64,000 bases of DNA, taken from the NCBI GenBank assembly GCA_002788675.1, contig PFRS01000001.1:234706-298705 (forward strand). The letters are read 5' to 3'. This document shows positions 1 to 64,000 of the stretch, piece by piece; the first letter of the stretch is position 1, and the number at the start of each line of letters is the position of its first letter. This DNA is from Candidatus Pacebacteria bacterium CG_4_9_14_0_2_um_filter_40_15. Its GTDB lineage: Bacteria > Patescibacteriota > Microgenomatia > UBA1400 > PJMF01. The notes under the pieces were generated by a model. The model was not told the origin of the DNA. It saw only the letters and a list, made by a program, of their open reading frames with translations, and did no database searches. Both the position numbers and the translations under genes were made by a program.

Positions 1-441
1 ATCATAGTAACCAATGCCACTGCCACACTGTGCAACATCATTGTCATATTGATTCTCTAAGCGAGCATACAACGTATATGAAGTACCGTCAGAATCGTAT
101 GCATATGATCCACCACCTGGATCAGACGGAATCTGGACCATATAAATCGTGCCATTTTTCTCCCAAAGGTCATTCCAGTCACATGAGCTCGCATCACAAC
201 CATCAATTTTTTGACTTACATCAAGTGGATAGGCATTAAAGTCATTGTAATACAGTTCGAGTGCTGACTGAATTGACGAAAGATCCGCCTTACGTCGAGC
301 ATCTCGCCCCTTCTTCTGAGAAGAAATAAAACTACCCAAGCCAATCGCTGACAACAAACCAATAATCACAATAACAACTAATAATTCAAGAAGAGTGAAC
401 CCTTTTCTAGAATTTTTTTTGGAAATTGGTAGATGATACAT
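1..441 (-). CDS. Type IV pilin / GspG-like prepilin (3' end beyond window edge)
   Basis: Not in ORF track. Hand translation from ATG 441: MYHLPISKKNSRKGFTLLELLVVIVIIGLLSAIG...GRDARRKADLSSIQSALELYYND..YP, a class III signal peptide (G/FTLLE) plus the GspG-like RD..RK.DL motif; open to base 1. Confidence 0.9.
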   Translation of the reverse strand, partial: MYHLPISKKNSRKGFTLLELLVVIVIIGLLSAIGLGSFISSQKKGRDARRKADLSSIQSALELYYNDFNAYPLDVSQKIDGCDASSCDWNDLWEKNGTIYMVQIPSDPGGGSYAYDSDGTSYTLYARLENQYDNDVAQCGSGIGYYD

Positions 442-453
442 AGTGACCACTTT

Positions 454-1167
454 CTACTGAGTACAAGATGAATACTGGATACAAGCAGGGAGATCTGGAA
501 ATGGTGCATAGGGCACACTAGCGGGACAAGCTCCATTAATAAGTGTCGTCATGTTACAAGCTGTGTTACCTTGTGGACAACAAATTCCCTCAGTAGGTAC
601 GTCAGTCGAACCACCGGTGTAATACACTGGAATTCCCTCAGACACACCATAGTTATACTCTTCTGGGCCTGGAGAAACTAATGATATTGGTATTCCACAC
701 CCAATTCCCTGATTACAACCTAACGTAGCAATGTCTGGATCGGTTTCAAGTTCTAACTTCGCATACACTCTAAATCCTCCAGAAGTATCAGAAAAATCTG
801 GATATGGAACATAGAGATACGGCGTACCGTCTGGATCGCAAGGAATTTCTGAAAGATACCCAGCTAATGCGGTAACCGAGGCATCACCACAAGTATCCAA
901 AGTACCAAAAGGTGGATACTGATTTCTATCTGAAGCATAATCCTCGTATGCTTTTTTAATTCTATCTAAATCAGATTTGCGACGTGCATCTCTTCCCTTT
1001 GCCAACTGGGTAGCAAGTTGCTGAGAAGCTAAAATAAGGAGTAACAAAAAAATAGCAGTTACAATTAATACTTCAATAAGTGAATAACCCTTTTTCTGGC
1101 TTCTTTTTTTCTTTGAGCCGAAAATCTTGTGTCGCAGCTGCTGAAAAAAATAAGAAAATGGTGACAT
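454..1167 (-). CDS. Type IV pilin / GspG-like prepilin with Cys-rich C-terminus
   Basis: KG/YSLIEVLIV prepilin motif, hydrophobic helix, GRDARRKSDL..IK.A.E.Y..D...YP, IPCDP; Cys-rich tail. Confidence 0.88.
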   Translation of the reverse strand: MSPFSYFFQQLRHKIFGSKKKRSQKKGYSLIEVLIVTAIFLLLLILASQQLATQLAKGRDARRKSDLDRIKKAYEDYASDRNQYPPFGTLDTCGDASVTALAGYLSEIPCDPDGTPYLYVPYPDFSDTSGGFRVYAKLELETDPDIATLGCNQGIGCGIPISLVSPGPEEYNYGVSEGIPVYYTGGSTDVPTEGICCPQGNTACNMTTLINGACPASVPYAPFPDLPACIQYSSCTQ

Positions 1168-1369
1168 ATTGGTTGATTTATAAGTACGTACTAGTAGTAA
1201 TGAGTGTACAGGAAAAAATGTGTCGAGTCTATCAAAGCATACGTCTCATATGTCACTGCCATGATTTGAGCTAGTTGTAACAGGGTTAATTCCTCTTTAC
1301 AAGAGGTCCGCAACTTGCTTAAATGGAAGGTGCAGTGGTAGTAATATAATAGTTTAAGGTATTCATACT

Positions 1370-3460
1370 ATGGAATATAAAAGAGATATGCTCCACAACG
1401 TTTCGTTGGGGGTGCTTCTAGGGACAATAGCAGCCTCGGCTCTACTTGTGGTCCCAATCACAAATTCATTCGTGACAGATACAAAGGTGTACATTTCATT
1501 GTATGCAGCATTACTAGTTTTGGCACTCTTTATAGTGTCTTCAATAAAACGACGAGCTTTTGAATTCATCTTGAATCCACTTGTGCTTAGTTCTGTTTTT
1601 TTTGCACTGACTATTGGAGCTTCATCATTTTTATCAAGCAAGTATCCAGTCGAAAATTTGCTTGGCTTTGGAGGAACACTCATTGCAAGTGGCATTATTG
1701 CTCTTCTCGCTGGAAGTGTGCTACCTAAGCGTGTTGCAAAACCACTCCTTTCAACAGTTGCAATCACGGGTGCTGTCTTAACAGTACTCTCAGGATTACA
1801 AGCTGTGGGATTTGGACCTTCTGTTATTATCAATAAACTCGTTGGCGCAGAATTACCAGGAACTCTTGTCTTTAATTTAACAGGATCTTCACTCGTAGCT
1901 CTCCAATTTATTGGTGTTGCCTTAGTTGGTGTTATCACCCACATCGTGCACAAAAAACACATTAGTAAAGTATTTGCTATTACGCTTCCTTTACTAGTTA
2001 TTGGTTTGCTGCTTCACGGTTGGTCAATGCTTCCTGGAAAAGATGCATTCGTGCAACTTCCTTCATGGAATGCAAGTTGGTCAGTAGCTTTGGATACTAT
2101 TCGCTCTCCACGTTCTGCACTTATTGGTGTCGGCGCAGCTGGCTATAGAAATGCATATAGCATCTTCAAGCCAACCTGGACCAATAGTACCGATCAATGG
2201 TCAATCATTTATAACCAAGCAGCAAATACTCCTCTCACGTTGCTTACAACAGCAGGGTTCTTAGGACTCATTGCTTGGATAGTACTTGCGCTTAAAGCTT
2301 TCAAAGCAGCACGCATAACAGCAACAGACAACAAGCCAATTGCGTACATGTTGGTGGGTACATTTGCACTTCAATTGGTTCTCCCAATGAACGTGGTTAT
2401 GCTCACACTTCAAGCAATCTTAATTGCTGCACTCGTTGCAAGTGAAAGAGACAAATACTCAGTAGCACGTTTTAAAGCAATGTCTTTCAGTGTAATCGAT
2501 CGAAATCAGGCTGCAAAACTTCCAAGAAAAAGTAGCATGGTAAGCATGTATCTTGGTGCTGGTGTAGGATTCGCTGCAGTAGTTGCAGGTCTTTACTTAG
2601 TAACACGCTCATATATGGCTTTCATGGCTGACCATCAAGCATCGCGCGCTGCTGCTGAAGATAACGCCGTAGCTGTGTATGAACTACAACAAAGAGCCGT
2701 CTCGCTCAACCCTTATTTGGATATGTTCCGCAGAAACTATGCAGTAACTAACTTACTCATTGCTAGCGCCATTTCAAATAATGCAGACCTCACTGAGGAG
2801 CAATCTACTCAAGTCGGAGAATTGTTACAGCAGGCAGTCCGTGAAGCTCGAAGCGCTACCCTCCTTGATGAATCAGATTCAGAAAACTGGGCTACTTTAG
2901 CCGAGATCTACACCAATATGATCGGTGTGAGTGAAGATGCATCACAATGGGCAACTCAAGCATATGTTGCTGCAATCGAGACTAACCCAACGGCTCCAAG
3001 TCTCAGAGTAAGTTTGGGAACTATCTTTGCTAACCAAGAGGCCTATGGCCAAGCTGCAAATATTTTCCAGCAAGCAGTTAGTCTAAAACCAGACTTCACA
3101 CCTGCAGTCTACAACCTAGCTGTGTCACTTGTGAAGCTTGAAGACTGGGTAAATGCTCAAGCAGCATACAAAGCCGTAGTCCAACAACTTGATCCTTCAA
3201 CTGAGGACTACACCAAAGTTATGGAAGAGCTTGACCTCGTCAATGAAAAAGTAGCTGAAATCGAAGCCGCTGCTAAAGCACAACAGGATGCTGCTGCAAA
3301 TGCTACTGGTTCTGAGTCTACTCCTCTTGGTGAAGTTAAATCACCTTCATTAACTGATCAAGTGATCGATGGCGGAAACGCTGTTGAAACCACTCCAGAA
3401 AATGATGTTAACTTAACTCAAGAACAACCTCCTGTTGCTGAAGAGCAACCAGCACAGTAA
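1370..3460 (+). CDS. Polytopic membrane protein, O-antigen-ligase/Wzy_C-like region plus C-terminal TPRs
   Basis: About 12 hydrophobic segments; LIGVGAAGY...N.PL..L...GFLGLIAW resembles the Wzy_C motif; TPR-like repeats (QRAVSLNP, AAIETNP, QQAVSLKPDF). Confidence 0.7.
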   Translation: MEYKRDMLHNVSLGVLLGTIAASALLVVPITNSFVTDTKVYISLYAALLVLALFIVSSIKRRAFEFILNPLVLSSVFFALTIGASSFLSSKYPVENLLGFGGTLIASGIIALLAGSVLPKRVAKPLLSTVAITGAVLTVLSGLQAVGFGPSVIINKLVGAELPGTLVFNLTGSSLVALQFIGVALVGVITHIVHKKHISKVFAITLPLLVIGLLLHGWSMLPGKDAFVQLPSWNASWSVALDTIRSPRSALIGVGAAGYRNAYSIFKPTWTNSTDQWSIIYNQAANTPLTLLTTAGFLGLIAWIVLALKAFKAARITATDNKPIAYMLVGTFALQLVLPMNVVMLTLQAILIAALVASERDKYSVARFKAMSFSVIDRNQAAKLPRKSSMVSMYLGAGVGFAAVVAGLYLVTRSYMAFMADHQASRAAAEDNAVAVYELQQRAVSLNPYLDMFRRNYAVTNLLIASAISNNADLTEEQSTQVGELLQQAVREARSATLLDESDSENWATLAEIYTNMIGVSEDASQWATQAYVAAIETNPTAPSLRVSLGTIFANQEAYGQAANIFQQAVSLKPDFTPAVYNLAVSLVKLEDWVNAQAAYKAVVQQLDPSTEDYTKVMEELDLVNEKVAEIEAAAKAQQDAAANATGSESTPLGEVKSPSLTDQVIDGGNAVETTPENDVNLTQEQPPVAEEQPAQ

Positions 3461-3481
3461 TTCTATTTTGATAGAAAACGG

Positions 3482-3513
3482 AAAAGCGCCAGGCAGAATG
3501 CCTGGCGCTTTTT
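3482..3513. terminator. Bidirectional intrinsic terminator between convergent TPR gene and obgE
   Basis: AAAAGCGCCAGGCA-GAA-TGCCTGGCGCTTTT, 14-bp stem with A/T tracts. Confidence 0.85.
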
Positions 3514-3567
3514 ATTTCTTTTCAAATTTGCTTCGCTAGTCTCTCTTTTCCAGTGAGTTCTCGAACT

Positions 3568-4827
3568 CTAAAGCTCATGAAGTAGTGCGCTGGTGAGCTC
3601 TGGAAGCCCAATTCCGGTTACACCACTAAATAAATGAACAACTATGCCCTTCTTCTTGAAAAGCTTTACAATTTCTTTTTGAAGGTCTTCGGAATACAGA
3701 TCGATTTTGTTCACACTCACTAAATTTTTCTTATCAAATTGCTTTGGATTATGCGTCGTCAATTCTTTTACAAGACTTTGATACTGATTCCACAAAAGTT
3801 GAGCTTTATCCTTATCTGAACTTGCCGTGTCATAAATTACCGACTCATCTAGAGAAAGAACATATAATAATGCTTTTGTATTCTCGATATGACGTAGAAA
3901 ATCGTAACCAAGTCCCTTGCCTTCACTGGCACCTTCAATAAGCCCAGGAATATCGGCAATAACGATCTCTCGATTACTCTCTTGTGTTTGAAGCACACCT
4001 AGGTGAGGTTCGAGTGTGGTAAACGGATAGCTAGCGATTTTTGGTCGAGCTTTGGTCACAATTGAAAGCAAAGTACTCTTACCAGCATTTGGAAATCCAA
4101 CTAATCCCACGTCAGCTAAGAGTTTAAGCTCAAGCAAAACTAAACGCTTTTCACCTTCGGTTCCGTACTCTGCTACAAGAGGTGTCGTAAGTGAGGCACT
4201 CTTAAAACGGTCATTACCTCTACCTCCAAAGCCACCCTGACAGACAACAACTTCTTGACCATGTTCTAAAATAGTAATTAATTCATGTTTGGGAATAGTT
4301 TCATCATTAAGGAGTTTGCTTGGCTGATACTCAATAAAAGCATCAAAACCATCTTCGATATATGAATCTGTTACATCAATCGACGCAATTGGTGAACACA
4401 CAGGTGTTAACTCCTGTGGCTCTGGTCTTTGACCTTCTTGCTCCAATTGATACTTCTGATGAACAATTTCTACCCACTTTAAGAGCTGGTCTGTGCCGTA
4501 CTTCGTTCTTCTCTTACGAGCTATCTTGTTCTCAGCAACGATAAGGATTTTTGTTCCAATTGGAACTTCAAGAACGATACTGGAACCCTTTTTTCCGTAT
4601 TTATTTTTATCGCCACCAAGTTGACCAATCTCTGCTTGGTATGAAACCTGACCTACAAACTCTTTCAAAGTCGAAATATTTTTATTTCCACGAAGAATCA
4701 CTGAACCACCATTACCTCCATCGCCCCCATCTGGGCCACCTTTTTGGACATACTTTTCTCTTCTAAATGACACCCGACCATTTCCACCGTCACCAGCTAT
4801 AAGGAGCAATTTTACTAAATCTATCAT
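3568..4827 (-). CDS. obgE: GTPase ObgE/CgtA
   Basis: Gly-rich Obg fold (GDGGNGRVSFRREKYVQKGGPDGGDGG), G1 GFPNAGKS, YPFTT, DIPG, NKID. Confidence 0.97.
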   Translation of the reverse strand: MIDLVKLLLIAGDGGNGRVSFRREKYVQKGGPDGGDGGNGGSVILRGNKNISTLKEFVGQVSYQAEIGQLGGDKNKYGKKGSSIVLEVPIGTKILIVAENKIARKRRTKYGTDQLLKWVEIVHQKYQLEQEGQRPEPQELTPVCSPIASIDVTDSYIEDGFDAFIEYQPSKLLNDETIPKHELITILEHGQEVVVCQGGFGGRGNDRFKSASLTTPLVAEYGTEGEKRLVLLELKLLADVGLVGFPNAGKSTLLSIVTKARPKIASYPFTTLEPHLGVLQTQESNREIVIADIPGLIEGASEGKGLGYDFLRHIENTKALLYVLSLDESVIYDTASSDKDKAQLLWNQYQSLVKELTTHNPKQFDKKNLVSVNKIDLYSEDLQKEIVKLFKKKGIVVHLFSGVTGIGLPELTSALLHEL

Positions 4828-4867
4828 ACGTTCTCTCTTGCCTAAAAAGGCCAGCTTCTAAAGCTCT

Positions 4868-5977
4868 TTAATTTAAGAAGGAAAGCGGATTAAGCAATCC
4901 TCCCTTTCTAATTTCAAAATGCAAATGAGTACCCGTTGAACGACCAGTGCTTCCCATCTGTCCCAGCACTGAACCCCTAGATACTTGCTGTCCTGCACTT
5001 ACCTGAACAACACTCATATGTGCATATAAACTCACAAAACCATTTCCATGGTCTATCATTACTCTATTTCCATATCCAGAGTTGTCTAGCCAGCCAGCTC
5101 CAATAACTGTTCCTGAATCTGCTGCCAAAATTGGTCCAGCAGATCGATTCGCGATATCAATTGCTTTGTGATAAAAACTATATCCTTGTGTAATTGTACC
5201 GGCTGCAGGCCACAGGAACTGACCAGAACCTGCCCCTTGCACCACATCGACTGGTGTCGGCTGTGCGATCTTACGGACAGGGGCTGCAGTCTGTGGTGGC
5301 ACACCACCAGGAATCATAATCTGCTGGCCTGTTGCCAACTCAAAGGTTTCATCATTAATAAACTCGTTAAATGGATAGTCAACAATTACCTGAGCTTGAG
5401 CACTATCTAGACCATATTTTTTTGCAATCGAGTAAATTGTTTCACCTCGTGCAACTTTATGACGTAAACCATCTACTGGTAGAATTCTTAATTCTTGTCC
5501 TGGCTTGAGCACTGAGTTGTCAGTTAGATCGTTCTCCCACATTACCGTGGTTGAATCTAAATTATATCGAGTAGCAATCGAGCTTATTGTTTCACCGTCA
5601 GCCACAACGTGTCTAATAATTTCTCCACCTCTAAAGCGAGAAACCTCCTCTGCCTGAGAAGTTGAAAAACTATCACCAAAAACTGCAGCAGATATAACAG
5701 TCTGTGATCCTTGACCCTCAAACTCACTATCCTTGTTAGTTAACAACACTGGCCCCACCGTAATCACCAAAAACACCAAACCAATTGTGCCAAAGTGCAT
5801 AAAAGGACGGGTGTACTTACCTCGCTTTTGGTACAAAAGATCAACGAGGATATCTTTAAGTATTTCAAACTTTGAAAACCATTTATATCCCCTAGTGCGA
5901 ATGTACCAACCAACAAAGCGAGTAAACTCGCCCAGATCTGTAAATACTTGTGGTTTCTTAAACACTATTCTCGGCAT
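4868..5977 (-). CDS. LysM-LysM-M23 peptidoglycan endopeptidase
   Basis: N-terminal TM, two LysM repeats (HVVADGETISSIA, HKVARGETIYSIA), M23 motifs HKAID and TGTHLHFE. Start moved to ATG 5977 because the 6013 GTG lies inside a hairpin upstream of a TATAAT. Confidence 0.9.
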   Translation of the reverse strand: MPRIVFKKPQVFTDLGEFTRFVGWYIRTRGYKWFSKFEILKDILVDLLYQKRGKYTRPFMHFGTIGLVFLVITVGPVLLTNKDSEFEGQGSQTVISAAVFGDSFSTSQAEEVSRFRGGEIIRHVVADGETISSIATRYNLDSTTVMWENDLTDNSVLKPGQELRILPVDGLRHKVARGETIYSIAKKYGLDSAQAQVIVDYPFNEFINDETFELATGQQIMIPGGVPPQTAAPVRKIAQPTPVDVVQGAGSGQFLWPAAGTITQGYSFYHKAIDIANRSAGPILAADSGTVIGAGWLDNSGYGNRVMIDHGNGFVSLYAHMSVVQVSAGQQVSRGSVLGQMGSTGRSTGTHLHFEIRKGGLLNPLSFLN

Positions 5978-6001
5978 ACTGTGCTGTGGGTCTATTATAA
6001 C

Positions 6002-6028
6002 AGTCCGCGGCACGAAGTGCCGCGGACT
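6002..6028. other. Perfect GC-rich hairpin downstream of rho
   Basis: AGTCCGCGGCAC-GAA-GTGCCGCGGACT, 12-bp stem with no U-tract; possibly a 3' stabiliser or pause site. Confidence 0.6.
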
Positions 6029-6048
6029 ATCCAGTTTTAAACTACTTC

Positions 6049-7395
6049 TTAACTACTCTTGAGAGAAGCTAAGAACTCCTTATTAGATTTTGTCTTCTTG
6101 AGTTGCTGAATAAGTGTGGTTGTTCGCTCATTACTATCCAACATATCCAACATTCTGTGGAGCGTCATAATTGATTGATAGGTCATTGGTTCAATTAACA
6201 AGTCATCGCGACGAGTACCAGATTTTTGAACATCAAGTGCTGGCCAAATTCTGCGCTCAGCCATCTTACGACTCAAGTGTACCTCTTGGTTACCGGTTCC
6301 CTTAAACTCTTCGTAGACCAAATCATCCATTCTAGAACCAGTCTCGACTAGAGCTGTACCAATAATGGTTAAACTACCTGGAATTTCAAAGTTACGAGCT
6401 GCACCAAAGAACTTCTTTGGTGGAAAGAGTGCGGCTGGATCAAATCCACCAGACAAGGTTCTTCCTGAAGTCGGGATGGCTAAGTTATAGGCACGAGCTA
6501 AACGAGTAATTGAGTCGAGCAAGATAAGGACGTCTTTTCCAGTCTCGACCATTCGCTTTGCTTTTTCGAGGGCGAGTTCAGCAACGCGGCATTGATCTTG
6601 AGCTGCCTCATCAAAGTTACTTGCAGCCACTTCACCCTTACCGTCTGTAAGACGTGCAATGTGTCGCTTAATATCTGTCACTTCTTCAGGACGCTCACCA
6701 ACAAGCACCGCCATAATATGGATTTCTGGATGATTTGATGCCACACCAGTAGCAATATTCTTCAGAAGAGTTGTTTTACCAGCTTTTGGAGGTGAAACAA
6801 TTAGACTTCTCTGCCCTTTTCCAATTGGCGCTATCATATCGATAATACGCAAAGAAAGTGGATCTTCGCCTGTTTCTAACTTAATTAATTCATCTGGATA
6901 TACTGGAGTAAGACGTTTAAACACTGGTCGCTGTAGATTGCGAGCTTCAGCTGCAGGCAAACCATTAATGGTATCAACTCGAGTCATGCCCCAATAGCGT
7001 TCGTTGTCTTTTGGTTCACGAACTGGACCAGTAACTTCATCACCTGGTCTCATATTAAACCTGCGTATTTGAGAGGTAGCAAGGTAAGCATCACCTTCTT
7101 CGTCACCTGAAAGACTCACTCTAACTACTCCATGACCATCTCGAGATAAATCGAGTAATCCAGTAATGATTTTAGTATTTGAATCTTGGTCGTTCTTTTT
7201 ATTCTTGTTGTTAGAAGAAGGCATGCTGTAGCCTTTATCCTTCTTAAGAGGTTGAACTGCAATTTCTTTAAGAACCTCATCTCTCTTTGAAGAGGTTTTT
7301 GAAGTAGTTTTAACTTTTTCTGTCTTAACTGGCTCATCTTGAGCTTCAGGTTTGTTTGTTTCTTCATTTGAAGAAGTTATATTATTTATTGGCAT
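6049..7395 (-). CDS. rho: Transcription termination factor Rho
   Basis: SQIRRFNMRPGD, PIGKGQRSLIVSPPKAGKTTLL, GERPEEVTD, LDSITRLARAYN, YEEFKGTGN. Confidence 0.98.
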   Translation of the reverse strand: MPINNITSSNEETNKPEAQDEPVKTEKVKTTSKTSSKRDEVLKEIAVQPLKKDKGYSMPSSNNKNKKNDQDSNTKIITGLLDLSRDGHGVVRVSLSGDEEGDAYLATSQIRRFNMRPGDEVTGPVREPKDNERYWGMTRVDTINGLPAAEARNLQRPVFKRLTPVYPDELIKLETGEDPLSLRIIDMIAPIGKGQRSLIVSPPKAGKTTLLKNIATGVASNHPEIHIMAVLVGERPEEVTDIKRHIARLTDGKGEVAASNFDEAAQDQCRVAELALEKAKRMVETGKDVLILLDSITRLARAYNLAIPTSGRTLSGGFDPAALFPPKKFFGAARNFEIPGSLTIIGTALVETGSRMDDLVYEEFKGTGNQEVHLSRKMAERRIWPALDVQKSGTRRDDLLIEPMTYQSIMTLHRMLDMLDSNERTTTLIQQLKKTKSNKEFLASLKSS

Positions 7396-7549
7396 ATTCT
7401 TTCTGGAAATAGTTTGTACTTATAAGAATATTTTGTATGAAATCCTAGCGTGTGAATAAGAAGTATTCACTTCTGACATGGCTGGAAACACATTAAAAAA
7501 TCTCTGAAAAATTACCTAATTACTGATTAAAAAAGGGATATTGCCCTTT

Positions 7550-7577
7550 ATTATACTCACAATTGCTTTTTTGTCAA
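7550..7577 (-). promoter_or_regulatory. Consensus sigma70 promoter of rho
   Basis: Minus strand TTGACA-16 nt-TATAAT, giving a 5'UTR of about 150 nt. Confidence 0.75.
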
Positions 7578-7589
7578 AGTTTAGTCAAG

Positions 7590-8378
7590 TTATTCGAGTA
7601 CTTTTTGAGTATTTGTTGTGGGATCAATAAGTCGTGCATACCTAAAGTGACGAATTGGTGATTGTAGATATTTACAGGTGTACAAGATTAAATCGGCGTT
7701 ATAATCTGTAATCTCGTCACCCTCTTCACCTGAATAGATCTCGTATTCCCACTTTCGATGATCAACAATTATCTCTACTCTGTCACCGGGCTGTGTGTCT
7801 GGAAGTAAGTAAAATGAATTGTACTTCCAATAATCTGTTTGCCACCACCACTGCCATCCAAATCGATGGGCAGCAACTATCATAGGCAATCCTGTACCAT
7901 CCCCTGGTTTACCAAAGTCTGGCACCCACCAGACACCCTTTTCTAGGGCTTCTTCTGGCGTAGCTGTTGGTCTGAGTTGCGTATGCACACCAATAAGTGG
8001 AATAGAAATCCAATTGCCATCTGGCAATGTTTCATCATAATCAGGCTGGTACTGATATTCTTCTTTGTTCTCAACCGTCTGTTCTGTAGTGTACTCTCCT
8101 CCATACAGAGAAACTACCTCTGGTGGCTCAAGGGTCACTATATCAGCAGGAAAAAAGAAATAATATACAGCAGGAACAACTAAAATAGCAGCAATAAGGA
8201 CACTCAGGCCAATCAGTCCAGACAAGGCAACATTTATTACTGAAATAAGCCAAATAGGTAGTTTGTTTGTCTTTTTCTCGATTTTTCTGGCAGAAGAGAT
8301 AATAGAACCAGTCAACGCAGCCCGAGTTCGTGGAAATGTCGTTGAAAAAAAGCCAGATTTTGATTGGACAGTGAGCAT
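7590..8378 (-). CDS. Sortase family protein
   Basis: N-terminal TM, ISIPLIGV, L.KGVW, AAHR (His), LILYTC (Cys) and downstream Arg. Confidence 0.85.
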   Translation of the reverse strand: MLTVQSKSGFFSTTFPRTRAALTGSIISSARKIEKKTNKLPIWLISVINVALSGLIGLSVLIAAILVVPAVYYFFFPADIVTLEPPEVVSLYGGEYTTEQTVENKEEYQYQPDYDETLPDGNWISIPLIGVHTQLRPTATPEEALEKGVWWVPDFGKPGDGTGLPMIVAAHRFGWQWWWQTDYWKYNSFYLLPDTQPGDRVEIIVDHRKWEYEIYSGEEGDEITDYNADLILYTCKYLQSPIRHFRYARLIDPTTNTQKVLE

Positions 8379-8481
8379 AGCTCTCTCAAGTATACAATAT
8401 TATTATAGTCATTAATTATAGCATTTTTTGCTTGGAAAAGCAATGTTATGGGATAATATGGTCGAAATATCAAATAAGAAA

Positions 8482-8507
8482 TTGTCCCTAGACCAGGCTA
8501 GGGACAA
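8482..8507 (-). terminator. Intrinsic terminator after the 103-aa ORF
   Basis: TTGTCCCTAG-6 nt-CTAGGGACAA, followed by a T-rich run on the minus strand. Confidence 0.7.
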
Positions 8508-8521
8508 AATAAAGAGGAAAT

Positions 8522-8833
8522 TTAGAGCTGGGTCATGTCAAGATTATGGATATGATCAACAACTGAAATAACTTGCCCCACTGCGGCTGCTGTATCAATT
8601 GAAATTACATACGCTTCAGGCTCAGTTCTGGCTAAGCGACGTAAAACAGCATGACCTCGTTCTTGATTGTGGAAGAAAAGTTGCACCTCTTCTCGTCTAC
8701 CATCAAAGAAGAAAGGTACTGCCAACTCATGGTTTACAACAAATTCTGGAAATGAGTATTCATTGAGCCGAAAAGTAACAATCATTCCGGGTTCAGCACA
8801 AAAACGAACAATTGGTTTTGCCACAACAATCAC
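8522..8833 (-). CDS. Small hypothetical protein (103 aa)
   Basis: ORF with its own TTGAAT-16-TATAAT-like promoter (~8926-8953) and its own terminator. Confidence 0.6.
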   Translation of the reverse strand: MIVVAKPIVRFCAEPGMIVTFRLNEYSFPEFVVNHELAVPFFFDGRREEVQLFFHNQERGHAVLRRLARTEPEAYVISIDTAAAVGQVISVVDHIHNLDMTQL

Positions 8834-8974
8834 CTCTTTTAAGAATTCTTGCTCTGAAACAGTCAGAGCGCCTGCTTACTTAGTTTCACCCAAGCGACCT
8901 TCAGATAAGAAGGAATTAAGGGGTTATTATAACCCACAACTGTTTATATTCAATGAATAGGTTGATTAATCAAC

Positions 8975-9375
8975 AAAAAAGAGGTAGTAAGTGGAAGCTC
9001 AACTGCCTGCCCAACTGTCAAACTTCCACATACTACCCCTCAATATTTAGACTAAGAGTATATTTTGATATAGTAAGATGATATTTACAGGGTGCGACCC
9101 CTGCGTTACTATCAGCGTACAAGTGTTTTGACCTAGTATTGAAACACTTATCTGAGAAAAAAGCATTGTTACTCGTGGTCTGTCCAGCGATAATAATGCT
9201 TTTTTTGTACTTGTTCTTCTTTTTTGCTTCATTCACCCTTAATCACCCACTTTAACGCCGTTTATTAAGCAGCTCAACGGTATCTCTAGATGTATCTATA
9301 ACAATAGAAACACAAGTAAATCAAAATATATATTAATGTTCGTTAGTGATACCAGTCAGAGATATCACTCTCATT
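8975..9375 (-). ncRNA. Candidate ~400-nt structured ncRNA of unknown family
   Basis: Promoter TTGACG-17-TATACT (9410-9382); several internal hairpins; 11-bp long-range helix 9320-9330/9059-9069; ends in a ~23-bp hairpin (8981-9039) plus T6; no convincing ORF. Confidence 0.5.
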
Positions 9376-9518
9376 TAGTCGAGTATAACTCCTAGACTCT
9401 CCTCCGTCAACCTATAGTTTGACTTTGATCAATTTTATCGCATCCTATATTCAAAATGATTAACAATTTATTGATATAAATACAATTGTTATTAACACAA
9501 GAATCTTTAATTTATTTA

Positions 9519-9527
9519 TGTGGATAA
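9519..9527. promoter_or_regulatory. Perfect DnaA box upstream of the coupling-protein gene
   Basis: TGTGGATAA is the reverse complement of TTATCCACA. Confidence 0.45.
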
Positions 9528-9608
9528 CTTTATTTATAATTACACGAAAACTCTATCGGGTTTTTACTCACTATCACTCAAAACGTGCGACTCTGGTATA
9601 CTAATAGT

Positions 9609-12017
9609 ATGGCAACGCCTCACGTATTACTCGAGCTCAGAACCGGTCGCGACAGTGCACACACACCAGAAGCATCTGTGCAATTATTTTCTGCACTTCC
9701 AGAACTCCATAACGAATGGTGGAGACGACTTGTCGGCCAAAATGAGCACCTGAGTGTTGAAATCATCACTGAAAATCAACAAATCTACTTTCAAATTTAT
9801 ACACCGCTCCGCCTCATGGAATACATAAAAGGCACTATAGCTGCCAGTTATCCAGGAGTAATGATGGCTGAGCTTAAGCGAGACATGATTGAGGCTCTCG
9901 ATAAACCTGAAACCTACTCCCAAGAGCAAAGCAGCTTTATTAGTATTGGTGACATTGCGCTTAAACGTGCAGAGTATTTACCCCTAAAAACGTATCAGGA
10001 TTTCAAAGACCTTGATCCACTCGCACCCCTTTTATCTACCCTTTCAAAACTCGATGCACTCGATAGAGTCGCTATTCAGTTCTGCATTACTCTCGACAGT
10101 GAAGAGTGGAAAAACCAAGGTCAACGCCTGATTGAAACCAATAAAAGTAGCGATTTGCTTAATGAAGTCATCACTGGCAAGCACCCTAAAAAAGCCTTAA
10201 TTGAGAAAAAAATTAAACCTTCAGCGCTGAAAGTTGCTATTAGAATGGCAGTCTCGGCACACACTAATGAGCGGAGCCAATTGCTTTTAGAAACAGTTGC
10301 CTCCTCTTTTGGAACAGTTACCGAAAGTGAAGGAAATAGTTTAGTCCTCAGAAAGATTTACTTCTGGAAAGAACAGTATCTCTCAATGATGCAGAAACGT
10401 TCGTTCCGTCGAACACGCTCGATGCACCTTTCTATCGATGAACTAGCCAGTATTCTCCACCTGCCAAGTAGCAGCCTCGAACCAATTCAAAACATCTCAT
10501 GGGGTAAGAATTTAATGGGTGAACCTCCTGAAAACCTACCGATTGTTACTCGAGAAATGCCGATTGAGCAGAAAAAAGAAATCAATCCTTTTGCAAAAAC
10601 ACTCTATAAGAACCAAGAAGCTGTGTATGGTCTTAAACGTGAAGACCGCCGTCGCCACATGTACGTGATTGGTAAAACTGGTACCGGTAAATCTACTCTC
10701 TTGGCTAATATGGCCATAAATGACCTCAAAAATGATGAAGGACTTTGTGTGATTGATCCACATGGTGACCTAGTTGAAACACTTCTTAACTACATCCCAT
10801 CTCGAAGAATCAATGACGTTATCTACTTTGACCCAGCCGATCCAGAACGAACAGTTCAGCTCAATCTCTTTGAAGGTGAAAATGTAGCTCACCGAGAACT
10901 CATCGCTTCAGGAATTGTCTCTGTCTTCCAAAAACTCTATGCATACTCCTGGGGACCACGACTTGAGTACATTTTGCGCAACGCCCTGCTCACCCTACTT
11001 AAGAGTGAAACGGCTCGCCTCTCCGACATTATCGACTTACTTACCAATAAAAAGTTTAGAGATAGCCTAGTTGAGGAACTCGATGACCCAGTCCTTAAAA
11101 ACTTCTGGCTCTATGAGTTCAACAAGCTGCAGGATCGCCAGCGAACAGAAGCCATTGCCCCAATTTTAAACAAAGTCGGACAGTTTGTGTCCTCTCCGCT
11201 CATTCGTGACGTAGTTAACTCAAGAAAAAGTTCATTCAGTATCGAAGAAGCCATGGATCAAGGCAAAATTGTCTTGGTTAATCTTTCCCAAGGAAAGCTT
11301 GGTGAAGACAACGCGACCCTTCTTGGAGCAATGCTGATTACTAAAATTCAGCTCGCAGCCATGTCTCGTGTGCATGTAGATGAAGAACACCGACGTGACT
11401 TCTATCTGTATGTCGACGAATTCCAGAATTTTGCTACAGAATCTTTCAACAAAATTCTCTCTGAGGCACGTAAATACCGTCTCAACCTGATCTTGGCTAA
11501 CCAGTACATTGCTCAGATTCCTGAAGAAGTTCAGAAGGCCATCTTTGGTAACTGTGGAAGCATTGTTAGTTTCGTGATGGGTGCCGAAGACGCCGCCGCT
11601 TTCGAGAGAGAATACGGCGAACGCTACACTAAAGAAGACTTGGTGTCACTGAGTAAACACCAGATTATCAATAAACTTTCAATCGATAACATGATCTCTC
11701 GCCCTTTCCCAGCATTTACCCTGGGGCCAGCTAAAAGTACAAATAAAAATCGAGGTAAAGTTATCAAGGTAAGTAGCGAGCGCTATGCAAAGCGCAAGAA
11801 ATCACTCGATCTTGCTGCCGAATTCCAAGCAAATAAAGAACGTATGGATCAGACTGATGAAGAAAAACAGGCTCAGATTGCTGAGGAGCAGCGTCGTGCA
11901 GAAATCAATAAAAAAGCTCGAGAAGCAGAAGGCTCACAAAAGCCTAAAAACAACAAACAAAACCAAGGGAAAAATAGTAACCAAAATCACAACAATCAAC
12001 AGAATAAGAAGAACTAA
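9609..12017 (+). CDS. VirD4/TraD-like type IV coupling ATPase (DUF87/TrwB-type)
   Basis: RRHMYVIGKTGTGKS Walker A, IDPHGDL, FYLYVDEFQNF Walker B, SEARKYRL.L.LANQY..Q. Start placed at ATG 9609, 6 nt after TGGTATACT. Confidence 0.9.
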   Translation: MATPHVLLELRTGRDSAHTPEASVQLFSALPELHNEWWRRLVGQNEHLSVEIITENQQIYFQIYTPLRLMEYIKGTIAASYPGVMMAELKRDMIEALDKPETYSQEQSSFISIGDIALKRAEYLPLKTYQDFKDLDPLAPLLSTLSKLDALDRVAIQFCITLDSEEWKNQGQRLIETNKSSDLLNEVITGKHPKKALIEKKIKPSALKVAIRMAVSAHTNERSQLLLETVASSFGTVTESEGNSLVLRKIYFWKEQYLSMMQKRSFRRTRSMHLSIDELASILHLPSSSLEPIQNISWGKNLMGEPPENLPIVTREMPIEQKKEINPFAKTLYKNQEAVYGLKREDRRRHMYVIGKTGTGKSTLLANMAINDLKNDEGLCVIDPHGDLVETLLNYIPSRRINDVIYFDPADPERTVQLNLFEGENVAHRELIASGIVSVFQKLYAYSWGPRLEYILRNALLTLLKSETARLSDIIDLLTNKKFRDSLVEELDDPVLKNFWLYEFNKLQDRQRTEAIAPILNKVGQFVSSPLIRDVVNSRKSSFSIEEAMDQGKIVLVNLSQGKLGEDNATLLGAMLITKIQLAAMSRVHVDEEHRRDFYLYVDEFQNFATESFNKILSEARKYRLNLILANQYIAQIPEEVQKAIFGNCGSIVSFVMGAEDAAAFEREYGERYTKEDLVSLSKHQIINKLSIDNMISRPFPAFTLGPAKSTNKNRGKVIKVSSERYAKRKKSLDLAAEFQANKERMDQTDEEKQAQIAEEQRRAEINKKAREAEGSQKPKNNKQNQGKNSNQNHNNQQNKKN

Positions 12018-12044
12018 CTGCTCCTCCACTCTTCACTCAAGTTT

Positions 12045-13433
12045 CTATAGCAAGTCGAAATCTCTCAAAACATCCTCAACTCGTGAATGTGTCTTTTTTG
12101 ACACAATGTGTTCAAAACCCAATCTTTTTGCCTCTTTGATGCGTCTTTCAAGCAAATTAACCGAGCGAACCTCGCCCAAGAGTCCCACTTCGCCCACAAA
12201 AACTGTTCGTTTAGGAATGGTCTTATTTTTAAGCGATGATGCTATGGCGACAGCTAAACCCAAATCAATTGCTGGCTCTTTCACATCAAACCCACCAGCT
12301 ACACTTACGAAAATATCGTTCGTACCTAAGGGAACCCGACAGTGTTTTTGCAAAACGGCAGCCATAACTTGGATTCTGGAGAGCTGAACACCCCTTCCTA
12401 CTCGACGAGGCATAGCTAACTGCGACCCAATAACTAACGCTTGAATTTCAAGCAGTAACGGTCGTGTACCTTCAACCACACACACGGTAGCGGAACCTGA
12501 AATATCTTTAGTATCGTCTGTTAAAAAGAGTTCTGATGGGTTTGAAACAGATTCGTATCCGAATTCGCGCACCCGAAAGACGCCAACTTCATCCGTCGCT
12601 CCAAAGCGATTTTTTATCGCTCTAAGCAGTCGCAAATCTGCCGTTCTTTCGCCTGTTAGCTCCAATACTGAGTCAACAATGTGTTCAAGGATTTTTGGAC
12701 CCGAAATCTTACCATCTTTAGTGACGTGTCCAACCAAAAAAGTTGGAATGTGATATTTTTTTGCAGTCTTGGTTATTTTGTCGGTCGACTCTCTAACTTG
12801 TCCGACACTACCGGCCACACCACTCAGTTCAGCCGTCGTAATAGTTTGGATACTATCAACCACCACTAAACTAGGTCGCTCTTTTTCCATGTGAGTAGTA
12901 ATCACATCTACATCGGTAGAAGTAACAAAAAGCAACAACTCTTGCTGTTCTTTTGTAAGCTTAGACCCTGCAATACGTTCAATACGCAATGCAATCTGGG
13001 ATGGGTTCTCTTCTCCACAGACATACATAAGTGGAGAGAGCTTTTTTTTACTCTTTGGGGACGTGTCAGTGTTTTTTAAAATTTCGACCAACATCTGTGT
13101 GAGGATAGTAGACTTACCAATTCCTGGTTCTCCACCAATAAGCATCACAGCTCCCGGAACCATGCCTTTGTTGTTTTTTTCACCGCCCAAAACACGGTCG
13201 AACTCTCCAATACCTGTTGAAAAACGCGATTTTGCGCCGCTGAGTGACTCCACCTCTGGTAAAGACACTATCGAAGACTTTACTTTGGCAGTACTCACCG
13301 GTTTTGGAGCTGAGCTGTCGACAACTTCTTCCACAAGTGTGTTCCACTCACCACAACTACCACACTGCCCAGCCCACCTTGGAGATGACCAGCCACATTC
13401 TTGACACACAAACAATGATTTTGATTTTGCCAT
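12045..13433 (-). CDS. radA: DNA repair protein RadA/Sms
   Basis: C4 zinc finger, GGEPGIGKST, KNRFG motif, Lon-like C-terminus. Confidence 0.97.
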   Translation of the reverse strand: MAKSKSLFVCQECGWSSPRWAGQCGSCGEWNTLVEEVVDSSAPKPVSTAKVKSSIVSLPEVESLSGAKSRFSTGIGEFDRVLGGEKNNKGMVPGAVMLIGGEPGIGKSTILTQMLVEILKNTDTSPKSKKKLSPLMYVCGEENPSQIALRIERIAGSKLTKEQQELLLFVTSTDVDVITTHMEKERPSLVVVDSIQTITTAELSGVAGSVGQVRESTDKITKTAKKYHIPTFLVGHVTKDGKISGPKILEHIVDSVLELTGERTADLRLLRAIKNRFGATDEVGVFRVREFGYESVSNPSELFLTDDTKDISGSATVCVVEGTRPLLLEIQALVIGSQLAMPRRVGRGVQLSRIQVMAAVLQKHCRVPLGTNDIFVSVAGGFDVKEPAIDLGLAVAIASSLKNKTIPKRTVFVGEVGLLGEVRSVNLLERRIKEAKRLGFEHIVSKKTHSRVEDVLRDFDLL

Positions 13434-13465
13434 ACGTTTTATGATGGAGTGGTTATATGCGATAC

Positions 13466-13792
13466 TTATTCAACAGCGAGATATATCTTGCCAACAAATA
13501 GAGTGTCTCCACTATATTGACCCACAACTGTCACCGATTGATTTTCGAACTGACTAAACTCTACCCCGTAACTTTCCACTTCTTCCATCTTTCCATTTGC
13601 TGCCTTAATATAGTACTTTTCACCTTGTTTCACAAGCATACCCGATTTTGTTGTTTCACCGCTCTTATCTTCTGCTGCAGGAACCGAACCTGTTTCAGAA
13701 TTACCAGATGAACCTTCTTGTGTTTGCGTTTGTGTACATGCTGCAAGTGTAAGACTACTTACAACTAACAGTGCGAGAATATATTTTTTCAT
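13466..13792 (-). CDS. Small lipoprotein
   Basis: MKK plus hydrophobic stretch plus LAAC lipobox; short beta-rich domain. Confidence 0.75.
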   Translation of the reverse strand: MKKYILALLVVSSLTLAACTQTQTQEGSSGNSETGSVPAAEDKSGETTKSGMLVKQGEKYYIKAANGKMEEVESYGVEFSQFENQSVTVVGQYSGDTLFVGKIYLAVE

Positions 13793-13869
13793 AGATGCCT
13801 TTCACCTACCTGACAGGTACTTGTTACTTTTAGTATGCGCAAAAGTAGTCCCTAACACAAGGGGGACTC

Positions 13870-14382
13870 CTATTTTTCCTCGAGAAGCTTTGTTGTTGAC
13901 TCGTTAGGATTATAGTCAAGAACCACTACAACTCTGCCACCATATTGTGAAAGAATAGCCTGTTTTTTATCTAAGTGCTTAGTATGAGAAGAGACTGCTA
14001 GATAGGTTGGCTGAATTTGAGAAATTACTGCCTGATGCTGTTCTGGATGTGAAAATTCTTCAGGAAGAATAACAACTATGTCGGCAGCATCTAAATCAAG
14101 GAGCTGTCTGCGTCGTTCAGCCTGAGAAAAGTGGGGTCTTGTGGGGCCTTTTATTTGGCGCACCCGAGCGTCAGACTCGAGTGCGACAATCAAGATGTCG
14201 CCCATTTCTCGAGCATTTGCTAAAAAGTGAAGATGTTCTTGGTGCAGCACATCAAACACACCAGTTACCAAAACTCGCGTTAAACCATCTGTTTCATTCA
14301 ATACATCAGCTAGAGGGGTAGGAAGCATGTACGGCGAATCAAACGTGTGAATTCGAGTATCTAGTTCGGGATCAAAAACCAT
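13870..14382 (-). CDS. Cytidylyltransferase-like nucleotidyltransferase (RfaE-II/TagD family)
   Basis: TGVFDVLHQEH (HxGH variant), ESDARVRQIKGPTRP, STTKL. Confidence 0.85.
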   Translation of the reverse strand: MVFDPELDTRIHTFDSPYMLPTPLADVLNETDGLTRVLVTGVFDVLHQEHLHFLANAREMGDILIVALESDARVRQIKGPTRPHFSQAERRRQLLDLDAADIVVILPEEFSHPEQHQAVISQIQPTYLAVSSHTKHLDKKQAILSQYGGRVVVVLDYNPNESTTKLLEEK

Positions 14383-14408
14383 AGAGCAAGTATACCTAAA
14401 AATATTGG

Positions 14409-15347
14409 TTAGTACACCAGGCGTTTCAGGCTACTTTTCCAGTTTTCAAATACTTGGGTATGCGTGTCGCGAGGATGAAAAAAAGCAAAGGACTGCCCTA
14501 CTCGCTCTGATGTTCTATGTGGCAACATATACACAAGTTGAACTGCATACAAAACTGCGTTTAACCAAGCTGCAGGATACTTCCAAAAGAGTACCGTTGC
14601 GATCTGAGATTTGAGCAATTGCTTTGACTTCATAATATTTGGCTGAGCATGACGAGCACGTTGATACAGTTTTGGGAGAATGGATTTAGCCCAAAGATTT
14701 GTGGTGTAATACTGTCTAAACACGTTAGGTTCAGCAAGAACCCATTCAGCCTGAAACAATTCATAGGCCGTATAGATGCTGCGTTTATTTTTAGGGAGAC
14801 CCAACTGCGTCTCCTCTAACCAAAAATTAAAGCACCAACTATTTTTTTCTTCACGCTTCCAAGATCGACGTTTCTTTTTGTACCAAGCATAAGCAACAAC
14901 AACTGGCCGCACTAACCAAAGACTGTGTGGCTTAGTAATAATAAGAAAATCAACATCATCATCTTGGGTTGCATTATTCATAGCAACCGAGCCAGTAATT
15001 AACACGCCTGAAATCCAAGGAATCTTCCCCAAAAAAGCAATTAGTTCTCTGCTCTCGCGTCGTTTCTTTTTAGCAAACTTTGTTCGAGCTGTCCTAGTAT
15101 GACTTAACTCTTTTGCTGAAGACTGTACCGAAGGAATTGAAAAAAATGAATCTCTCTGATTAAGCAAACCACTGGTTTGCATTTTTTTAAGCACCTGATG
15201 AAAGTGAGTAGTTGAAACAGAAACATCTGGAAGCAGCGCTAACAATCGCTCCTTAATCTCTGCTCTACGAAGCGGAAACTCAAACTGATCGGTATACCCC
15301 ACCGCCAAAAGGATCTGTTTTGCTAGTGTGCGATCGTTTCTGTCCAT
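14409..15347 (-). CDS. Pol-beta-type nucleotidyltransferase-domain protein
   Basis: ITGSVA...DDDVDFLII motif; N-terminal Y.DQFEFPL...EI segment. Confidence 0.7.
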   Translation of the reverse strand: MDRNDRTLAKQILLAVGYTDQFEFPLRRAEIKERLLALLPDVSVSTTHFHQVLKKMQTSGLLNQRDSFFSIPSVQSSAKELSHTRTARTKFAKKKRRESRELIAFLGKIPWISGVLITGSVAMNNATQDDDVDFLIITKPHSLWLVRPVVVAYAWYKKKRRSWKREEKNSWCFNFWLEETQLGLPKNKRSIYTAYELFQAEWVLAEPNVFRQYYTTNLWAKSILPKLYQRARHAQPNIMKSKQLLKSQIATVLFWKYPAAWLNAVLYAVQLVYMLPHRTSERVGQSFAFFHPRDTHTQVFENWKSSLKRLVY

Positions 15348-15396
15348 GAATGCATCATAGCATTAGTGGAAGAACTGTACAAAAGCATAATTGGGC

Positions 15397-15430
15397 AAAA
15401 AAAAGCCTCCGATCTATGACCGGAGGCTTT
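15397..15430 (-). terminator. Intrinsic terminator of the four-gene PspA-like operon
   Basis: AAAGCCTCCG/CGGAGGCTTT stem with T8 on the minus strand. Confidence 0.85.
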
Positions 15431-15460
15431 ACTAAAGTTAAAAATACATTTTGTTGATTT

Positions 15461-16048
15461 TTACCGAACGCCTACAACGAGCCATGCGGCTAACAACATG
15501 GACACGATTGTCCAAATGGCCGCGGCTTCTGTATGGCCGGCACGGAAATTTTCAACATAAGTCGTAATGGATTTCATTCCCAACTGGAAGCGACTAAAAA
15601 CTGCTGTGAACAGCAACGCCCAAAGGTAAAACTGGGGAAGCCGAACAAGCAAGTTTGCAGCGTAGTTTGGTAACACCGTGTAGGGTGTCATGAAGACCAC
15701 CCAACCAATGGCCAGAACTGCGAAGGCATTCACCCACGCCACTGAATCATTGGAGTCATCAGCGAGCTGTTGCTCTTTCAACAACTTACTGTTATTTGCA
15801 AACCCAATAAGGGAAGCAGTAACAGGATTGACGAAAAAACGAACAACTGCCAACAAAAGCACCACCTTGGCCAAGCCTTCCAAAATGGGAAAGCCACATG
15901 CCCAGGTGATGTCGAACATGGTAACCGGACTGGTTGCGCACGAGCTTACTGAGCGTAAAGGTAAATACTGCTGTGCGAACAACCCAACTGCAATTAAAGC
16001 CAGTGCGATCAAGGCACTTAAAAGAAGTGGTTTACGTGTACCGTTCAT
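15461..16048 (-). CDS. Membrane protein, DUF350/YjfL-like (tentative)
   Basis: Five hydrophobic segments with an internal two-fold pattern (helix, short charged loop, N/H..AA, helix); AAGGA SD. Confidence 0.5.
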   Translation of the reverse strand: MNGTRKPLLLSALIALALIAVGLFAQQYLPLRSVSSCATSPVTMFDITWACGFPILEGLAKVVLLLAVVRFFVNPVTASLIGFANNSKLLKEQQLADDSNDSVAWVNAFAVLAIGWVVFMTPYTVLPNYAANLLVRLPQFYLWALLFTAVFSRFQLGMKSITTYVENFRAGHTEAAAIWTIVSMLLAAWLVVGVR

Positions 16049-16065
16049 GGTTATTCCTTTTTATG

Positions 16066-16094
16066 GTAGTGCGCTGGCGAAGCCAGCGCACTAC
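16066..16094. other. Intra-operon perfect hairpin
   Basis: GTAGTGCGCTGGC-GAA-GCCAGCGCACTAC, 13 bp, no U-tract, between the PspA-like and membrane genes. Confidence 0.7.
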
Positions 16095-16122
16095 ATAATT
16101 CAACAGATTATAAAAAACTAAA

Positions 16123-17007
16123 CTAACCAGCAGCTGCCGCAATCTCTGCCATGATGTCGACATCAACGCCATTGATGTCATACTGCGCCATAGCCATGTC
16201 AGCAAAACTCACAGGTGTTTGCGCATCCAAATCCTGGTCAACAACCTTGTCTGCGCGATATTCAGCACGCGCACTGGTCATTTGACCTTGCAAATCGGAC
16301 ATGAAGTTGTTGACACCATTGTCATCAGCAGTTTGGTTGTGAGCTTTATCAGCTAACGCCAATGCCTGCTTATGAGTTTCAATTGCCAGCATAATCCCAG
16401 GGGCCTTCACTTCAATCTGACGCAGGACTTCTTCAGCCTGCTTCAGATTTGCGAGCGAAACCTGGTAGCTTTCTTCTAAGACGGCATACGTATCTTCATA
16501 CATCGCCAATTCACCAGAAGACAAAGCTTTGATTTCTTGAGCACCCTGAGCAATCTGTGCATCCAACTTGGTGGCCTCGCCATTCATCCACGCCGGAAAA
16601 ACAGACTTTTGAACAGTGATGTTAACTTGAGCTGCCAAAGCAACCAGTTCATCACTTGGAACAATCCGACCTGAATCGTTGGGCACACCGGCGGCTTCTT
16701 CACGAAGCAGCTGGGAAACCTTGTGTAACCGGCCAGCAAATACAATCATTTTTTCGCGCTGTCCCGCGAGCCGTTCCATTGGTTCCAAGGCCTGTGTGAG
16801 TGGGTCCTTGAGTGCCAACATCTGGGCGCGGATTTGACGTGCCGTCAAACGCATATCAGTGACCTGCTTTGCAGCACTGTCGCGTAAAATCGATAACACG
16901 TCTTGATCATTCAGAAATGCTTGAGCCAGCTTGTTACGTCCGTTCTCAAACATTTTTTCGACCATAGCGGAAAAGGAAATTTGTTGTACTTTTAATTGAG
17001 TAGCCAT
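16123..17007 (-). CDS. Divergent PspA/IM30 (ESCRT-III superfamily)-like coiled-coil protein
   Basis: All-helical. N-terminal amphipathic helix (ISFSAMVEKMFENGRNKL), long heptad helices, NNFMSDLQGQMTSARAE and terminal DIMAEIAA align by eye with the PspA helix layout. Confidence 0.55.
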   Translation of the reverse strand: MATQLKVQQISFSAMVEKMFENGRNKLAQAFLNDQDVLSILRDSAAKQVTDMRLTARQIRAQMLALKDPLTQALEPMERLAGQREKMIVFAGRLHKVSQLLREEAAGVPNDSGRIVPSDELVALAAQVNITVQKSVFPAWMNGEATKLDAQIAQGAQEIKALSSGELAMYEDTYAVLEESYQVSLANLKQAEEVLRQIEVKAPGIMLAIETHKQALALADKAHNQTADDNGVNNFMSDLQGQMTSARAEYRADKVVDQDLDAQTPVSFADMAMAQYDINGVDVDIMAEIAAAAG

Positions 17008-17079
17008 TGTTAATCTCTAAGCTCCTTGCTTATTTTGAATTGAAATAAAAGGTTAATAAAATTTGTCTTGGATATAAAA

Positions 17080-17901
17080 CTAAAACAACTGTTTAATATC
17101 CATTTCGGGATCAAACGGAGTGCAACGGAATAATCCGCCACGACCCCTTGCTTCATCCCGTGCGTCAATGTAAAACAGCCAATCTGTCCCTTCCATCTGA
17201 CGGGAAGTGACAAAAAATGTTCTATCGCCGTCGTATACAATACCATCAGTATTGCCTTCGACGTCAAAAAAGAACTTGCCAATATCATGAACTCGCCATT
17301 GTGTTCCCTGAGTTAAACCGCCGGGAAGAGAATAAACTATCTCTTTCCCATAAATGTTTTGCCCCAAGTTTTTGAACAACTTAGCTGGGCCAGGATCATT
17401 ATCATCGCCTTTATAAAAGTCAGCAAGTGATCCAAGGGTTGGAATCAGGGTTCCCTTCATCCAAACAAAATTACCTCCTTCAGCTGATGGAATCCGGAAG
17501 ATCCACTCATTACCTACCCAAACAGCCTTTGAAGGTCCTTCAGGTTTAGTAACCCAACGGCGCTCTCCAAACATTTCTTGAGTCTTTGGTGTTAATGTCA
17601 TTGAAGCAGTTACAACACTATCACCACCAGAAAAATCAGTGGTATAGGTAATAACATTGCCTGGTTCGACTACATCCATTTTCGCTACATTTGAGGCAGA
17701 GGCTGGCAACACATCTGTTCGTAGAACATTTACATCTTCAACATCTACCTCATCAGCAACCTTCATGCCCGAGATTCGAGCAATCAGGCGTTTCCCTTCA
17801 GGAGTTACCAGATAGCGCCGGCCGTAATAAAACAGGCCAGTGCAAGCGGCAACCAACAAAATGGAACCTAAAATCATGAGTAAACTTAAAAACGTGGACA
17901 T
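17080..17901 (-). CDS. Single-TM protein with beta-rich cytoplasmic domain (DUF4178/YjfK-like, tentative)
   Basis: N-terminal TM, MDVVEPGNVITY, aromatic beta-strands; GGAGG SD overlapping the upstream gene's last codons. Confidence 0.5.
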   Translation of the reverse strand: MSTFLSLLMILGSILLVAACTGLFYYGRRYLVTPEGKRLIARISGMKVADEVDVEDVNVLRTDVLPASASNVAKMDVVEPGNVITYTTDFSGGDSVVTASMTLTPKTQEMFGERRWVTKPEGPSKAVWVGNEWIFRIPSAEGGNFVWMKGTLIPTLGSLADFYKGDDNDPGPAKLFKNLGQNIYGKEIVYSLPGGLTQGTQWRVHDIGKFFFDVEGNTDGIVYDGDRTFFVTSRQMEGTDWLFYIDARDEARGRGGLFRCTPFDPEMDIKQLF

Positions 17902-17903
17902 AT

Positions 17904-19784
17904 CTAATAACCTCCGCCGTCATCATAGCCACCGCCCGATGACGAATTATATCCGCCACCATCGTTATAGCTACCAGAACTTGAACTGCTACTGGATCCA
18001 CTACTAAACCCGCCGCCATCATTACTTGAACAGCAACTTCCGCTGCTACTCGATGATGAGCTTTCGGCTGCTTGCCGGGCTGCTTCTTCAGCAGCTCGTT
18101 GAGCGGCCTCGCGGGCTCTTTCTTGGCGGTCCATCTCGTCATCATACGCTCGTTCTGCACGAGCGCCGGTGCCTTCAGCCGAATTGTACGACTGATCAGC
18201 TAAAGTACATGCGCTTTCATACTGATGAGAGTTTGCGGCATTGTTTGCCCGCGATAACAACTCAACAGCACTATTAAAGTCACTCCGGGCGCTACTACTG
18301 TAGCTCCCGTAGCTACTTACGCGTGAACTATTTGACGAAATTTCTGCCTCTGCTCTATCTTGTTTTCCTGGCCATGAAGACCGAAAACCTTCGAGAGAGT
18401 TTTTAAGAGATACTACCTGTCCACTTAGGTTACTTGCCTCTTGAAGATTGCTAATGCTTCCACCCATTTGGTTTTTTGCAGTCAAAAATTCTTGATTGCT
18501 CAAACTTTGTGAGGTGTTCGCATAGGCATCTTCAGCAAAACCAACCAAGCGCCAGGCTTCAGAAATATTGTTCTGTTTCCCGTTCCACGTTGAGGAGTTG
18601 TGGTATCTTTCGATAGTACTCCACGCACTCTCCGCAGTACGGATATCAGAAATGGCCGTTGAATGAACAGAAGAATATCGAGCCAACAGGTTGTTGGTCT
18701 CGATGTAGGCGTTGACTTGGGTGTTTGCGCTTGTCACAGACTGTTGTGCCTGCAACAAAGCAAGTTTTCCAGCTTCATACGAAGCCGGCCAATCAACTTT
18801 ACCATCAACAACAGAAACAACGAAAATATCTTTTGCAGCTTTCAAACTTTCTGCTGCATCTAATACCTGTTGCCGGGAAACACTTAGCGCGCCACTAAAG
18901 CCCCAATTGTACTGGGCATTGATGACGGATAGGCGGTCCCAAGCCGCGTTAATAGCGGCCTCTGCTTCTACGATTTTTGGTTCTGCGCCATCACGTGCCT
19001 CGACTTGGTAGTCAAGACCCGCAGTGACTTTGTGTTGGTGAACATTGATTTGATCAATGAGCACCTTTGCCCGGGTAATTTGCTCTTGTGCCGCTGTCGG
19101 GTTTCCCCGATGCGACAAATCATTCCAGTCTGGCATTAAACCAGACGCTGTGTTCATGTGCTGTTGCACACTAGACAGCTTTTGGGATGATTGTCGCAAC
19201 TCTTCTTGAAGAGGGGCCATGTATGTTTCTAACCATTCATGGGACTCTGCTCCAAAGCGAGTCTCTGCAACGTTTTGAGAACTAACCAGTTGTTCTACCA
19301 ATAAAGTGGCTTCTGCCTGATTTAATGACACCTGCTCACGCAAAGTAACATTGTAATCAAACAAGGTAATAGTGACATCAACAAACGCTTTGGCATTTTG
19401 AACCTCTACGATTGCTTGTTGATATCTCCTTACACGAGATGAAGGCCAACCACGGCCAGCATCTTGAAACGTCGAACGCGATGTTTCGAGTATAGCGTGC
19501 GCTTCAGCCAAATCTGACTGAAAACTTCGCCCATTACTAGTAATCGAAAAATCTTCAGAAAACCAGTTTTGTTCTTGGATTCTATCCTCAGCCTGTTGAA
19601 TTAAAACCTCAACTTGCCGAAGACCTTCTTCAGAGCTGTTTCTGTACGAGCGCAAAACCATGTTTGGCACGACAAAAAACAGAAATAAAGAGAATACCAA
19701 TAACCCACTGGAATACTGAATCCCCAAAAGGGGATTGCGCCCTAAGTTCCGAAAAAAGCGATCAATACTTCTTTTCAGATCCAT
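17904..19784 (-). CDS. Membrane-anchored coiled-coil protein with Ser/Gly-rich DGGGY tail
   Basis: N-terminal TM, ~520 aa of heptad helices, low-complexity tail; AGGAG SD. Confidence 0.75.
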   Translation of the reverse strand: MDLKRSIDRFFRNLGRNPLLGIQYSSGLLVFSLFLFFVVPNMVLRSYRNSSEEGLRQVEVLIQQAEDRIQEQNWFSEDFSITSNGRSFQSDLAEAHAILETSRSTFQDAGRGWPSSRVRRYQQAIVEVQNAKAFVDVTITLFDYNVTLREQVSLNQAEATLLVEQLVSSQNVAETRFGAESHEWLETYMAPLQEELRQSSQKLSSVQQHMNTASGLMPDWNDLSHRGNPTAAQEQITRAKVLIDQINVHQHKVTAGLDYQVEARDGAEPKIVEAEAAINAAWDRLSVINAQYNWGFSGALSVSRQQVLDAAESLKAAKDIFVVSVVDGKVDWPASYEAGKLALLQAQQSVTSANTQVNAYIETNNLLARYSSVHSTAISDIRTAESAWSTIERYHNSSTWNGKQNNISEAWRLVGFAEDAYANTSQSLSNQEFLTAKNQMGGSISNLQEASNLSGQVVSLKNSLEGFRSSWPGKQDRAEAEISSNSSRVSSYGSYSSSARSDFNSAVELLSRANNAANSHQYESACTLADQSYNSAEGTGARAERAYDDEMDRQERAREAAQRAAEEAARQAAESSSSSSSGSCCSSNDGGGFSSGSSSSSSSGSYNDGGGYNSSSGGGYDDGGGY

Positions 19785-20111
19785 AGCGTCTCCTATAAAT
19801 GAAACTGTGTAATTAGATTAAATTATTTATTAACCTCCCTTTTTGTTTTTTTTCATTAAGTCAGCTGATTTTCTATCACTTTATACAGAAATGAGAAAAA
19901 AACAGCTGACTCCAAAAAAACAAATATTTGTATTTTTAACTTGTTAAAGACACCCATCCTCCGCATTAAAAAAAGCCACGAGGGCTTAGCAATGCATTGA
20001 ATGAGGTGATTGCATTTGCACAAAAAAATGAGCAAACACAATAGTCTGGGGATTGTATCAAAAAAAGCCTAGTTTGTCAACTATAGGACTTAGTATGAAG
20101 GTGTACCGAGA

Positions 20112-21944
20112 TCAGCGAGCCAAAGCCCCACTAATACCATACTGGCGAAGCACCTGGGCAACGCCCTGTTCAATAGTAGGCTGCACAGCTGAAGCTTTCT
20201 TTCCAGAGGTAACCATAGCATTAATGCCGTCTTGGTAGTATTTAATGATTTGGTCATTAATACCATTATCATGAGTATTGCTACTGAGATACCAACCATC
20301 AGCAAATGGCGCATCCTCAAGGTATGGAGCAATTAACTCATTATCGGCAAGATCTGCAGACATATCCATTCGTGGATACAGTTCACCAAAGCCACGGACT
20401 TTACTGGCTGCATCATAGAATTTTTCAAGCGTTTCTTTCTTAGAAATATACTTTAGGAAAGCGGCGGCAGCATCTTGGTTTTTGCTCTTGGCATTAATAC
20501 CCTCTGCCCAGAAACTTCCCCAAGTAAGTTGATCTTCAATAACAGGTACGTTGGTAACCCCAAAGTCTAAATCTGGATTTTGAGCCAACAGCTCATGAAT
20601 TCTCCAAGAAGGGACTATGATCATAGCAACTTCTTCTCGACCAAAAGCTGCAGTTGAATCTGGTAATTCAGAACTCCAGACATTATCGGTAGTTTGGAAA
20701 CTGGTGTAGAAACTGAGTGCATCGGCAACTTCTTGGCTACTGGTATCAGTCAGGGTAGCGCCATTTTGAAGCATAAGTAATCCAAGAATATCTGAGAAGT
20801 TATCAACGTTTTCGGCATTTCCTAAAGCAATTCCACCTCGAGAAATCTTGCCATCACTTCCTTTAATAACTAATTTTACAGCTGCTTCCTTTACACCTGC
20901 CCAAGTACTAGGAACTGGTAAACCAGCTGTAGTAAACATGTCTTTGTTATAAAGAAGAGCCAGCCCTTCATACATCATAGGAATACCGACATACTGTCCG
21001 TTTGCTTGCAGTTGTTTAGCTGCAACTGGATAGTAGGTGGTTTTATACTCGGCCGCACTCATTACAGAGTTTGGAATTGGTTTTAGTTCACCAAGCAATA
21101 TTGGTGTCCAACTTGCGTGGAATCTAAATACATCTGGGCCATTGCCGCTTGAGATAGCAGTTTGGAGACGTTCGCGATAATTTAAGTGAGATTGTTTGCT
21201 ATAAGAAACTTTTACACCTGGATTTTCTGTTTCGAACTCTTTGATCACTTCATTCATAACTTCAGAAGGTTCCCAGAGGCCCCAATATTCAATGGTAGTC
21301 TGTTCTCCTGGTACAACTTCTCTATTTGCAGTAGTTTTACCAGAAGTATCTGTAGTTTTTTGAGTTGTTGAACCTGTACTAGAACTACTAGATCCTCGCA
21401 TGAACATAAAGGCTATGCCACCAATTAGACCGAGTACAACAAGGACAATGACTCCAATAATGGCATACTTTGCCATTGGTTTTTCAACAGAAGCAAATTT
21501 AGGTTTAGCACCTGCTGCGGGTGGCTTTGCACCTGGAGCTGCTGGGGTTCCTGGTTGAGGTGGAGCTGATCCGGGTCCAGACATTACTTTTGGAGGAGAG
21601 GCGGGTGTTTGTGGTGGCATTTGTGCAGCTGTTTTTTGGGCTGCAGCAAGCGCACTAGGATCTGCAGGAATTGCGGTTACGTTATTTTTTGGAATTTGAG
21701 TACTATTCATTGATGAAAGTGCAGACAATGACTTTTGCGGTAATGCTTGAGCAGTTGGTGCTAACACGGTAGGTGCTGCAACTGGTGCTGCTTGAGGTGG
21801 TTGTGGCGCTCTTGGAGGCTGGGGTGCTTGAGGAGCAACTGGTTGAACTGGAGCAGTCACAGGTGGCACCGTTGGCCCTTGTGGCGGAGTTCCACCAACT
21901 TGTGGATTTTGTGGGACTGATGGTTTAGGCAGTGGTGTGTTCAT
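20112..21944 (-). CDS. Extracellular solute-binding protein (sugar SBP family) with Pro-rich N-terminus and TM anchor
   Basis: IEYWGLWE, FETENPGVKV, GPDVFRFHASW, LALLYNKDMF. Start placed at MNTPLP (21944). Confidence 0.85.
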   Translation of the reverse strand: MNTPLPKPSVPQNPQVGGTPPQGPTVPPVTAPVQPVAPQAPQPPRAPQPPQAAPVAAPTVLAPTAQALPQKSLSALSSMNSTQIPKNNVTAIPADPSALAAAQKTAAQMPPQTPASPPKVMSGPGSAPPQPGTPAAPGAKPPAAGAKPKFASVEKPMAKYAIIGVIVLVVLGLIGGIAFMFMRGSSSSSTGSTTQKTTDTSGKTTANREVVPGEQTTIEYWGLWEPSEVMNEVIKEFETENPGVKVSYSKQSHLNYRERLQTAISSGNGPDVFRFHASWTPILLGELKPIPNSVMSAAEYKTTYYPVAAKQLQANGQYVGIPMMYEGLALLYNKDMFTTAGLPVPSTWAGVKEAAVKLVIKGSDGKISRGGIALGNAENVDNFSDILGLLMLQNGATLTDTSSQEVADALSFYTSFQTTDNVWSSELPDSTAAFGREEVAMIIVPSWRIHELLAQNPDLDFGVTNVPVIEDQLTWGSFWAEGINAKSKNQDAAAAFLKYISKKETLEKFYDAASKVRGFGELYPRMDMSADLADNELIAPYLEDAPFADGWYLSSNTHDNGINDQIIKYYQDGINAMVTSGKKASAVQPTIEQGVAQVLRQYGISGALAR

Positions 21945-22060
21945 GTGTGCTTTTGATTCTATTTGACGCTGTTCTATACAAATCAAAAAGAAATGCTGCT
22001 ATATAGAGTGCATTCTCTGTTTATAATAGCATATAGGAGAGGTGATTCGAAACAAGAAAA

Positions 22061-22128
22061 TGAATAGTATTAGGATAATTTTCTCGCCTACTATCGTCAG
22101 GTCGCTAAAATCATCCTAATACTATTCA
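22061..22128. repeat. Long inverted repeat in divergent intergenic region
   Basis: Perfect 16-bp arms TGAATAGTATTAGGAT / ATCCTAATACTATTCA, extendable inward; T-rich run follows on the minus strand. Confidence 0.75.
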
Positions 22129-22211
22129 CAATGTAGTAGCTGCACTATTAACGGCAGGCCAAGAAAAACATCTTCATAGTTTGTACTGATATAATAGTAC
22201 TGATTGCACTA

Positions 22212-24026
22212 ATGAATACTGAAACAGAAAATACCAAACACTCAGTTGCTGAGATGCTCATAGGATCGGGCTTGTCTTGGCAGAGATGGGTGGTGTTAAT
22301 TGTTACTGCCTCAGTTGCACTTGTGGTTGCAGGTCTAATACTTCTCGATAAAAGCCTACAAGATAAGATTCAACCAAATACTTCGATCGACGGTGTTGCT
22401 ATTGGAGGGCTCACCAATGAAGAAGCTACAAATCTACTTCAAGAATCAATGCAAGCTGTTCCTCAAGAAACAGTAACCCTCCAAGTTGATGATATAAAAA
22501 TTGCTTCAACGAGTGCTGAATTAGGCTTGACTAAAAACACAGCCTATTTACTTGAGGTTGCGCAACTACATGGAAAAGATGATTCCTTTATTAAGCGCTT
22601 AACCATTTTAATAAAAAGTCTTACTACACCAACAATGTTGCATTCAGACTATACATTTGATACAGAAAAAATTACCACCTTTATTTCTCTACTCGATTCA
22701 AAAGTCGCAATTGAAGGTAAAGAACCATCGGTCTCTCTCCGCTACAGTGGTAATCCCCAATCTGTAACTGTCTTTGAAGGAAAAATCGGGCGAGCAATTG
22801 AGATAGAACTAACAACTGAGCGACTTCTCCAAGCAATTTCTGCAGAAACCTACACCGCAGACGCAAAAGTTGCCTCAACCAGCTCCGAGCTTTCAAAAGA
22901 TGAAAGTATTCTTTTTGAGAACTTTGCTCGAAATTATGTTGGTAAGTCAATTAATTTAGACTATTCAAAGGACACAACACTTCAGTTACTAGATACGGAT
23001 ATTGTGTCAATTCTGGACTATCCAGCAAAAGTGTCCCAAATTAGACTTGCTGAAATCATCTCTAATTGGGCTAAAGAGGTAGATAGAGATCCTCAAGACG
23101 CAACCTTTACCTACAACACCGAAACATTTGAGGTAACTGAGTTTGCTCCACATCGAGAAGGACGCGCGCTTCAACAAGATGAACTCTTACAACAACTTAT
23201 TCCAAAGATTGAAGAACAAGCACAAAGTGAAGAAACTGTCATAACAGCATCACTTCCAGTAGAAATTGTAGAACCCACCTATACTTTACAAAAAACAAAT
23301 GCCATTGGCATTTCAGAACGAATTGGATTTGGAGAAAGCTACTACCATCACAGTATTCCAACTAGAATCAACAATGTTGCCGTCACAGCCAAACGAATAA
23401 ACAATACCTTAGTTGCTCCTGGTGAAGAGTTCTCATTTAACAAAACGCTCGGTGAAGTCTCAAAAGCAACTGGCTTTCAGCCTGCATATGTTATTACTAA
23501 CGGAAAAACTGAGCTCGGTGACGGAGGCGGTGTCTGCCAAGTAAGCTCTACCCTCTTTAGATCACTCCTTGATGCCGGCTTACACATTACAAAACGGCTT
23601 CCCCACAGCTATCGAGTGAGTTACTATGAATTGAACTCTGACCCTGGTTTTGATGCCACTGTGTACTCTGGAAACGTCGATTTACGTTTTATTAATGACA
23701 CAGAAAACTATGTTTTAGTTCATACGAGCAACGATCCAGAAGATTTGCACTTAACTGTTGAACTCTATGGCACCAGTGATGGTCGCACCAGCGAAATTTC
23801 CGACTATGAAAAATGGGGTGCTACCCCTGCTCTCCCAACTGAATATATCGAAGATCCCTCACTTCCTGTAGGCGTAAAAAAGCAAGTTGACTGGGCTGTT
23901 TCAGGCCTGAAAGCTAAATTCACCCACACTGTCTGGGACAAAGATGGAAATGAACTCTACAAAAACACCTACACCTCGACCTACAGACCTTGGTCTGCAA
24001 AATATTTAGTGGGTACAAAACAATAG
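22212..24026 (+). CDS. VanW family protein with peptidoglycan-binding repeats
   Basis: TM, IDGVAIGGLT.EEA, RINNV, PGEEFSFN, GGGVCQVSSTLF, HSYRVSYY, DATV, DLRFIN. Confidence 0.92.
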   Translation: MNTETENTKHSVAEMLIGSGLSWQRWVVLIVTASVALVVAGLILLDKSLQDKIQPNTSIDGVAIGGLTNEEATNLLQESMQAVPQETVTLQVDDIKIASTSAELGLTKNTAYLLEVAQLHGKDDSFIKRLTILIKSLTTPTMLHSDYTFDTEKITTFISLLDSKVAIEGKEPSVSLRYSGNPQSVTVFEGKIGRAIEIELTTERLLQAISAETYTADAKVASTSSELSKDESILFENFARNYVGKSINLDYSKDTTLQLLDTDIVSILDYPAKVSQIRLAEIISNWAKEVDRDPQDATFTYNTETFEVTEFAPHREGRALQQDELLQQLIPKIEEQAQSEETVITASLPVEIVEPTYTLQKTNAIGISERIGFGESYYHHSIPTRINNVAVTAKRINNTLVAPGEEFSFNKTLGEVSKATGFQPAYVITNGKTELGDGGGVCQVSSTLFRSLLDAGLHITKRLPHSYRVSYYELNSDPGFDATVYSGNVDLRFINDTENYVLVHTSNDPEDLHLTVELYGTSDGRTSEISDYEKWGATPALPTEYIEDPSLPVGVKKQVDWAVSGLKAKFTHTVWDKDGNELYKNTYTSTYRPWSAKYLVGTKQ

Positions 24027-24115
24027 TTTTTTTGACTTTCTTTCTTGGGTTTGCGGTAAAAATTCTGGAATGATGCGGTAATAAAACCCCAGCACTTTTT
24101 GACGTGTAGACGGCA

Positions 24116-24144
24116 AATGACCCAGACAGTATGTCTGGGTCATT
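24116..24144. terminator. Hairpin between convergent genes
   Basis: AATGACCCAGACA-GTA-TGTCTGGGTCATT, 13-bp stem. Confidence 0.7.
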
Positions 24145-24158
24145 ACAAATTAACCATA

Positions 24159-24710
24159 TTATTTCTTGAATGTGTTGCTAATATTTTCCTTTGCCTTGCG
24201 GAAAAGGAAAACAGCACCAACATACAAGGACCATTCTAAAACAAATACTAAAATGCCCCAGAGAAGACCCCCTCCTATAGCAAATCCTGTGGGCAAAATA
24301 AAACTTGTTACAACAGCGTTTAGAAGCGTGTTGTAGTTGGGATTATTTTGTTGGGCCTGATGGTGCAGTTCCAACACAAATCCAAAAGAAGAAAGGACTG
24401 CAGCATACACAAGCGCCCCTGAAATAAACTCCGCATCGGGGTTGCCAGTTGCAGCTAGCCCAAACAAATACAGGAAACCTGCAGCAATTATGGCGAAGAT
24501 AACGCCTTTAAAAGCTTTAAAGTTCCACAGTACAAAGGCTGGGACAGCAATCATGCCAATCCCAAAAACTAATAAAACATTCCAGTTAGTAAAGATATAC
24601 TCACTAAAAGGAATATCTCCATAATACCAAGCTGCGCCAAGCACTGCTAATACGAGCAGGCCAATCACAATTGGCAGAATTAAGAACTGTCTTTGATTTT
24701 CATTCAACAT
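24159..24710 (-). CDS. Hypothetical multi-pass membrane protein
   Basis: About six hydrophobic segments; start at ATG 24710, preceded by AGGAGG. Confidence 0.75.
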   Translation of the reverse strand: MLNENQRQFLILPIVIGLLVLAVLGAAWYYGDIPFSEYIFTNWNVLLVFGIGMIAVPAFVLWNFKAFKGVIFAIIAAGFLYLFGLAATGNPDAEFISGALVYAAVLSSFGFVLELHHQAQQNNPNYNTLLNAVVTSFILPTGFAIGGGLLWGILVFVLEWSLYVGAVFLFRKAKENISNTFKK

Positions 24711-24864
24711 GGGATACCTCCTCTTAGTTGAGTTATGTGGATGGTTAATTTTAAGGTTGAATCCCCTCCCCCACACAAGACGTGCGGCTTCAGAGATAAT
24801 ACATTATTATCCCATAACATGGACTAAAATACTAGACGTAATACTATCAAACCACAACACACTA

Positions 24865-24893
24865 TTGACAAAATAGCTTTTCTATAGGATAAT
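24865..24893 (+). promoter_or_regulatory. Sigma70 promoter
   Basis: TTGACA-17 nt-GATAAT. Confidence 0.7.
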
Positions 24894-24899
24894 ATCCAA

Positions 24900-25030
24900 C
24901 AGTTAACAGAGCTTTGTGTTTTCACAATAGTTTTGTTCCACTGAGAACCTGGCGTTCTCCCGGGTGGGACAAACGTGAAAATAACAATTCTTCTGATAAA
25001 GGCCGGGTTCTTTTGAACCTGGCCTTAACT
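24900..25030 (+). ncRNA. Candidate sRNA or attenuator leader upstream of valS
   Basis: Rod-like hairpin (TTTTCAC/GTGAAAA, TTTGTTCCAC/GTGGGACAAA, GAGAAC/GTTCTC), then a 12-bp hairpin at 24999-25026; G-U pairs favour the plus strand. Confidence 0.5.
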
Positions 25031-25095
25031 ATTTATAGACCCTTTTCCCTATTTCAAATTCATTTACTCCCTCGAGTGTGATAGAATAACACTCT

Positions 25096-27345
25096 ATGGA
25101 AACACGATACAACTTCACCCAAACAGAGAAAGAAATCTATGCGTTGTGGGAAAAAGCAGGTGCTTTTAACCCAGATACAGTTGTCGTCTCTCCAGATAGA
25201 GATCCTCAAGAAAAAAAACATTTTTCAATTATTATGCCGCCTCCAAATGCCAATGACCCTTTGCACGTAGGCCATGCTCTTTTTGTAACTATCGAAGATA
25301 TTCTTATTCGCTATCACCGCATGCTAGGTGAAGATACACTCTGGCTACCAGGAACAGATCACGCTGGAATTGAAACACAGTTTGTCTTTGAAAAAAAATT
25401 GCAAAAGAATAAGCAAAGCCGTTTCGATTTTGATCGTTCCACCCTCTATTCAATGATTTGGGACTATGTACAAGAGAACTCTGGTATTGCTGTTGAACAA
25501 ATTAAACAGCTTGGCGCCAGTGCAGACTGGAGTCGGTACACCTTCACGCTCGACGAAAAAGTCGTTGAAGATGTATTAGAAACATTCAAAAACCTTCATA
25601 AAGATGGCCTGGTCTATCGAGACTTTCGGCTAGTAAACTACTGTACAAAGTGTGGAACCAGCTATTCAGAACTCGAGGTAGATCATATTGATTCGACTTC
25701 TCCGCTCTACTATGTTAAGTACCCATTTATCGATACTGAAGAAGAATTCATCACAGTAGCTACTGTTCGTCCTGAACCAATTTTTGCTGATACACATTTA
25801 GCCGTGAACCCAACTGACAAAAAACATGCCTATCTAGTAGGCAAACAGGTTAAAAACCCCCTTACTGGTGAGACTATGACAATCATCGCTGATGAGTACG
25901 TTGACCCTGAATTTGGGACAGGTATCGTCAAACTCACTCCTGCACATGATCCAAATGACTTTGAAATTGCTAAAAAGTACGATTTACCAATCAATATTGC
26001 TATTACTCCACAGGGAAAATTAACCGATATAGCGGGTAAATTTGCCGGACTTTCAGTAGTGAATGGTCGAAAAGAAATAGTTGCCTATCTAGAAGAACAA
26101 GGCTACATTGACCACGTTGATACCAAATACCAAAATCGTATTGGCATTTGCTATAGATGTAAGCGCCCAATCGAACCACTCCCCCTTCCTCAGTTTTTCA
26201 TTAAAGTAAATGATGATGAAACGAGTTTAGTCGGAAATGCACTCAAAGCTCTTGATTCAGGTGAAACCAAAATTCATGGGGCTGGCCGAGAAAAGATTCT
26301 CAGACACTGGCTTAATTCCTTGAAAGATTGGAATATTTCACGCCAAATTGTTTGGGGAATTGGTATTCCCGTTTGGTATCCAATTGAAGGTAATGAATCA
26401 AAGATTACAGTAGGCTTTTTGAATACTGACAAAAAATTCATTCAGGGCACGCTTGAAACACTACTAGAAGAAAACACTCTAGAAGAAATTAAAGCAGGAA
26501 TTCAAACCGTTTTAGCAGATGCTTCTCTCGAGTACATCGTGAGCACCACTCCTCCATCAGATGGGCTGTGGATTCAAGAGACAGACACCTTTGACACCTG
26601 GTTTAGTTCTGCACAGTGGCCAGTAGTTACTCTTAAGAATACAAAGCCTGGTGATTTTGAACGATTTTATCCAACATCAGTCATGGAAACAGGCTACGAC
26701 ATTCTCCCCTTTTGGGTGATGAGAATGATGCTTTTGGGCATCTACAGTACCGGAAAATCACCTTTTTCGGACGTGTACTTACATGGCTTGGTCAGAGACG
26801 CAAAAGGCAATAAAATGAGCAAAAGTAAAGGTAATGTTATTAATCCTCTTGAGGTTGTAGCAGAATACGGAGCTGACTCTCTTAGAATGGCTCTCGTTAT
26901 TAGAAGTACCCCAGGACAAGATAAATCTGTTGGGGAGCCAGATTTCAAAGCCATGCGCAATTTTGGCAATAAAATTTGGAATGCATCTCGATTTGCACTC
27001 CTTTCTCACGATCCAAAAAGCACCGAGGCACAAAACGATGCTGAGTTCTATAAGAAATTAGCTGATGTTGTGGCTGAAAGCAGTTCTCTTCTCGAGAAAT
27101 TACAGGTTGGCCTAGCTGCTGATTATATCTACAATGAGTTCTGGCACTGGTTCTGCGATACTAGTATCGAAGAACAAAAAGCTGGAACGCTCTCCTCTAC
27201 CGCCATTCTTGAAGGAATTGTTACATTCATGAAGCTTCTCCATCCATTTATGCCATTCGTTACTGAATCAATTTGGCAAGAATTACATTCAGAAAAGCTG
27301 GTTGATTCAGAAGCATTAATAACGACGCCGTGGCCTGCTATCTAG
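25096..27345 (+). CDS. valS: Valine--tRNA ligase
   Basis: PPPNAN..LHVGH, PGTDHAGIETQ, DW.ISRQ, DTWFSS, KMSKSKGN, HPFMPFVTE. Confidence 0.97.
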   Translation: METRYNFTQTEKEIYALWEKAGAFNPDTVVVSPDRDPQEKKHFSIIMPPPNANDPLHVGHALFVTIEDILIRYHRMLGEDTLWLPGTDHAGIETQFVFEKKLQKNKQSRFDFDRSTLYSMIWDYVQENSGIAVEQIKQLGASADWSRYTFTLDEKVVEDVLETFKNLHKDGLVYRDFRLVNYCTKCGTSYSELEVDHIDSTSPLYYVKYPFIDTEEEFITVATVRPEPIFADTHLAVNPTDKKHAYLVGKQVKNPLTGETMTIIADEYVDPEFGTGIVKLTPAHDPNDFEIAKKYDLPINIAITPQGKLTDIAGKFAGLSVVNGRKEIVAYLEEQGYIDHVDTKYQNRIGICYRCKRPIEPLPLPQFFIKVNDDETSLVGNALKALDSGETKIHGAGREKILRHWLNSLKDWNISRQIVWGIGIPVWYPIEGNESKITVGFLNTDKKFIQGTLETLLEENTLEEIKAGIQTVLADASLEYIVSTTPPSDGLWIQETDTFDTWFSSAQWPVVTLKNTKPGDFERFYPTSVMETGYDILPFWVMRMMLLGIYSTGKSPFSDVYLHGLVRDAKGNKMSKSKGNVINPLEVVAEYGADSLRMALVIRSTPGQDKSVGEPDFKAMRNFGNKIWNASRFALLSHDPKSTEAQNDAEFYKKLADVVAESSSLLEKLQVGLAADYIYNEFWHWFCDTSIEEQKAGTLSSTAILEGIVTFMKLLHPFMPFVTESIWQELHSEKLVDSEALITTPWPAI

Positions 27346-27363
27346 ATTAAAACAAATTAAAGT

Positions 27364-27396
27364 AAAAAAGGCTCTCGCAATAGAGAGCCTTTTTTT
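27364..27396 (+). terminator. valS terminator
   Basis: AAAAAAGGCTCTC-GCAATA-GAGAGCCTTTTTT. Confidence 0.9.
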
Positions 27397-27756
27397 ATTT
27401 TCAAAACATCATTATAACTGTGCTGTCCATACATGGTCGTTATGTAACGATTAAGCGTTAATCAAGAAGTAATTAAAACCCAAAAGTAAAATGAAAAAAA
27501 ACATCTGAAAAAAAATAAAGAAATGTCACTTTTAGCTCTATAAAAAGAATATTCAAGGTACTTTCGTTAATTCACCGAAAACAATTTTTTTCTTAACAAT
27601 CTTTCACGTGTCGAGAAATGCTCATACATCGGCATTTTTATCAATCACTAAAGTAACTCATAATAATCACTATAATAGTATATTTCTGCTGCATTCAATC
27701 GAAAATTAAGAGTCTTGAAGTCATAGGTAAATACAGGCATACTATGAAGTACATCT

Positions 27757-28182
27757 ATGAAACCGTTTTTATTACTTATTTTCGAACTACGACTGCTCAT
27801 TCACATCATGTCTTTTGCCTGGGCAATTGCCAAATCTAAACTTGGTAAGCAACGATTTTTATTCATCTTCGTAATAACACTAGTAGCAGTCCTTTCGTTA
27901 ATCTCATTTTTTGTTCTCCCCCACTCATCAAATAAGGAACCAGACCTCGCCTCAGTGCCAGCTCCAAATCATAGTGAGCTCTACATAAAAGAAACATTTT
28001 CTCCTGAGGAAGTAGACAAACAACTCAACTATTGGTTAGATATTCTTGAAACACAACCCTCTCATCGAGATGTACTCATAAATATCTCGCAGCTGTATCG
28101 AGTTCGCGGTGATGAAAGTAAAGCCGTTTATTACTGGGAGCAAGCTAGAAAAGCTGATCCCAACAACATATTGTTTAAATAA
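27757..28182 (+). CDS. Small membrane-anchored TPR protein
   Basis: TM followed by QPSHRDVLINISQLY...A..YWEQARKADPNN (TPR-like). Confidence 0.7.
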   Translation: MKPFLLLIFELRLLIHIMSFAWAIAKSKLGKQRFLFIFVITLVAVLSLISFFVLPHSSNKEPDLASVPAPNHSELYIKETFSPEEVDKQLNYWLDILETQPSHRDVLINISQLYRVRGDESKAVYYWEQARKADPNNILFK

Positions 28183-28344
28183 ATACCCATATATGGGGTT
28201 ATTTTTACTTTTTAAAATTCCTACTTGCTTAAAGCATAATAACTATATATTATAGGTTTTATTATGAGGGAGTCTGGTGTATTTCAGACTAGATGGTAGA
28301 ATACAGGTACAAACGAAACACTGTAATAGGTAAGGAAAGATTAT

Positions 28345-29019
28345 ATGGGAAATAAAAAAATTGTATTTCACACAAAAGCTCGTGACAAAAAAACTAAGAT
28401 GAACTCATTACGTGTCGGGGGATTTATCCCTGGAAACGTATATGGATTAAGTAAAGAATCAGAGTCTATATTCTGCGAGGCAAACGCTTTTAAAAAGCTG
28501 TATGAAGAAGTAGGGGACACGGGACTTATTTACGTTAAAATTGATGATGCTAAAGAACAACCAGTACTTATTGATGAAGTTTCAGAAATGAGTGTCGGGA
28601 ACAGAGTTCTTCATGTTGCCTTCAAACGTGTTAACTTGAACGTGGCTGTATCAGCAGACGTGCCAATCGAACTTGTTGGTGAAAATGAAGTCAGAGATAC
28701 CATCGTAACTCAAGTTAAACAAGATGTTGAAGTTGAAGCACTTCCACAGAACTTGCCAGAAAAATTCGAAATCGATATCAGTACCCTTACTGAGGTTGGT
28801 CAAACCATTACCTTAGCTGATCTTAAGTTTGATACTTCAAAGATCACTCTTGTTCTTGGTGAAGACGTCGATCCAGAGTCTGAAACAATCGTTGTGCTCC
28901 AACATGTTGCAGTACAAGAAGAGGAAGAGACTGAAGAAACAGCAGCTAGTGAAGAGGCTACAACTGAAAAGGCAGCTGAATCAACCGAAGAAGCTAAATC
29001 AGAAGAAGCTTCAGAATAA
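28345..29019 (+). CDS. rplY: 50S ribosomal protein L25/Ctc
   Basis: LR..GFIPGNVYG, LHVAF.RV, VPIELVGE, VEVEALPQNLPEKFEIDIS.L; acidic tail. Confidence 0.95.
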   Translation: MGNKKIVFHTKARDKKTKMNSLRVGGFIPGNVYGLSKESESIFCEANAFKKLYEEVGDTGLIYVKIDDAKEQPVLIDEVSEMSVGNRVLHVAFKRVNLNVAVSADVPIELVGENEVRDTIVTQVKQDVEVEALPQNLPEKFEIDISTLTEVGQTITLADLKFDTSKITLVLGEDVDPESETIVVLQHVAVQEEEETEETAASEEATTEKAAESTEEAKSEEASE

Positions 29020-29046
29020 ACTTCTTTTATACAGAAAAAAAGAGAG

Positions 29047-29074
29047 CAGGGCATCCAAAAGATGCCCTGTTTTT
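29047..29074 (+). terminator. rplY terminator
   Basis: CAGGGCATC-CAAAA-GATGCCCTG-TTTTT. Confidence 0.85.
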
Positions 29075-29188
29075 ATAGTTTTTACTACCATTGTATTAAA
29101 AAAGAGCAATTCAGCGTTACGTTCATGTTATTTTTGTCGTTCTAAGACGTTTAAAACCTTTAAAAAGGGGAGGGGACTGAAGCAACAG

Positions 29189-32100
29189 CTATCTGAATTC
29201 AACACCATAGAAACCGTGAGAATCGCGGTGCTCAGTCTCAAATACAATGCCACTTGGGGTAACTTCAGCTTGAGGAGCAATCTTAGCAGGCTTTAGACCA
29301 GAGAAGGGGACAATGGTAACCGTTGTTGGAATATCTGTTCCGGGTTGCTTTTGATCAAAAAACGCATATGAATACCCGGCTTCACCAGACAATGGAACCG
29401 AGTATTTAAGTATTATTTCTGTCTGAGCCTGAATTGGCACCATTACTAAGAAACCCACCATTGTTCTGCCTTGTTCAATACGTTCCGTCAACTCACTTTT
29501 GCTGAGTTTTTTATTATTTACAATCACATCTGAAACTTGAGCGCTGGAATTCAAGTAGAAGCGATAGTATGCTCTGTAATCGCCCTTTGGCCAGGCATTT
29601 ATGTCTGCAGTATTTTCAATCTGGATGGTCCGAGTGTGTTGGGCAACTCCTGGAAGCAACTCAACTGTATGATCTATATTTTCTTCAAGATAGTAATTTG
29701 CTTTATTCACACCTGTGTTTGCAGCAACTTGGGCAATTGTGTCGACAGTACACACTTCAGAAGAGAATTGCATTGGACACTCTGGCTTGACCAAAGATCC
29801 TGTCCAACCCATTGTAGTTAATAGATCTTGGACAGAGGTATCTGTACTTGATATCAAGATTTCGTTTTGCTGGAGACCATCGTGGACAGCTGTGAGAAAT
29901 CCAGAGATCTTTTCAGGTTGTGCTGTTTTAATTTTATCGAGTAAACGTTCAAGAAGTAGCACTGAGTATGCTTTTTCTGTCGTACCCTTTACAAGCAGTT
30001 TTTCTGAATGATGTTCCATAAGTGCGTCGAGATTTTTAGAGGTAACTACTTCGTTGTGTTCAGCAATCTCGAGAGGGCCAAGTGCATCAACCATCATTCC
30101 TGTTGATTTGAGATCAAGTGCAATCACACCATCAATCTTGCCGCCAGCAGCTTTCGTCATAAACCATGAAGCTTTTGCTGCTGCTTGAGTAAAATCGGGA
30201 TTCCAGTTGCTGTCTCTGAAATACCATTGCTGCTCACCCAAATAGGTAGGTAAATCATCGGGTGGGGCAACAGTACCTGAAACCAAAGCATCAATGTCAT
30301 AACTGCTAAATACTTGAGAAGAAATAAGGCGTCCTTCACTAAATGTAACCACAGCAGCGGCTTGAATAAATCCACCAGTCGGCCGGAGTTCTTGTTCATT
30401 TTGAAAGAGAATGAGATAGGTCTTTTTGGTACCACCAAATAAATCTTGCATGAGTGGCAAAATTTGGTGCTGTGTCATTAACCCATTCCTCATAGCCTCA
30501 ATCTTGAGCTGATAATCGGTAAGTATGGCTGTTTTTTGAGTATCATCCTCACCAAATGGAATTTGATCGATACCAGCTGTTACTAACGAAAGATTTTCAT
30601 ATGCTGTCTCTGATTTTGATGAAAGATCTGATGAAACTTCAAATACTGATCCTTCATCTAGTCCCATAAGTCGATAATACATCGTTTGAGAAGTTTCCTT
30701 CATGTCCTCGAGAAGAAATGACACTTCGCTCAACTGAGAAGTAACAGCAACCAGGTGCTCTGCATCACTAATCAGTGCGAGATCAAAAATCGTACCATAT
30801 GATTTTGCTTGAATTTCTAGAAACGAAGCCATTTTTTGGAGATTGCTCCAAGATTGCCGATCTACTGTTTGTTGCACTGCAGTCTTGGCAACAGCTAGCA
30901 GCTGTCTTTTAACCATAAACTGGGTGCCTATAAATACAGCAATCAGAGTAGCAATACCAAAACCAACACCAATAAATCCAAGACCTCCATAAAATAACAC
31001 TTTTTTTCTTTTTGATTTACCGGTATGTTTTAGTTCTGTGTGAGCCATACTTTCGACTCGAGCCACTCTTACTGCTGTTCGAGGCTCCTTAAAAATGCGA
31101 GACAACTCGGTGTTTATATCAAGATTTTCTTGATTTTTTTTAGTTTCTGTACTATTTGTTTCTGTTTCGGTTGTAATAAAAATACCTTCATCACTGGCTC
31201 TAATTACGGTGTCTGTTTCTTCTGTTTCAACTATAAAAGTCTCTTTAAAAGCTACTGATTTTTCTTGTGGAGGAACGGCTGTTACTTCAGCCTCAATTTG
31301 TACATTTTTGTCTGGTAGCACATCGGGCTCATCATTAACATCTGCTTGGACGAAAGGTTCGAAGTTTTGTTCAACATATTTTTGAACTATTTGAGGTTGG
31401 GTATTGCGAAGCTGAATACTCGGAATATACGAATTCAGTTTTGAGGGGGCATCTTTCCAAGAACGAACAAACTCGTCTGTAATGCTAGCACTTGAAATGT
31501 ATTTTATGGTTATTTCAGATACTTCAAAAGGAATACTCGAAATAATCTCAGTTTTTTCATGTTTTATAACTAAATCTAGTTGATAATAGGAACCAAACAA
31601 CTGCGTTATTTCCTCAACTAATTGAGAACTGTGTACAGACTCTCCAGAAAAACAGAAACTATGTTGGGGTGCTGGCTTAAAAAATAAGGGAACTGCTCGC
31701 TGTACAAACGCCTCGATTGAGAGTAACGACAACTGAACTCCAGGATCATACATAATGTTTTTATTGACATGTATTGAACATATTTCTAATGGGAAAAGAG
31801 GAGTTCCAAAAAGGTTTTTGGCAAAAATAAACAACGAATTATCAAAAACTGCATTTATATCCAAAATAATTTCTCGCTGCAACTCAGTAACTTTTTTCCA
31901 GGTGGTGTGAAAAACACTGTCTGACTGCGTGACGACGCCATCCATAATTGGCTGAACAATAATAACTTTTTTTGAAAATGGTTCTATGTAATTTTTTAGG
32001 TTTTGTACGTGTTGAGTGAAGTATTCAAGCGGGGACACTAGCCAAATTATTTTATATGCATATCCCAGTGACGCTTCATCAACTGTCGTTTGTATTTCTG

Positions 32101-32278
32101 TTTCCGAACACACAATAGTGTGCAAACCCATTCCAGATACAGCTCGAGATACCTCGCTTCGCAAAGCACTAGCCTGTCCAACCACTACAACGAGTGGCGC
32201 ATCTAAGTCTAATTGTGTGACTAATTGGGGCACCATATCTTCTTTCATCTTCCATTGTAATGAAATTGTTGAAAGCAA
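29189..32278 (-). CDS. DUF4012-domain membrane protein
   Basis: TYLILFQNEQELRPTGGFI, W.FRDSNWNPDF, IDGVIALD, NKANYY, QKQPGT; central TM; start codon uncertain. Confidence 0.85.
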   Translation of the reverse strand: MLSTISLQWKMKEDMVPQLVTQLDLDAPLVVVVGQASALRSEVSRAVSGMGLHTIVCSETEIQTTVDEASLGYAYKIIWLVSPLEYFTQHVQNLKNYIEPFSKKVIIVQPIMDGVVTQSDSVFHTTWKKVTELQREIILDINAVFDNSLFIFAKNLFGTPLFPLEICSIHVNKNIMYDPGVQLSLLSIEAFVQRAVPLFFKPAPQHSFCFSGESVHSSQLVEEITQLFGSYYQLDLVIKHEKTEIISSIPFEVSEITIKYISSASITDEFVRSWKDAPSKLNSYIPSIQLRNTQPQIVQKYVEQNFEPFVQADVNDEPDVLPDKNVQIEAEVTAVPPQEKSVAFKETFIVETEETDTVIRASDEGIFITTETETNSTETKKNQENLDINTELSRIFKEPRTAVRVARVESMAHTELKHTGKSKRKKVLFYGGLGFIGVGFGIATLIAVFIGTQFMVKRQLLAVAKTAVQQTVDRQSWSNLQKMASFLEIQAKSYGTIFDLALISDAEHLVAVTSQLSEVSFLLEDMKETSQTMYYRLMGLDEGSVFEVSSDLSSKSETAYENLSLVTAGIDQIPFGEDDTQKTAILTDYQLKIEAMRNGLMTQHQILPLMQDLFGGTKKTYLILFQNEQELRPTGGFIQAAAVVTFSEGRLISSQVFSSYDIDALVSGTVAPPDDLPTYLGEQQWYFRDSNWNPDFTQAAAKASWFMTKAAGGKIDGVIALDLKSTGMMVDALGPLEIAEHNEVVTSKNLDALMEHHSEKLLVKGTTEKAYSVLLLERLLDKIKTAQPEKISGFLTAVHDGLQQNEILISSTDTSVQDLLTTMGWTGSLVKPECPMQFSSEVCTVDTIAQVAANTGVNKANYYLEENIDHTVELLPGVAQHTRTIQIENTADINAWPKGDYRAYYRFYLNSSAQVSDVIVNNKKLSKSELTERIEQGRTMVGFLVMVPIQAQTEIILKYSVPLSGEAGYSYAFFDQKQPGTDIPTTVTIVPFSGLKPAKIAPQAEVTPSGIVFETEHRDSHGFYGVEFR

Positions 32279-32346
32279 TGTAGGTGTAAAATATACCGCC
32301 CTTGAGAAGAACAGATCAAACTAGACCAATACCATAAAAGTGAAAC

Positions 32347-32772
32347 TTAGGCTGCTTGAGCATCAAGTGCCTGATTAACAAGAGAATCAGCCACAGCGTT
32401 TTCAGCTCGAGGTACATACTGAATTTTCCAGTCACAACCAAGACCATCCAAAAGGTGCCAGCATTGTTCTGCAAAAACCCTCATCCGTGGTTCTTTAATT
32501 TTCCAGTGTTTTTGAATTTGTTCGACAACTAACTTGGAATCTAGATTCCAAGTACACTTTTCGACAGAATTATTAGAAACATATTGTGATACCCACTGGG
32601 CTGAAGTTAGAAGAGCTGTATATTCAGCTTCATTGTTGGTACCAACTCCCAGATACTCTGAAAAATCATGCACCACTTCGCCATTTTTGACGTCTGCATA
32701 TACAACACCACCAATTGCTGCTGGCCCAGGGTTTCCTCGAGATCCACCGTCGGTAAAAATATGTAATTCCAT
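32347..32772 (-). CDS. rnhA: Ribonuclease HI
   Basis: IFTDGGSRGNPGPAAIG, TNNEAEY, DSKLVVEQ, VPRAENAVADSLVN. True start is MELHIF at 32772; the longer track ORF overlaps jag. Confidence 0.93.
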   Translation of the reverse strand: MELHIFTDGGSRGNPGPAAIGGVVYADVKNGEVVHDFSEYLGVGTNNEAEYTALLTSAQWVSQYVSNNSVEKCTWNLDSKLVVEQIQKHWKIKEPRMRVFAEQCWHLLDGLGCDWKIQYVPRAENAVADSLVNQALDAQAA

Positions 32773-32821
32773 TAGTATCCTCTCGAAATTTCTAGACTTT
32801 GTACTTGTGTATCCAGAAAGC

Positions 32822-33283
32822 TTACTTTTTGAGTTGAATAGTGAGTTTTCGATTCTTGCCAGCACCCTCTGAGATACTTTCAAGTTCACCATATTTTTCA
32901 TTTTTTGCCAAGCATGAATGAATAACAAAACGCTCATGAGCTGGGAAATATGAATTGAAGGTGTACTTTTCACCTGTTTCAAGCACTCGCTCAGCCACAG
33001 ACTCGGTGATTTCACTTAGTCTGTCTTCACGTTGTTCACGGTAATCATTTAGATTTACCATTATTTTATGTTCAGGAAATTCTTCTTGAAAAATTATCCG
33101 CACCATGCGCTGAATAGAATCGAGTGTTTCGCCGTGATACCCAATAAAAATTCCTGAATCATCTTCAGGAACTTGAATGGAAACACGAAGATATTCACCA
33201 TCTTCTACAACTGTTACTGTCATATCATCTGACTCTATTCCGCAGTGTTCAGATAATTGTGTTAAGAATGAATCAATTGTCAT
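32822..33283 (-). CDS. jag: Jag/KhpB (KH plus R3H) RNA-binding protein, short form
   Basis: IGYHGETLDSIQ (KH), ERFVIH (R3H), SEGAG.NR; follows yidC. Confidence 0.9.
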   Translation of the reverse strand: MTIDSFLTQLSEHCGIESDDMTVTVVEDGEYLRVSIQVPEDDSGIFIGYHGETLDSIQRMVRIIFQEEFPEHKIMVNLNDYREQREDRLSEITESVAERVLETGEKYTFNSYFPAHERFVIHSCLAKNEKYGELESISEGAGKNRKLTIQLKK

Positions 33284-33319
33284 GATTTTCTCTCCTTGTA
33301 AATATATGTCGATACAAAT

Positions 33320-34066
33320 TTATTTCTGGAATTTCTCAATTAAACGGCGAGAGTAGGTAACGATGCCACCCCATCCAGATACATAATACTGTTGTCCAAT
33401 ACTAAAAACCGTTGTTGCTACCCAGTAGAGCGCTAAGCCTGAAGGGAATTTTAAGGCAAAGAATCCTGTCATTATTGGCATAATAAACATCATTTGCTGC
33501 TGCATTGACTGTGCCATCTCGGCTGAATCTTCTTCTTTTTTATTTTCTTTTTGAATTTTTTTGCTTTTACTGTCGTTTGGAACGAGGTCATTTTTTTCGG
33601 CACCTGGGGCAATCATGAGTGACAAAATAAGTTGTGTTGCACCAGCTAAGACTGGCAAAATATAGCTATTGTCTGGTTGAGTCAAGTTGAGCCATAAAAA
33701 ATGGGTACTTAACGTCAAAGAAGGATCATTTAAAAATGATAATAATGATTTATATAAGAAAATAAGCACAGCAAATTGCAATAATTGAGGGATACATCCA
33801 GCTAAAGGATTAACATTATATTTTTTATATAACTCCATTTGAGCTTGTTGTAACTCTTTTTTATCTTTTCCATGCTTTTTCTTAAGTTTAGCAATTTCTG
33901 GTTGAAGATCTTGCATTTTTTTAGTTGCTTTAAGCGTTGGTAAAGAGAGCGGAATGAGTGCACTTCTAATTAAAAAGGTAAAAACAAGAATAGCTAATCC
34001 CAAACTTCCAGTGAGTTGAGCTAAAAGTGATAATAGTTGAATAAATCCCGATGTGAGAATGTCCAT
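33320..34066 (-). CDS. yidC: Membrane protein insertase YidC (short form)
   Basis: LGLAILVFT..IR, LQPEI..LKKK, NPLAGCIP.L.Q, FLWLNL, PSGLALYW. Confidence 0.95.
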   Translation of the reverse strand: MDILTSGFIQLLSLLAQLTGSLGLAILVFTFLIRSALIPLSLPTLKATKKMQDLQPEIAKLKKKHGKDKKELQQAQMELYKKYNVNPLAGCIPQLLQFAVLIFLYKSLLSFLNDPSLTLSTHFLWLNLTQPDNSYILPVLAGATQLILSLMIAPGAEKNDLVPNDSKSKKIQKENKKEEDSAEMAQSMQQQMMFIMPIMTGFFALKFPSGLALYWVATTVFSIGQQYYVSGWGGIVTYSRRLIEKFQK

Positions 34067-34083
34067 AAGATCTTTCTAAAGTG

Positions 34084-34296
34084 TTACCAACAAGTCAAAA
34101 CTCGTCGCAACCCCCTTATTCCTCCTTTAATAATTCCTTCTGATTGCATGGCTCTAAATAAATAGGTGCCACAGCTTGGTGTGTGTTTACAGTGTATTGT
34201 TATCCCAAACACTGATGTTAACACGGTGTATCTAATACTTCGTGCTACTTGATAAGCTTTAAATAAGACTATCAATGACTTAGAACGAAGTTTCAT
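34084..34296 (-). CDS. yidD: Membrane protein insertion efficiency factor YidD
   Basis: CKHTPSC..Y...A....G..KG.....RVL.C; lies between rnpA and yidC. Confidence 0.88.
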   Translation of the reverse strand: MKLRSKSLIVLFKAYQVARSIRYTVLTSVFGITIHCKHTPSCGTYLFRAMQSEGIIKGGIRGLRRVLTCW

Positions 34297-34631
34297 TCTT
34301 TCTGTAGTGAACTAAACGCTTTGAGTAGTTCTTTTTCTAGCAGTTCTCTTGGAGCAGTTACCGCTGCCGATTTTGCCACTAAACATACAAAAAAGCTAGA
34401 GGAATTAAGATCTACTTCTGGAATAATCTTTTCAATTGCTGCAGTTATCTTTCTCTTTACTGCAGTTCTACCCGTTGCAAGAGCCACTCTTTTTTTAGGC
34501 ACAACAACGACTGTCCCGAAATGAGGAGCAGGAATATAAAACAGCGTAAATTTTTGTGAAAAGACCTTCTTAGCTTTTTCGAAAAAGCCTCGTTCTTGAC
34601 GAAGATTGAATGAATACTGCTTGGGCAGCAT
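34293..34631 (-). CDS. rnpA: Ribonuclease P protein component
   Basis: MLPK, VVVPKKR..LAT.R..VKR (RNR-like motif); synteny with rpmH. Confidence 0.85.
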   Translation of the reverse strand: MLPKQYSFNLRQERGFFEKAKKVFSQKFTLFYIPAPHFGTVVVVPKKRVALATGRTAVKRKITAAIEKIIPEVDLNSSSFFVCLVAKSAAVTAPRELLEKELLKAFSSLQKE

Positions 34632-34638
34632 GACAGGG

Positions 34639-34791
34639 TTACTTAATCTTTTTAGCTACTGCTAGACTTGCGCGGCCTTTTGCTCGGCGTCTCTTCAAAA
34701 TTGCTTTACCAGCAGCTGAAGCTAAACGCTTGAGAAAACCATGCTTGCGCATTCTTTTTAATTTTTTTGGATTCCAGGTTCGTTTTGGCAT
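34639..34791 (-). CDS. rpmH: 50S ribosomal protein L34
   Basis: Below ORF-track cutoff. Hand translation [50 protein letters not shown]. Confidence 0.97.
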
Positions 34792-34870
34792 AGATCGCTA
34801 TTATACCAGGGAATTTTTTTTTGAAAAGTGTAAGATACCATCAAGGAAATTAAAATGATCTTTTTTTTGA

Positions 34871-35980
34871 TTATCCATTTACCTTAAAAGGCATAATCAC
34901 ATATTCAGCTTCTGGAACATCGGTAACTTTACAAAGTACTGGTTTAAGACTTTCACTCATTCCGAACCAAATTGAGTCACTTTTTGTTGCCTTAAGAATA
35001 TCTTGTACATATTTTGCATTAAATGCAATTTCGAGTGGTTCGCCGGTAATCTTAACTCCTGGAATTTCGCCCGAGTAGGTTCCAAGAGAAGGAGAGGACG
35101 CTGAAATAGTAACTTTGTCGGCTTCAATTGAAAATTTAATAATATTTGAAATATCTCGCGCAAAAATGAGCGCTCGTTTAATATTATCGTCAAGTTCACC
35201 AGAAGAAAAAGTTACTTCAGTAGTGAAAACACTGGGGATTATTTTCTGGTAGGGGGGATATTCACCTTCAATCAGGCGCATATAAATTTCTACATCTCCA
35301 CTTGCAAAATACACTTGCTTTAACTCTTGAGAAACCACAAATGAAACAGTCTTTTCTGAAACCTGTTGCACAATTCTATTCACTTCGTGAAGCGCCTTAG
35401 ACTGTAAAAGTAGGGTTGAGGTCGCTCTACCTACTGCATTAGCGACTTTGTAGGTGCTGAGTCTAAAACCGTCCGTTGTAACGGTGAGTAGCCCGTTTTC
35501 GGTAGGTTCAAAGAGTATTGAAGTAAGCACTGGTCTAGCCTGGTCTGTCGAAGCAGAAAAGCCAACAAATTGTTCAATAGACTGTAATTGCTCCGTATCA
35601 AAGGTGTAGGTTTCACCTTCAACTTGAGGAAATTGAGGATATTCATCAGCTGCTTGGCATTGAAGCTTGGTTTTTGAATGTTCGGAAAGGATATTGAGTG
35701 TACCTTCTATAAACTCAAGTGTTAACTTGCCGTTTCCCATAGAAGAAATTAATTCTTTAAATTGTTTTCCTGGAATAACAATCGTTCCTTCTGTTTCAAC
35801 AGAAGCTTGTAAATGAACACGAACTCCAAAATAAAGATCAGTTGCAGAAATAACACAGCCACTAGTTGTTGCTTCAAATAAAACTGAAGAGAGAACTGGC
35901 AATTGAGGATTAGATGGAATAGCCTTTGAAAGATACGATAACCCCTTATTTAAATTTTCTTGCAGTATATATGTTTTCAT
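34871..35980 (-). CDS. dnaN: DNA polymerase III beta clamp
   Basis: ATDL, RPVLT, TDGFRLS, RLIEGEYPPY..IIP, IAFNAKY, YVIMP. Confidence 0.98.
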   Translation of the reverse strand: MKTYILQENLNKGLSYLSKAIPSNPQLPVLSSVLFEATTSGCVISATDLYFGVRVHLQASVETEGTIVIPGKQFKELISSMGNGKLTLEFIEGTLNILSEHSKTKLQCQAADEYPQFPQVEGETYTFDTEQLQSIEQFVGFSASTDQARPVLTSILFEPTENGLLTVTTDGFRLSTYKVANAVGRATSTLLLQSKALHEVNRIVQQVSEKTVSFVVSQELKQVYFASGDVEIYMRLIEGEYPPYQKIIPSVFTTEVTFSSGELDDNIKRALIFARDISNIIKFSIEADKVTISASSPSLGTYSGEIPGVKITGEPLEIAFNAKYVQDILKATKSDSIWFGMSESLKPVLCKVTDVPEAEYVIMPFKVNG

Positions 35981-35989
35981 GTTTCTTCT

Positions 35990-36250
35990 AACTATTCTAA
36001 TATATATATCTTGTAGTTGTAGTAGTAGGTGATTTTAGATTCGTGCATAACCTCTATTTTAGATCTGGTAGCCATCTGTGAATTGCGTGTGGATTTCAGT
36101 CAAGGGCAATTGTGAATAACTTTTCTGTAAAAACGTTGAAAATTGGGAAAACTTTTCCAAAGTTATTCACATGGTACCATTTTGTTAACAACTATTCACG
36201 CAGTATCCACTTGCTTTTCCACTAAGTTTTCCACATCCGTGGATAAGTTT
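35990..36250. other. Replication origin oriC (dnaA-dnaN intergenic)
   Basis: Clustered DnaA-box-like 9-mers (TGTGAATAA 36111, TTATTCACA 36163, GTATCCACT 36203, TTTTCCACA 36227, CGTGGATAA 36238, CGTGCATAA 36042), TAG trio run at 36011-36028 and a TATATA tract next to dnaN. Confidence 0.9.
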
Positions 36251-36265
36251 GTTTATGTCAAAACT

Positions 36266-37894
36266 TTATCTTGATATAGCCGCCAAAGTCATTCTTAAGG
36301 CAGATATATCTTGCTGAACAACATCGTTAATAGACATTTCTTTATCTATTTTTTTAACAGCATGTAAGACACTGGTGTGATCACGTCCAGAAAACCATTT
36401 TCCAATTTCTGTGAGAGGCAAAGATAAGTCTTCTTTGAGCAAATACATAGCAATGTGACGAGCCGTCACTAACGGTTTTGATCGTCTGGTTCCTTTAATA
36501 GCGGTTTGCTTTAGCTTGTAATGATTAGCAACTGTTCTAATAATTTCGGAAGGAGTGACTTTAATAGTTGGACGTTTATCGGTAATCTCTACTCGAAGTA
36601 TATCTTGAATGAGTTCTGGTGAAATAGTTCTTCTCTTCAGTTCGACTTCAGATCTAATGCTAGTAATAATTCCTTCTATTTTCCGGGCGCTCTCGACTTG
36701 TGAAGCAATTATTTTAGCCAGTTCAATAGGAATATCCATGCGAGCTGCTTTTGCTTTGACAAGTAGAATTGCGGTTCGTAACTCGAAGGACGGTTGACCA
36801 ATATCGATCATAAGGCCTGCTTCAAATCGAGATCTTAATCTATCCTCGAGCAAAGTCATTTCATGAGGCGGTCTATCACTGGTTAAAACAATTTGGTGAA
36901 GTTCTTTGGTTAAAGCATTAAATGTATGAAAAAATTCTTCCTGAACGGCATTTTTGCCTGCAATAAATTGAATGTCGTCGATAAGCAGCACATCAGCAGA
37001 TCTGAATTTTGCTTTAAATTGATTAGCTTTTTTATTTCTTATAGCATGCACAATTTCATTAGTGAACTCTTCACCAGTTGAATAAATTATACGCATATTG
37101 GAATCATTTTTTAGAATGTTATTGCCAATAGCGTGCATTAAGTGCGTTTTTCCCACGCCTACTCCTCCATAGAGGAAGAGTGGGTTATAGGCAGAGCCAG
37201 GCCTGTTTGAGACTGCTGTAGCAGCTGCGTGGGCCATTTCATTTGTGGTTGAGACGGCGAATGTTTCAAAGGTGTAATCACTGCGAAGCCCCACTTTGCG
37301 AGAAATAGCTCCCACGCGATCTGTTTGTGCTGATGATAGGTTTTGTTCTGAAAAAAGATTCTCTGCGCGTGGAGAGGAGCTGCTCTGATTTGATTGGGCA
37401 AAAGCCGGCGGTCTGTTTTGAGAATACGTTTCTTTGTAGTTGGCATGAATAGATGGAGAATGAGACCCAGAATCCATTGAGTGCGAGTAACTTTGTGCTT
37501 CCTCTTGTCGAGGCTCTTGAGTAAGATCATTTTTAATGCTTTCGAAACCCTGAAAACCCTGCTGAGATTGGTTATTTCCAGAAGGGGACTCAAAAGCACT
37601 GCTTGGATCACCAATTTTGTATTCGATGTTGCAGTTTCTGCCTGTTTGTTTATCAAGACAGTGTTTAATTTGGAGGTGTAAGTTTTTTTTAAGGTTTGTA
37701 GAGTGAAAGGCTGTGGGACTGGTAATTGTGGCCAGTGCTTCAGACTCATCTAAAAAAATCATGTGGGTGAGGGGATTCGAGACGATCCAAGTATTAAATA
37801 CAGCTGGTGAAAGCTGCAACTGGAGTTCGGCACAGACCTGTTTCCAAATTTTTTGAACTTGAGCAGTAGTGAGGCCAGCTGAAAGCAAAGACAT
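36266..37894 (-). CDS. dnaA: Chromosomal replication initiator DnaA
   Basis: YNPLFLYGGVGVGKTHL, LLIDDIQF, QEEFFHTFN, RLRSRF, GRDHTSVLHA; long Ser/Gln-rich domain II. Confidence 0.98.
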   Translation of the reverse strand: MSLLSAGLTTAQVQKIWKQVCAELQLQLSPAVFNTWIVSNPLTHMIFLDESEALATITSPTAFHSTNLKKNLHLQIKHCLDKQTGRNCNIEYKIGDPSSAFESPSGNNQSQQGFQGFESIKNDLTQEPRQEEAQSYSHSMDSGSHSPSIHANYKETYSQNRPPAFAQSNQSSSSPRAENLFSEQNLSSAQTDRVGAISRKVGLRSDYTFETFAVSTTNEMAHAAATAVSNRPGSAYNPLFLYGGVGVGKTHLMHAIGNNILKNDSNMRIIYSTGEEFTNEIVHAIRNKKANQFKAKFRSADVLLIDDIQFIAGKNAVQEEFFHTFNALTKELHQIVLTSDRPPHEMTLLEDRLRSRFEAGLMIDIGQPSFELRTAILLVKAKAARMDIPIELAKIIASQVESARKIEGIITSIRSEVELKRRTISPELIQDILRVEITDKRPTIKVTPSEIIRTVANHYKLKQTAIKGTRRSKPLVTARHIAMYLLKEDLSLPLTEIGKWFSGRDHTSVLHAVKKIDKEMSINDVVQQDISALRMTLAAISR

Positions 37895-38039
37895 GATATC
37901 TCGTATCTAAAACGTAGGTAATACTAATTTGGGGCAGGCTAGTGAATGATACATTTTGTTCATTCAAAACTACCTTGTTATACAAAAAGTTTTCCACATT
38001 GTGCAAGGGGCGAAATAGATTGTTGTATAGGAAAACTGA

Positions 38040-40034
38040 TTATTTCTCAGGCGGAGCGTAATCATCTATCGAATAGAGATTTTGCGATTTTCGCTCAGTT
38101 GTGTCCGTTTGCATCTTTTGCTGAAGCTTTTGTTGAGCAGCAGGCTGATTGGGTGTTTGTGCTTGAGGTGGATGTACGTTATCGGCCGCAGCAACTTTTG
38201 CTGCTTGTTGTCGTTTATATATTTCTTCAGGGTTTGTGGTAATGAGTTGATGTTCTTCATCAGAGGCAACAACGCGCAATGCTACATGGTTTTGACCTGC
38301 AAAGAAAATACCTTCACCCACATCGGCCGTGACGAGAAGCTGTCGCTCTCCTTGTGATAGGTAGAATGTTTCAGCTAAGACGGGGATTGAAGCAGTTGAC
38401 TGCTTCATTAAGAATTGAATCGAAGCATTTGTAACAATTGCTTTTCCGTAATCGTTATGGATAAAGTCTTCAACGTCCTGAGTAATAGTCGTGATGCCTA
38501 AGTAGTATTTGCGAGCGCGTTTCACCATAGAGTGAATAAATGAAGCTGAATCTGGATGTTTCATAAAGTACCAGGCCTCATCAACAACGAGAATGCGTTT
38601 TTTGAGATCTTTTTTCACACGAGTCCAGATAAAGTCCAAAATCATATACATGGCAATTGGACGCATTTCTTCTTCCATTTCTTTAACAGAGAAGACAGTC
38701 AACTGATTGGTAATGTTTATGTTTGATTTTTGATCAAAGATACCTCTAAAAGATCCAGTAATGAATTTTTCAAGGCGGGCAGCGATATCATTGGCATCAT
38801 TATTTTCCATACCAATAAGTGCTTTGTAGACGTCCTCCATGAGTGGTGGCTCGTTTGTTTGAGTAGCCGGATCCGGGGTGATACCCTTTGCTTTATAGGC
38901 TGCAACAAGTGCTCTATCAAGCAAGGCTTCTTGCTGAGCAGACATTACTCCCAACATAACTTTAAGGAGCCCATGGAGAGATATAATTTTTTGGCCGAGT
39001 TCGTTTTCACCTTCTTCATACAGATTGGAAAGATCGAATGGATTAATTTTAGATTCAGAACTAAACGTGAAGTTAATGTATTGCCCTTCAACAGCTACTG
39101 CCAGATCTTCATATTCGTGTTCCGGATCAAGTACAATCACTTCTGCACCAAACATAAGTTGTCTGAGAATTTCGAGTTTAACGGTATATGATTTTCCAGC
39201 ACCAGATTTTGCGAAGATGACCATGTTGGCATTTTCCATTTTGAAGCGGTCAAAGATGATCAATGATTCATTATGCTCGTTAATGCCATACATGATTCCG
39301 GTTTCCATGGTGAGTTCACTTGATGTGAAGGGAAAGGTTGTTGCAAGAGATGTGGTATCCATGTTTCGAGTAACTTGGAGCTTGTCCACACCCATTGGGA
39401 GCGTCGACTTAAAACCATCGTCCATTTGAAGCGTGGCTTTTTTAGAAACAATTAAGAGAGAACCCAACGTAGACTGGATAGCTTTAGTAACTCTATCGAG
39501 TTCATCTTTATCTTTTGCCTGAATAGTTACGTACAAACCAAATTGAAAGAATCTTTCAGAACCTTTTGCCAATTCTTCACGAATGTAGCGAGCGTCCTCA
39601 AGTTTAACTTCAGTATTAATGTTTGAGATTTTACCGGCACGAAGGTCTGATTGGATTTCAGCTTCCATTTCAGTAATTTTTCTTTTGAGGTTGTCAAGAA
39701 TTTCACCTGAATCGACAGGATACACAAACATTGAAACATTTATCTGATGAGGAAAGTTAATAAGTGGTGAAAGCCAGTTAGCTGGAACGGATCGGGGATA
39801 CCCCGCCACAAACAGTGTCCGGGTAAAGGTCTCATTAATTTTTTGAAAAGTGAAGTCAACTTCAATGGCTTCAGGAGCAATAATGTCTTGAATAGTGACT
39901 AAGCCTCGAGAGAACTCTTGCAGTTTTTCGAGTTCGCGCTTTTGTTTTTCAAGCTCTTTTGCTTCAGGAGTAGCTTCTGCTGGAGCAGCAGTTTTTTTCT
40001 TTCCAAATGGTAGTAGTGAGCTTAAGTCGGGCAT
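38040..40034 (-). CDS. virB4: VirB4/TraC-like T4SS ATPase
   Basis: FPFTS, YGIN, NANMVIFAKSGAGKSY, LDPEHEY, INPFD, VDEAW, KRARKY..GIT.ITQD. Confidence 0.92.
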   Translation of the reverse strand: MPDLSSLLPFGKKKTAAPAEATPEAKELEKQKRELEKLQEFSRGLVTIQDIIAPEAIEVDFTFQKINETFTRTLFVAGYPRSVPANWLSPLINFPHQINVSMFVYPVDSGEILDNLKRKITEMEAEIQSDLRAGKISNINTEVKLEDARYIREELAKGSERFFQFGLYVTIQAKDKDELDRVTKAIQSTLGSLLIVSKKATLQMDDGFKSTLPMGVDKLQVTRNMDTTSLATTFPFTSSELTMETGIMYGINEHNESLIIFDRFKMENANMVIFAKSGAGKSYTVKLEILRQLMFGAEVIVLDPEHEYEDLAVAVEGQYINFTFSSESKINPFDLSNLYEEGENELGQKIISLHGLLKVMLGVMSAQQEALLDRALVAAYKAKGITPDPATQTNEPPLMEDVYKALIGMENNDANDIAARLEKFITGSFRGIFDQKSNINITNQLTVFSVKEMEEEMRPIAMYMILDFIWTRVKKDLKKRILVVDEAWYFMKHPDSASFIHSMVKRARKYYLGITTITQDVEDFIHNDYGKAIVTNASIQFLMKQSTASIPVLAETFYLSQGERQLLVTADVGEGIFFAGQNHVALRVVASDEEHQLITTNPEEIYKRQQAAKVAAADNVHPPQAQTPNQPAAQQKLQQKMQTDTTERKSQNLYSIDDYAPPEK

Positions 40035-40048
40035 TAGGTTCTATCTTA

Positions 40049-41599
40049 CTAGATTTCTGGGAGAGGAGGAAGGTCTGCTCCAGATTTTTGGTCGTTAGTT
40101 GGTGTTGCTGCTTGAACAGGTTCCGTTGTAGTGGGTATCTCAAAAATTGGTTCGATTGGTGATCCCAGTGAAGCTGCTTTATCTGGACTGGTTGTGTTCA
40201 TAACAGCACCGGCATCAGGAACAACAGCACTTATTGGTGAAGGTGCAGCTTGTTGCATATTGGGTAGTGTGGGTTTTGGTAGATCAGATGAACCAGTTGT
40301 GGAAGCAAGCGTTGGCCCTACAACCGCAGGTTTTGGTGTTGAAGGAGAACTCTTGATTGGAGATTGAGGAACAGCGACAGGTATTTCAGAAACAGTAGGT
40401 TCAGCCTCTTCAATAGTTGCTGTTTCAGTTGGAGTTGTTGTTTGTGATGGAACAGTTGTGTCTGTTGGTTTTTCAATAGCATTAGTTGGTTCTGGTTGAA
40501 TTGGTTCTGTTGAAGCAGTGGGTTCAGCTAGAGTAACAGCTACTGGCTCGGGTGATGCTAGGGGGTCTGGTGTCGCCGGTGCAGGACTTTCAGTTGGCTG
40601 GACAGCAACTTCAGGTTGTGTTTGGGCATCGTCTACAGGAGTAGGTGTTGCTGGCATTTGAGTTGGCGTATAGCCTTGAGTTGTTGCCGTTTGAGCTGGA
40701 AAAGAAGTGCTTTCTTGAGGAAGCGTTATTTCAGAAGGAAGTGTTACTGGGAAATCGGGTGATAGCTGGGCAGGAATACTTGCAGGTTCAGGAACGGGTG
40801 TTGGAAGAGCTCCTGGGAGAGTAGCTTCTTGTTCTTGAATAGCTGTAGCTGCCGCTGTGGCAACAGGAACAGGCTGATTCATGGTTGGGTTTTGAGCGTC
40901 GTTCATCGTGGCTCCTTCAACTCCAGCTGTGACCATTGGAGTGGTGTAATTACTAGTGTCAGAAATTTGCTGCCCCTCGGCCGCTTCTGGGTTATAGCTT
41001 ACATAGAAAAATTGAATGATCTCTTGAGTTGCTAGTTGTCTAGCAAAAAGTCCAATTCTTCCAAACTGGGCAAGTAAGTGATCTCGTTTTGGTTCAAGTA
41101 AATTGCGAGCCTTTTCAATTACAGCAGTGCGTTGCTCGGGGTTAATAGCTGAGGTATTTGACTGACCAGGCATGATACTCTGAGCAGGTAAAATTCCCAG
41201 CTCGATAGGCGCTGCTGAAAGTGCCACATAGAATTTTTTATCAAGAACATTTCTTTCTCTAATTAAATTACCGACAAACTCTCGATAGCGACGGATTCGC
41301 TGTTGCTGTGTTCGAGATGTTGATTGATCTTCTTGGTCTTTGAGAATTTGAAGATAGCTAGTTACGTCTTTTGTTTGTGAATGGATAATAATCTGAATTG
41401 GATAGTTAAGAGAATTGAGTAATCCTGCATAAGAATACATGATGCTGTCTTGTTCTTCTTCAGCAAGCAAACCGAAGTTCATTGCATCAACTTGAATAAT
41501 AAGAGAACAGGTACCATCCTTGAGAATTACCATGTTATTAGTAATATCGAAAATATCAAGAAATTTTTGAGTGGTTGAGTGTAAAATATTTTCAGTCAT
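40049..41599 (-). CDS. T4SS-associated TraC/VirB4-N-like protein with long Pro/Thr-rich tail
   Basis: STTQKFLDIFDI....VILKDG, NFGLLAEEEQ, LNSL.YPIQI, YREFV..LI, V..KKFYV; located between PrgI and VirB4. Confidence 0.7.
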   Translation of the reverse strand: MTENILHSTTQKFLDIFDITNNMVILKDGTCSLIIQVDAMNFGLLAEEEQDSIMYSYAGLLNSLNYPIQIIIHSQTKDVTSYLQILKDQEDQSTSRTQQQRIRRYREFVGNLIRERNVLDKKFYVALSAAPIELGILPAQSIMPGQSNTSAINPEQRTAVIEKARNLLEPKRDHLLAQFGRIGLFARQLATQEIIQFFYVSYNPEAAEGQQISDTSNYTTPMVTAGVEGATMNDAQNPTMNQPVPVATAAATAIQEQEATLPGALPTPVPEPASIPAQLSPDFPVTLPSEITLPQESTSFPAQTATTQGYTPTQMPATPTPVDDAQTQPEVAVQPTESPAPATPDPLASPEPVAVTLAEPTASTEPIQPEPTNAIEKPTDTTVPSQTTTPTETATIEEAEPTVSEIPVAVPQSPIKSSPSTPKPAVVGPTLASTTGSSDLPKPTLPNMQQAAPSPISAVVPDAGAVMNTTSPDKAASLGSPIEPIFEIPTTTEPVQAATPTNDQKSGADLPPLPEI

Positions 41600-41638
41600 T
41601 TTTGTATACTTGTATCTTAGCTGTTTTAGCGGCTACGC

Positions 41639-42832
41639 TCAACTCAAACTTCGAACTTCAATTGGTTGTACCAAGTCTCCGGTTAATTGAATACTCATTG
41701 GTTCAAAAGAGAAGCCATCTTTGTCGACTGTTATGGTGTAATTCCCGTTTGCTAACGGCGTGGTCACAAAGAATTGACCGAGCGCATTTGTTTTAACAGC
41801 TCTGGCAACTGTGCCATCTTGTTGCAAAATTTCGATTATGGCATTAACAATGAGCTCATTATTTGGAGAAAGCACCATTCCAACGAGTTTATTTGGTTCA
41901 CTTGGAGATTCTGGGAAAGGTAGATTTGTGTTGAATTCAGCCTGGTCAGCCATCGTTTGATCATTTTTTGTGCCGTATGCTTCATTACCCATAAAGGTCA
42001 TTGAATCTTCAGCTGGTGTAGAAGTAGTGTCTGTTTCAGCCTCCACAGCTTGTTTGTTTGGATCAACAACAGCAATGAGTTGCGTTTCGGGAATGGCGAT
42101 TTCTTGAGCTACATCTTTGGCATCTTGTTGTTGTTTTGCAAGGACATTGCGTTGCGTGTACATATCAGTTAGGGCTGAGTCTGAGCTGGGAACTGCTCCA
42201 ACAGCATGAGTAGCATTTTGCTGAGGTAGTGCTTGTCCTTCAGCTGAGTACACAACATTTTCTTGGTGTAATGGTCGTAAGTTACGCACGCGCACTCCAA
42301 GTTTGGGCTTGGTGATTCTTCTTGATTTAGCTGTAGTTGGATCTGACTTAACGCTTGAAAAAGTACCCAGAATTGCATTCATTCGATCGATTTCATCTGA
42401 ATCAAATGAGTAAGGGTCTTCAACATTGGGAACAGATGTTAAGTATTCACGGATACGTTCTTTTTTAACTGGGCCTAGATCAACGTCCATCTCGGTGCGA
42501 GGACTAGACATATTTGGTGTAAAACTAAAAACTTCCGGAACATGAGCCTCTCGTTTCCAAAAGAATTGAGTTGGTTTATACATAACTCGAATAAAAGTGA
42601 GAATCCAGTGATCAAGTGGCCGTTCTTCAATGGGTAAAAATGCGATTAGTCCACCTGAAACCCCGGAAAAGAGCATAAGGGGATATTTAATAGCCGCGGG
42701 AAGATTTGTAGAGTAAAAAAGAGCAGCAAGACCTACACCCAGAGCAATTTCAACAAATTGCTTCAGAGTCATGCTTCCAATAATATGGAATTTATAACCG
42801 GTGATGTCTTGAGGAATTGGATGTTCTCTCAT
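41639..42832 (-). CDS. prgI: PrgI (VirB3-like) protein with C-terminal carboxypeptidase-regulatory-like domain
   Basis: HPIPQDI..Y.F.IIGSMTLKQF, two TMs, RPLDHW; C-terminal GMVL...IVNAIIEI...KTNALGQF...L.NGNY. Confidence 0.85.
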   Translation of the reverse strand: MREHPIPQDITGYKFHIIGSMTLKQFVEIALGVGLAALFYSTNLPAAIKYPLMLFSGVSGGLIAFLPIEERPLDHWILTFIRVMYKPTQFFWKREAHVPEVFSFTPNMSSPRTEMDVDLGPVKKERIREYLTSVPNVEDPYSFDSDEIDRMNAILGTFSSVKSDPTTAKSRRITKPKLGVRVRNLRPLHQENVVYSAEGQALPQQNATHAVGAVPSSDSALTDMYTQRNVLAKQQQDAKDVAQEIAIPETQLIAVVDPNKQAVEAETDTTSTPAEDSMTFMGNEAYGTKNDQTMADQAEFNTNLPFPESPSEPNKLVGMVLSPNNELIVNAIIEILQQDGTVARAVKTNALGQFFVTTPLANGNYTITVDKDGFSFEPMSIQLTGDLVQPIEVRSLS

Positions 42833-42932
42833 GATAGGGCAGCCTCTACTTCGATGTGTTCATCATACCAGGAAATTGTCCAACAATTCTAGTCTCGTGT
42901 GATGTTTCATTTTTAGCAGTGCTCAGACACTA

Positions 42933-43565
42933 TTAGCGAGGAAAAGCCTCTGGCTGAGTTGCTTCTGTGCTTAATTGACGCCCCCAGTTGAGCATAAAGG
43001 TTTCTGTGTCGGTTGGTTCAAAATGCCAAGTTTGATTAATAACTTTATTTGAGATGTTGGCAACAATTACTAAGCCTTCATCTAAAAATACGTGTGCTTT
43101 AACATTTTCATTCACTTGAGGTGCGAATAATTCAAAGTCGGGCTCACCATAGAGAGTGATGTAGTTTGAAAGTGTATTGTTTTCATCGAACTTTGCTGGA
43201 ATCTGAATAAATTCGACAATTCCTTCTTTATTTACGAGTATCTCATTATGATAGGCTGCAAAATGTTCAGAGGAATAGGTAATATGTTGTTTTTCAGCTG
43301 GTAGATTCTCAACTTCGAGAGGTTTTCCTAACTCTTCGAGCAGTTTTGGAGTCAGTTTAAATCCAGGAGTTAGGCCTTGCCATGTGTTTTCTTGAACGGG
43401 AGGTTCTTCAATGGGAATAAACTGTTGAACTGCTGATGCGATTACCAGCAACACTGCCAAGACAGCTAAAAAGATGAAAATAATTTTTGTATATTTATTT
43501 TTTTTTGGTTGCTTTGATTGCTCGTACGCTTGATTCTGGTATTTGTGGGCATTTTGTTGTTGCAT
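42933..43565 (-). CDS. Single-TM exported protein, translationally coupled to the upstream gene
   Basis: ATG overlaps the upstream stop (TAATG at 43563-43567); TM, then WQGLTPG...LGKP and YGEPD repeats (SmpA/BLIP-like pattern). Confidence 0.7.
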   Translation of the reverse strand: MQQQNAHKYQNQAYEQSKQPKKNKYTKIIFIFLAVLAVLLVIASAVQQFIPIEEPPVQENTWQGLTPGFKLTPKLLEELGKPLEVENLPAEKQHITYSSEHFAAYHNEILVNKEGIVEFIQIPAKFDENNTLSNYITLYGEPDFELFAPQVNENVKAHVFLDEGLVIVANISNKVINQTWHFEPTDTETFMLNWGRQLSTEATQPEAFPR

Positions 43566-46500
43566 TAGTATTCTATCCCTCCAAAAATATTTTCTTGAAT
43601 CCATGCATATTCTACCGGATAGCGAGACTTGAATGGGAACATGCCTGTCCAGCCATCATTGCTGAAGCTGAGTGTTTGCCAGACAACATAGTCTACAACA
43701 GCTTCTGCAAATGCTTCACCCTCTGAACAGTTACCCGGAACTGGATAGGTAAAGCAGCCGGAATCTCCGGGAAGCGGAGAGGTCTGAATTGCTTTGAATT
43801 GTGTTTGTAAATCTGGCATTGATGGAACAGCTGGTTGGTTTCTAGCATTTATCATATGCCCAGTTTCATGGACTATGGTGTATTCCATCCATTCCACGCT
43901 TGAATTAAAGAAGTCACCGTAAAAACCAATTTTTTCGGTGTTCACTCTCCAACCATAGTATCCTTGAGGGCTTGGTGGCCATTTATGTAGTGAAATATCG
44001 CCTTTTTCACAGAGAAGTGACAAGTACTTGGGATTAGTTCCAACCTTGCTAATAAATGCTCTTAGGAATTTTATAATGTCATCTTTAGTCCACTCAACGG
44101 AGGTATTTACGATAGTTTGGCCAGCGTCATTTTTATATTCTGTTGGTTGATCAGCAGGGGCAAACTCAAAACATCCAATCGGAGGATCTCCTATAATTAA
44201 CATACCGAGTGCCGAGATACTTTCTCCTTGTATTAGGAGCTTTCCGCTGCCGTCATATACGTCAACAACAAAGGTAACGGTATTAATTACCAATGCATCT
44301 TCACCAGAAATTGGCAGCGTATATTCAGCTGTTTGAACGGTTGAAAATTTTTCTTGATCAAAGTTATCAATAGTTAGCGGAGAGTCTGGAACTGTTGCCT
44401 CACCGCCAAGAACCAAAAATTCGTCAGTGACGCGTTTAATTTGCAGGGCATAGCCAGGCTTGGGAAGTATTTTAATTTCGTATGAAATGTCCTTTTCCTC
44501 ATTGTTGTCAATTTCATCAGGCGTTGGTGTTTTTACTATAGTTGCGTATTTAGAGACAGTTGGAGTGCCTTTACTAATGGTAAAGGGCATCGGTACCAAA
44601 AAAGCACCCATGATGACCATAAAAACAATCAATGTCATAAATCCAGGCAAAATAACACTTGTCCCCACTGCGATTGCGGGAAGTGAGGTTAAAAATGAAC
44701 CAGTAGCTGCTGCAGCAGCTTGCAGTCCCGATACTGTTGCAGCCGCAGGAGCAGTTGCTGTCGCGGTGGATCCAGCAACGGCTTGTTGACCGATGTTAGT
44801 AACAGCCTGTACAGCATTGCCTGTTCCTTGAATAACCCCATTTGCTGCTGCTTGGGTACCTTTTGCAATTTGGAGAGGTGTTGTAGCGCTTGTTCCGCTG
44901 CCAAAGACGGAGTTTGCTCCAAATGAGGGAGCGCTGAGCCCTGCGCTAGCAGTACCAGTGGCTGGGCCCTTGCCTATGAGGTTCATGAACCAATTTTGGG
45001 CGGCTAGACCTGCGTTGGCGCCAGCAGACACTCCTAAAAATATAGCGAGTGGGCTTCCAACTCCAAGTACGCCACCTATAATTCCACCAGCAACTCCTCC
45101 AATCATACCTCCCACAGTTTGAAGGGCTTGAATGGTTTTATAGATCAGGGCGCCAACAGCGCCAGCAGTGAGACCAGTTAGGGCTAGGGCTAGTTTTTTT
45201 GTATTTTCTTTACCAATAAGTAATTCAAGTGCTCGAGCTCCAGCAACAACTGCAGTACCCACTCCGGTACCCATAGCAAGTTTTTCTGCAATTTTTTTTG
45301 CAGCTTCGGTTTTGATTTTGCTTGAGGCTGGGTTACCAGCTGCTGCCTTAAATGCGCCCGAAAGCTTTGATGCTGTTCCGGTAGCGGCAGCGACATTATC
45401 AGAACCTGATCCAGTTTTTTTGTTTGAGTCTCCGCCCGATGAGATTTGTTGCTGTGAGACGACCATTTCTTGCAAGCTTTGTTGATCGAGCGGCACTTGC
45501 TCATGCATCTGATCTAAAACTTTTTCATCAATTTGAATTACGAACTCGTTTCGAATGTGAAGGGATAGTGTTTCAGCTCGTTGAACGGTTACAACATATT
45601 CGTTCATCTCTTGAGCTATTGCTAGTTGCTCAAGTTGCGCTTCTTCAGCGACTGTTTGTTCATCAATAATTATTTGAGTGTACTTTTTTAAAAATTTTGG
45701 ATCGAGTTCAGCAATGTTAATTGGCATGGGATATCCCTCAGGAGGATGTTTGCCATCTGGGGTTGGATAATATGCTCCCAGTAGTGCCATTGCAACTGCC
45801 TGTTCTTCAGGTTTAAGGCTGCGCCAAGTTAATCCAAATATTTTTTCATTTTGTTCAAGAGCACGTTGAATTTTTTTTCCTGTTTTATCACTTGTAGTTG
45901 AAATTGCATCTGCAGTAAGTTCACCCTTTTCATCACCACTTGATGCATGAGAAGTAATGGTGTTTCTTACACTGTTGATCAACTCAACTGATTCAGCAGA
46001 GCCCAGGTCTGCATCACCAATAAGACCATCTTTAGTTTTTTCTTCTTGTGTATGTAGTGTGAGTTCAGACACTCTAATTTCAACAAATGAAACAAGAGTT
46101 CCCTTAAGGGCTTCAACTTGATCAGGAGTTAAATCATATGCGGAAAGACCAAATATAAGTTCAATTTTTTGTTTATCAAATGAACTAATAAGCCCAATGG
46201 CTTTGTCACCATGGGTAATCGCTATACTTTCAACAATTTTTTCAACATTTTTATCAACTACTGGATTTTTATCATTAATAATTGAATGCAGTTTTTTCTC
46301 AAAAATTTCTTGAGATGAGCGAACCTCGTTAAATTGAGGAACATTATTTTTTTCGTAAAAGTTTTTTTCTCTAAGTAGTCTGCTTAATCCTCGTATAGCT
46401 TTGAGTCGGGCAGTTGGACTACCAGAAAGCAGAGCTGCTAGGTCACCTTCTTTACCTAAATATTGGGTAGCGTAGTCAGTTAATTGGGCCCTCAATGCTG

Positions 46501-47308
46501 GATCAAGGTCACTCATCTCAACACCCATGCTGTCCGCAATTTGAAGCATAGTGAAGCTCGTCATCCAGCCGACACTAATGCCATATTGTTTTAGTTGTTC
46601 TTGGGAAAGTTGTTCGTTGAGTGGACGTTTAGGATCAATTACTTGATCTTTTTTGAGAAGTGTTTCAGATGCATCCTCGTCGTCTTCAGCATCACCGTCA
46701 CTTGTGTTGGGGGTATTACTTTCACTGAGTTCTTTTCTGAGTTTAATTTTAATATCCTCAGCTGCTTCTTGTGTTTCTACTTCCTCAATAATTTCATCTT
46801 CTTCTTTTTCTGGTTCAGGTTCATCACTTTTTGCAAAAGCAAGAGCTAGTTTATTTGCTAGCTCAGCAATTTCATGTCTTTTTGTCCATGTTGTTAGTTC
46901 GTCGACGACGTCAACCGGTGTGTTAGAAGCAGAAACCCAAGACTCAAGTTGTTTTTCGGTTGTTGCATATGCTTTAAATGCTTCTCGAGAAGCGGAATTT
47001 CTGAATTTTTGAGCTAAGTCGAGCAATATTGCCGCATAATCAGACCAATAAAAATTGTCATCCTGTTCTTCTATTGGGACACCATCTCTTGTGTAATGAG
47101 AAACAGTTAATTCATGTATGTTGCGATCTGAATCAAGAGGAATTCTAACAATCAAGCCAGATTGTAATTCTTCATTACGAACTACTTTTTGGAGCTCTTT
47201 AAGTACTTCTTCAAGTTGAGGACGATTCCGTTTTAATGACAGAGAAGAATTAAGTCGTTTTACGTCTTTAATTTTGACTTCTTCTGGAAGATTATTGTCG
47301 GCTGCCAT
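43565..47308 (-). CDS. Large membrane protein with Gly/Ala-rich hydrophobic core and C-terminal zincin metallopeptidase motif
   Basis: Charged helical N-terminus, GxxxG-rich helices, TM, Ig-like strands, IVHETGH...EAFAE. Confidence 0.75.
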   Translation of the reverse strand: MAADNNLPEEVKIKDVKRLNSSLSLKRNRPQLEEVLKELQKVVRNEELQSGLIVRIPLDSDRNIHELTVSHYTRDGVPIEEQDDNFYWSDYAAILLDLAQKFRNSASREAFKAYATTEKQLESWVSASNTPVDVVDELTTWTKRHEIAELANKLALAFAKSDEPEPEKEEDEIIEEVETQEAAEDIKIKLRKELSESNTPNTSDGDAEDDEDASETLLKKDQVIDPKRPLNEQLSQEQLKQYGISVGWMTSFTMLQIADSMGVEMSDLDPALRAQLTDYATQYLGKEGDLAALLSGSPTARLKAIRGLSRLLREKNFYEKNNVPQFNEVRSSQEIFEKKLHSIINDKNPVVDKNVEKIVESIAITHGDKAIGLISSFDKQKIELIFGLSAYDLTPDQVEALKGTLVSFVEIRVSELTLHTQEEKTKDGLIGDADLGSAESVELINSVRNTITSHASSGDEKGELTADAISTTSDKTGKKIQRALEQNEKIFGLTWRSLKPEEQAVAMALLGAYYPTPDGKHPPEGYPMPINIAELDPKFLKKYTQIIIDEQTVAEEAQLEQLAIAQEMNEYVVTVQRAETLSLHIRNEFVIQIDEKVLDQMHEQVPLDQQSLQEMVVSQQQISSGGDSNKKTGSGSDNVAAATGTASKLSGAFKAAAGNPASSKIKTEAAKKIAEKLAMGTGVGTAVVAGARALELLIGKENTKKLALALTGLTAGAVGALIYKTIQALQTVGGMIGGVAGGIIGGVLGVGSPLAIFLGVSAGANAGLAAQNWFMNLIGKGPATGTASAGLSAPSFGANSVFGSGTSATTPLQIAKGTQAAANGVIQGTGNAVQAVTNIGQQAVAGSTATATAPAAATVSGLQAAAAATGSFLTSLPAIAVGTSVILPGFMTLIVFMVIMGAFLVPMPFTISKGTPTVSKYATIVKTPTPDEIDNNEEKDISYEIKILPKPGYALQIKRVTDEFLVLGGEATVPDSPLTIDNFDQEKFSTVQTAEYTLPISGEDALVINTVTFVVDVYDGSGKLLIQGESISALGMLIIGDPPIGCFEFAPADQPTEYKNDAGQTIVNTSVEWTKDDIIKFLRAFISKVGTNPKYLSLLCEKGDISLHKWPPSPQGYYGWRVNTEKIGFYGDFFNSSVEWMEYTIVHETGHMINARNQPAVPSMPDLQTQFKAIQTSPLPGDSGCFTYPVPGNCSEGEAFAEAVVDYVVWQTLSFSNDGWTGMFPFKSRYPVEYAWIQENIFGGIEY

Positions 47309-47370
47309 GATTCGATTATACCAGGGAAAACAGTAGTTAGAAAGTTGGCATGTTAATTTTTTACTTTAAA

Positions 47371-49287
47371 TTATTTGGAGAAAGAGGCAATTTGTGATTT
47401 AAATTCATTTTGGTTTGCTTGAAAGACGGTAATAATTTTTTTTGCCGTTTTTTCTGGTTCTAACACAAACTCTGAAAGATTTACTTTTTTTGAAAGATAT
47501 AAAAGTATTGGGTGAGCTAATATTCTCACAGAATCGAAGAACTCATTGAAGAGAAGATCGCTCACATCCACAGATTTCTTTAATGATTCTTTTAATAGAA
47601 ATAATACATAGTCAAAGCTTTTCATGTCCTCATTATTTGAGACACCTTTTTTAAAGGCACTTTCAAGAACAGAAAAACTTTGTTCAGGATTATTGAGCAA
47701 ATCATTTTTAAGATTTTGACGTAATGCCTCTAGCTGAGCATGTTCGGATTTTGTTAAAACCAGATCATCATTTCCGCGAGAGTCACCTCTCAGGGCCCAA
47801 CCACAAGGTCCAATGGGTATGCCGTCTTCAGATAACTGGAGAGAATTTGATTTAAAGAAATCAGAGTATTCCTTGTGGTGTTCTGCTTTAATGAACCAAG
47901 TTTCTCCATTAGATAAGCGAAGTGGTAAATACTGCAATGTGTTTAGATAGTGTAATGCCTCAATTTTTTCTTTTGGTCCTAGGCTTGTTAGCATGCCTGG
48001 AATTGTTGGAATTGGTATTCCTGGAATAGCAGAAAGTATTTGTTCTGACATCATTCTAGTTGGAATAAATGTGCCTATGCCACATTGTCCAAGGCTTAAG
48101 CCTTTTGAAGTTGTTGAGAGAAGCATATTAGAAAGTGAATTATGCTCATCCACTAGATCAGATTGAATTTTTTGACCATGTAGTTTTCTTACATTTAAAT
48201 CATATATTTTGAGTAATCCATTTTTAACTTTATCTTGAGTAAGGTCTTGAATTTGCAGATCTGATGTATTATTGCTTTTCATTAACTTCAAGTAGTTTGT
48301 TTTGTTTGTGTTATTTGTATCACTCCCTTCTACCCACTTTATGAGTGGTTGATAGGCGAGAATGCCAAAAGCAATATCCAACTGCTTAATGAGCTGAGCG
48401 TATTCTTTTGACTGAACAAAATTCATCCAAAGTGGGTCAGTATGACTTTCAACTTCGGGTACTTTTGATAGTAATAGTGGAATAACTTTGCTAATATACA
48501 GGCTTAATAAAAAGTCCCTAAATTGAGCATATTTTTGTTCATCAATTTGTGGCATTTCGTGTGGTTTAACCTTCCAGGAATCAGATGACGAATAGGCTTT
48601 TTTTTCTAGTAATGAAACACATTCAAGTGTGGTGGAACAGTTTAAGTCTTTGGGTGAAACGATTTGTGTGTTATTAATTATTTTATGCGAGTCTATTCGT
48701 GAAGAGTTATCAAAACCTTCGTTTTGGGTAATGAACTTTTGAAAATCCAAATGATCTTGAAGGCTCATCCATGTTCTGTACTGATGAAGTACTACTGTGG
48801 TAGGTGAAGTCTTTTCATATACAAAAATAAATGAATGTGAATTAAGTCCAGCATATCCCTCTGAGACTAGCCCAGGAGGACTGTTCCAAACAAATAACTG
48901 GCCGACCGGTGCGGTAGAAGACCACAAGTCAAGTTTAATCATGTTGTTGGTTTCAATTTGGGCTCGACTTGGTGATTTTTTTTGATTGATGAGTTTATCT
49001 TCAAAATGTTCACCCATACCAAGAATACCTGCGGTGTAAGAACTCATCATTCCAAGAAGTCCATTCTGTTGATCGACGTCCATCTGAAAAGCAGAAATTA
49101 CTTCACCTCTAGTATATTCAGCGGCAAACGAAATGAAATTAGCTGTTAACAGTGTTGAAAGTGCATCAAAATCACGATATTCAGATAAAGCCGCGATGCG
49201 CACATACGCTGCGGCATCCCATTGATCAAACTGACTAACAACAGCTTCTTTCTGATTTATAGGGTTGCGTGATTCTTTTTGTAACAA
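47371..49287 (-). CDS. Hypothetical protein (638 aa) downstream of the riboswitch
   Basis: Long ORF with TTG start after GAGGAG; motifs WNSPPG...GY...SF.F, GQCG, GPCG; no family recognised. Confidence 0.8.
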   Translation of the reverse strand: MLQKESRNPINQKEAVVSQFDQWDAAAYVRIAALSEYRDFDALSTLLTANFISFAAEYTRGEVISAFQMDVDQQNGLLGMMSSYTAGILGMGEHFEDKLINQKKSPSRAQIETNNMIKLDLWSSTAPVGQLFVWNSPPGLVSEGYAGLNSHSFIFVYEKTSPTTVVLHQYRTWMSLQDHLDFQKFITQNEGFDNSSRIDSHKIINNTQIVSPKDLNCSTTLECVSLLEKKAYSSSDSWKVKPHEMPQIDEQKYAQFRDFLLSLYISKVIPLLLSKVPEVESHTDPLWMNFVQSKEYAQLIKQLDIAFGILAYQPLIKWVEGSDTNNTNKTNYLKLMKSNNTSDLQIQDLTQDKVKNGLLKIYDLNVRKLHGQKIQSDLVDEHNSLSNMLLSTTSKGLSLGQCGIGTFIPTRMMSEQILSAIPGIPIPTIPGMLTSLGPKEKIEALHYLNTLQYLPLRLSNGETWFIKAEHHKEYSDFFKSNSLQLSEDGIPIGPCGWALRGDSRGNDDLVLTKSEHAQLEALRQNLKNDLLNNPEQSFSVLESAFKKGVSNNEDMKSFDYVLFLLKESLKKSVDVSDLLFNEFFDSVRILAHPILLYLSKKVNLSEFVLEPEKTAKKIITVFQANQNEFKSQIASFSK

Positions 49288-49308
49288 AAAACTCCTCGAT
49301 TGAGGAGC
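49286..49308 (-). terminator. Riboswitch expression platform: terminator / SD-sequestering hairpin
   Basis: Minus strand GCTCCTC-AATC-GAGGAG-TTTTTTG; the 3' arm is the SD of the TTG start. Confidence 0.65.
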
Positions 49309-49366
49309 AGGGGCGGTTACCTTGAGGAAACAAAGAGTAATGCCCGATGCTCGTCGGTTTATTTTT

Positions 49367-49443
49367 CCTCACCGACCGGGCTTAGCACTTTAGATGCATT
49401 ACCGTTGCGGCACAGCTCTGGATTCACACCAGATTCCGTGAGG
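49367..49443 (-). promoter_or_regulatory. Compact cobalamin-type riboswitch aptamer
   Basis: Minus strand CCTCAC-GGAA-TCTGG-TGTGAAT-CCAGA-G-CTGTGCCGCAACGG-TAA-TGCA..TGC-TAAGCCCG-GTCG-GTGAGG: GGAA, T-loop P4, CCGCAAC loop, GTAA and AAGCC B12-box elements in order, closed by CCTCAC/GTGAGG; TTGCAA-17-TAAAGT promoter immediately upstream. Confidence 0.8.
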
Positions 49444-49589
49444 TTCTATTACTTTACTCACAATTAGGTGTAGTTGCAATAGGAAAACTTGATGAAAACG
49501 CAATAAAATTTTCTTTTAAGTCACTAAATTGCTCAGATTTTACACTCTTCAATACACCTGTTTAACATCGAGTGAAGATGATATAATTA

Positions 49590-52500
49590 ATGAGTATGGG
49601 TAGATCAGAGTCAATATCAACACCACTATCTGAACAGTACAAGGCGTTAGTTGTTGATCTTGTTAATGCTATTAAGGCTAAGGATTTTGTTTCAGCTGCT
49701 AACAAAATGTCTGATATTCAGATGGTCATTTCGTATGAGATAGCCACTACAGATTATTCGAATCTAGATAATGAACGTAAATACCCAGGCCTTGCAGATT
49801 TTAATTATTTTTTTGGTGATATTGAAACAGATTGGCAAGAGATTCCCTATTTAGCAGCCCAGATTTCAGATGTGGAACCCGCTGCAGCAGTTGTAGCGGA
49901 TGATGTTGAGCCGGTAGCCTCCAAACCTGTTGCAGCTGAAGCTCCCGTAGCCCCAGAAAATAAAGAAAAAACATGGATTCAAGAATATGAAGAGAAGAGA
50001 ATAGCGTTGGCTCGACTAACGTATGCAACTCAAAAAGCTTCTGATGCAAGCTTTGCTCAAAACTTTGATTTCTTTAATGAGCTTTTAGCTGCAGATGAAG
50101 AGACGGATATTCAAGAGCTTATTGATTCAAATAAAATTGATCCGGTTGATCATTCGATTGTTGAAAAAATTAACGAACTTGTTGCGGAAATAAACCTTAG
50201 GATTCAAACTGAGTCTCTTGGAGATGAAAAAGAAAAATATGATGTTCAAAGAGAGCTAGTAGGACAATTAAAAGAATCTGTTAGATCATTTGAACCAGTA
50301 CTGGTTGCTAACAAACTATTTACTGATGTTGTCTCCTCTTATAGTTCAATACTTGTCGTAAGATCAACGTTTGACCCAGGATCCTATGATTCAATAGATC
50401 TGTTTGAAGCAGAACTAAAAACAACAACAAAAAAACTTGCTGGCATAACATCAAAGATTGATGCTTTAGATTCGATTTCAACACAACTTGATCAAAAAGA
50501 GAGAGTTAATTTTTTGCGAGAAGTTGTCTCACGAGTTTCTCGAATAATTTCAAATGGAGAAAATGAAGTTGAAACCTCTCGCAAACTCTTACAAGATGCT
50601 GAGTATATTGACTTTGTTGCAGAAGTTGATAAGAAAACAGAACTTTCCAGTCTTACTTCTGAAGTTGCTCGTCCACCAGCAGATGTCACTACGTCTGATA
50701 TAGATATTGATCGAAGAATTGACAGGTTGAAGCAAAAACTTGCTGAGTTTAAGGCCGCTATACAAGCAGACCCTTCGTTTAGTGATGCTGCAAAAGAACA
50801 GTATTTAAGAACTGATTTTAATGGTTTTGAAAAATCTGTGACAGAAAAAGCAGCATTACTTCAATTCCAAATGGATTCTAATACCACTTATAGAAAGTTG
50901 CTTGATTTAACTACAAAAGTTGCGGCAGGTGTTTCTGAAGATGAGCTGGAAAAAATTCGAGTAGAGGCAGAAAGCTACAATGGTCAAATAACAGAGTTAG
51001 AATCACGCAAAGATGCTCAACTTACTACGTACGTTGATACCCTTACTAAGGTCTATTATGATCTGTTAAAAGTCACAAAATCTAAGATTGAATCTGAAAG
51101 AAAGACGTCAGTCTTTAAAAAGCTTGAAGAAAGATTAGAAAAAGCCACTCAAACAGCAACATACGTTGTTGATTCTCATCACGATGAAGTATGGGAGACA
51201 TATGAATCTATACAACAAGCCTATGAGTCGTTTGCAGAATCATACGGAAGCAATGAAGAATTCGAAAAGAAACTTAAAATTGAATTTTATAAAATTTATC
51301 GAAGATCCATGCTTGCTGCACTTGATGAAATTGAAAGAGAAGAGCAGCCGTCCCCAGCATGGAAATCAATATTTCAAGATAAAATACTTGGAAAATCACA
51401 AAATCTTGTTCAGGATATTGTTGGAATTAGTCTGGGTAGCTTAGATGATTTTACTGAGGCAGTAAAAACTAAAGGGACTGCTGGTGCAGTTACGGTAGAT
51501 ACTCGAACCTTAACACTGCATGAGCAAAATTTAATTGAAGATTTTAATAAACTCAGAACAGAGTACGTGTCAAGAAAGTTTTTACATCTCAGCTGGACTG
51601 CAAATAGAGTTGGTGTTCTTGGTAGAGGTGAAGGAACAAGAACCTTTCCAAACTTAAATATAGATGAAAATTGGCCAATTGGTGTCGTACTTAACTACCT
51701 AATGAAGGATGGACTTCGAAGTAGTGAAGTAGGAGATGGTCAAATCTTAAGTGAAATTACCAATCCGATTATGGAAATTCAAAGGGTCGATCACCCACTT
51801 GGATTCTCGACAGATGCGGACGGAAATTTAGTTGCAACAGAAGGTGATGTTGCTCTATACGATGCTTCGAAAAGAGGTACAACCAAGCATGACGTTGCAC
51901 TTTTTGAAGATGTCTTCCTGGCGATGGATGATTGGGTTGCCGGCACTATTAAAGCAAGAAGAGGCACGGGAGATGTTCATAATGATGTTGATGGTGTAGC
52001 TGAAGACATCATGCTGTTCTTACAAAAAAAATATCCAGATAGAAAAGATGAAATAACAAAAGGAGATGTAAGAAGAGCTGTTAGATCATATCTTATCGTT
52101 ACGTATCATCAGTCGGTGAGATCGCACCGCAGTGCGATTTTATCAGATAAAATGATGTATCAGTGTTCATTTTACCTGTACAGTGAAAAGTATTCTGAGG
52201 ATGGTACTGCTGGATGGAATCCGAATTTTGTTAAGGCCATGTATGCCTATCCGTATCCTGCAGGATCTGATCTGAGCAGGGTAGATCCAATGTATGTGAC
52301 TAAGGGAAATTATGTGAATACGATTCCTGTGATTCTCGGAGAACATCCTGATATTGATGCTGAAAAACATTGGATATTTAGGGTTCTTGAAGGTAAGCCT
52401 TTTACTCAAATGGAGAATGCTTTGCGCGATGAAGGCTTTTTGGTCGACATGCAAACAGCATTTAATCATTCTGATGGAAGACCTAAAACCTTTGCTGAAC

Positions 52501-53372
52501 TAGATCCTAAAATTCAAGCTCGATTGGAAGAAGATCACTTTGTTGGCTATAATTTCTTACTTCGACCACTTATTAGAATGGCTGATACAACTCAAACTGC
52601 TCGGACAAAAGATGTTATTTTGGACACTCCAGATCCTGTAACGGGCAAACATTACAGAAGAGAAACTGTTCCAGATGAAAAAGATGCTGGTGAAATGTAT
52701 ACTCAAATGCCACCGATGGCAACAGTTTTTCTAAAGGATAAAAATGGAAATATTATTAGATATCGTGAAAAAGATGGTAGAAAAACCAGAGCAGTATCTC
52801 TCTTTGACCTCAGAAATGAAAATGACCAGATTATGTATGGTCTGATTGATTGGGACAAATATAGTATTGATTTAGCTTCAGAAGTAACTGGTTTGCATAA
52901 AAATGGTGCAAATTTCTTGGACAATTTCTTAAAGACTAAAGACGTTCTTAAATCATTAGAAGATCCAGCAAAGGTTTCAGAATTATTAAATGACGCAAAA
53001 TATGTATTGCGTCACTTACCGGATCTTGGACAGTATATTGCTGCAGGAATTCACGCAACAGATGAAGTAAAAGCCCAAGGATATGATAGTCCATATTACA
53101 TGTTAGACAAAGGATTTATGAGAACAATCATTGCTCAAATGGTCTTTCATGGTTGTTTAGCTCGAATGCTAAGTGATGAAAAACCCTGGAGAATGGCTGA
53201 TGTGCAATCATATTTAATTAAACTCTTAAGACCTGAAAGTAATGCTATATCTGTTGAAACAGCTGAAGCAATATATATCTCTCTCAATGCCGCACTCGGT
53301 CGCAAAGCTATGGTTAAAGCTGTGGTTGATCAGGCTAGAGTACAATTCAGAGAGAGATTTAAACACTCTTAG
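49590..53372 (+). CDS. Large hypothetical protein (1260 aa) with helical/coiled-coil N-half
   Basis: Long ORF, charged heptads, no signal peptide or TM; may start at 49596. Confidence 0.85.
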   Translation: MSMGRSESISTPLSEQYKALVVDLVNAIKAKDFVSAANKMSDIQMVISYEIATTDYSNLDNERKYPGLADFNYFFGDIETDWQEIPYLAAQISDVEPAAAVVADDVEPVASKPVAAEAPVAPENKEKTWIQEYEEKRIALARLTYATQKASDASFAQNFDFFNELLAADEETDIQELIDSNKIDPVDHSIVEKINELVAEINLRIQTESLGDEKEKYDVQRELVGQLKESVRSFEPVLVANKLFTDVVSSYSSILVVRSTFDPGSYDSIDLFEAELKTTTKKLAGITSKIDALDSISTQLDQKERVNFLREVVSRVSRIISNGENEVETSRKLLQDAEYIDFVAEVDKKTELSSLTSEVARPPADVTTSDIDIDRRIDRLKQKLAEFKAAIQADPSFSDAAKEQYLRTDFNGFEKSVTEKAALLQFQMDSNTTYRKLLDLTTKVAAGVSEDELEKIRVEAESYNGQITELESRKDAQLTTYVDTLTKVYYDLLKVTKSKIESERKTSVFKKLEERLEKATQTATYVVDSHHDEVWETYESIQQAYESFAESYGSNEEFEKKLKIEFYKIYRRSMLAALDEIEREEQPSPAWKSIFQDKILGKSQNLVQDIVGISLGSLDDFTEAVKTKGTAGAVTVDTRTLTLHEQNLIEDFNKLRTEYVSRKFLHLSWTANRVGVLGRGEGTRTFPNLNIDENWPIGVVLNYLMKDGLRSSEVGDGQILSEITNPIMEIQRVDHPLGFSTDADGNLVATEGDVALYDASKRGTTKHDVALFEDVFLAMDDWVAGTIKARRGTGDVHNDVDGVAEDIMLFLQKKYPDRKDEITKGDVRRAVRSYLIVTYHQSVRSHRSAILSDKMMYQCSFYLYSEKYSEDGTAGWNPNFVKAMYAYPYPAGSDLSRVDPMYVTKGNYVNTIPVILGEHPDIDAEKHWIFRVLEGKPFTQMENALRDEGFLVDMQTAFNHSDGRPKTFAELDPKIQARLEEDHFVGYNFLLRPLIRMADTTQTARTKDVILDTPDPVTGKHYRRETVPDEKDAGEMYTQMPPMATVFLKDKNGNIIRYREKDGRKTRAVSLFDLRNENDQIMYGLIDWDKYSIDLASEVTGLHKNGANFLDNFLKTKDVLKSLEDPAKVSELLNDAKYVLRHLPDLGQYIAAGIHATDEVKAQGYDSPYYMLDKGFMRTIIAQMVFHGCLARMLSDEKPWRMADVQSYLIKLLRPESNAISVETAEAIYISLNAALGRKAMVKAVVDQARVQFRERFKHS

Positions 53373-53410
53373 GCAGTGTTCAAATGGCAATATAAAATGC
53401 ATTTAAATAT

Positions 53411-53441
53411 AAAAAAAGCTCATATTTTATGAGCTTTTTTT
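53411..53441. terminator. Bidirectional terminator
   Basis: AAAAAAAGCTCAT-ATTTT-ATGAGCTTTTTTT. Confidence 0.85.
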
Positions 53442-53462
53442 GATTATCTGGACTTGTCTAGT

Positions 53463-53633
53463 TTATGAACCTGCACGGTTATTATTGGCGTCTTCAGAAT
53501 TATTTTTTTGTGAATGAGTAGTATTAAATTTTCTGCTGGATTTTTGTGAAATGACTAATCTGTGAAGAGGTAAAGGGAGTGAAGTATTAATATCTCTCAG
53601 CTTAGCTTTGGGATCAGTTGTATCTTGTTGCAC
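53463..53633 (-). CDS. Small unannotated ORF (56 aa) ending RAGS
   Basis: AAGGA-8 nt-GTG; MQQDTTDPKAKLRDINTSLPLPLHRLVISQKSSRKFNTTHSQKNNSEDANNNRAGS; fills the gap between the VirB6-like stop and the terminator. Confidence 0.5.
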   Translation of the reverse strand: MQQDTTDPKAKLRDINTSLPLPLHRLVISQKSSRKFNTTHSQKNNSEDANNNRAGS

Positions 53634-53650
53634 TATTGCGTTCCTTATTG

Positions 53651-55429
53651 TTAACTACCTGCTCTATCTTCATTTGAATTTGCTCCGCCAGCTGGTACTG
53701 CACCTGTTGAGCTTGTCTCAGCACCTCTATTACTTGGAGCCTGAACTCCACCTCTACCAGACAAGCCAGCATTTCGTAATGCCATATCATTAAGTACACG
53801 TTTTGCAATTTGGCCTGATTTACTTTCATTTCTTTCAAGTCTTCTTTGGGCTTGTCCAATTGACTCACCAACTAGGAATTGACCAGCTTCTTGTTTAGCT
53901 GCGTTGTAGGTAGATCTTATAAGTGGTTTAGCAACTTTTATACCAGTAGGAACAGCTGCACCAATTGCTGCGCCTCTCCCCGCACCTTTCCAGAAGCTAC
54001 CACCTTTACTCTTAGCTCTTACACCACCAATTGCTGCTCCAGCAGCACTTGATCCTGCTGATGCACCTAGGAAGGCACCACCCTTCATGATATTTTTAGC
54101 TCCGACGCCCTTATATCCTTCCCATCCTTTTTTAGCTCTATCCGTAGCCCAACCAGCAACCTTAGTTCCAAAGCCTTCTTTAGCGCCGACTTTTTCTTTT
54201 ATTTCTTTCACAATTTCAGGCATGGCCAAAATAAGTGCCAGCCCCATTAAAGATGAAATTGCTCCTGCTTGTCCACGACCAAGTAAGAAAGGAGGCATAA
54301 AGCCGCCACTTGTAGCGTTACCTAAGTCAGTAAATTGGTTGTAGAGAATAACTATAAAAAGAACTGTTGGGAATGCCGCTAAGTTTCCTGCGACATTGCG
54401 TAGCCAAGGTACGAAGGCATTATTACCTGGAATGGCACCCATCATGAGTGTAATTGGCGAGATAACAGTTGCAATAACCACGTTTGCGTAACTCTTAAGG
54501 AGTTCAAAGAAAAGTTTAAAAGTACCAAATATAACGGCGACGGTCAAAATTAAGGTGAGCGTCATGCCTCCAACAAATCCAAACGCAGTAGTCAGTCCAT
54601 TGTCGGCACTGACTAGGTTTGAGAGCATATTAGTAATGAGGTCAACATTCTGGTTAAATGATCCAGCAACGTTTCCAAACAAAAGTCCTCCAATTTGGAG
54701 AATATTAAAGTCGATTACATTAGCATCAGCCAGGCGTGTATCAAAGATACCAATCATTAGGAACATAAGCAGATACATTAAATCAATCATGAATCCAGCA
54801 ATAGCATACGAAAAGGTAACAAAGAGCAGCGACACAATTATACTTGGGATAGCTTGTTGTGCGGTTACGTCTGCACCATTCACTTTATTCCGGAACATAA
54901 TCATAAAACCAATAATCATGAATACAAACACAAAGAATAAGTAGGCCATATTTCGGAATGTTTTCCAGAGAGAAAGAATTGGATCAAGAGCAGCAAAGCC
55001 AAGTCCTTGAGCATACGCTGGAGTAGCAATGTGTGCGCTCTTCATAACGTCGGCAACATAGGTTCCTGTGCTTGCTGGAGGGTTTGCATACATCTGGCCG
55101 ATTAAGTAGACGAAGCCGCTTGAAACCATGTTTGGTTGTGGGACACTCGAACCAGGTCCGGTTCCGGTTCCACCAGCAGATGGAGGAGTACTTTGGGCTG
55201 GCGCATTTGCAATTTCAAATTGAATATATTTATAAACATGATGCACCAAACACTCCAAAGAAGGAGTGCCGCAGTCTTGGATAGCTTCATTATATGAATC
55301 TTTTAAGGCTGATTCGTAGGCAGGACTAAAAGGACTTTCGCCTTGAGCTTGCACGCTAGCAGGGTTCCCAAAACCAATAAGGAATACAAACGCAACTGCT
55401 AGTAGTGCGGTGAGGGCTCGTTTGAGCAT
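53651..55429 (-). CDS. VirB6/TrbL-like polytopic T4SS membrane protein
   Basis: Signal peptide, W..FRN.AY..F...FMIIGFMIMFR, IPSIIV.L..VTFSYAIAGFMIDL, several further TMs, Gly/Ala/Lys-rich tail; T4SS context. Confidence 0.65.
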   Translation of the reverse strand: MLKRALTALLAVAFVFLIGFGNPASVQAQGESPFSPAYESALKDSYNEAIQDCGTPSLECLVHHVYKYIQFEIANAPAQSTPPSAGGTGTGPGSSVPQPNMVSSGFVYLIGQMYANPPASTGTYVADVMKSAHIATPAYAQGLGFAALDPILSLWKTFRNMAYLFFVFVFMIIGFMIMFRNKVNGADVTAQQAIPSIIVSLLFVTFSYAIAGFMIDLMYLLMFLMIGIFDTRLADANVIDFNILQIGGLLFGNVAGSFNQNVDLITNMLSNLVSADNGLTTAFGFVGGMTLTLILTVAVIFGTFKLFFELLKSYANVVIATVISPITLMMGAIPGNNAFVPWLRNVAGNLAAFPTVLFIVILYNQFTDLGNATSGGFMPPFLLGRGQAGAISSLMGLALILAMPEIVKEIKEKVGAKEGFGTKVAGWATDRAKKGWEGYKGVGAKNIMKGGAFLGASAGSSAAGAAIGGVRAKSKGGSFWKGAGRGAAIGAAVPTGIKVAKPLIRSTYNAAKQEAGQFLVGESIGQAQRRLERNESKSGQIAKRVLNDMALRNAGLSGRGGVQAPSNRGAETSSTGAVPAGGANSNEDRAGS

Positions 55430-55654
55430 ATATCACTATTATATCAAGAAATAAAGTAAATGACACATAAGAAAACTTTGCCTGGCTACTGCACTTATGA
55501 GAACCTCTTGAGGACGTAAGGAATACTTAAACGAATGTATACCTATTGTATAGTCCAAAGGGGGAGTGAGTTTTTGGCGAACGATTCTCATAAATGCAGT
55601 AGTCAGGACAACTTGTACCTGGAAAGATCTAGTTTGGTATAGTAGAATGCACGT

Positions 55655-56617
55655 ATGTTAGATCAGGCTCAGTTAAATACAATTCGATCCTATTTTGAAC
55701 AGGCCCATACAGTTACCATCGTTTGCGGGGTAGAACCCAGCATTGATGTTTTGGCCGCAGTTTCCGTTTTAAACCAAGCCCTTGCTTCTCAAGGAAAAGA
55801 AATTCAGTTAGTCAGTCCAAATACTATAGATTCTCCCGTTGTTTCAGGACTGGGTGGGGTAGAAGACTCAATTGGTAATCAGAACTTGGTTGTAAGTTTT
55901 CCCTATGATGAAACAGCTGTCGACAAGGTGAGTTATCATATTGGTGAAGATTCAGGTCAGTTTTTTCTTACCATAAAGCCAAAAAAAGGTCATGATCCTT
56001 TAGATTCTAATCAAGTTGAGTTCACCTATGCAGGAGTTGAAAGTGATTTGCTTGTACTGGTTGGTGTGACAAACTTCGATGAACTCAACCAGCTCTACGT
56101 TGGATATGAAGAGTTCTTTGAGAAAACTCCAAAAATTTCATTTACTGCTAATGGTTCTAAACTCGGAAACGTAAATATTTCATCTACAGGCTATTCGTCG
56201 ATTAGTGAATGCTTATTGGTTCTCTTAAACAGCTTACAAATCGATTTTTCAGTTGATAGTGCGACTAATTTGTTCTCGGCAATCGATGTGGAAACTGATT
56301 ACATGCGCTCACTAAAGGCAAGCGCTATTACTTTTGAAGCTGTGGCTCAACTCATGAGACTCGGTGCTCGCAGAGTAAGGCCTGAAAAACTACAAAAGCA
56401 AGATGTTGGGCAGAAAGTTTCGACTCGTCCTCTACAAGAAACAGAAATAGCAATTTCAAGTTCAAAATCACAAAAGAAACAAGATTCTCTAACTGAACAA
56501 CAAAATCAATCTAAGAAGATGAAACTGAAAAAACACAAACAGTCTCTTCCTAAAGATACAAGAAACCAACCTGGTGGTCTTAAGTATGATCCATCTAATG
56601 GTATTTCACGAAACTAA
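55655..56617 (+). CDS. Degenerate DHH/NrnA-like phosphoesterase-fold protein
   Basis: I.S....A..V.I.....P..D..AA...L...L...GK, SSISE, ATNL..AI..ET, FEAVA.LM.LGA; no DxD or DHH residues. Confidence 0.6.
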   Translation: MLDQAQLNTIRSYFEQAHTVTIVCGVEPSIDVLAAVSVLNQALASQGKEIQLVSPNTIDSPVVSGLGGVEDSIGNQNLVVSFPYDETAVDKVSYHIGEDSGQFFLTIKPKKGHDPLDSNQVEFTYAGVESDLLVLVGVTNFDELNQLYVGYEEFFEKTPKISFTANGSKLGNVNISSTGYSSISECLLVLLNSLQIDFSVDSATNLFSAIDVETDYMRSLKASAITFEAVAQLMRLGARRVRPEKLQKQDVGQKVSTRPLQETEIAISSSKSQKKQDSLTEQQNQSKKMKLKKHKQSLPKDTRNQPGGLKYDPSNGISRN

Positions 56618-56672
56618 CTAGTCACTCTTTTTTCACAAAATTGTATGTCGAGTAGTTGCATCCGCAACATGG

Positions 56673-59600
56673 TTATTTGATCTCACAAGTAGCAGTTCTC
56701 CATGGTGCCCAATTGCCCCATGCTTTTCTGAGATCGACCATAGCACGAATATTATTATCAGCCTTGATTTTTTCTTGCTCAGCAGTATCTTGTTCAACGG
56801 GAGTTGCTCCTGGAGGTAAATGTGAGTTGATGCGGGGTTGTGCAAATGAACCAATGGCAACTTTGGAGAGAGCACACTCATTAAGTCGTTCTTGGTCAAC
56901 AATGGTACAGGGCAGTTTGTAGGGATCATAGGTTGGGGCCGTATCGGGAATGCCACTACCATCTTTAAAAGCTCCTGGACAGCGAGGGAGCATATTTATC
57001 TGGAACAGACCAAGACTATAGTCAACAGATTTTCCTTCAAGACACCTATCATTGAACGCGTACGGACTGCTTCCGCTTTCTCTTTGACAAATAAGCGATG
57101 CTTTAAGTGCCTCGGTCGATGCATTTTCAAAACCAGCTTCAACAAAAAATGGTTCAAGATACTCAGGTGCACAGTACCCAGTGCCTAGTTTTTTAAGGCC
57201 ACAGGTCTCAAAATCTAAACTGCCATCAGCACCATCGTCGATATTTTTGAGGGCACCACCTGAACATTGCCCAAGTAAGAAGTGTTCCAAAGTTGGACAG
57301 GAGTCAATGTAACTGTGCGTGGCCGCTGTTGTAACTATAAACTCCTTGGTAACTGTATCTTTTGTTCCGACATAGACAGAGTTTAAAGAAAGTTGCACTT
57401 GTCGGAGCCAAAATCCAAGTTTTGCTCCGAGGAAACCAATACCTTTGTTGTCAGTTTCGATGGCAATTGAGACGTGTTCATTACAGACTTTAGGAATTGG
57501 TGAGGCTAACGGATCGTCTGGATCAATTGTTGTACCACAGTCCTTATCTGGATCAGGGAAATCAAATGATGCTGTGCCTCCAGCAACACCCATCAGGGCT
57601 CCTTCAATAGGGAAGCCATCTAGGATGCGCCCGCTTTGAGCTATCTGGTCCTTTTGGATGGAAGTGAAGAATGTGTTCATCATTACATTTTCAATTTCTT
57701 CGAGTTCAAAACCCATAGGGTAGACGAGGTAGTAGTCTGCAGTTGTTTTGCTCTCAGCTGGTGACCAAGTATCTGGACCGATTGTCCAGATGGTTTTAAT
57801 TTTTTCATACCAGGGATCAGCTGTTTTTGCTTTTTGTGGATCCATGTAGTTGTCATCGACAACATGGGTTCGATCGGCGTATTGACCAGAACCAAATAAA
57901 TTGAGTAGTAGTGTATTGCCCCACTCATTTAAGTACACTTTTCCATAGGGATCTTTAGGATCTCCTAGCCCTGCATAGTCATTTATTTGTACTACTGGTT
58001 CAGTTTCCTTGGTGTCACAGCCATAGGCCGCTCCGTTTACAATGTCGACAACTGCTTTACCGAGTTCATTCTGACAGGCTGGCGTTCCAACTCCATCTGG
58101 ATAGGATCCTTCATAACAGTAAATTTTGCTGCCTTCATTTTGAGATACAGCTGCTTCTGCTTGCAGTTGTATCTGACGGCGTCTTGCTGGACGATCAACG
58201 TCTTCGAGTTCTCGTATTTGATCACGTCTTAAAAGTATATTTCGAGTTAAATATGATGGATCATTCCAGTAGACACTACCAGAATCATCACCGCCACCTT
58301 TATTTGTAGCAATATCTGGAATTTTAAAGCCAATTACGAGTACCTCGTTTCGGGGCGCTCCCTTTTCAGTTTTACCTGTGAAGAAATTGAAGATTTTTCC
58401 AGCAAATTTGCCGCTTTTTTCTGGCTGTTTCATGTTGAGTGAGATAACCAAGAAGGCTAACCGATATGAGCGATTAATTTCCAGTGGCACATTTTGAAGA
58501 TCTTGTTTGAATTCAACAATATCTGGTGTTTGCTCAGTTTCTGGTGAGTAGAGACGTCTGCATTCTGCACTAATGCCTCCATCTCGATATGTCGGCATGA
58601 GTTCATGCATATCACCACGAACAGCATCTATAATCTTTCCAGTTCCTGGAACTTTTTGGGCAAGAAGGGTACATTCACCAGGATTAATGAGTTTTTCACA
58701 CATTAATTCAGTTGCTAAGAGCACTCTTGCAGATTGCACACAACGTTGTTGTTGACTAAGAAGAGAGTTTATTGGGGCTGAGTTAATTTCAGAGTAGCTA
58801 GGATCTTGGGTGTATACGTCTTTAAATCCAAAGTATTCCTCGAGAGAGCTCATAAGGTATTTAGTTCCTTCTGTGTCTCTCCAGATAGGTATTGTGGCAT
58901 TTGTCATGTCCCCCGATGCGACTGAATCAACAGCTATGTTAACCACAGGATAGGCTCCGGGATTTGATTTGTGAAGTTCAAGGTAGCGGGCAATAAGACC
59001 TGAAGTGTTGTATTTTGGTTTAATTTCAATATTCTCAGCAGCACAGTAGGCTTCATATCCGGAACTGGTTAGATCTTTTCTAATTTTATCAACGTCTCTC
59101 TCACCAGTGAGCATTCCTGAAATTGGTTGAAGATAGAACTGGTCTTGGTTTATGTTGTATTCAGGAAAGTCGCTTAAGTCGTAGCCGCCACTTCCACTGC
59201 CAGCCGTGATTGTGGAACAGCTTGTATCAACTTTTGTACCACCCCAGGTGAAGAGTTCACCCTCGACGTACACGAGCCACTCCCCTTCGCTTTGTAATTC
59301 TGCACAGACATTTCGAACAAGTGGCGTAATTTGCGCTGCGTTCATGCTGCCGGCTTTACTTGAAATAAATTCAAGAACTTTATTCAGATCTGTATCTGGA
59401 GGATCGTCACCACCCGGTGAAAGGGAAAACTCTGTAATATAAAGTTGTGAGCCGCCGGTACCTTGCACACCAACACTTTGTGTATCAGTTGAACCAGGAT
59501 CGCAGTCTTTACTGGTGCCACCGATACATCCATAGGAGTTTGCAGTTCTAATTTTTGCAGCTGAATAGGCACCGCCTAGACCAGACGTATCTAAAAAGAG

Positions 59601-60101
59601 CTGTGCTTTATATGCTGGGTCTCCCATGTACCAGTCAAGTGCCGATGGAGCTATATTTCCTAATCCTTTAACAGAATTATAGTTTGAAGCATAGCGTAAC
59701 CAGTCGGTACAACCAACATTATCGGAACTCCCATTATTGACTTCATTTCCGTAGGCAATGATGACATCATCACCAAAAGCTGCCTTAACTCTGTTGACCA
59801 TGGCAATCGCATCATCTGAAGCAACGGTACACGAATAGTTAATACGGACAATAGGGAAGAGCCCATTGTTTTTTGCGGCTTCAGCAAGATTATTGAGTGT
59901 ACCTTGATCTAGTCCCATGTCAGCCATAATGGTGACGGGAAAACCTGGCCGGTTACCGATAACGCCATTCATGACACTTATTTGAGTTCCAGGATCACCT
60001 GCACCAAGATGTGTGCCAATAGCAGCCTGTGCTCTAGCAGGCACAAGAAGGAAGAGTGTGAATAAAAGAAGACTGGAAAGTAATTTTTTGAGTGATCTCA
60101 C
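56673..60101 (-). CDS. Secreted glycoside hydrolase-like / lytic transglycosylase (SLT) fusion, VirB1-like
   Basis: Signal peptide (ARAQA); N-terminal GNEVN...YITEF (clan GH-A-like Glu pair); C-terminal RESG..P...N...SLGLFQIN...NNI..M...W.PW. Start placed at GTG 60101, 7 nt after TATAAT. Confidence 0.75.
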   Translation of the reverse strand: MRSLKKLLSSLLLFTLFLLVPARAQAAIGTHLGAGDPGTQISVMNGVIGNRPGFPVTIMADMGLDQGTLNNLAEAAKNNGLFPIVRINYSCTVASDDAIAMVNRVKAAFGDDVIIAYGNEVNNGSSDNVGCTDWLRYASNYNSVKGLGNIAPSALDWYMGDPAYKAQLFLDTSGLGGAYSAAKIRTANSYGCIGGTSKDCDPGSTDTQSVGVQGTGGSQLYITEFSLSPGGDDPPDTDLNKVLEFISSKAGSMNAAQITPLVRNVCAELQSEGEWLVYVEGELFTWGGTKVDTSCSTITAGSGSGGYDLSDFPEYNINQDQFYLQPISGMLTGERDVDKIRKDLTSSGYEAYCAAENIEIKPKYNTSGLIARYLELHKSNPGAYPVVNIAVDSVASGDMTNATIPIWRDTEGTKYLMSSLEEYFGFKDVYTQDPSYSEINSAPINSLLSQQQRCVQSARVLLATELMCEKLINPGECTLLAQKVPGTGKIIDAVRGDMHELMPTYRDGGISAECRRLYSPETEQTPDIVEFKQDLQNVPLEINRSYRLAFLVISLNMKQPEKSGKFAGKIFNFFTGKTEKGAPRNEVLVIGFKIPDIATNKGGGDDSGSVYWNDPSYLTRNILLRRDQIRELEDVDRPARRRQIQLQAEAAVSQNEGSKIYCYEGSYPDGVGTPACQNELGKAVVDIVNGAAYGCDTKETEPVVQINDYAGLGDPKDPYGKVYLNEWGNTLLLNLFGSGQYADRTHVVDDNYMDPQKAKTADPWYEKIKTIWTIGPDTWSPAESKTTADYYLVYPMGFELEEIENVMMNTFFTSIQKDQIAQSGRILDGFPIEGALMGVAGGTASFDFPDPDKDCGTTIDPDDPLASPIPKVCNEHVSIAIETDNKGIGFLGAKLGFWLRQVQLSLNSVYVGTKDTVTKEFIVTTAATHSYIDSCPTLEHFLLGQCSGGALKNIDDGADGSLDFETCGLKKLGTGYCAPEYLEPFFVEAGFENASTEALKASLICQRESGSSPYAFNDRCLEGKSVDYSLGLFQINMLPRCPGAFKDGSGIPDTAPTYDPYKLPCTIVDQERLNECALSKVAIGSFAQPRINSHLPPGATPVEQDTAEQEKIKADNNIRAMVDLRKAWGNWAPWRTATCEIK

Positions 60102-60173
60102 AGGCCTTATTATACCGTTAATTACGCTATTGAACAATTGCGTTTGCCTGGTACCTAAATGGTAGAAAGGTAT

Positions 60174-60608
60174 TTATAAACCTGAATCAGAAGATGGAAT
60201 TCTGAACTGTGTGATGAGACTAATTCCGGTGAAAGAAGCAATCAAGTTAAGGATAATAAATGCACTCAGGGCTACCACCATACCAATAACAGCATAAGTC
60301 ATTGAACCTTTAGCAGATTGGAGTTTTCCAGTGTCTCCTCCAGAAAGCATCCAAGTGATTGCTCCAACGACAAACATTACAAATCCAGCGAGTCCTATGA
60401 TTGTAATAATTACTGTAAAAACATTTGCAATTAAGCACTCAAGACCTTGTAGTGTAGCTACATCCTGTTGACCTTCAGCTGAACCAACACAGACGCCGCT
60501 CCAGGCACGAGTTTGTGCTTGTGCAGGAGTAGCAGCCAAAAAATATACAGCTAGCATTGTAGCGGAGACATTTAGTTGTCGAATGATTTTTTTTATTGCT
60601 GGTTTCAT
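60174..60608 (-). CDS. VirB2/TrbC-like T4SS pilin
   Basis: Signal (PAQA), TM-GAITWMLSGGDTGKLQSAKGSMTYAVIG-TM. Confidence 0.85.
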   Translation of the reverse strand: MKPAIKKIIRQLNVSATMLAVYFLAATPAQAQTRAWSGVCVGSAEGQQDVATLQGLECLIANVFTVIITIIGLAGFVMFVVGAITWMLSGGDTGKLQSAKGSMTYAVIGMVVALSAFIILNLIASFTGISLITQFRIPSSDSGL

Positions 60609-60655
60609 AGTAAAACTCTGTAGTTTTTATGTATGGTTACAGTATAGCAAACCTA

Positions 60656-61162
60656 CTAAGATAATGTTTTGGTGTTTTCAAGGACTTCTTGTAATGACTC
60701 AAATCCAAGAAAGTTCAAACCTAAAGTAAGAATAGCAAAACTTGAAGCTAAAATAATCAAGCCAATTATTGCTGCTATCAGACGTTGTCGTGCAGAATCA
60801 ACTTTGCCTTTATCTCCACCAGATGTGATCCAATAAAAGCCAGCGAGGATAAGTTGAAGAAAGACTAATAATGCTCCAAGAAGCATTACTAAACTTAAAA
60901 TCGCGTTAAAAAGAGTACCTACATTCGTTGCAAATCCTGTTGGAATGGTAATCCGAACATCTTTAAGAAGGTCATGTTTTATTTGGGCAGAAGTAGTACT
61001 GATTTTTTGAGCAGAGTTGGTCGCCGTTGTTGTTAAGTAGAGCGTTTCCCCGTCACGGTGTGTGGTAACGTCGTTACCTGTACCAGCAGCAAGAACAGCT
61101 CTGGGTTGGCAGAAGAAAAAAACAGTCATGAGTAAGAGTATAAAAAGTAATGTTTTTTTCAT
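60656..61162 (-). CDS. VirB2/TrbC-like T4SS pilin
   Basis: AGFYWITSGGDKGKVDSARQRLIAAIIG; start at MKKTLL (61162). Confidence 0.85.
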   Translation of the reverse strand: MKKTLLFILLLMTVFFFCQPRAVLAAGTGNDVTTHRDGETLYLTTTATNSAQKISTTSAQIKHDLLKDVRITIPTGFATNVGTLFNAILSLVMLLGALLVFLQLILAGFYWITSGGDKGKVDSARQRLIAAIIGLIILASSFAILTLGLNFLGFESLQEVLENTKTLS

Positions 61163-61245
61163 AACTAGTATTATAGTATCTATATCAAAATATATCAAAC
61201 ACGCTTGGCGTGTTTTTTAGCTTAAAGAAGCTAACGGCTGTACCA

Positions 61246-61274
61246 AAAGCGCCAGGCAATTTGCCTGGCGCTTT
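61246..61274 (-). terminator. Terminator of the putative major pilin gene
   Basis: AAAGCGCCAGGCA-ATT-TGCCTGGCGCTTT. Confidence 0.8.
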
Positions 61275-61292
61275 CTAGTTTCTATTTTTAGA

Positions 61293-61700
61293 TTAGTTAC
61301 TAATTGATTTAACGTTACTGAATGCATCTCCAAGGTTTTCGAAGCCGATGAAGTTAAGAGCAATCAAGAGAATTGCGTATGATGCAGCGAGAACGATAAG
61401 TCCAAGAACAGCTGCAGTAATTTTGTTACGAGCAGATTCGGTCTTGCCTTTGTCTCCACCAGAAGTAATCCATTCGATGCCACCCCAGATGAGGTACATG
61501 AATACTAAAAGTGCTGCGAGAACCATGACGAATGAAAGCACACCATTGATAAGTCCACCAATGCTGGTTGCAAATCCTGGTCCTGGAGTAATTTCTTCTC
61601 CAGTATCAATACCTTGGGCAAGTACTGGTGAAACAGTAGCCAAGTATGCTGTTCCTGTTGCTACGGCTGTAGCGAACGATTTTTTGAGTGAGTCTGTCAT
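61293..61700 (-). CDS. VirB2/TrbC-like T4SS pilin (probable major pilin)
   Basis: GGIEWITSGGDKGKTESARNKITAAVLG; has its own promoter, AAGGAG SD and terminator. Confidence 0.88.
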   Translation of the reverse strand: MTDSLKKSFATAVATGTAYLATVSPVLAQGIDTGEEITPGPGFATSIGGLINGVLSFVMVLAALLVFMYLIWGGIEWITSGGDKGKTESARNKITAAVLGLIVLAASYAILLIALNFIGFENLGDAFSNVKSISN

Positions 61701-61740
61701 GTGTCTCCTTATTTTTTTTACGGTTACAAACTTATATGTA

Positions 61741-61770
61741 ATTATACCTATGTTCCAGACTAATAGTCAA
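61741..61770 (-). promoter_or_regulatory. Sigma70 promoter of pilin 61293-61700
   Basis: TTGACT-18 nt-TATAAT. Confidence 0.75.
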
Positions 61771-61790
61771 GCATGGTTATCGAGGCGTCT

Positions 61791-62366
61791 TTAGCACTTA
61801 CTAAAGTCGTACCCTGAAATCTGATACTGAGCGCCATCTTGACAGAAGCATGGATCATAGTGGTTATAACTTAGGTGACTATCTGAGCCAAAGCATTGAA
61901 CCATTGCGATTCCTTGAGAACAATATCCAGCAGAACCACCAGCACTTACGGTTTGTTCCGTTACGGTGCAAGAAGCTTGGCCACCACCACCTCCAGCTCC
62001 ACCACCACCATTTGCAGTAGGTGATCCTAAAAAGGTAAACACTTGAATTCCTAAGAATTGTTGCACAATCATAAAGAGGGCAGTTACAGCTGAAAGAACA
62101 ATTATACCTGTGACTGCACCGGTAATTCTCTGGCGAGCTTTTTCAAGCTTGCTTTTGTCCCCTGCAGATGTGATCCATTCGATGCCACCCCAAATGAGGT
62201 AAAAGAAGACCAGTAGAGCAGCAATAAGCATGATGAAAGACATGATGCTTCCTACGAGTGGGCCAAAACCTGAAGCATGATTTGCTGGATCTAAAGAAGC
62301 TGTTCCTGGGACTGCATTGTCAACAGCTTTTTGTGCAAAATCGAGTTGTACTTGTGCGAGTTTCAT
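61791..62366 (-). CDS. VirB2/TrbC-like pilin with Gly linker and Cys-rich C-terminal domain
   Basis: GGIEWITSAGDKSKLEKARQRITGAVTG; GGGGAGGGGG linker; 6 Cys in the tail. Confidence 0.85.
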   Translation of the reverse strand: MKLAQVQLDFAQKAVDNAVPGTASLDPANHASGFGPLVGSIMSFIMLIAALLVFFYLIWGGIEWITSAGDKSKLEKARQRITGAVTGIIVLSAVTALFMIVQQFLGIQVFTFLGSPTANGGGGAGGGGGQASCTVTEQTVSAGGSAGYCSQGIAMVQCFGSDSHLSYNHYDPCFCQDGAQYQISGYDFSKC

Positions 62367-62386
62367 ATGTTCTTTCCAAGTGTGAT

Positions 62387-62854
62387 TTAGTGTCCTGCTC
62401 CTGGCCAGCCACCATCTGGTGCGCCGGTGCTATTTGGTGTTGGGAACGAGAGATTCAAGATTGAGAAGCTTTCACCAAAGAGCGCGGTACTTATGTAGCC
62501 AAGAATAACGAAACTTGAAACAAGGATGAGTAAACCAACAACAGCATGCATCATTCTGAGGCGGGCTTTCTCTAGTTTGCCTGAATCGCCACCTGCTGTA
62601 ATCCACTCAATAGAACCCCAAATAAAGTAGAAAAGAACGAGTAGACCACCAATATTTATGGCTGTTTCCCAGAGAGAAACCATGTAGCCGACAAAAATTG
62701 AGCCATCAGTGGCAGTTTCTGATGATTCTTGTGTTCCTCCTAAATCAGGAGTAAGGACAGGGTTGTTAATTGAGGCAAGAGCTTTTGTTGGTGAAAATGC
62801 AAACAGTGATACTGTCAGTACTAGAACGAAAAGGTAGATTAATTTCTTTTTCAT
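62387..62854 (-). CDS. VirB2/TrbC-like T4SS pilin
   Basis: GSIEWITAGGDSGKLEKARLRMMHAVVG. Confidence 0.85.
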   Translation of the reverse strand: MKKKLIYLFVLVLTVSLFAFSPTKALASINNPVLTPDLGGTQESSETATDGSIFVGYMVSLWETAINIGGLLVLFYFIWGSIEWITAGGDSGKLEKARLRMMHAVVGLLILVSSFVILGYISTALFGESFSILNLSFPTPNSTGAPDGGWPGAGH

Positions 62855-62858
62855 AGTG

Positions 62859-63227
62859 TTATGGTGCCGGTGCTAAATCTATTAACTTTGATGCTGGTTC
62901 AAGAAGATTGAAGCCGATGATTGAGCCAATAAGTCCAATTATTCCATATGCTGCGACAACAATAACAAGACCAAGTACTCCGTGGAGCATGCGCTCACGA
63001 GCAGTTTGCAATTTTCCACTGTCACCACCACTCGTTACCCAAGAGAGTGCTGCAATAAGGAAATAGACTATAAAGAAGATAGATGCAAAAACAGTTAACA
63101 CACCAATGGAATTAGAAATAAACAACTCTAAATTTGATAGCGCACCTTCATTTGTTTCGATGCCTTCAGTAAAGGGAGCGTCTTGAGTGTTGAAGCCTCC
63201 TCCAAATTGTGCGATGAGTGTTAACAT
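62859..63227 (-). CDS. VirB2/TrbC-like T4SS pilin
   Basis: AALSWVTSGGDSGKLQTARERMLHGVLG. Confidence 0.85.
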   Translation of the reverse strand: MLTLIAQFGGGFNTQDAPFTEGIETNEGALSNLELFISNSIGVLTVFASIFFIVYFLIAALSWVTSGGDSGKLQTARERMLHGVLGLVIVVAAYGIIGLIGSIIGFNLLEPASKLIDLAPAP

Positions 63228-63285
63228 AGTTCTATTATATCCTATTTGTATTTTTTTTGTACTCTATTTCTTCAAGAATGGTTTA

Positions 63286-63828
63286 CTATTCTGGAAGTGC
63301 TCCGCCAAGTGCTGGATTTAGCACAGCAGCAGAACTGCCATAGAAAATGACTCCAACAATTGCGGCAATTAAGTAGAACGAAGCAATTATGGCTAAGCCA
63401 ACAAGTCCCCATGTGATTTTATCTTTAACTTTTTCGTGTGCACTTGGGTTTCCAGCAGAGGTAACATACGTAAATCCTGCAAGAACAAAGTTAAACATAA
63501 CTATGATGCCGCCAATAACGGAAGCTAAGTTTATGATATTTGAAGCAAACTTAAAGAGGCCAATTTCACCTCCAGCTTCATCATTGTATTCAGCGACTCC
63601 TTGAGGAGGTTCAACTTCACCGATAATAGCTGAGCCACAGGGAGATGGAGATAAAAAACAAATACTTGAGCTTATACATAGGCAGCTTTTGTTGTCGACA
63701 CATTGTCCTGTATAGTTGCAAGACTGAGCTTGCACTTTTGGCGGAGTAAAAAAGAAAGCAGCTGCAAAAAACAGCCCCAAAAAAATTGAAAAAAATGTAT
63801 GTGAAAGTTTTGAATGACGTACAGACAT
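63286..63828 (-). CDS. VirB2/TrbC-like pilin with Cys-rich N-terminal extension
   Basis: Start MSVRHS (63828); 6 Cys after the signal; AGFTYVTSAGNPSAHEKVKDKITWGLVG. Confidence 0.82.
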   Translation of the reverse strand: MSVRHSKLSHTFFSIFLGLFFAAAFFFTPPKVQAQSCNYTGQCVDNKSCLCISSSICFLSPSPCGSAIIGEVEPPQGVAEYNDEAGGEIGLFKFASNIINLASVIGGIIVMFNFVLAGFTYVTSAGNPSAHEKVKDKITWGLVGLAIIASFYLIAAIVGVIFYGSSAAVLNPALGGALPE

Positions 63829-63829
63829 A

Positions 63830-64000
63830 TTATGGTGTTCCTGGTCCAGTAATAGTCGGGTTGAGTAAGTATAAGGAATTTCCAAAAAAGACAGTACCCA
63901 AGATACCCGCTACTGCATATACGGTTACAATTAAGATCATTCCTAGAATACTCATGGTTAATCGATCACGGACTTTTATGTGTGTCTGAGAATTTCCACT
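63830..64000 (-). CDS. VirB2/TrbC-like pilin, 3' part (5' end beyond window edge)
   Basis: Not in track. Hand translation ...SGNSQTHIKVRDRLTMSILGMILIVTVYAVAGILGTVFFGNSLYLLNPTITGPGTP*, paralogous to 63286-63828. Confidence 0.8.
   Translation of the reverse strand, partial: SGNSQTHIKVRDRLTMSILGMILIVTVYAVAGILGTVFFGNSLYLLNPTITGPGTP

Follow-up and report, generated by a model that had tools for sequence, protein, structure and literature searches.

The leader of a gene for a 638-amino-acid protein contains a cobalamin-family riboswitch. Corrinoid binding is predicted to switch off expression, and the encoded protein likely functions in B12 supply or handling. We assign this reading a probability of roughly 70%. 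The gene lies within the window, by which we mean the entire 64,000-nucleotide stretch of DNA that was analyzed, from an ultrasmall bacterium of groundwater. All elements described are on the minus strand:

49451 to 49479, minus strand: promoter, with −35 TTGCAA at 49479-49474, a spacer of 17 nt, and −10 TAAAGT at 49456-49451
49367 to 49443, minus strand: cobalamin-type aptamer, 77 nt from P1 to P1, identified by a match to RF01482 and by covariation
49443-49438 and 49372-49367, minus strand: P1, CCTCAC paired with GTGAGG, enclosing the 77 nt
49415-49404, minus strand: invariant L5 region CTGTGCCGCAAC, inside the aptamer
49344 to 49357, minus strand: P13 hairpin CCGA-CGAGCA-TCGG, loop at 49353-49348, the predicted L13 kissing partner of L5
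49302 to 49355, minus strand: predicted anti-sequestor/antiterminator helix, GACGAGCA..GGGC at 49355-49342 with GCCC-C-TGCTCCTC at 49314-49302
49285 to 49308, minus strand: terminator-like and Shine-Dalgarno (SD)-sequestering hairpin GCTCCTC-AATC-GAGGAGT (49308-49291), from a terminator scan
49297-49292, minus strand: SD sequence GAGGAG, 4 nt upstream of the TTG start
49291-49286, minus strand: T-run after the hairpin, containing part of the TTG start region
47371 to 49287, minus strand: 638-aa open reading frame, TTG start at 49287-49285
47315 to 47323, minus strand: extended −10 TGGTATAAT of the 1247-aa gene, 6 nt before its ATG
43565-47308, minus strand: next gene, 1247 aa, downstream of the 638-aa gene

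The promoter was read in the sequence where the preliminary description of this DNA had placed it. It is missing from a consensus scan because 8 of its 12 positions match, and the scan threshold is 9. At the equivalent site in the four other close leaders, L003-L006, the pattern TTGCA(A/T)-17-TAnAnT is present, with the hexamers and their spacing retained. The TTG start is supported by an alignment in which the N-termini of homologs line up with it.

By model matching and covariation, the segment at 49443-49367 is assigned to the cobalamin riboswitch family (clan CL00101, best model RF01482). The RF01482 (AdoCbl) model matches positions 49325-49457 over its full length (model positions 1-149) with 47.7 bits and an E value of 9.2e-8. 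This is 2.3 bits below the RF01482 gathering score of 50, which is why an Rfam scan of the window at default gathering thresholds gave 0 matches and a scan by E value was needed. The same aptamer scores 26.3 bits with RF00174 (gathering score 31.5) and 19.2 bits with RF01689 (AdoCbl-II, or class IIa; E 0.056, against 36.5 bits). The element is similar to the RF01689 class in its minimal P6, but is classed outside it by score. The covariance-model check that had been proposed earlier gives a significant match to RF01482, with all three cobalamin models under their gathering scores. Among 32 leaders, four pairs of P4 show 17, 16, 13, and 11 double changes, one pair of the P6 base shows 8, and three pairs of P13 show 9, 9, and 16. 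The positions of P1 can pair in 14-16 of 16 type-A leaders, and each shows 2-3 different types of pair. The RF01482 E value and the covarying P1, P4, P6, and P13 bear out the cobalamin-riboswitch aptamer of ∼77 nt that the preliminary description had recognized. A search with the Rfam cobalamin models found it to be the sole element of its type in the 1.22-Mb genome.

The riboswitch is linked to this gene in related genomes, a connection that had been put forward earlier for checking. The leader is conserved upstream of close homologs at 4/4 genome loci; three of these four leaders match RF01482 with 45.2, 44, and 40.9 bits, and the fourth was recognized by eye. All close homologs that were retrieved have this leader, as do one distant and one unplaced protein. 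Among more distant homologs, riboswitch leaders also accompany L018 (25% identical to the 638-aa protein), L022 (family HMM E value of 5e-27), and that of genome G259. In five of 110 family proteins, the aptamer core has been translated as the N-terminus. An HMM built from the A1 alignment only detects one of 29 downstream proteins, and a broader profile of 104 sequences was required. Of 29 further riboswitch loci that were examined, 14 (c2, c3, c5, c6, and L042) have a first gene with no shown relation to the 638-aa protein; groups c2, c3, c5, and c6 are unrelated or doubtful (c6, hhalign 38%). Metagenome contigs searched for related loci yielded no relative.

Across the order, the riboswitch is present in 68 of 151 genomes, nearly always as a single copy. 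PF02867 (NrdJ) genes lie downstream on the same strand in 28 of these 68 genomes, at distances of 1.6-6.7 kb (mostly 2.0-2.6 kb). In genome G459, the only one whose locus was annotated completely, the riboswitch is followed by genes for a 442-aa protein, NrdR, three NrdJ, Maf, and BtuR. The 442-aa group is a distant relative of the 638-aa family (hmmsearch E values of 1e-11 to 1e-5 for five of 13 members; hhalign 95.5%). A VirD4-like gene closes this NrdJ/BtuR cluster.

Control of ribonucleotide reductase operons by B12 riboswitches has been described by comparative genomics from 2003 onward. The loci of the relatives resemble these operons in the physical linkage of reductase genes to a cobalamin riboswitch. 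Unlike these operons, however, the adjoining reductases are B12-dependent NrdJ proteins, the gene directly under the switch encodes an uncharacterized protein, and the reductase of the window genome resides on a separate contig. Several functions would be equally compatible with a B12-repressed gene that has B12-dependent enzymes as neighbors.

The reductase of the window genome is an RTPR-type AdoCbl-dependent ribonucleotide reductase (TIGR02505, 248 bits, E 1.4e-73; PDB 1L1L, E 1.6e-40) encoded at C10:23279-25498, on a contig other than that of the 638-aa gene. It is the only ribonucleotide reductase detected in the genome, where no NrdD was found, and a PduO-type adenosyltransferase (144 bits) is also encoded. 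Searches of the genome's own contigs with PF02867 and PF02310 were blank; the blank PF02867 result is a sensitivity miss, because tblastn with the proteins of relatives recovered the RTPR-type reductase. BtuR (PF02572) was not found in the genome. No corrinoid transporter was detected, the FecCD permease family having been searched with a best score of 26.3 bits, under the cut-off. The reductase and the adenosyltransferase contradict the notion of an organism without a B12 link. Ordinary B12 homeostasis would therefore explain the switch, and the variant ligand contemplated in the preliminary description is unneeded.

A corrinoid is the predicted ligand of the aptamer, based on the leaders of TonB-dependent receptors and on B12-dependent genes, both those of this genome and those that adjoin the element in relatives. 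Conceivably, the element is a variant aptamer for a compound other than cobalamin, such as another host-derived tetrapyrrole or metabolite, given that all three Rfam models score under gathering and that the target is outside the classical B12 classes. We consider this highly improbable. An identical 20-nt core occurs in classical leaders (L012 and L017) upstream of TonB-dependent receptors, and 13 of 151 genomes have orthologous leaders that score above the RF01482 gathering threshold (50.4-66 bits). Recognition of a non-cobalamin compound is also disfavored by the NrdJ and BtuR genes that adjoin the element in relatives and by the B12-dependent reductase and adenosyltransferase of the genome itself.

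The expression platform suggests how corrinoid binding might be converted into repression. The conserved alternative pairing is predicted to join GACGAGCA, from P13/L13, with UGCUCCUC, the 5′ arm of the terminator/SD hairpin. Because GACGAGCA can pair with UGCUCCUC instead of forming P13, an OFF switch is predicted. When a corrinoid is bound, L13 would kiss L5 (GCC with G(A)GC) and lock P13. With P13 locked, GCUCCUC would pair with GAGGAG, causing transcription termination and hiding the SD. When no ligand is present, GACGAGCA-UC-GGGC would pair with GCCC-C-UGCUCCUC and leave the SD free. We infer the predicted kissing contact from sequence complementarity: L5 GCC can pair with L13 G(A)GC, and both depart from the Rfam consensus (CcC, GAGG) in a compensatory manner. 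GAGCA is also found in classical leaders that have an identical L5.

In all seven leaders examined, the minimum-energy prediction for the nascent transcript is the GAGCA:UGCUC helix, and folding places the two states 0-4 kcal/mol apart. At equilibrium, the full unconstrained platform retains the SD hairpin in six of the seven, and therefore the predicted switch would have to act kinetically, during transcription. The terminator-like hairpin is kept in 7/7 leaders and the T-run in 5/7. In leaders L023, L025, L027, L034, and L037, which precede other genes, this helix overlaps a well-formed GCUCCC/GGGAGC-U6 terminator. The view that the last hairpin is at once terminator-like and SD-occluding, already expressed in the preliminary description, is supported by the terminator scan and by the position of GAGGAG 4 nt before the TTG.

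The same description had proposed a set of mutually exclusive pairings. All of these exist in the sequence and P1 (CCTCAC/GTGAGG) is conserved, but the other two are not kept in homologous leaders. Specifically, GTCGGT/ACCGAC was rejected as a switch pairing because its B12-box side is altered in L004 and L005 without compensation, and TGAGGAAA/TTTCCTCA was rejected because an analogous pairing exists in L003 only. Use of the 3′ strand of P1 as an antiterminator against UCCUCA was likewise discarded for lack of conservation.

The structure of env8HyCbl, a riboswitch of class-II architecture, was reportedly published in 2012. RF01482/env8HyCbl (PMC5028336) and the window leader are alike in having a compact junction core with a short P6, a conserved B12-box region, a P13 whose loop is placed so that it could kiss L5, and predicted repression by ligand. 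In env8, the ribosome-binding site is located within L13. In contrast, ∼35 nt lie between P13 of the window leader and the SD/terminator hairpin, which is a separate element downstream, and the signal would be relayed by a helix between the two. Type-B leaders have their SD directly after P13.

Another useful comparison is the repressing corrinoid riboswitch of Priestia megaterium metE, described by Procknow et al. (PMC10327014). The switch predicted here shares with it a three-state logic in which a kissing loop stabilizes P13 and a terminator follows, whereas the aptamer class and the L5 and L13 sequences differ. Unlike in metE, the terminator in the window would also sequester the SD and has the start codon in its U-run, and the target is an orphan protein.

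With the opposite polarity, B12 would induce the 638-aa protein, which would then be a B12-dependent enzyme or would work together with the B12-dependent reductase. An activating corrinoid riboswitch does occur in nature (PMC10327014), and the gene resides beside B12-dependent NrdJ and BtuR genes in relatives. However, P13 does not overlap the terminator/SD hairpin, and the helix that competes with this hairpin also competes with P13, which is a repressing layout. The location of the SD right after P13 in type-B leaders, like that of env8 (PMC5028336), also argues against activation, which we regard as very unlikely.

Since the switch is predicted to be off when B12 is plentiful, the 638-aa protein is likely to have a part in supplying or handling B12. 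It would be made under B12 shortage, and then promote corrinoid acquisition, processing, or sparing. The protein is a member of an undescribed family ("X") of about a hundred clusters at 50% identity. In the A1 alignment of 13 sequences, S136-P137, Y145, R108, C402 (in GQCG), and C495 (in GPCG) are invariant. In an alignment of 99 sequences, only R108 and S136 are invariant, whereas E57, P137, Y145, G147, and two Cys columns are at least 90% conserved; the Cys columns probably correspond to C402 and C495.

Searches of Pfam, NCBIfam, and PHROGs with the 638-aa protein returned no match, in agreement with the earlier statement that the target is outside known B12 gene classes. Among 72 family representatives, no match to Pfam or NCBIfam was obtained, including to the ribonucleotide reductase models PF02867 and PF13597. 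A sequence and profile search of the PDB gave nothing below an E value of 0.1. The full-length model (pLDDT 70.5) and the N-domain model (pLDDT 95.4) have no Foldseek match at E ≤ 0.001. The best VIA Z score for the former is 6.6, with helical bundles only; for the latter it is 4.6, with PAS-like rows near Z 4, and the lack of a match need not exclude a known fold. An ESM Atlas search revealed no score of at least 0.9 and no useful family. The structural comparison suggested in the preliminary description thus gave no fold match. A window scan found no transmembrane-like segment, as had been claimed, and no signal peptide was found. Given that there is no family, fold match, transmembrane segment, or signal peptide, a role in uptake is not obvious. 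Nevertheless, the protein is likely to be B12-related.

B12 riboswitches classically repress B12-independent isozymes. The 638-aa protein could accordingly be a B12-independent deoxynucleotide back-up instead of a B12-handling factor, whether as a reductase or radical partner of a new kind or as an enzyme of salvage. A distant homolog heads the nrdR-nrdJ cluster of the annotated locus, NrdJ follows the riboswitch in 28 genomes, and the two conserved Cys columns would suit such a function. The family, however, resembles no reductase, radical-SAM, or nucleotide-salvage family and matches no fold, and neither an activase nor a small-subunit gene was seen to adjoin it. We therefore judge a back-up role to be unlikely and favor a role in B12 supply or handling.

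The 638-aa gene is found at one end of a cluster encoding PrgI and VirB4, followed by dnaA and dnaN. This resembles the patescibacterial type IV secretion cluster beside dnaA reported by Quinonero-Coronel et al. (2025; PMC12102498). The terms "riboswitch," "cobalamin," and "B12" do not occur in that paper, and the adjacency of the 638-aa gene is lost outside the closest relatives. Of the co-oriented run noted in the preliminary description, PrgI and VirB4-like domains are confirmed by Pfam matches; the supposed zincin has as its single basis an HETGH motif (residue 1147) in the 1247-aa protein, for which Pfam returned no match.

Conceivably, the riboswitch gates this whole run (1247-aa membrane protein, 223-aa partner, PrgI, and VirB4), such that B12 controls a type IV machine. 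The genes are co-stranded, no terminator was found by scan between the 638-aa and 1247-aa genes, and in L003, L005 (with a gap of 8 nt), and L006 X is likewise followed by genes for ∼1240, ∼208, and ∼400 aa. The VirD4-like gene at the end of the G459 cluster might be viewed in the same light. However, the 1247-aa gene has its own extended −10, TGGTATAAT, read in the sequence as first reported, and the 6-nt spacing to the ATG suits a leaderless mRNA. This makes it probable that control is restricted to the first gene, as had been surmised. Moreover, no 1247-aa or secretion genes follow the distant X homologs of G520 and G259 or the riboswitch-linked 654-aa protein of G517, and 28 of the 68 riboswitch-bearing genomes have NrdJ genes downstream. 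Adjacency to secretion genes is limited to the closest relatives, so a general secretion link does not hold. Gating of the entire run is therefore rather unlikely, and a riboswitch dedicated to a B12-related first gene is preferred.

To our knowledge, the acquisition and management of cofactors by Patescibacteria are largely unknown. We found no description of cobalamin riboswitches in Patescibacteria or the candidate phyla radiation, and a literature search combining Patescibacteria, cobalamin, and ribonucleotide reductase gave unrelated papers only. Among the papers listed for riboswitches in Patescibacteria, none seems to deal with a native one, and one names riboswitches only as synthetic tools.

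A more speculative and quite unlikely proposal is that the family, cytoplasmic or secreted, constitutes a B12-starvation arm of host exploitation by the epibiont, taking corrinoids, or deoxynucleotides in their place, from hosts. The gene heads a type IV secretion cluster here and lies beside nrdJ/btuR and a VirD4-like ATPase gene in other lineages. If this proposal is true, a cofactor-sensing RNA would be the first known regulator linking host piracy to the DNA-precursor supply of the parasite.

Because the sole detected reductase is AdoCbl-dependent and no transporter was detected in the search for FecCD permeases, the single B12 riboswitch of this genome flags, free of annotation bias, a gene that would be wanted at B12 shortage. 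The 638-aa protein is thus a concrete and expressible candidate for a missing B12-handling step, and its compact natural riboswitch could become an inducible system for Patescibacteria genetics.

The promoter, aptamer and last hairpin that the preliminary description had placed upstream of the gene for the 638-aa orphan protein are all present on the minus strand of the window, together with a small hairpin (P13) and the gene itself, at these positions:

49479-49451, minus strand: promoter TTGCAA-17-TAAAGT, as read from the sequence
49443-49367, minus strand: aptamer segment of 77 nt, closed by CCUCAC/GUGAGG (P1)
49357-49344, minus strand: small hairpin CCGA-CGAGCA-UCGG (P13)
49308-49286, minus strand: last hairpin GCUCCUC-AAUC-GAGGAGU plus U-run
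47371..49287, minus strand: 638-aa open reading frame with a TTG start; homologs start at the aligned position

When a 501-nt region of the window was scanned with Rfam models, the whole AdoCbl model RF01482 was matched at 47.7 bits (E 9.2e-8), although this score is 2.3 bits below the gathering score, and with default settings Rfam returns no hit for the window. The other cobalamin riboswitch models score lower on this element (RF00174, 26.3 bits; RF01689, 19.2 bits), which is the sole cobalamin-type element in its genome (1.22 Mb, 10 contigs).

From an alignment of 32 leaders, RNAalifold recovered P4, the base of P6, and P13. Double changes number 17, 16, 13 and 11 in P4, 8 in the P6 base, and 9, 9 and 16 in P13. 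P1 is paired in 14-16 of the 16 type-A leaders, and each of its positions shows two or three kinds of pair. Three platform types occur among the riboswitches of the order. L5 (CUGUGCCGCAAC) is invariant in the leader alignment, whereas L13 reads GAGCA, or GAGCGA in a second platform type. The window carries GCC in L5 and GAGC in L13 where the Rfam consensus has CcC and GAGG, a double change that, judged by sequence, would preserve the outer pair. In four leaders (the metagenome loci L016 and L018, and loci L038 and L047), a run of 5-8 U directly follows P13 on its 3' side. In these leaders P13, once stabilised by ligand, might already terminate transcription before the main hairpin is reached.

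The alternative pairings initially proposed, GTCGGT/ACCGAC and TGAGGAAA/TTTCCTCA, are not conserved in the other leaders. What is conserved is the complementarity between GACGAGCA, in the loop of P13 and the 5' part before it, and UGCUCCUC, which forms the 5' arm of the last hairpin. It is lengthened by a covarying helix, which is GGGC/GCCC in the window, GGGCAUGCG/CGCAUCCC in L004, GGGCUUGC/GCAAGCCU in L005, and GAGCAUCGGAA/UUCCGAAGCUC in L016. When the transcript is folded as it stands prior to GAGGAG synthesis, this alternative helix has the lowest energy in seven of seven leaders. Complete platforms lie 0-4 kcal/mol from the SD-hairpin state. Since the SD hairpin is favoured at equilibrium in six of the seven, the decision between the two structures would be taken kinetically.

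The last hairpin had been described as both terminator-like and SD-occluding, and both properties hold in the window: the SD forms its 3' arm, and the start codon falls within its U-run. In five type-A leaders of unrelated genes, the same helix overlaps a clean GCUCCC/GGGAGC-U6 terminator far from the open reading frame. The last hairpin is therefore terminator-derived, and in the window it additionally hides the SD. The U-run is lost in L004 and L005, where SD occlusion alone remains. The window layout matches the dissected repressing arrangement of P. megaterium metE (PMC10327014), and the predicted kissing loop follows the principle of env8 (PMC5028336).

A search of 5.8 billion proteins yielded 13 full-length relatives of the 638-aa protein, and the same leader is found at 4/4 genome loci encoding one, which bears out the linkage of riboswitch and gene. 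RF01482 scores on homologs' leaders are 45.2 (L005), 44 (L004) and 40.9 bits (L006, the same genome as L008); the L003 leader has a long P6 and was recognised by eye. A metagenome scan with an invariant 20-mer gave 11 loci. The same leader type occurs in L016 and L018, the latter encoding a protein 25% identical to the 638-aa protein over 613 residues. TonB-dependent receptors lie downstream in two others (L012 and L017). Four (L011, L013, L015 and L019) keep the aptamer core with a classical platform, and in L013 and L019 small proteins with hydrophobic N-termini follow. The other three are chance matches within coding sequence. The aptamer core is translated as an N-terminal overcall in 5 of 110 family proteins on file, 3 of them distant members.

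The 638-aa protein has no match in Pfam, NCBIfam or PHROGs and, as originally noted, no TM-like segment. Among its family, 72 of 97 representatives were searched, and none has a Pfam family above the curated cut-off; one sub-threshold DUF4456 row was seen. S136-P137, Y145, R108, C402 and C495 are invariant across 13 sequences. Across 99 sequences, R108 and S136 alone are invariant, and E57, P137, Y145, G147 and two Cys columns are conserved at ≥90%. The full-length model, of intermediate quality (pLDDT 70.5), found no structural match. An N-domain model built from 99 sequences is confident (pLDDT 95.4, pTM 0.91). Foldseek finds nothing for this model at E ≤ 0.001. In the VIA comparison it reaches a Z of 4.6 at best, PAS-like rows lying near Z 4, a similarity that does not suffice to assign a fold.

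The riboswitch had been placed at the head of a T4SS gene run. This order (638-aa protein, ~1240 aa, ~208 aa, PrgI-like protein) is kept in L003, L005 and L006, but is absent after the more distant homologs in genomes G520 and G259, nor does it follow the 654-aa protein that is linked to the riboswitch in G517. In addition, the next gene (1247 aa) has its own -10, as proposed, with TGGTATAAT 6 nt before its ATG. Thus, the conserved unit is the riboswitch and its first gene, and the secretion genes are at most partly under its control.

TGnTATAAT extended -10 elements lie at 47315-47323 (minus strand) and 49579-49587 (plus strand), 2-8 nt from an ATG of the 1247-aa and 1260-aa genes, respectively, the two large genes on either side of the riboswitch gene. 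This proximity suggests that both mRNAs may be leaderless. For the 1260-aa gene, a second ATG (49596) fits the extended -10 better than the listed start (49590). An HETGH motif lies at residue 1147 of the 1247-aa protein (43565-47308, minus strand), which also has two TM-like segments near 738-765 and 876-914 and no Pfam, NCBIfam or PHROGs match.

RF01482 matches (E ≤ 1e-3) occur in 68/151 genomes of the order, exceeding the gathering score in 13. They are nearly always single per genome, and 19/24 genomes of the same taxonomic family and 20/24 of a sister family have one. At least 28 of the 68 genomes have a PF02867 gene on the riboswitch strand, 1.6-6.7 kb downstream of it (23 within 2.0-2.6 kb), a lower bound from about 150 of about 365 PF02867 matches. 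The order in G459 is riboswitch, 442-aa protein, NrdR, three NrdJ (TIGR02504, 621-714 bits), Maf, BtuR and a VirD4-like protein; the three tandem NrdJ paralogs lie at 3063-9348 of L061 (G459:C1:82500-98500). Many genomes of the order have 4-9 PF02867 matches, an unusual class II reductase multiplicity for ~1 Mb genomes. Some 1000-1660-aa open reading frames there may contain inteins or fusions.

The first open reading frames after 29 riboswitches sort into seven groups. A profile of the 638-aa family (104 sequences) matches the first genes of L022 and L026 and 5/13 proteins of a 440-490-aa group (E 1e-11 to 1e-5; hhalign 95.5%), the shared part being the N-terminal domain. By this profile and hhalign, the ~250-aa groups and two other groups have no detectable relation to the family. 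In other genera of the genome's own taxonomic family, the riboswitch precedes a ~230-280-aa protein (L023, L025, L027, L034, L037, L038, L047; L062, 1199-2792) that has no Pfam match and, in G181, stands ahead of an OmpR-type response regulator. This protein makes a second orphan target of the B12 switch, unrelated to the first. Literature searches on riboswitches or cobalamin in Patescibacteria found no prior description, and the terms riboswitch, cobalamin and B12 are absent from a paper on the Patescibacteria T4SS (PMC12102498).

No reductase, NrdD or B12-binding domain turned up in Pfam searches of the window's own genome. Using relatives' proteins, tblastn found a 734-aa protein outside the window (contig C10, 23279-25498) that aligns full-length with TIGR02505 (RTPR) at 248 bits (E 1.4e-73), below the 340-bit cut-off, and matches PDB 1L1L at E 1.6e-40. 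It is a divergent RTPR-type AdoCbl-dependent ribonucleoside-triphosphate reductase, missed by the PF02867 search and 69-82% identical to weakly scoring reductases of five family relatives. The genome also encodes a PduO-type adenosyltransferase (144 bits); a profile search found no BtuR, and the best FecCD match (26.3 bits) is below cut-off. On these results, the cell appears to take up cobalamin, convert it to the adenosyl form and rely on it for dNTP synthesis.
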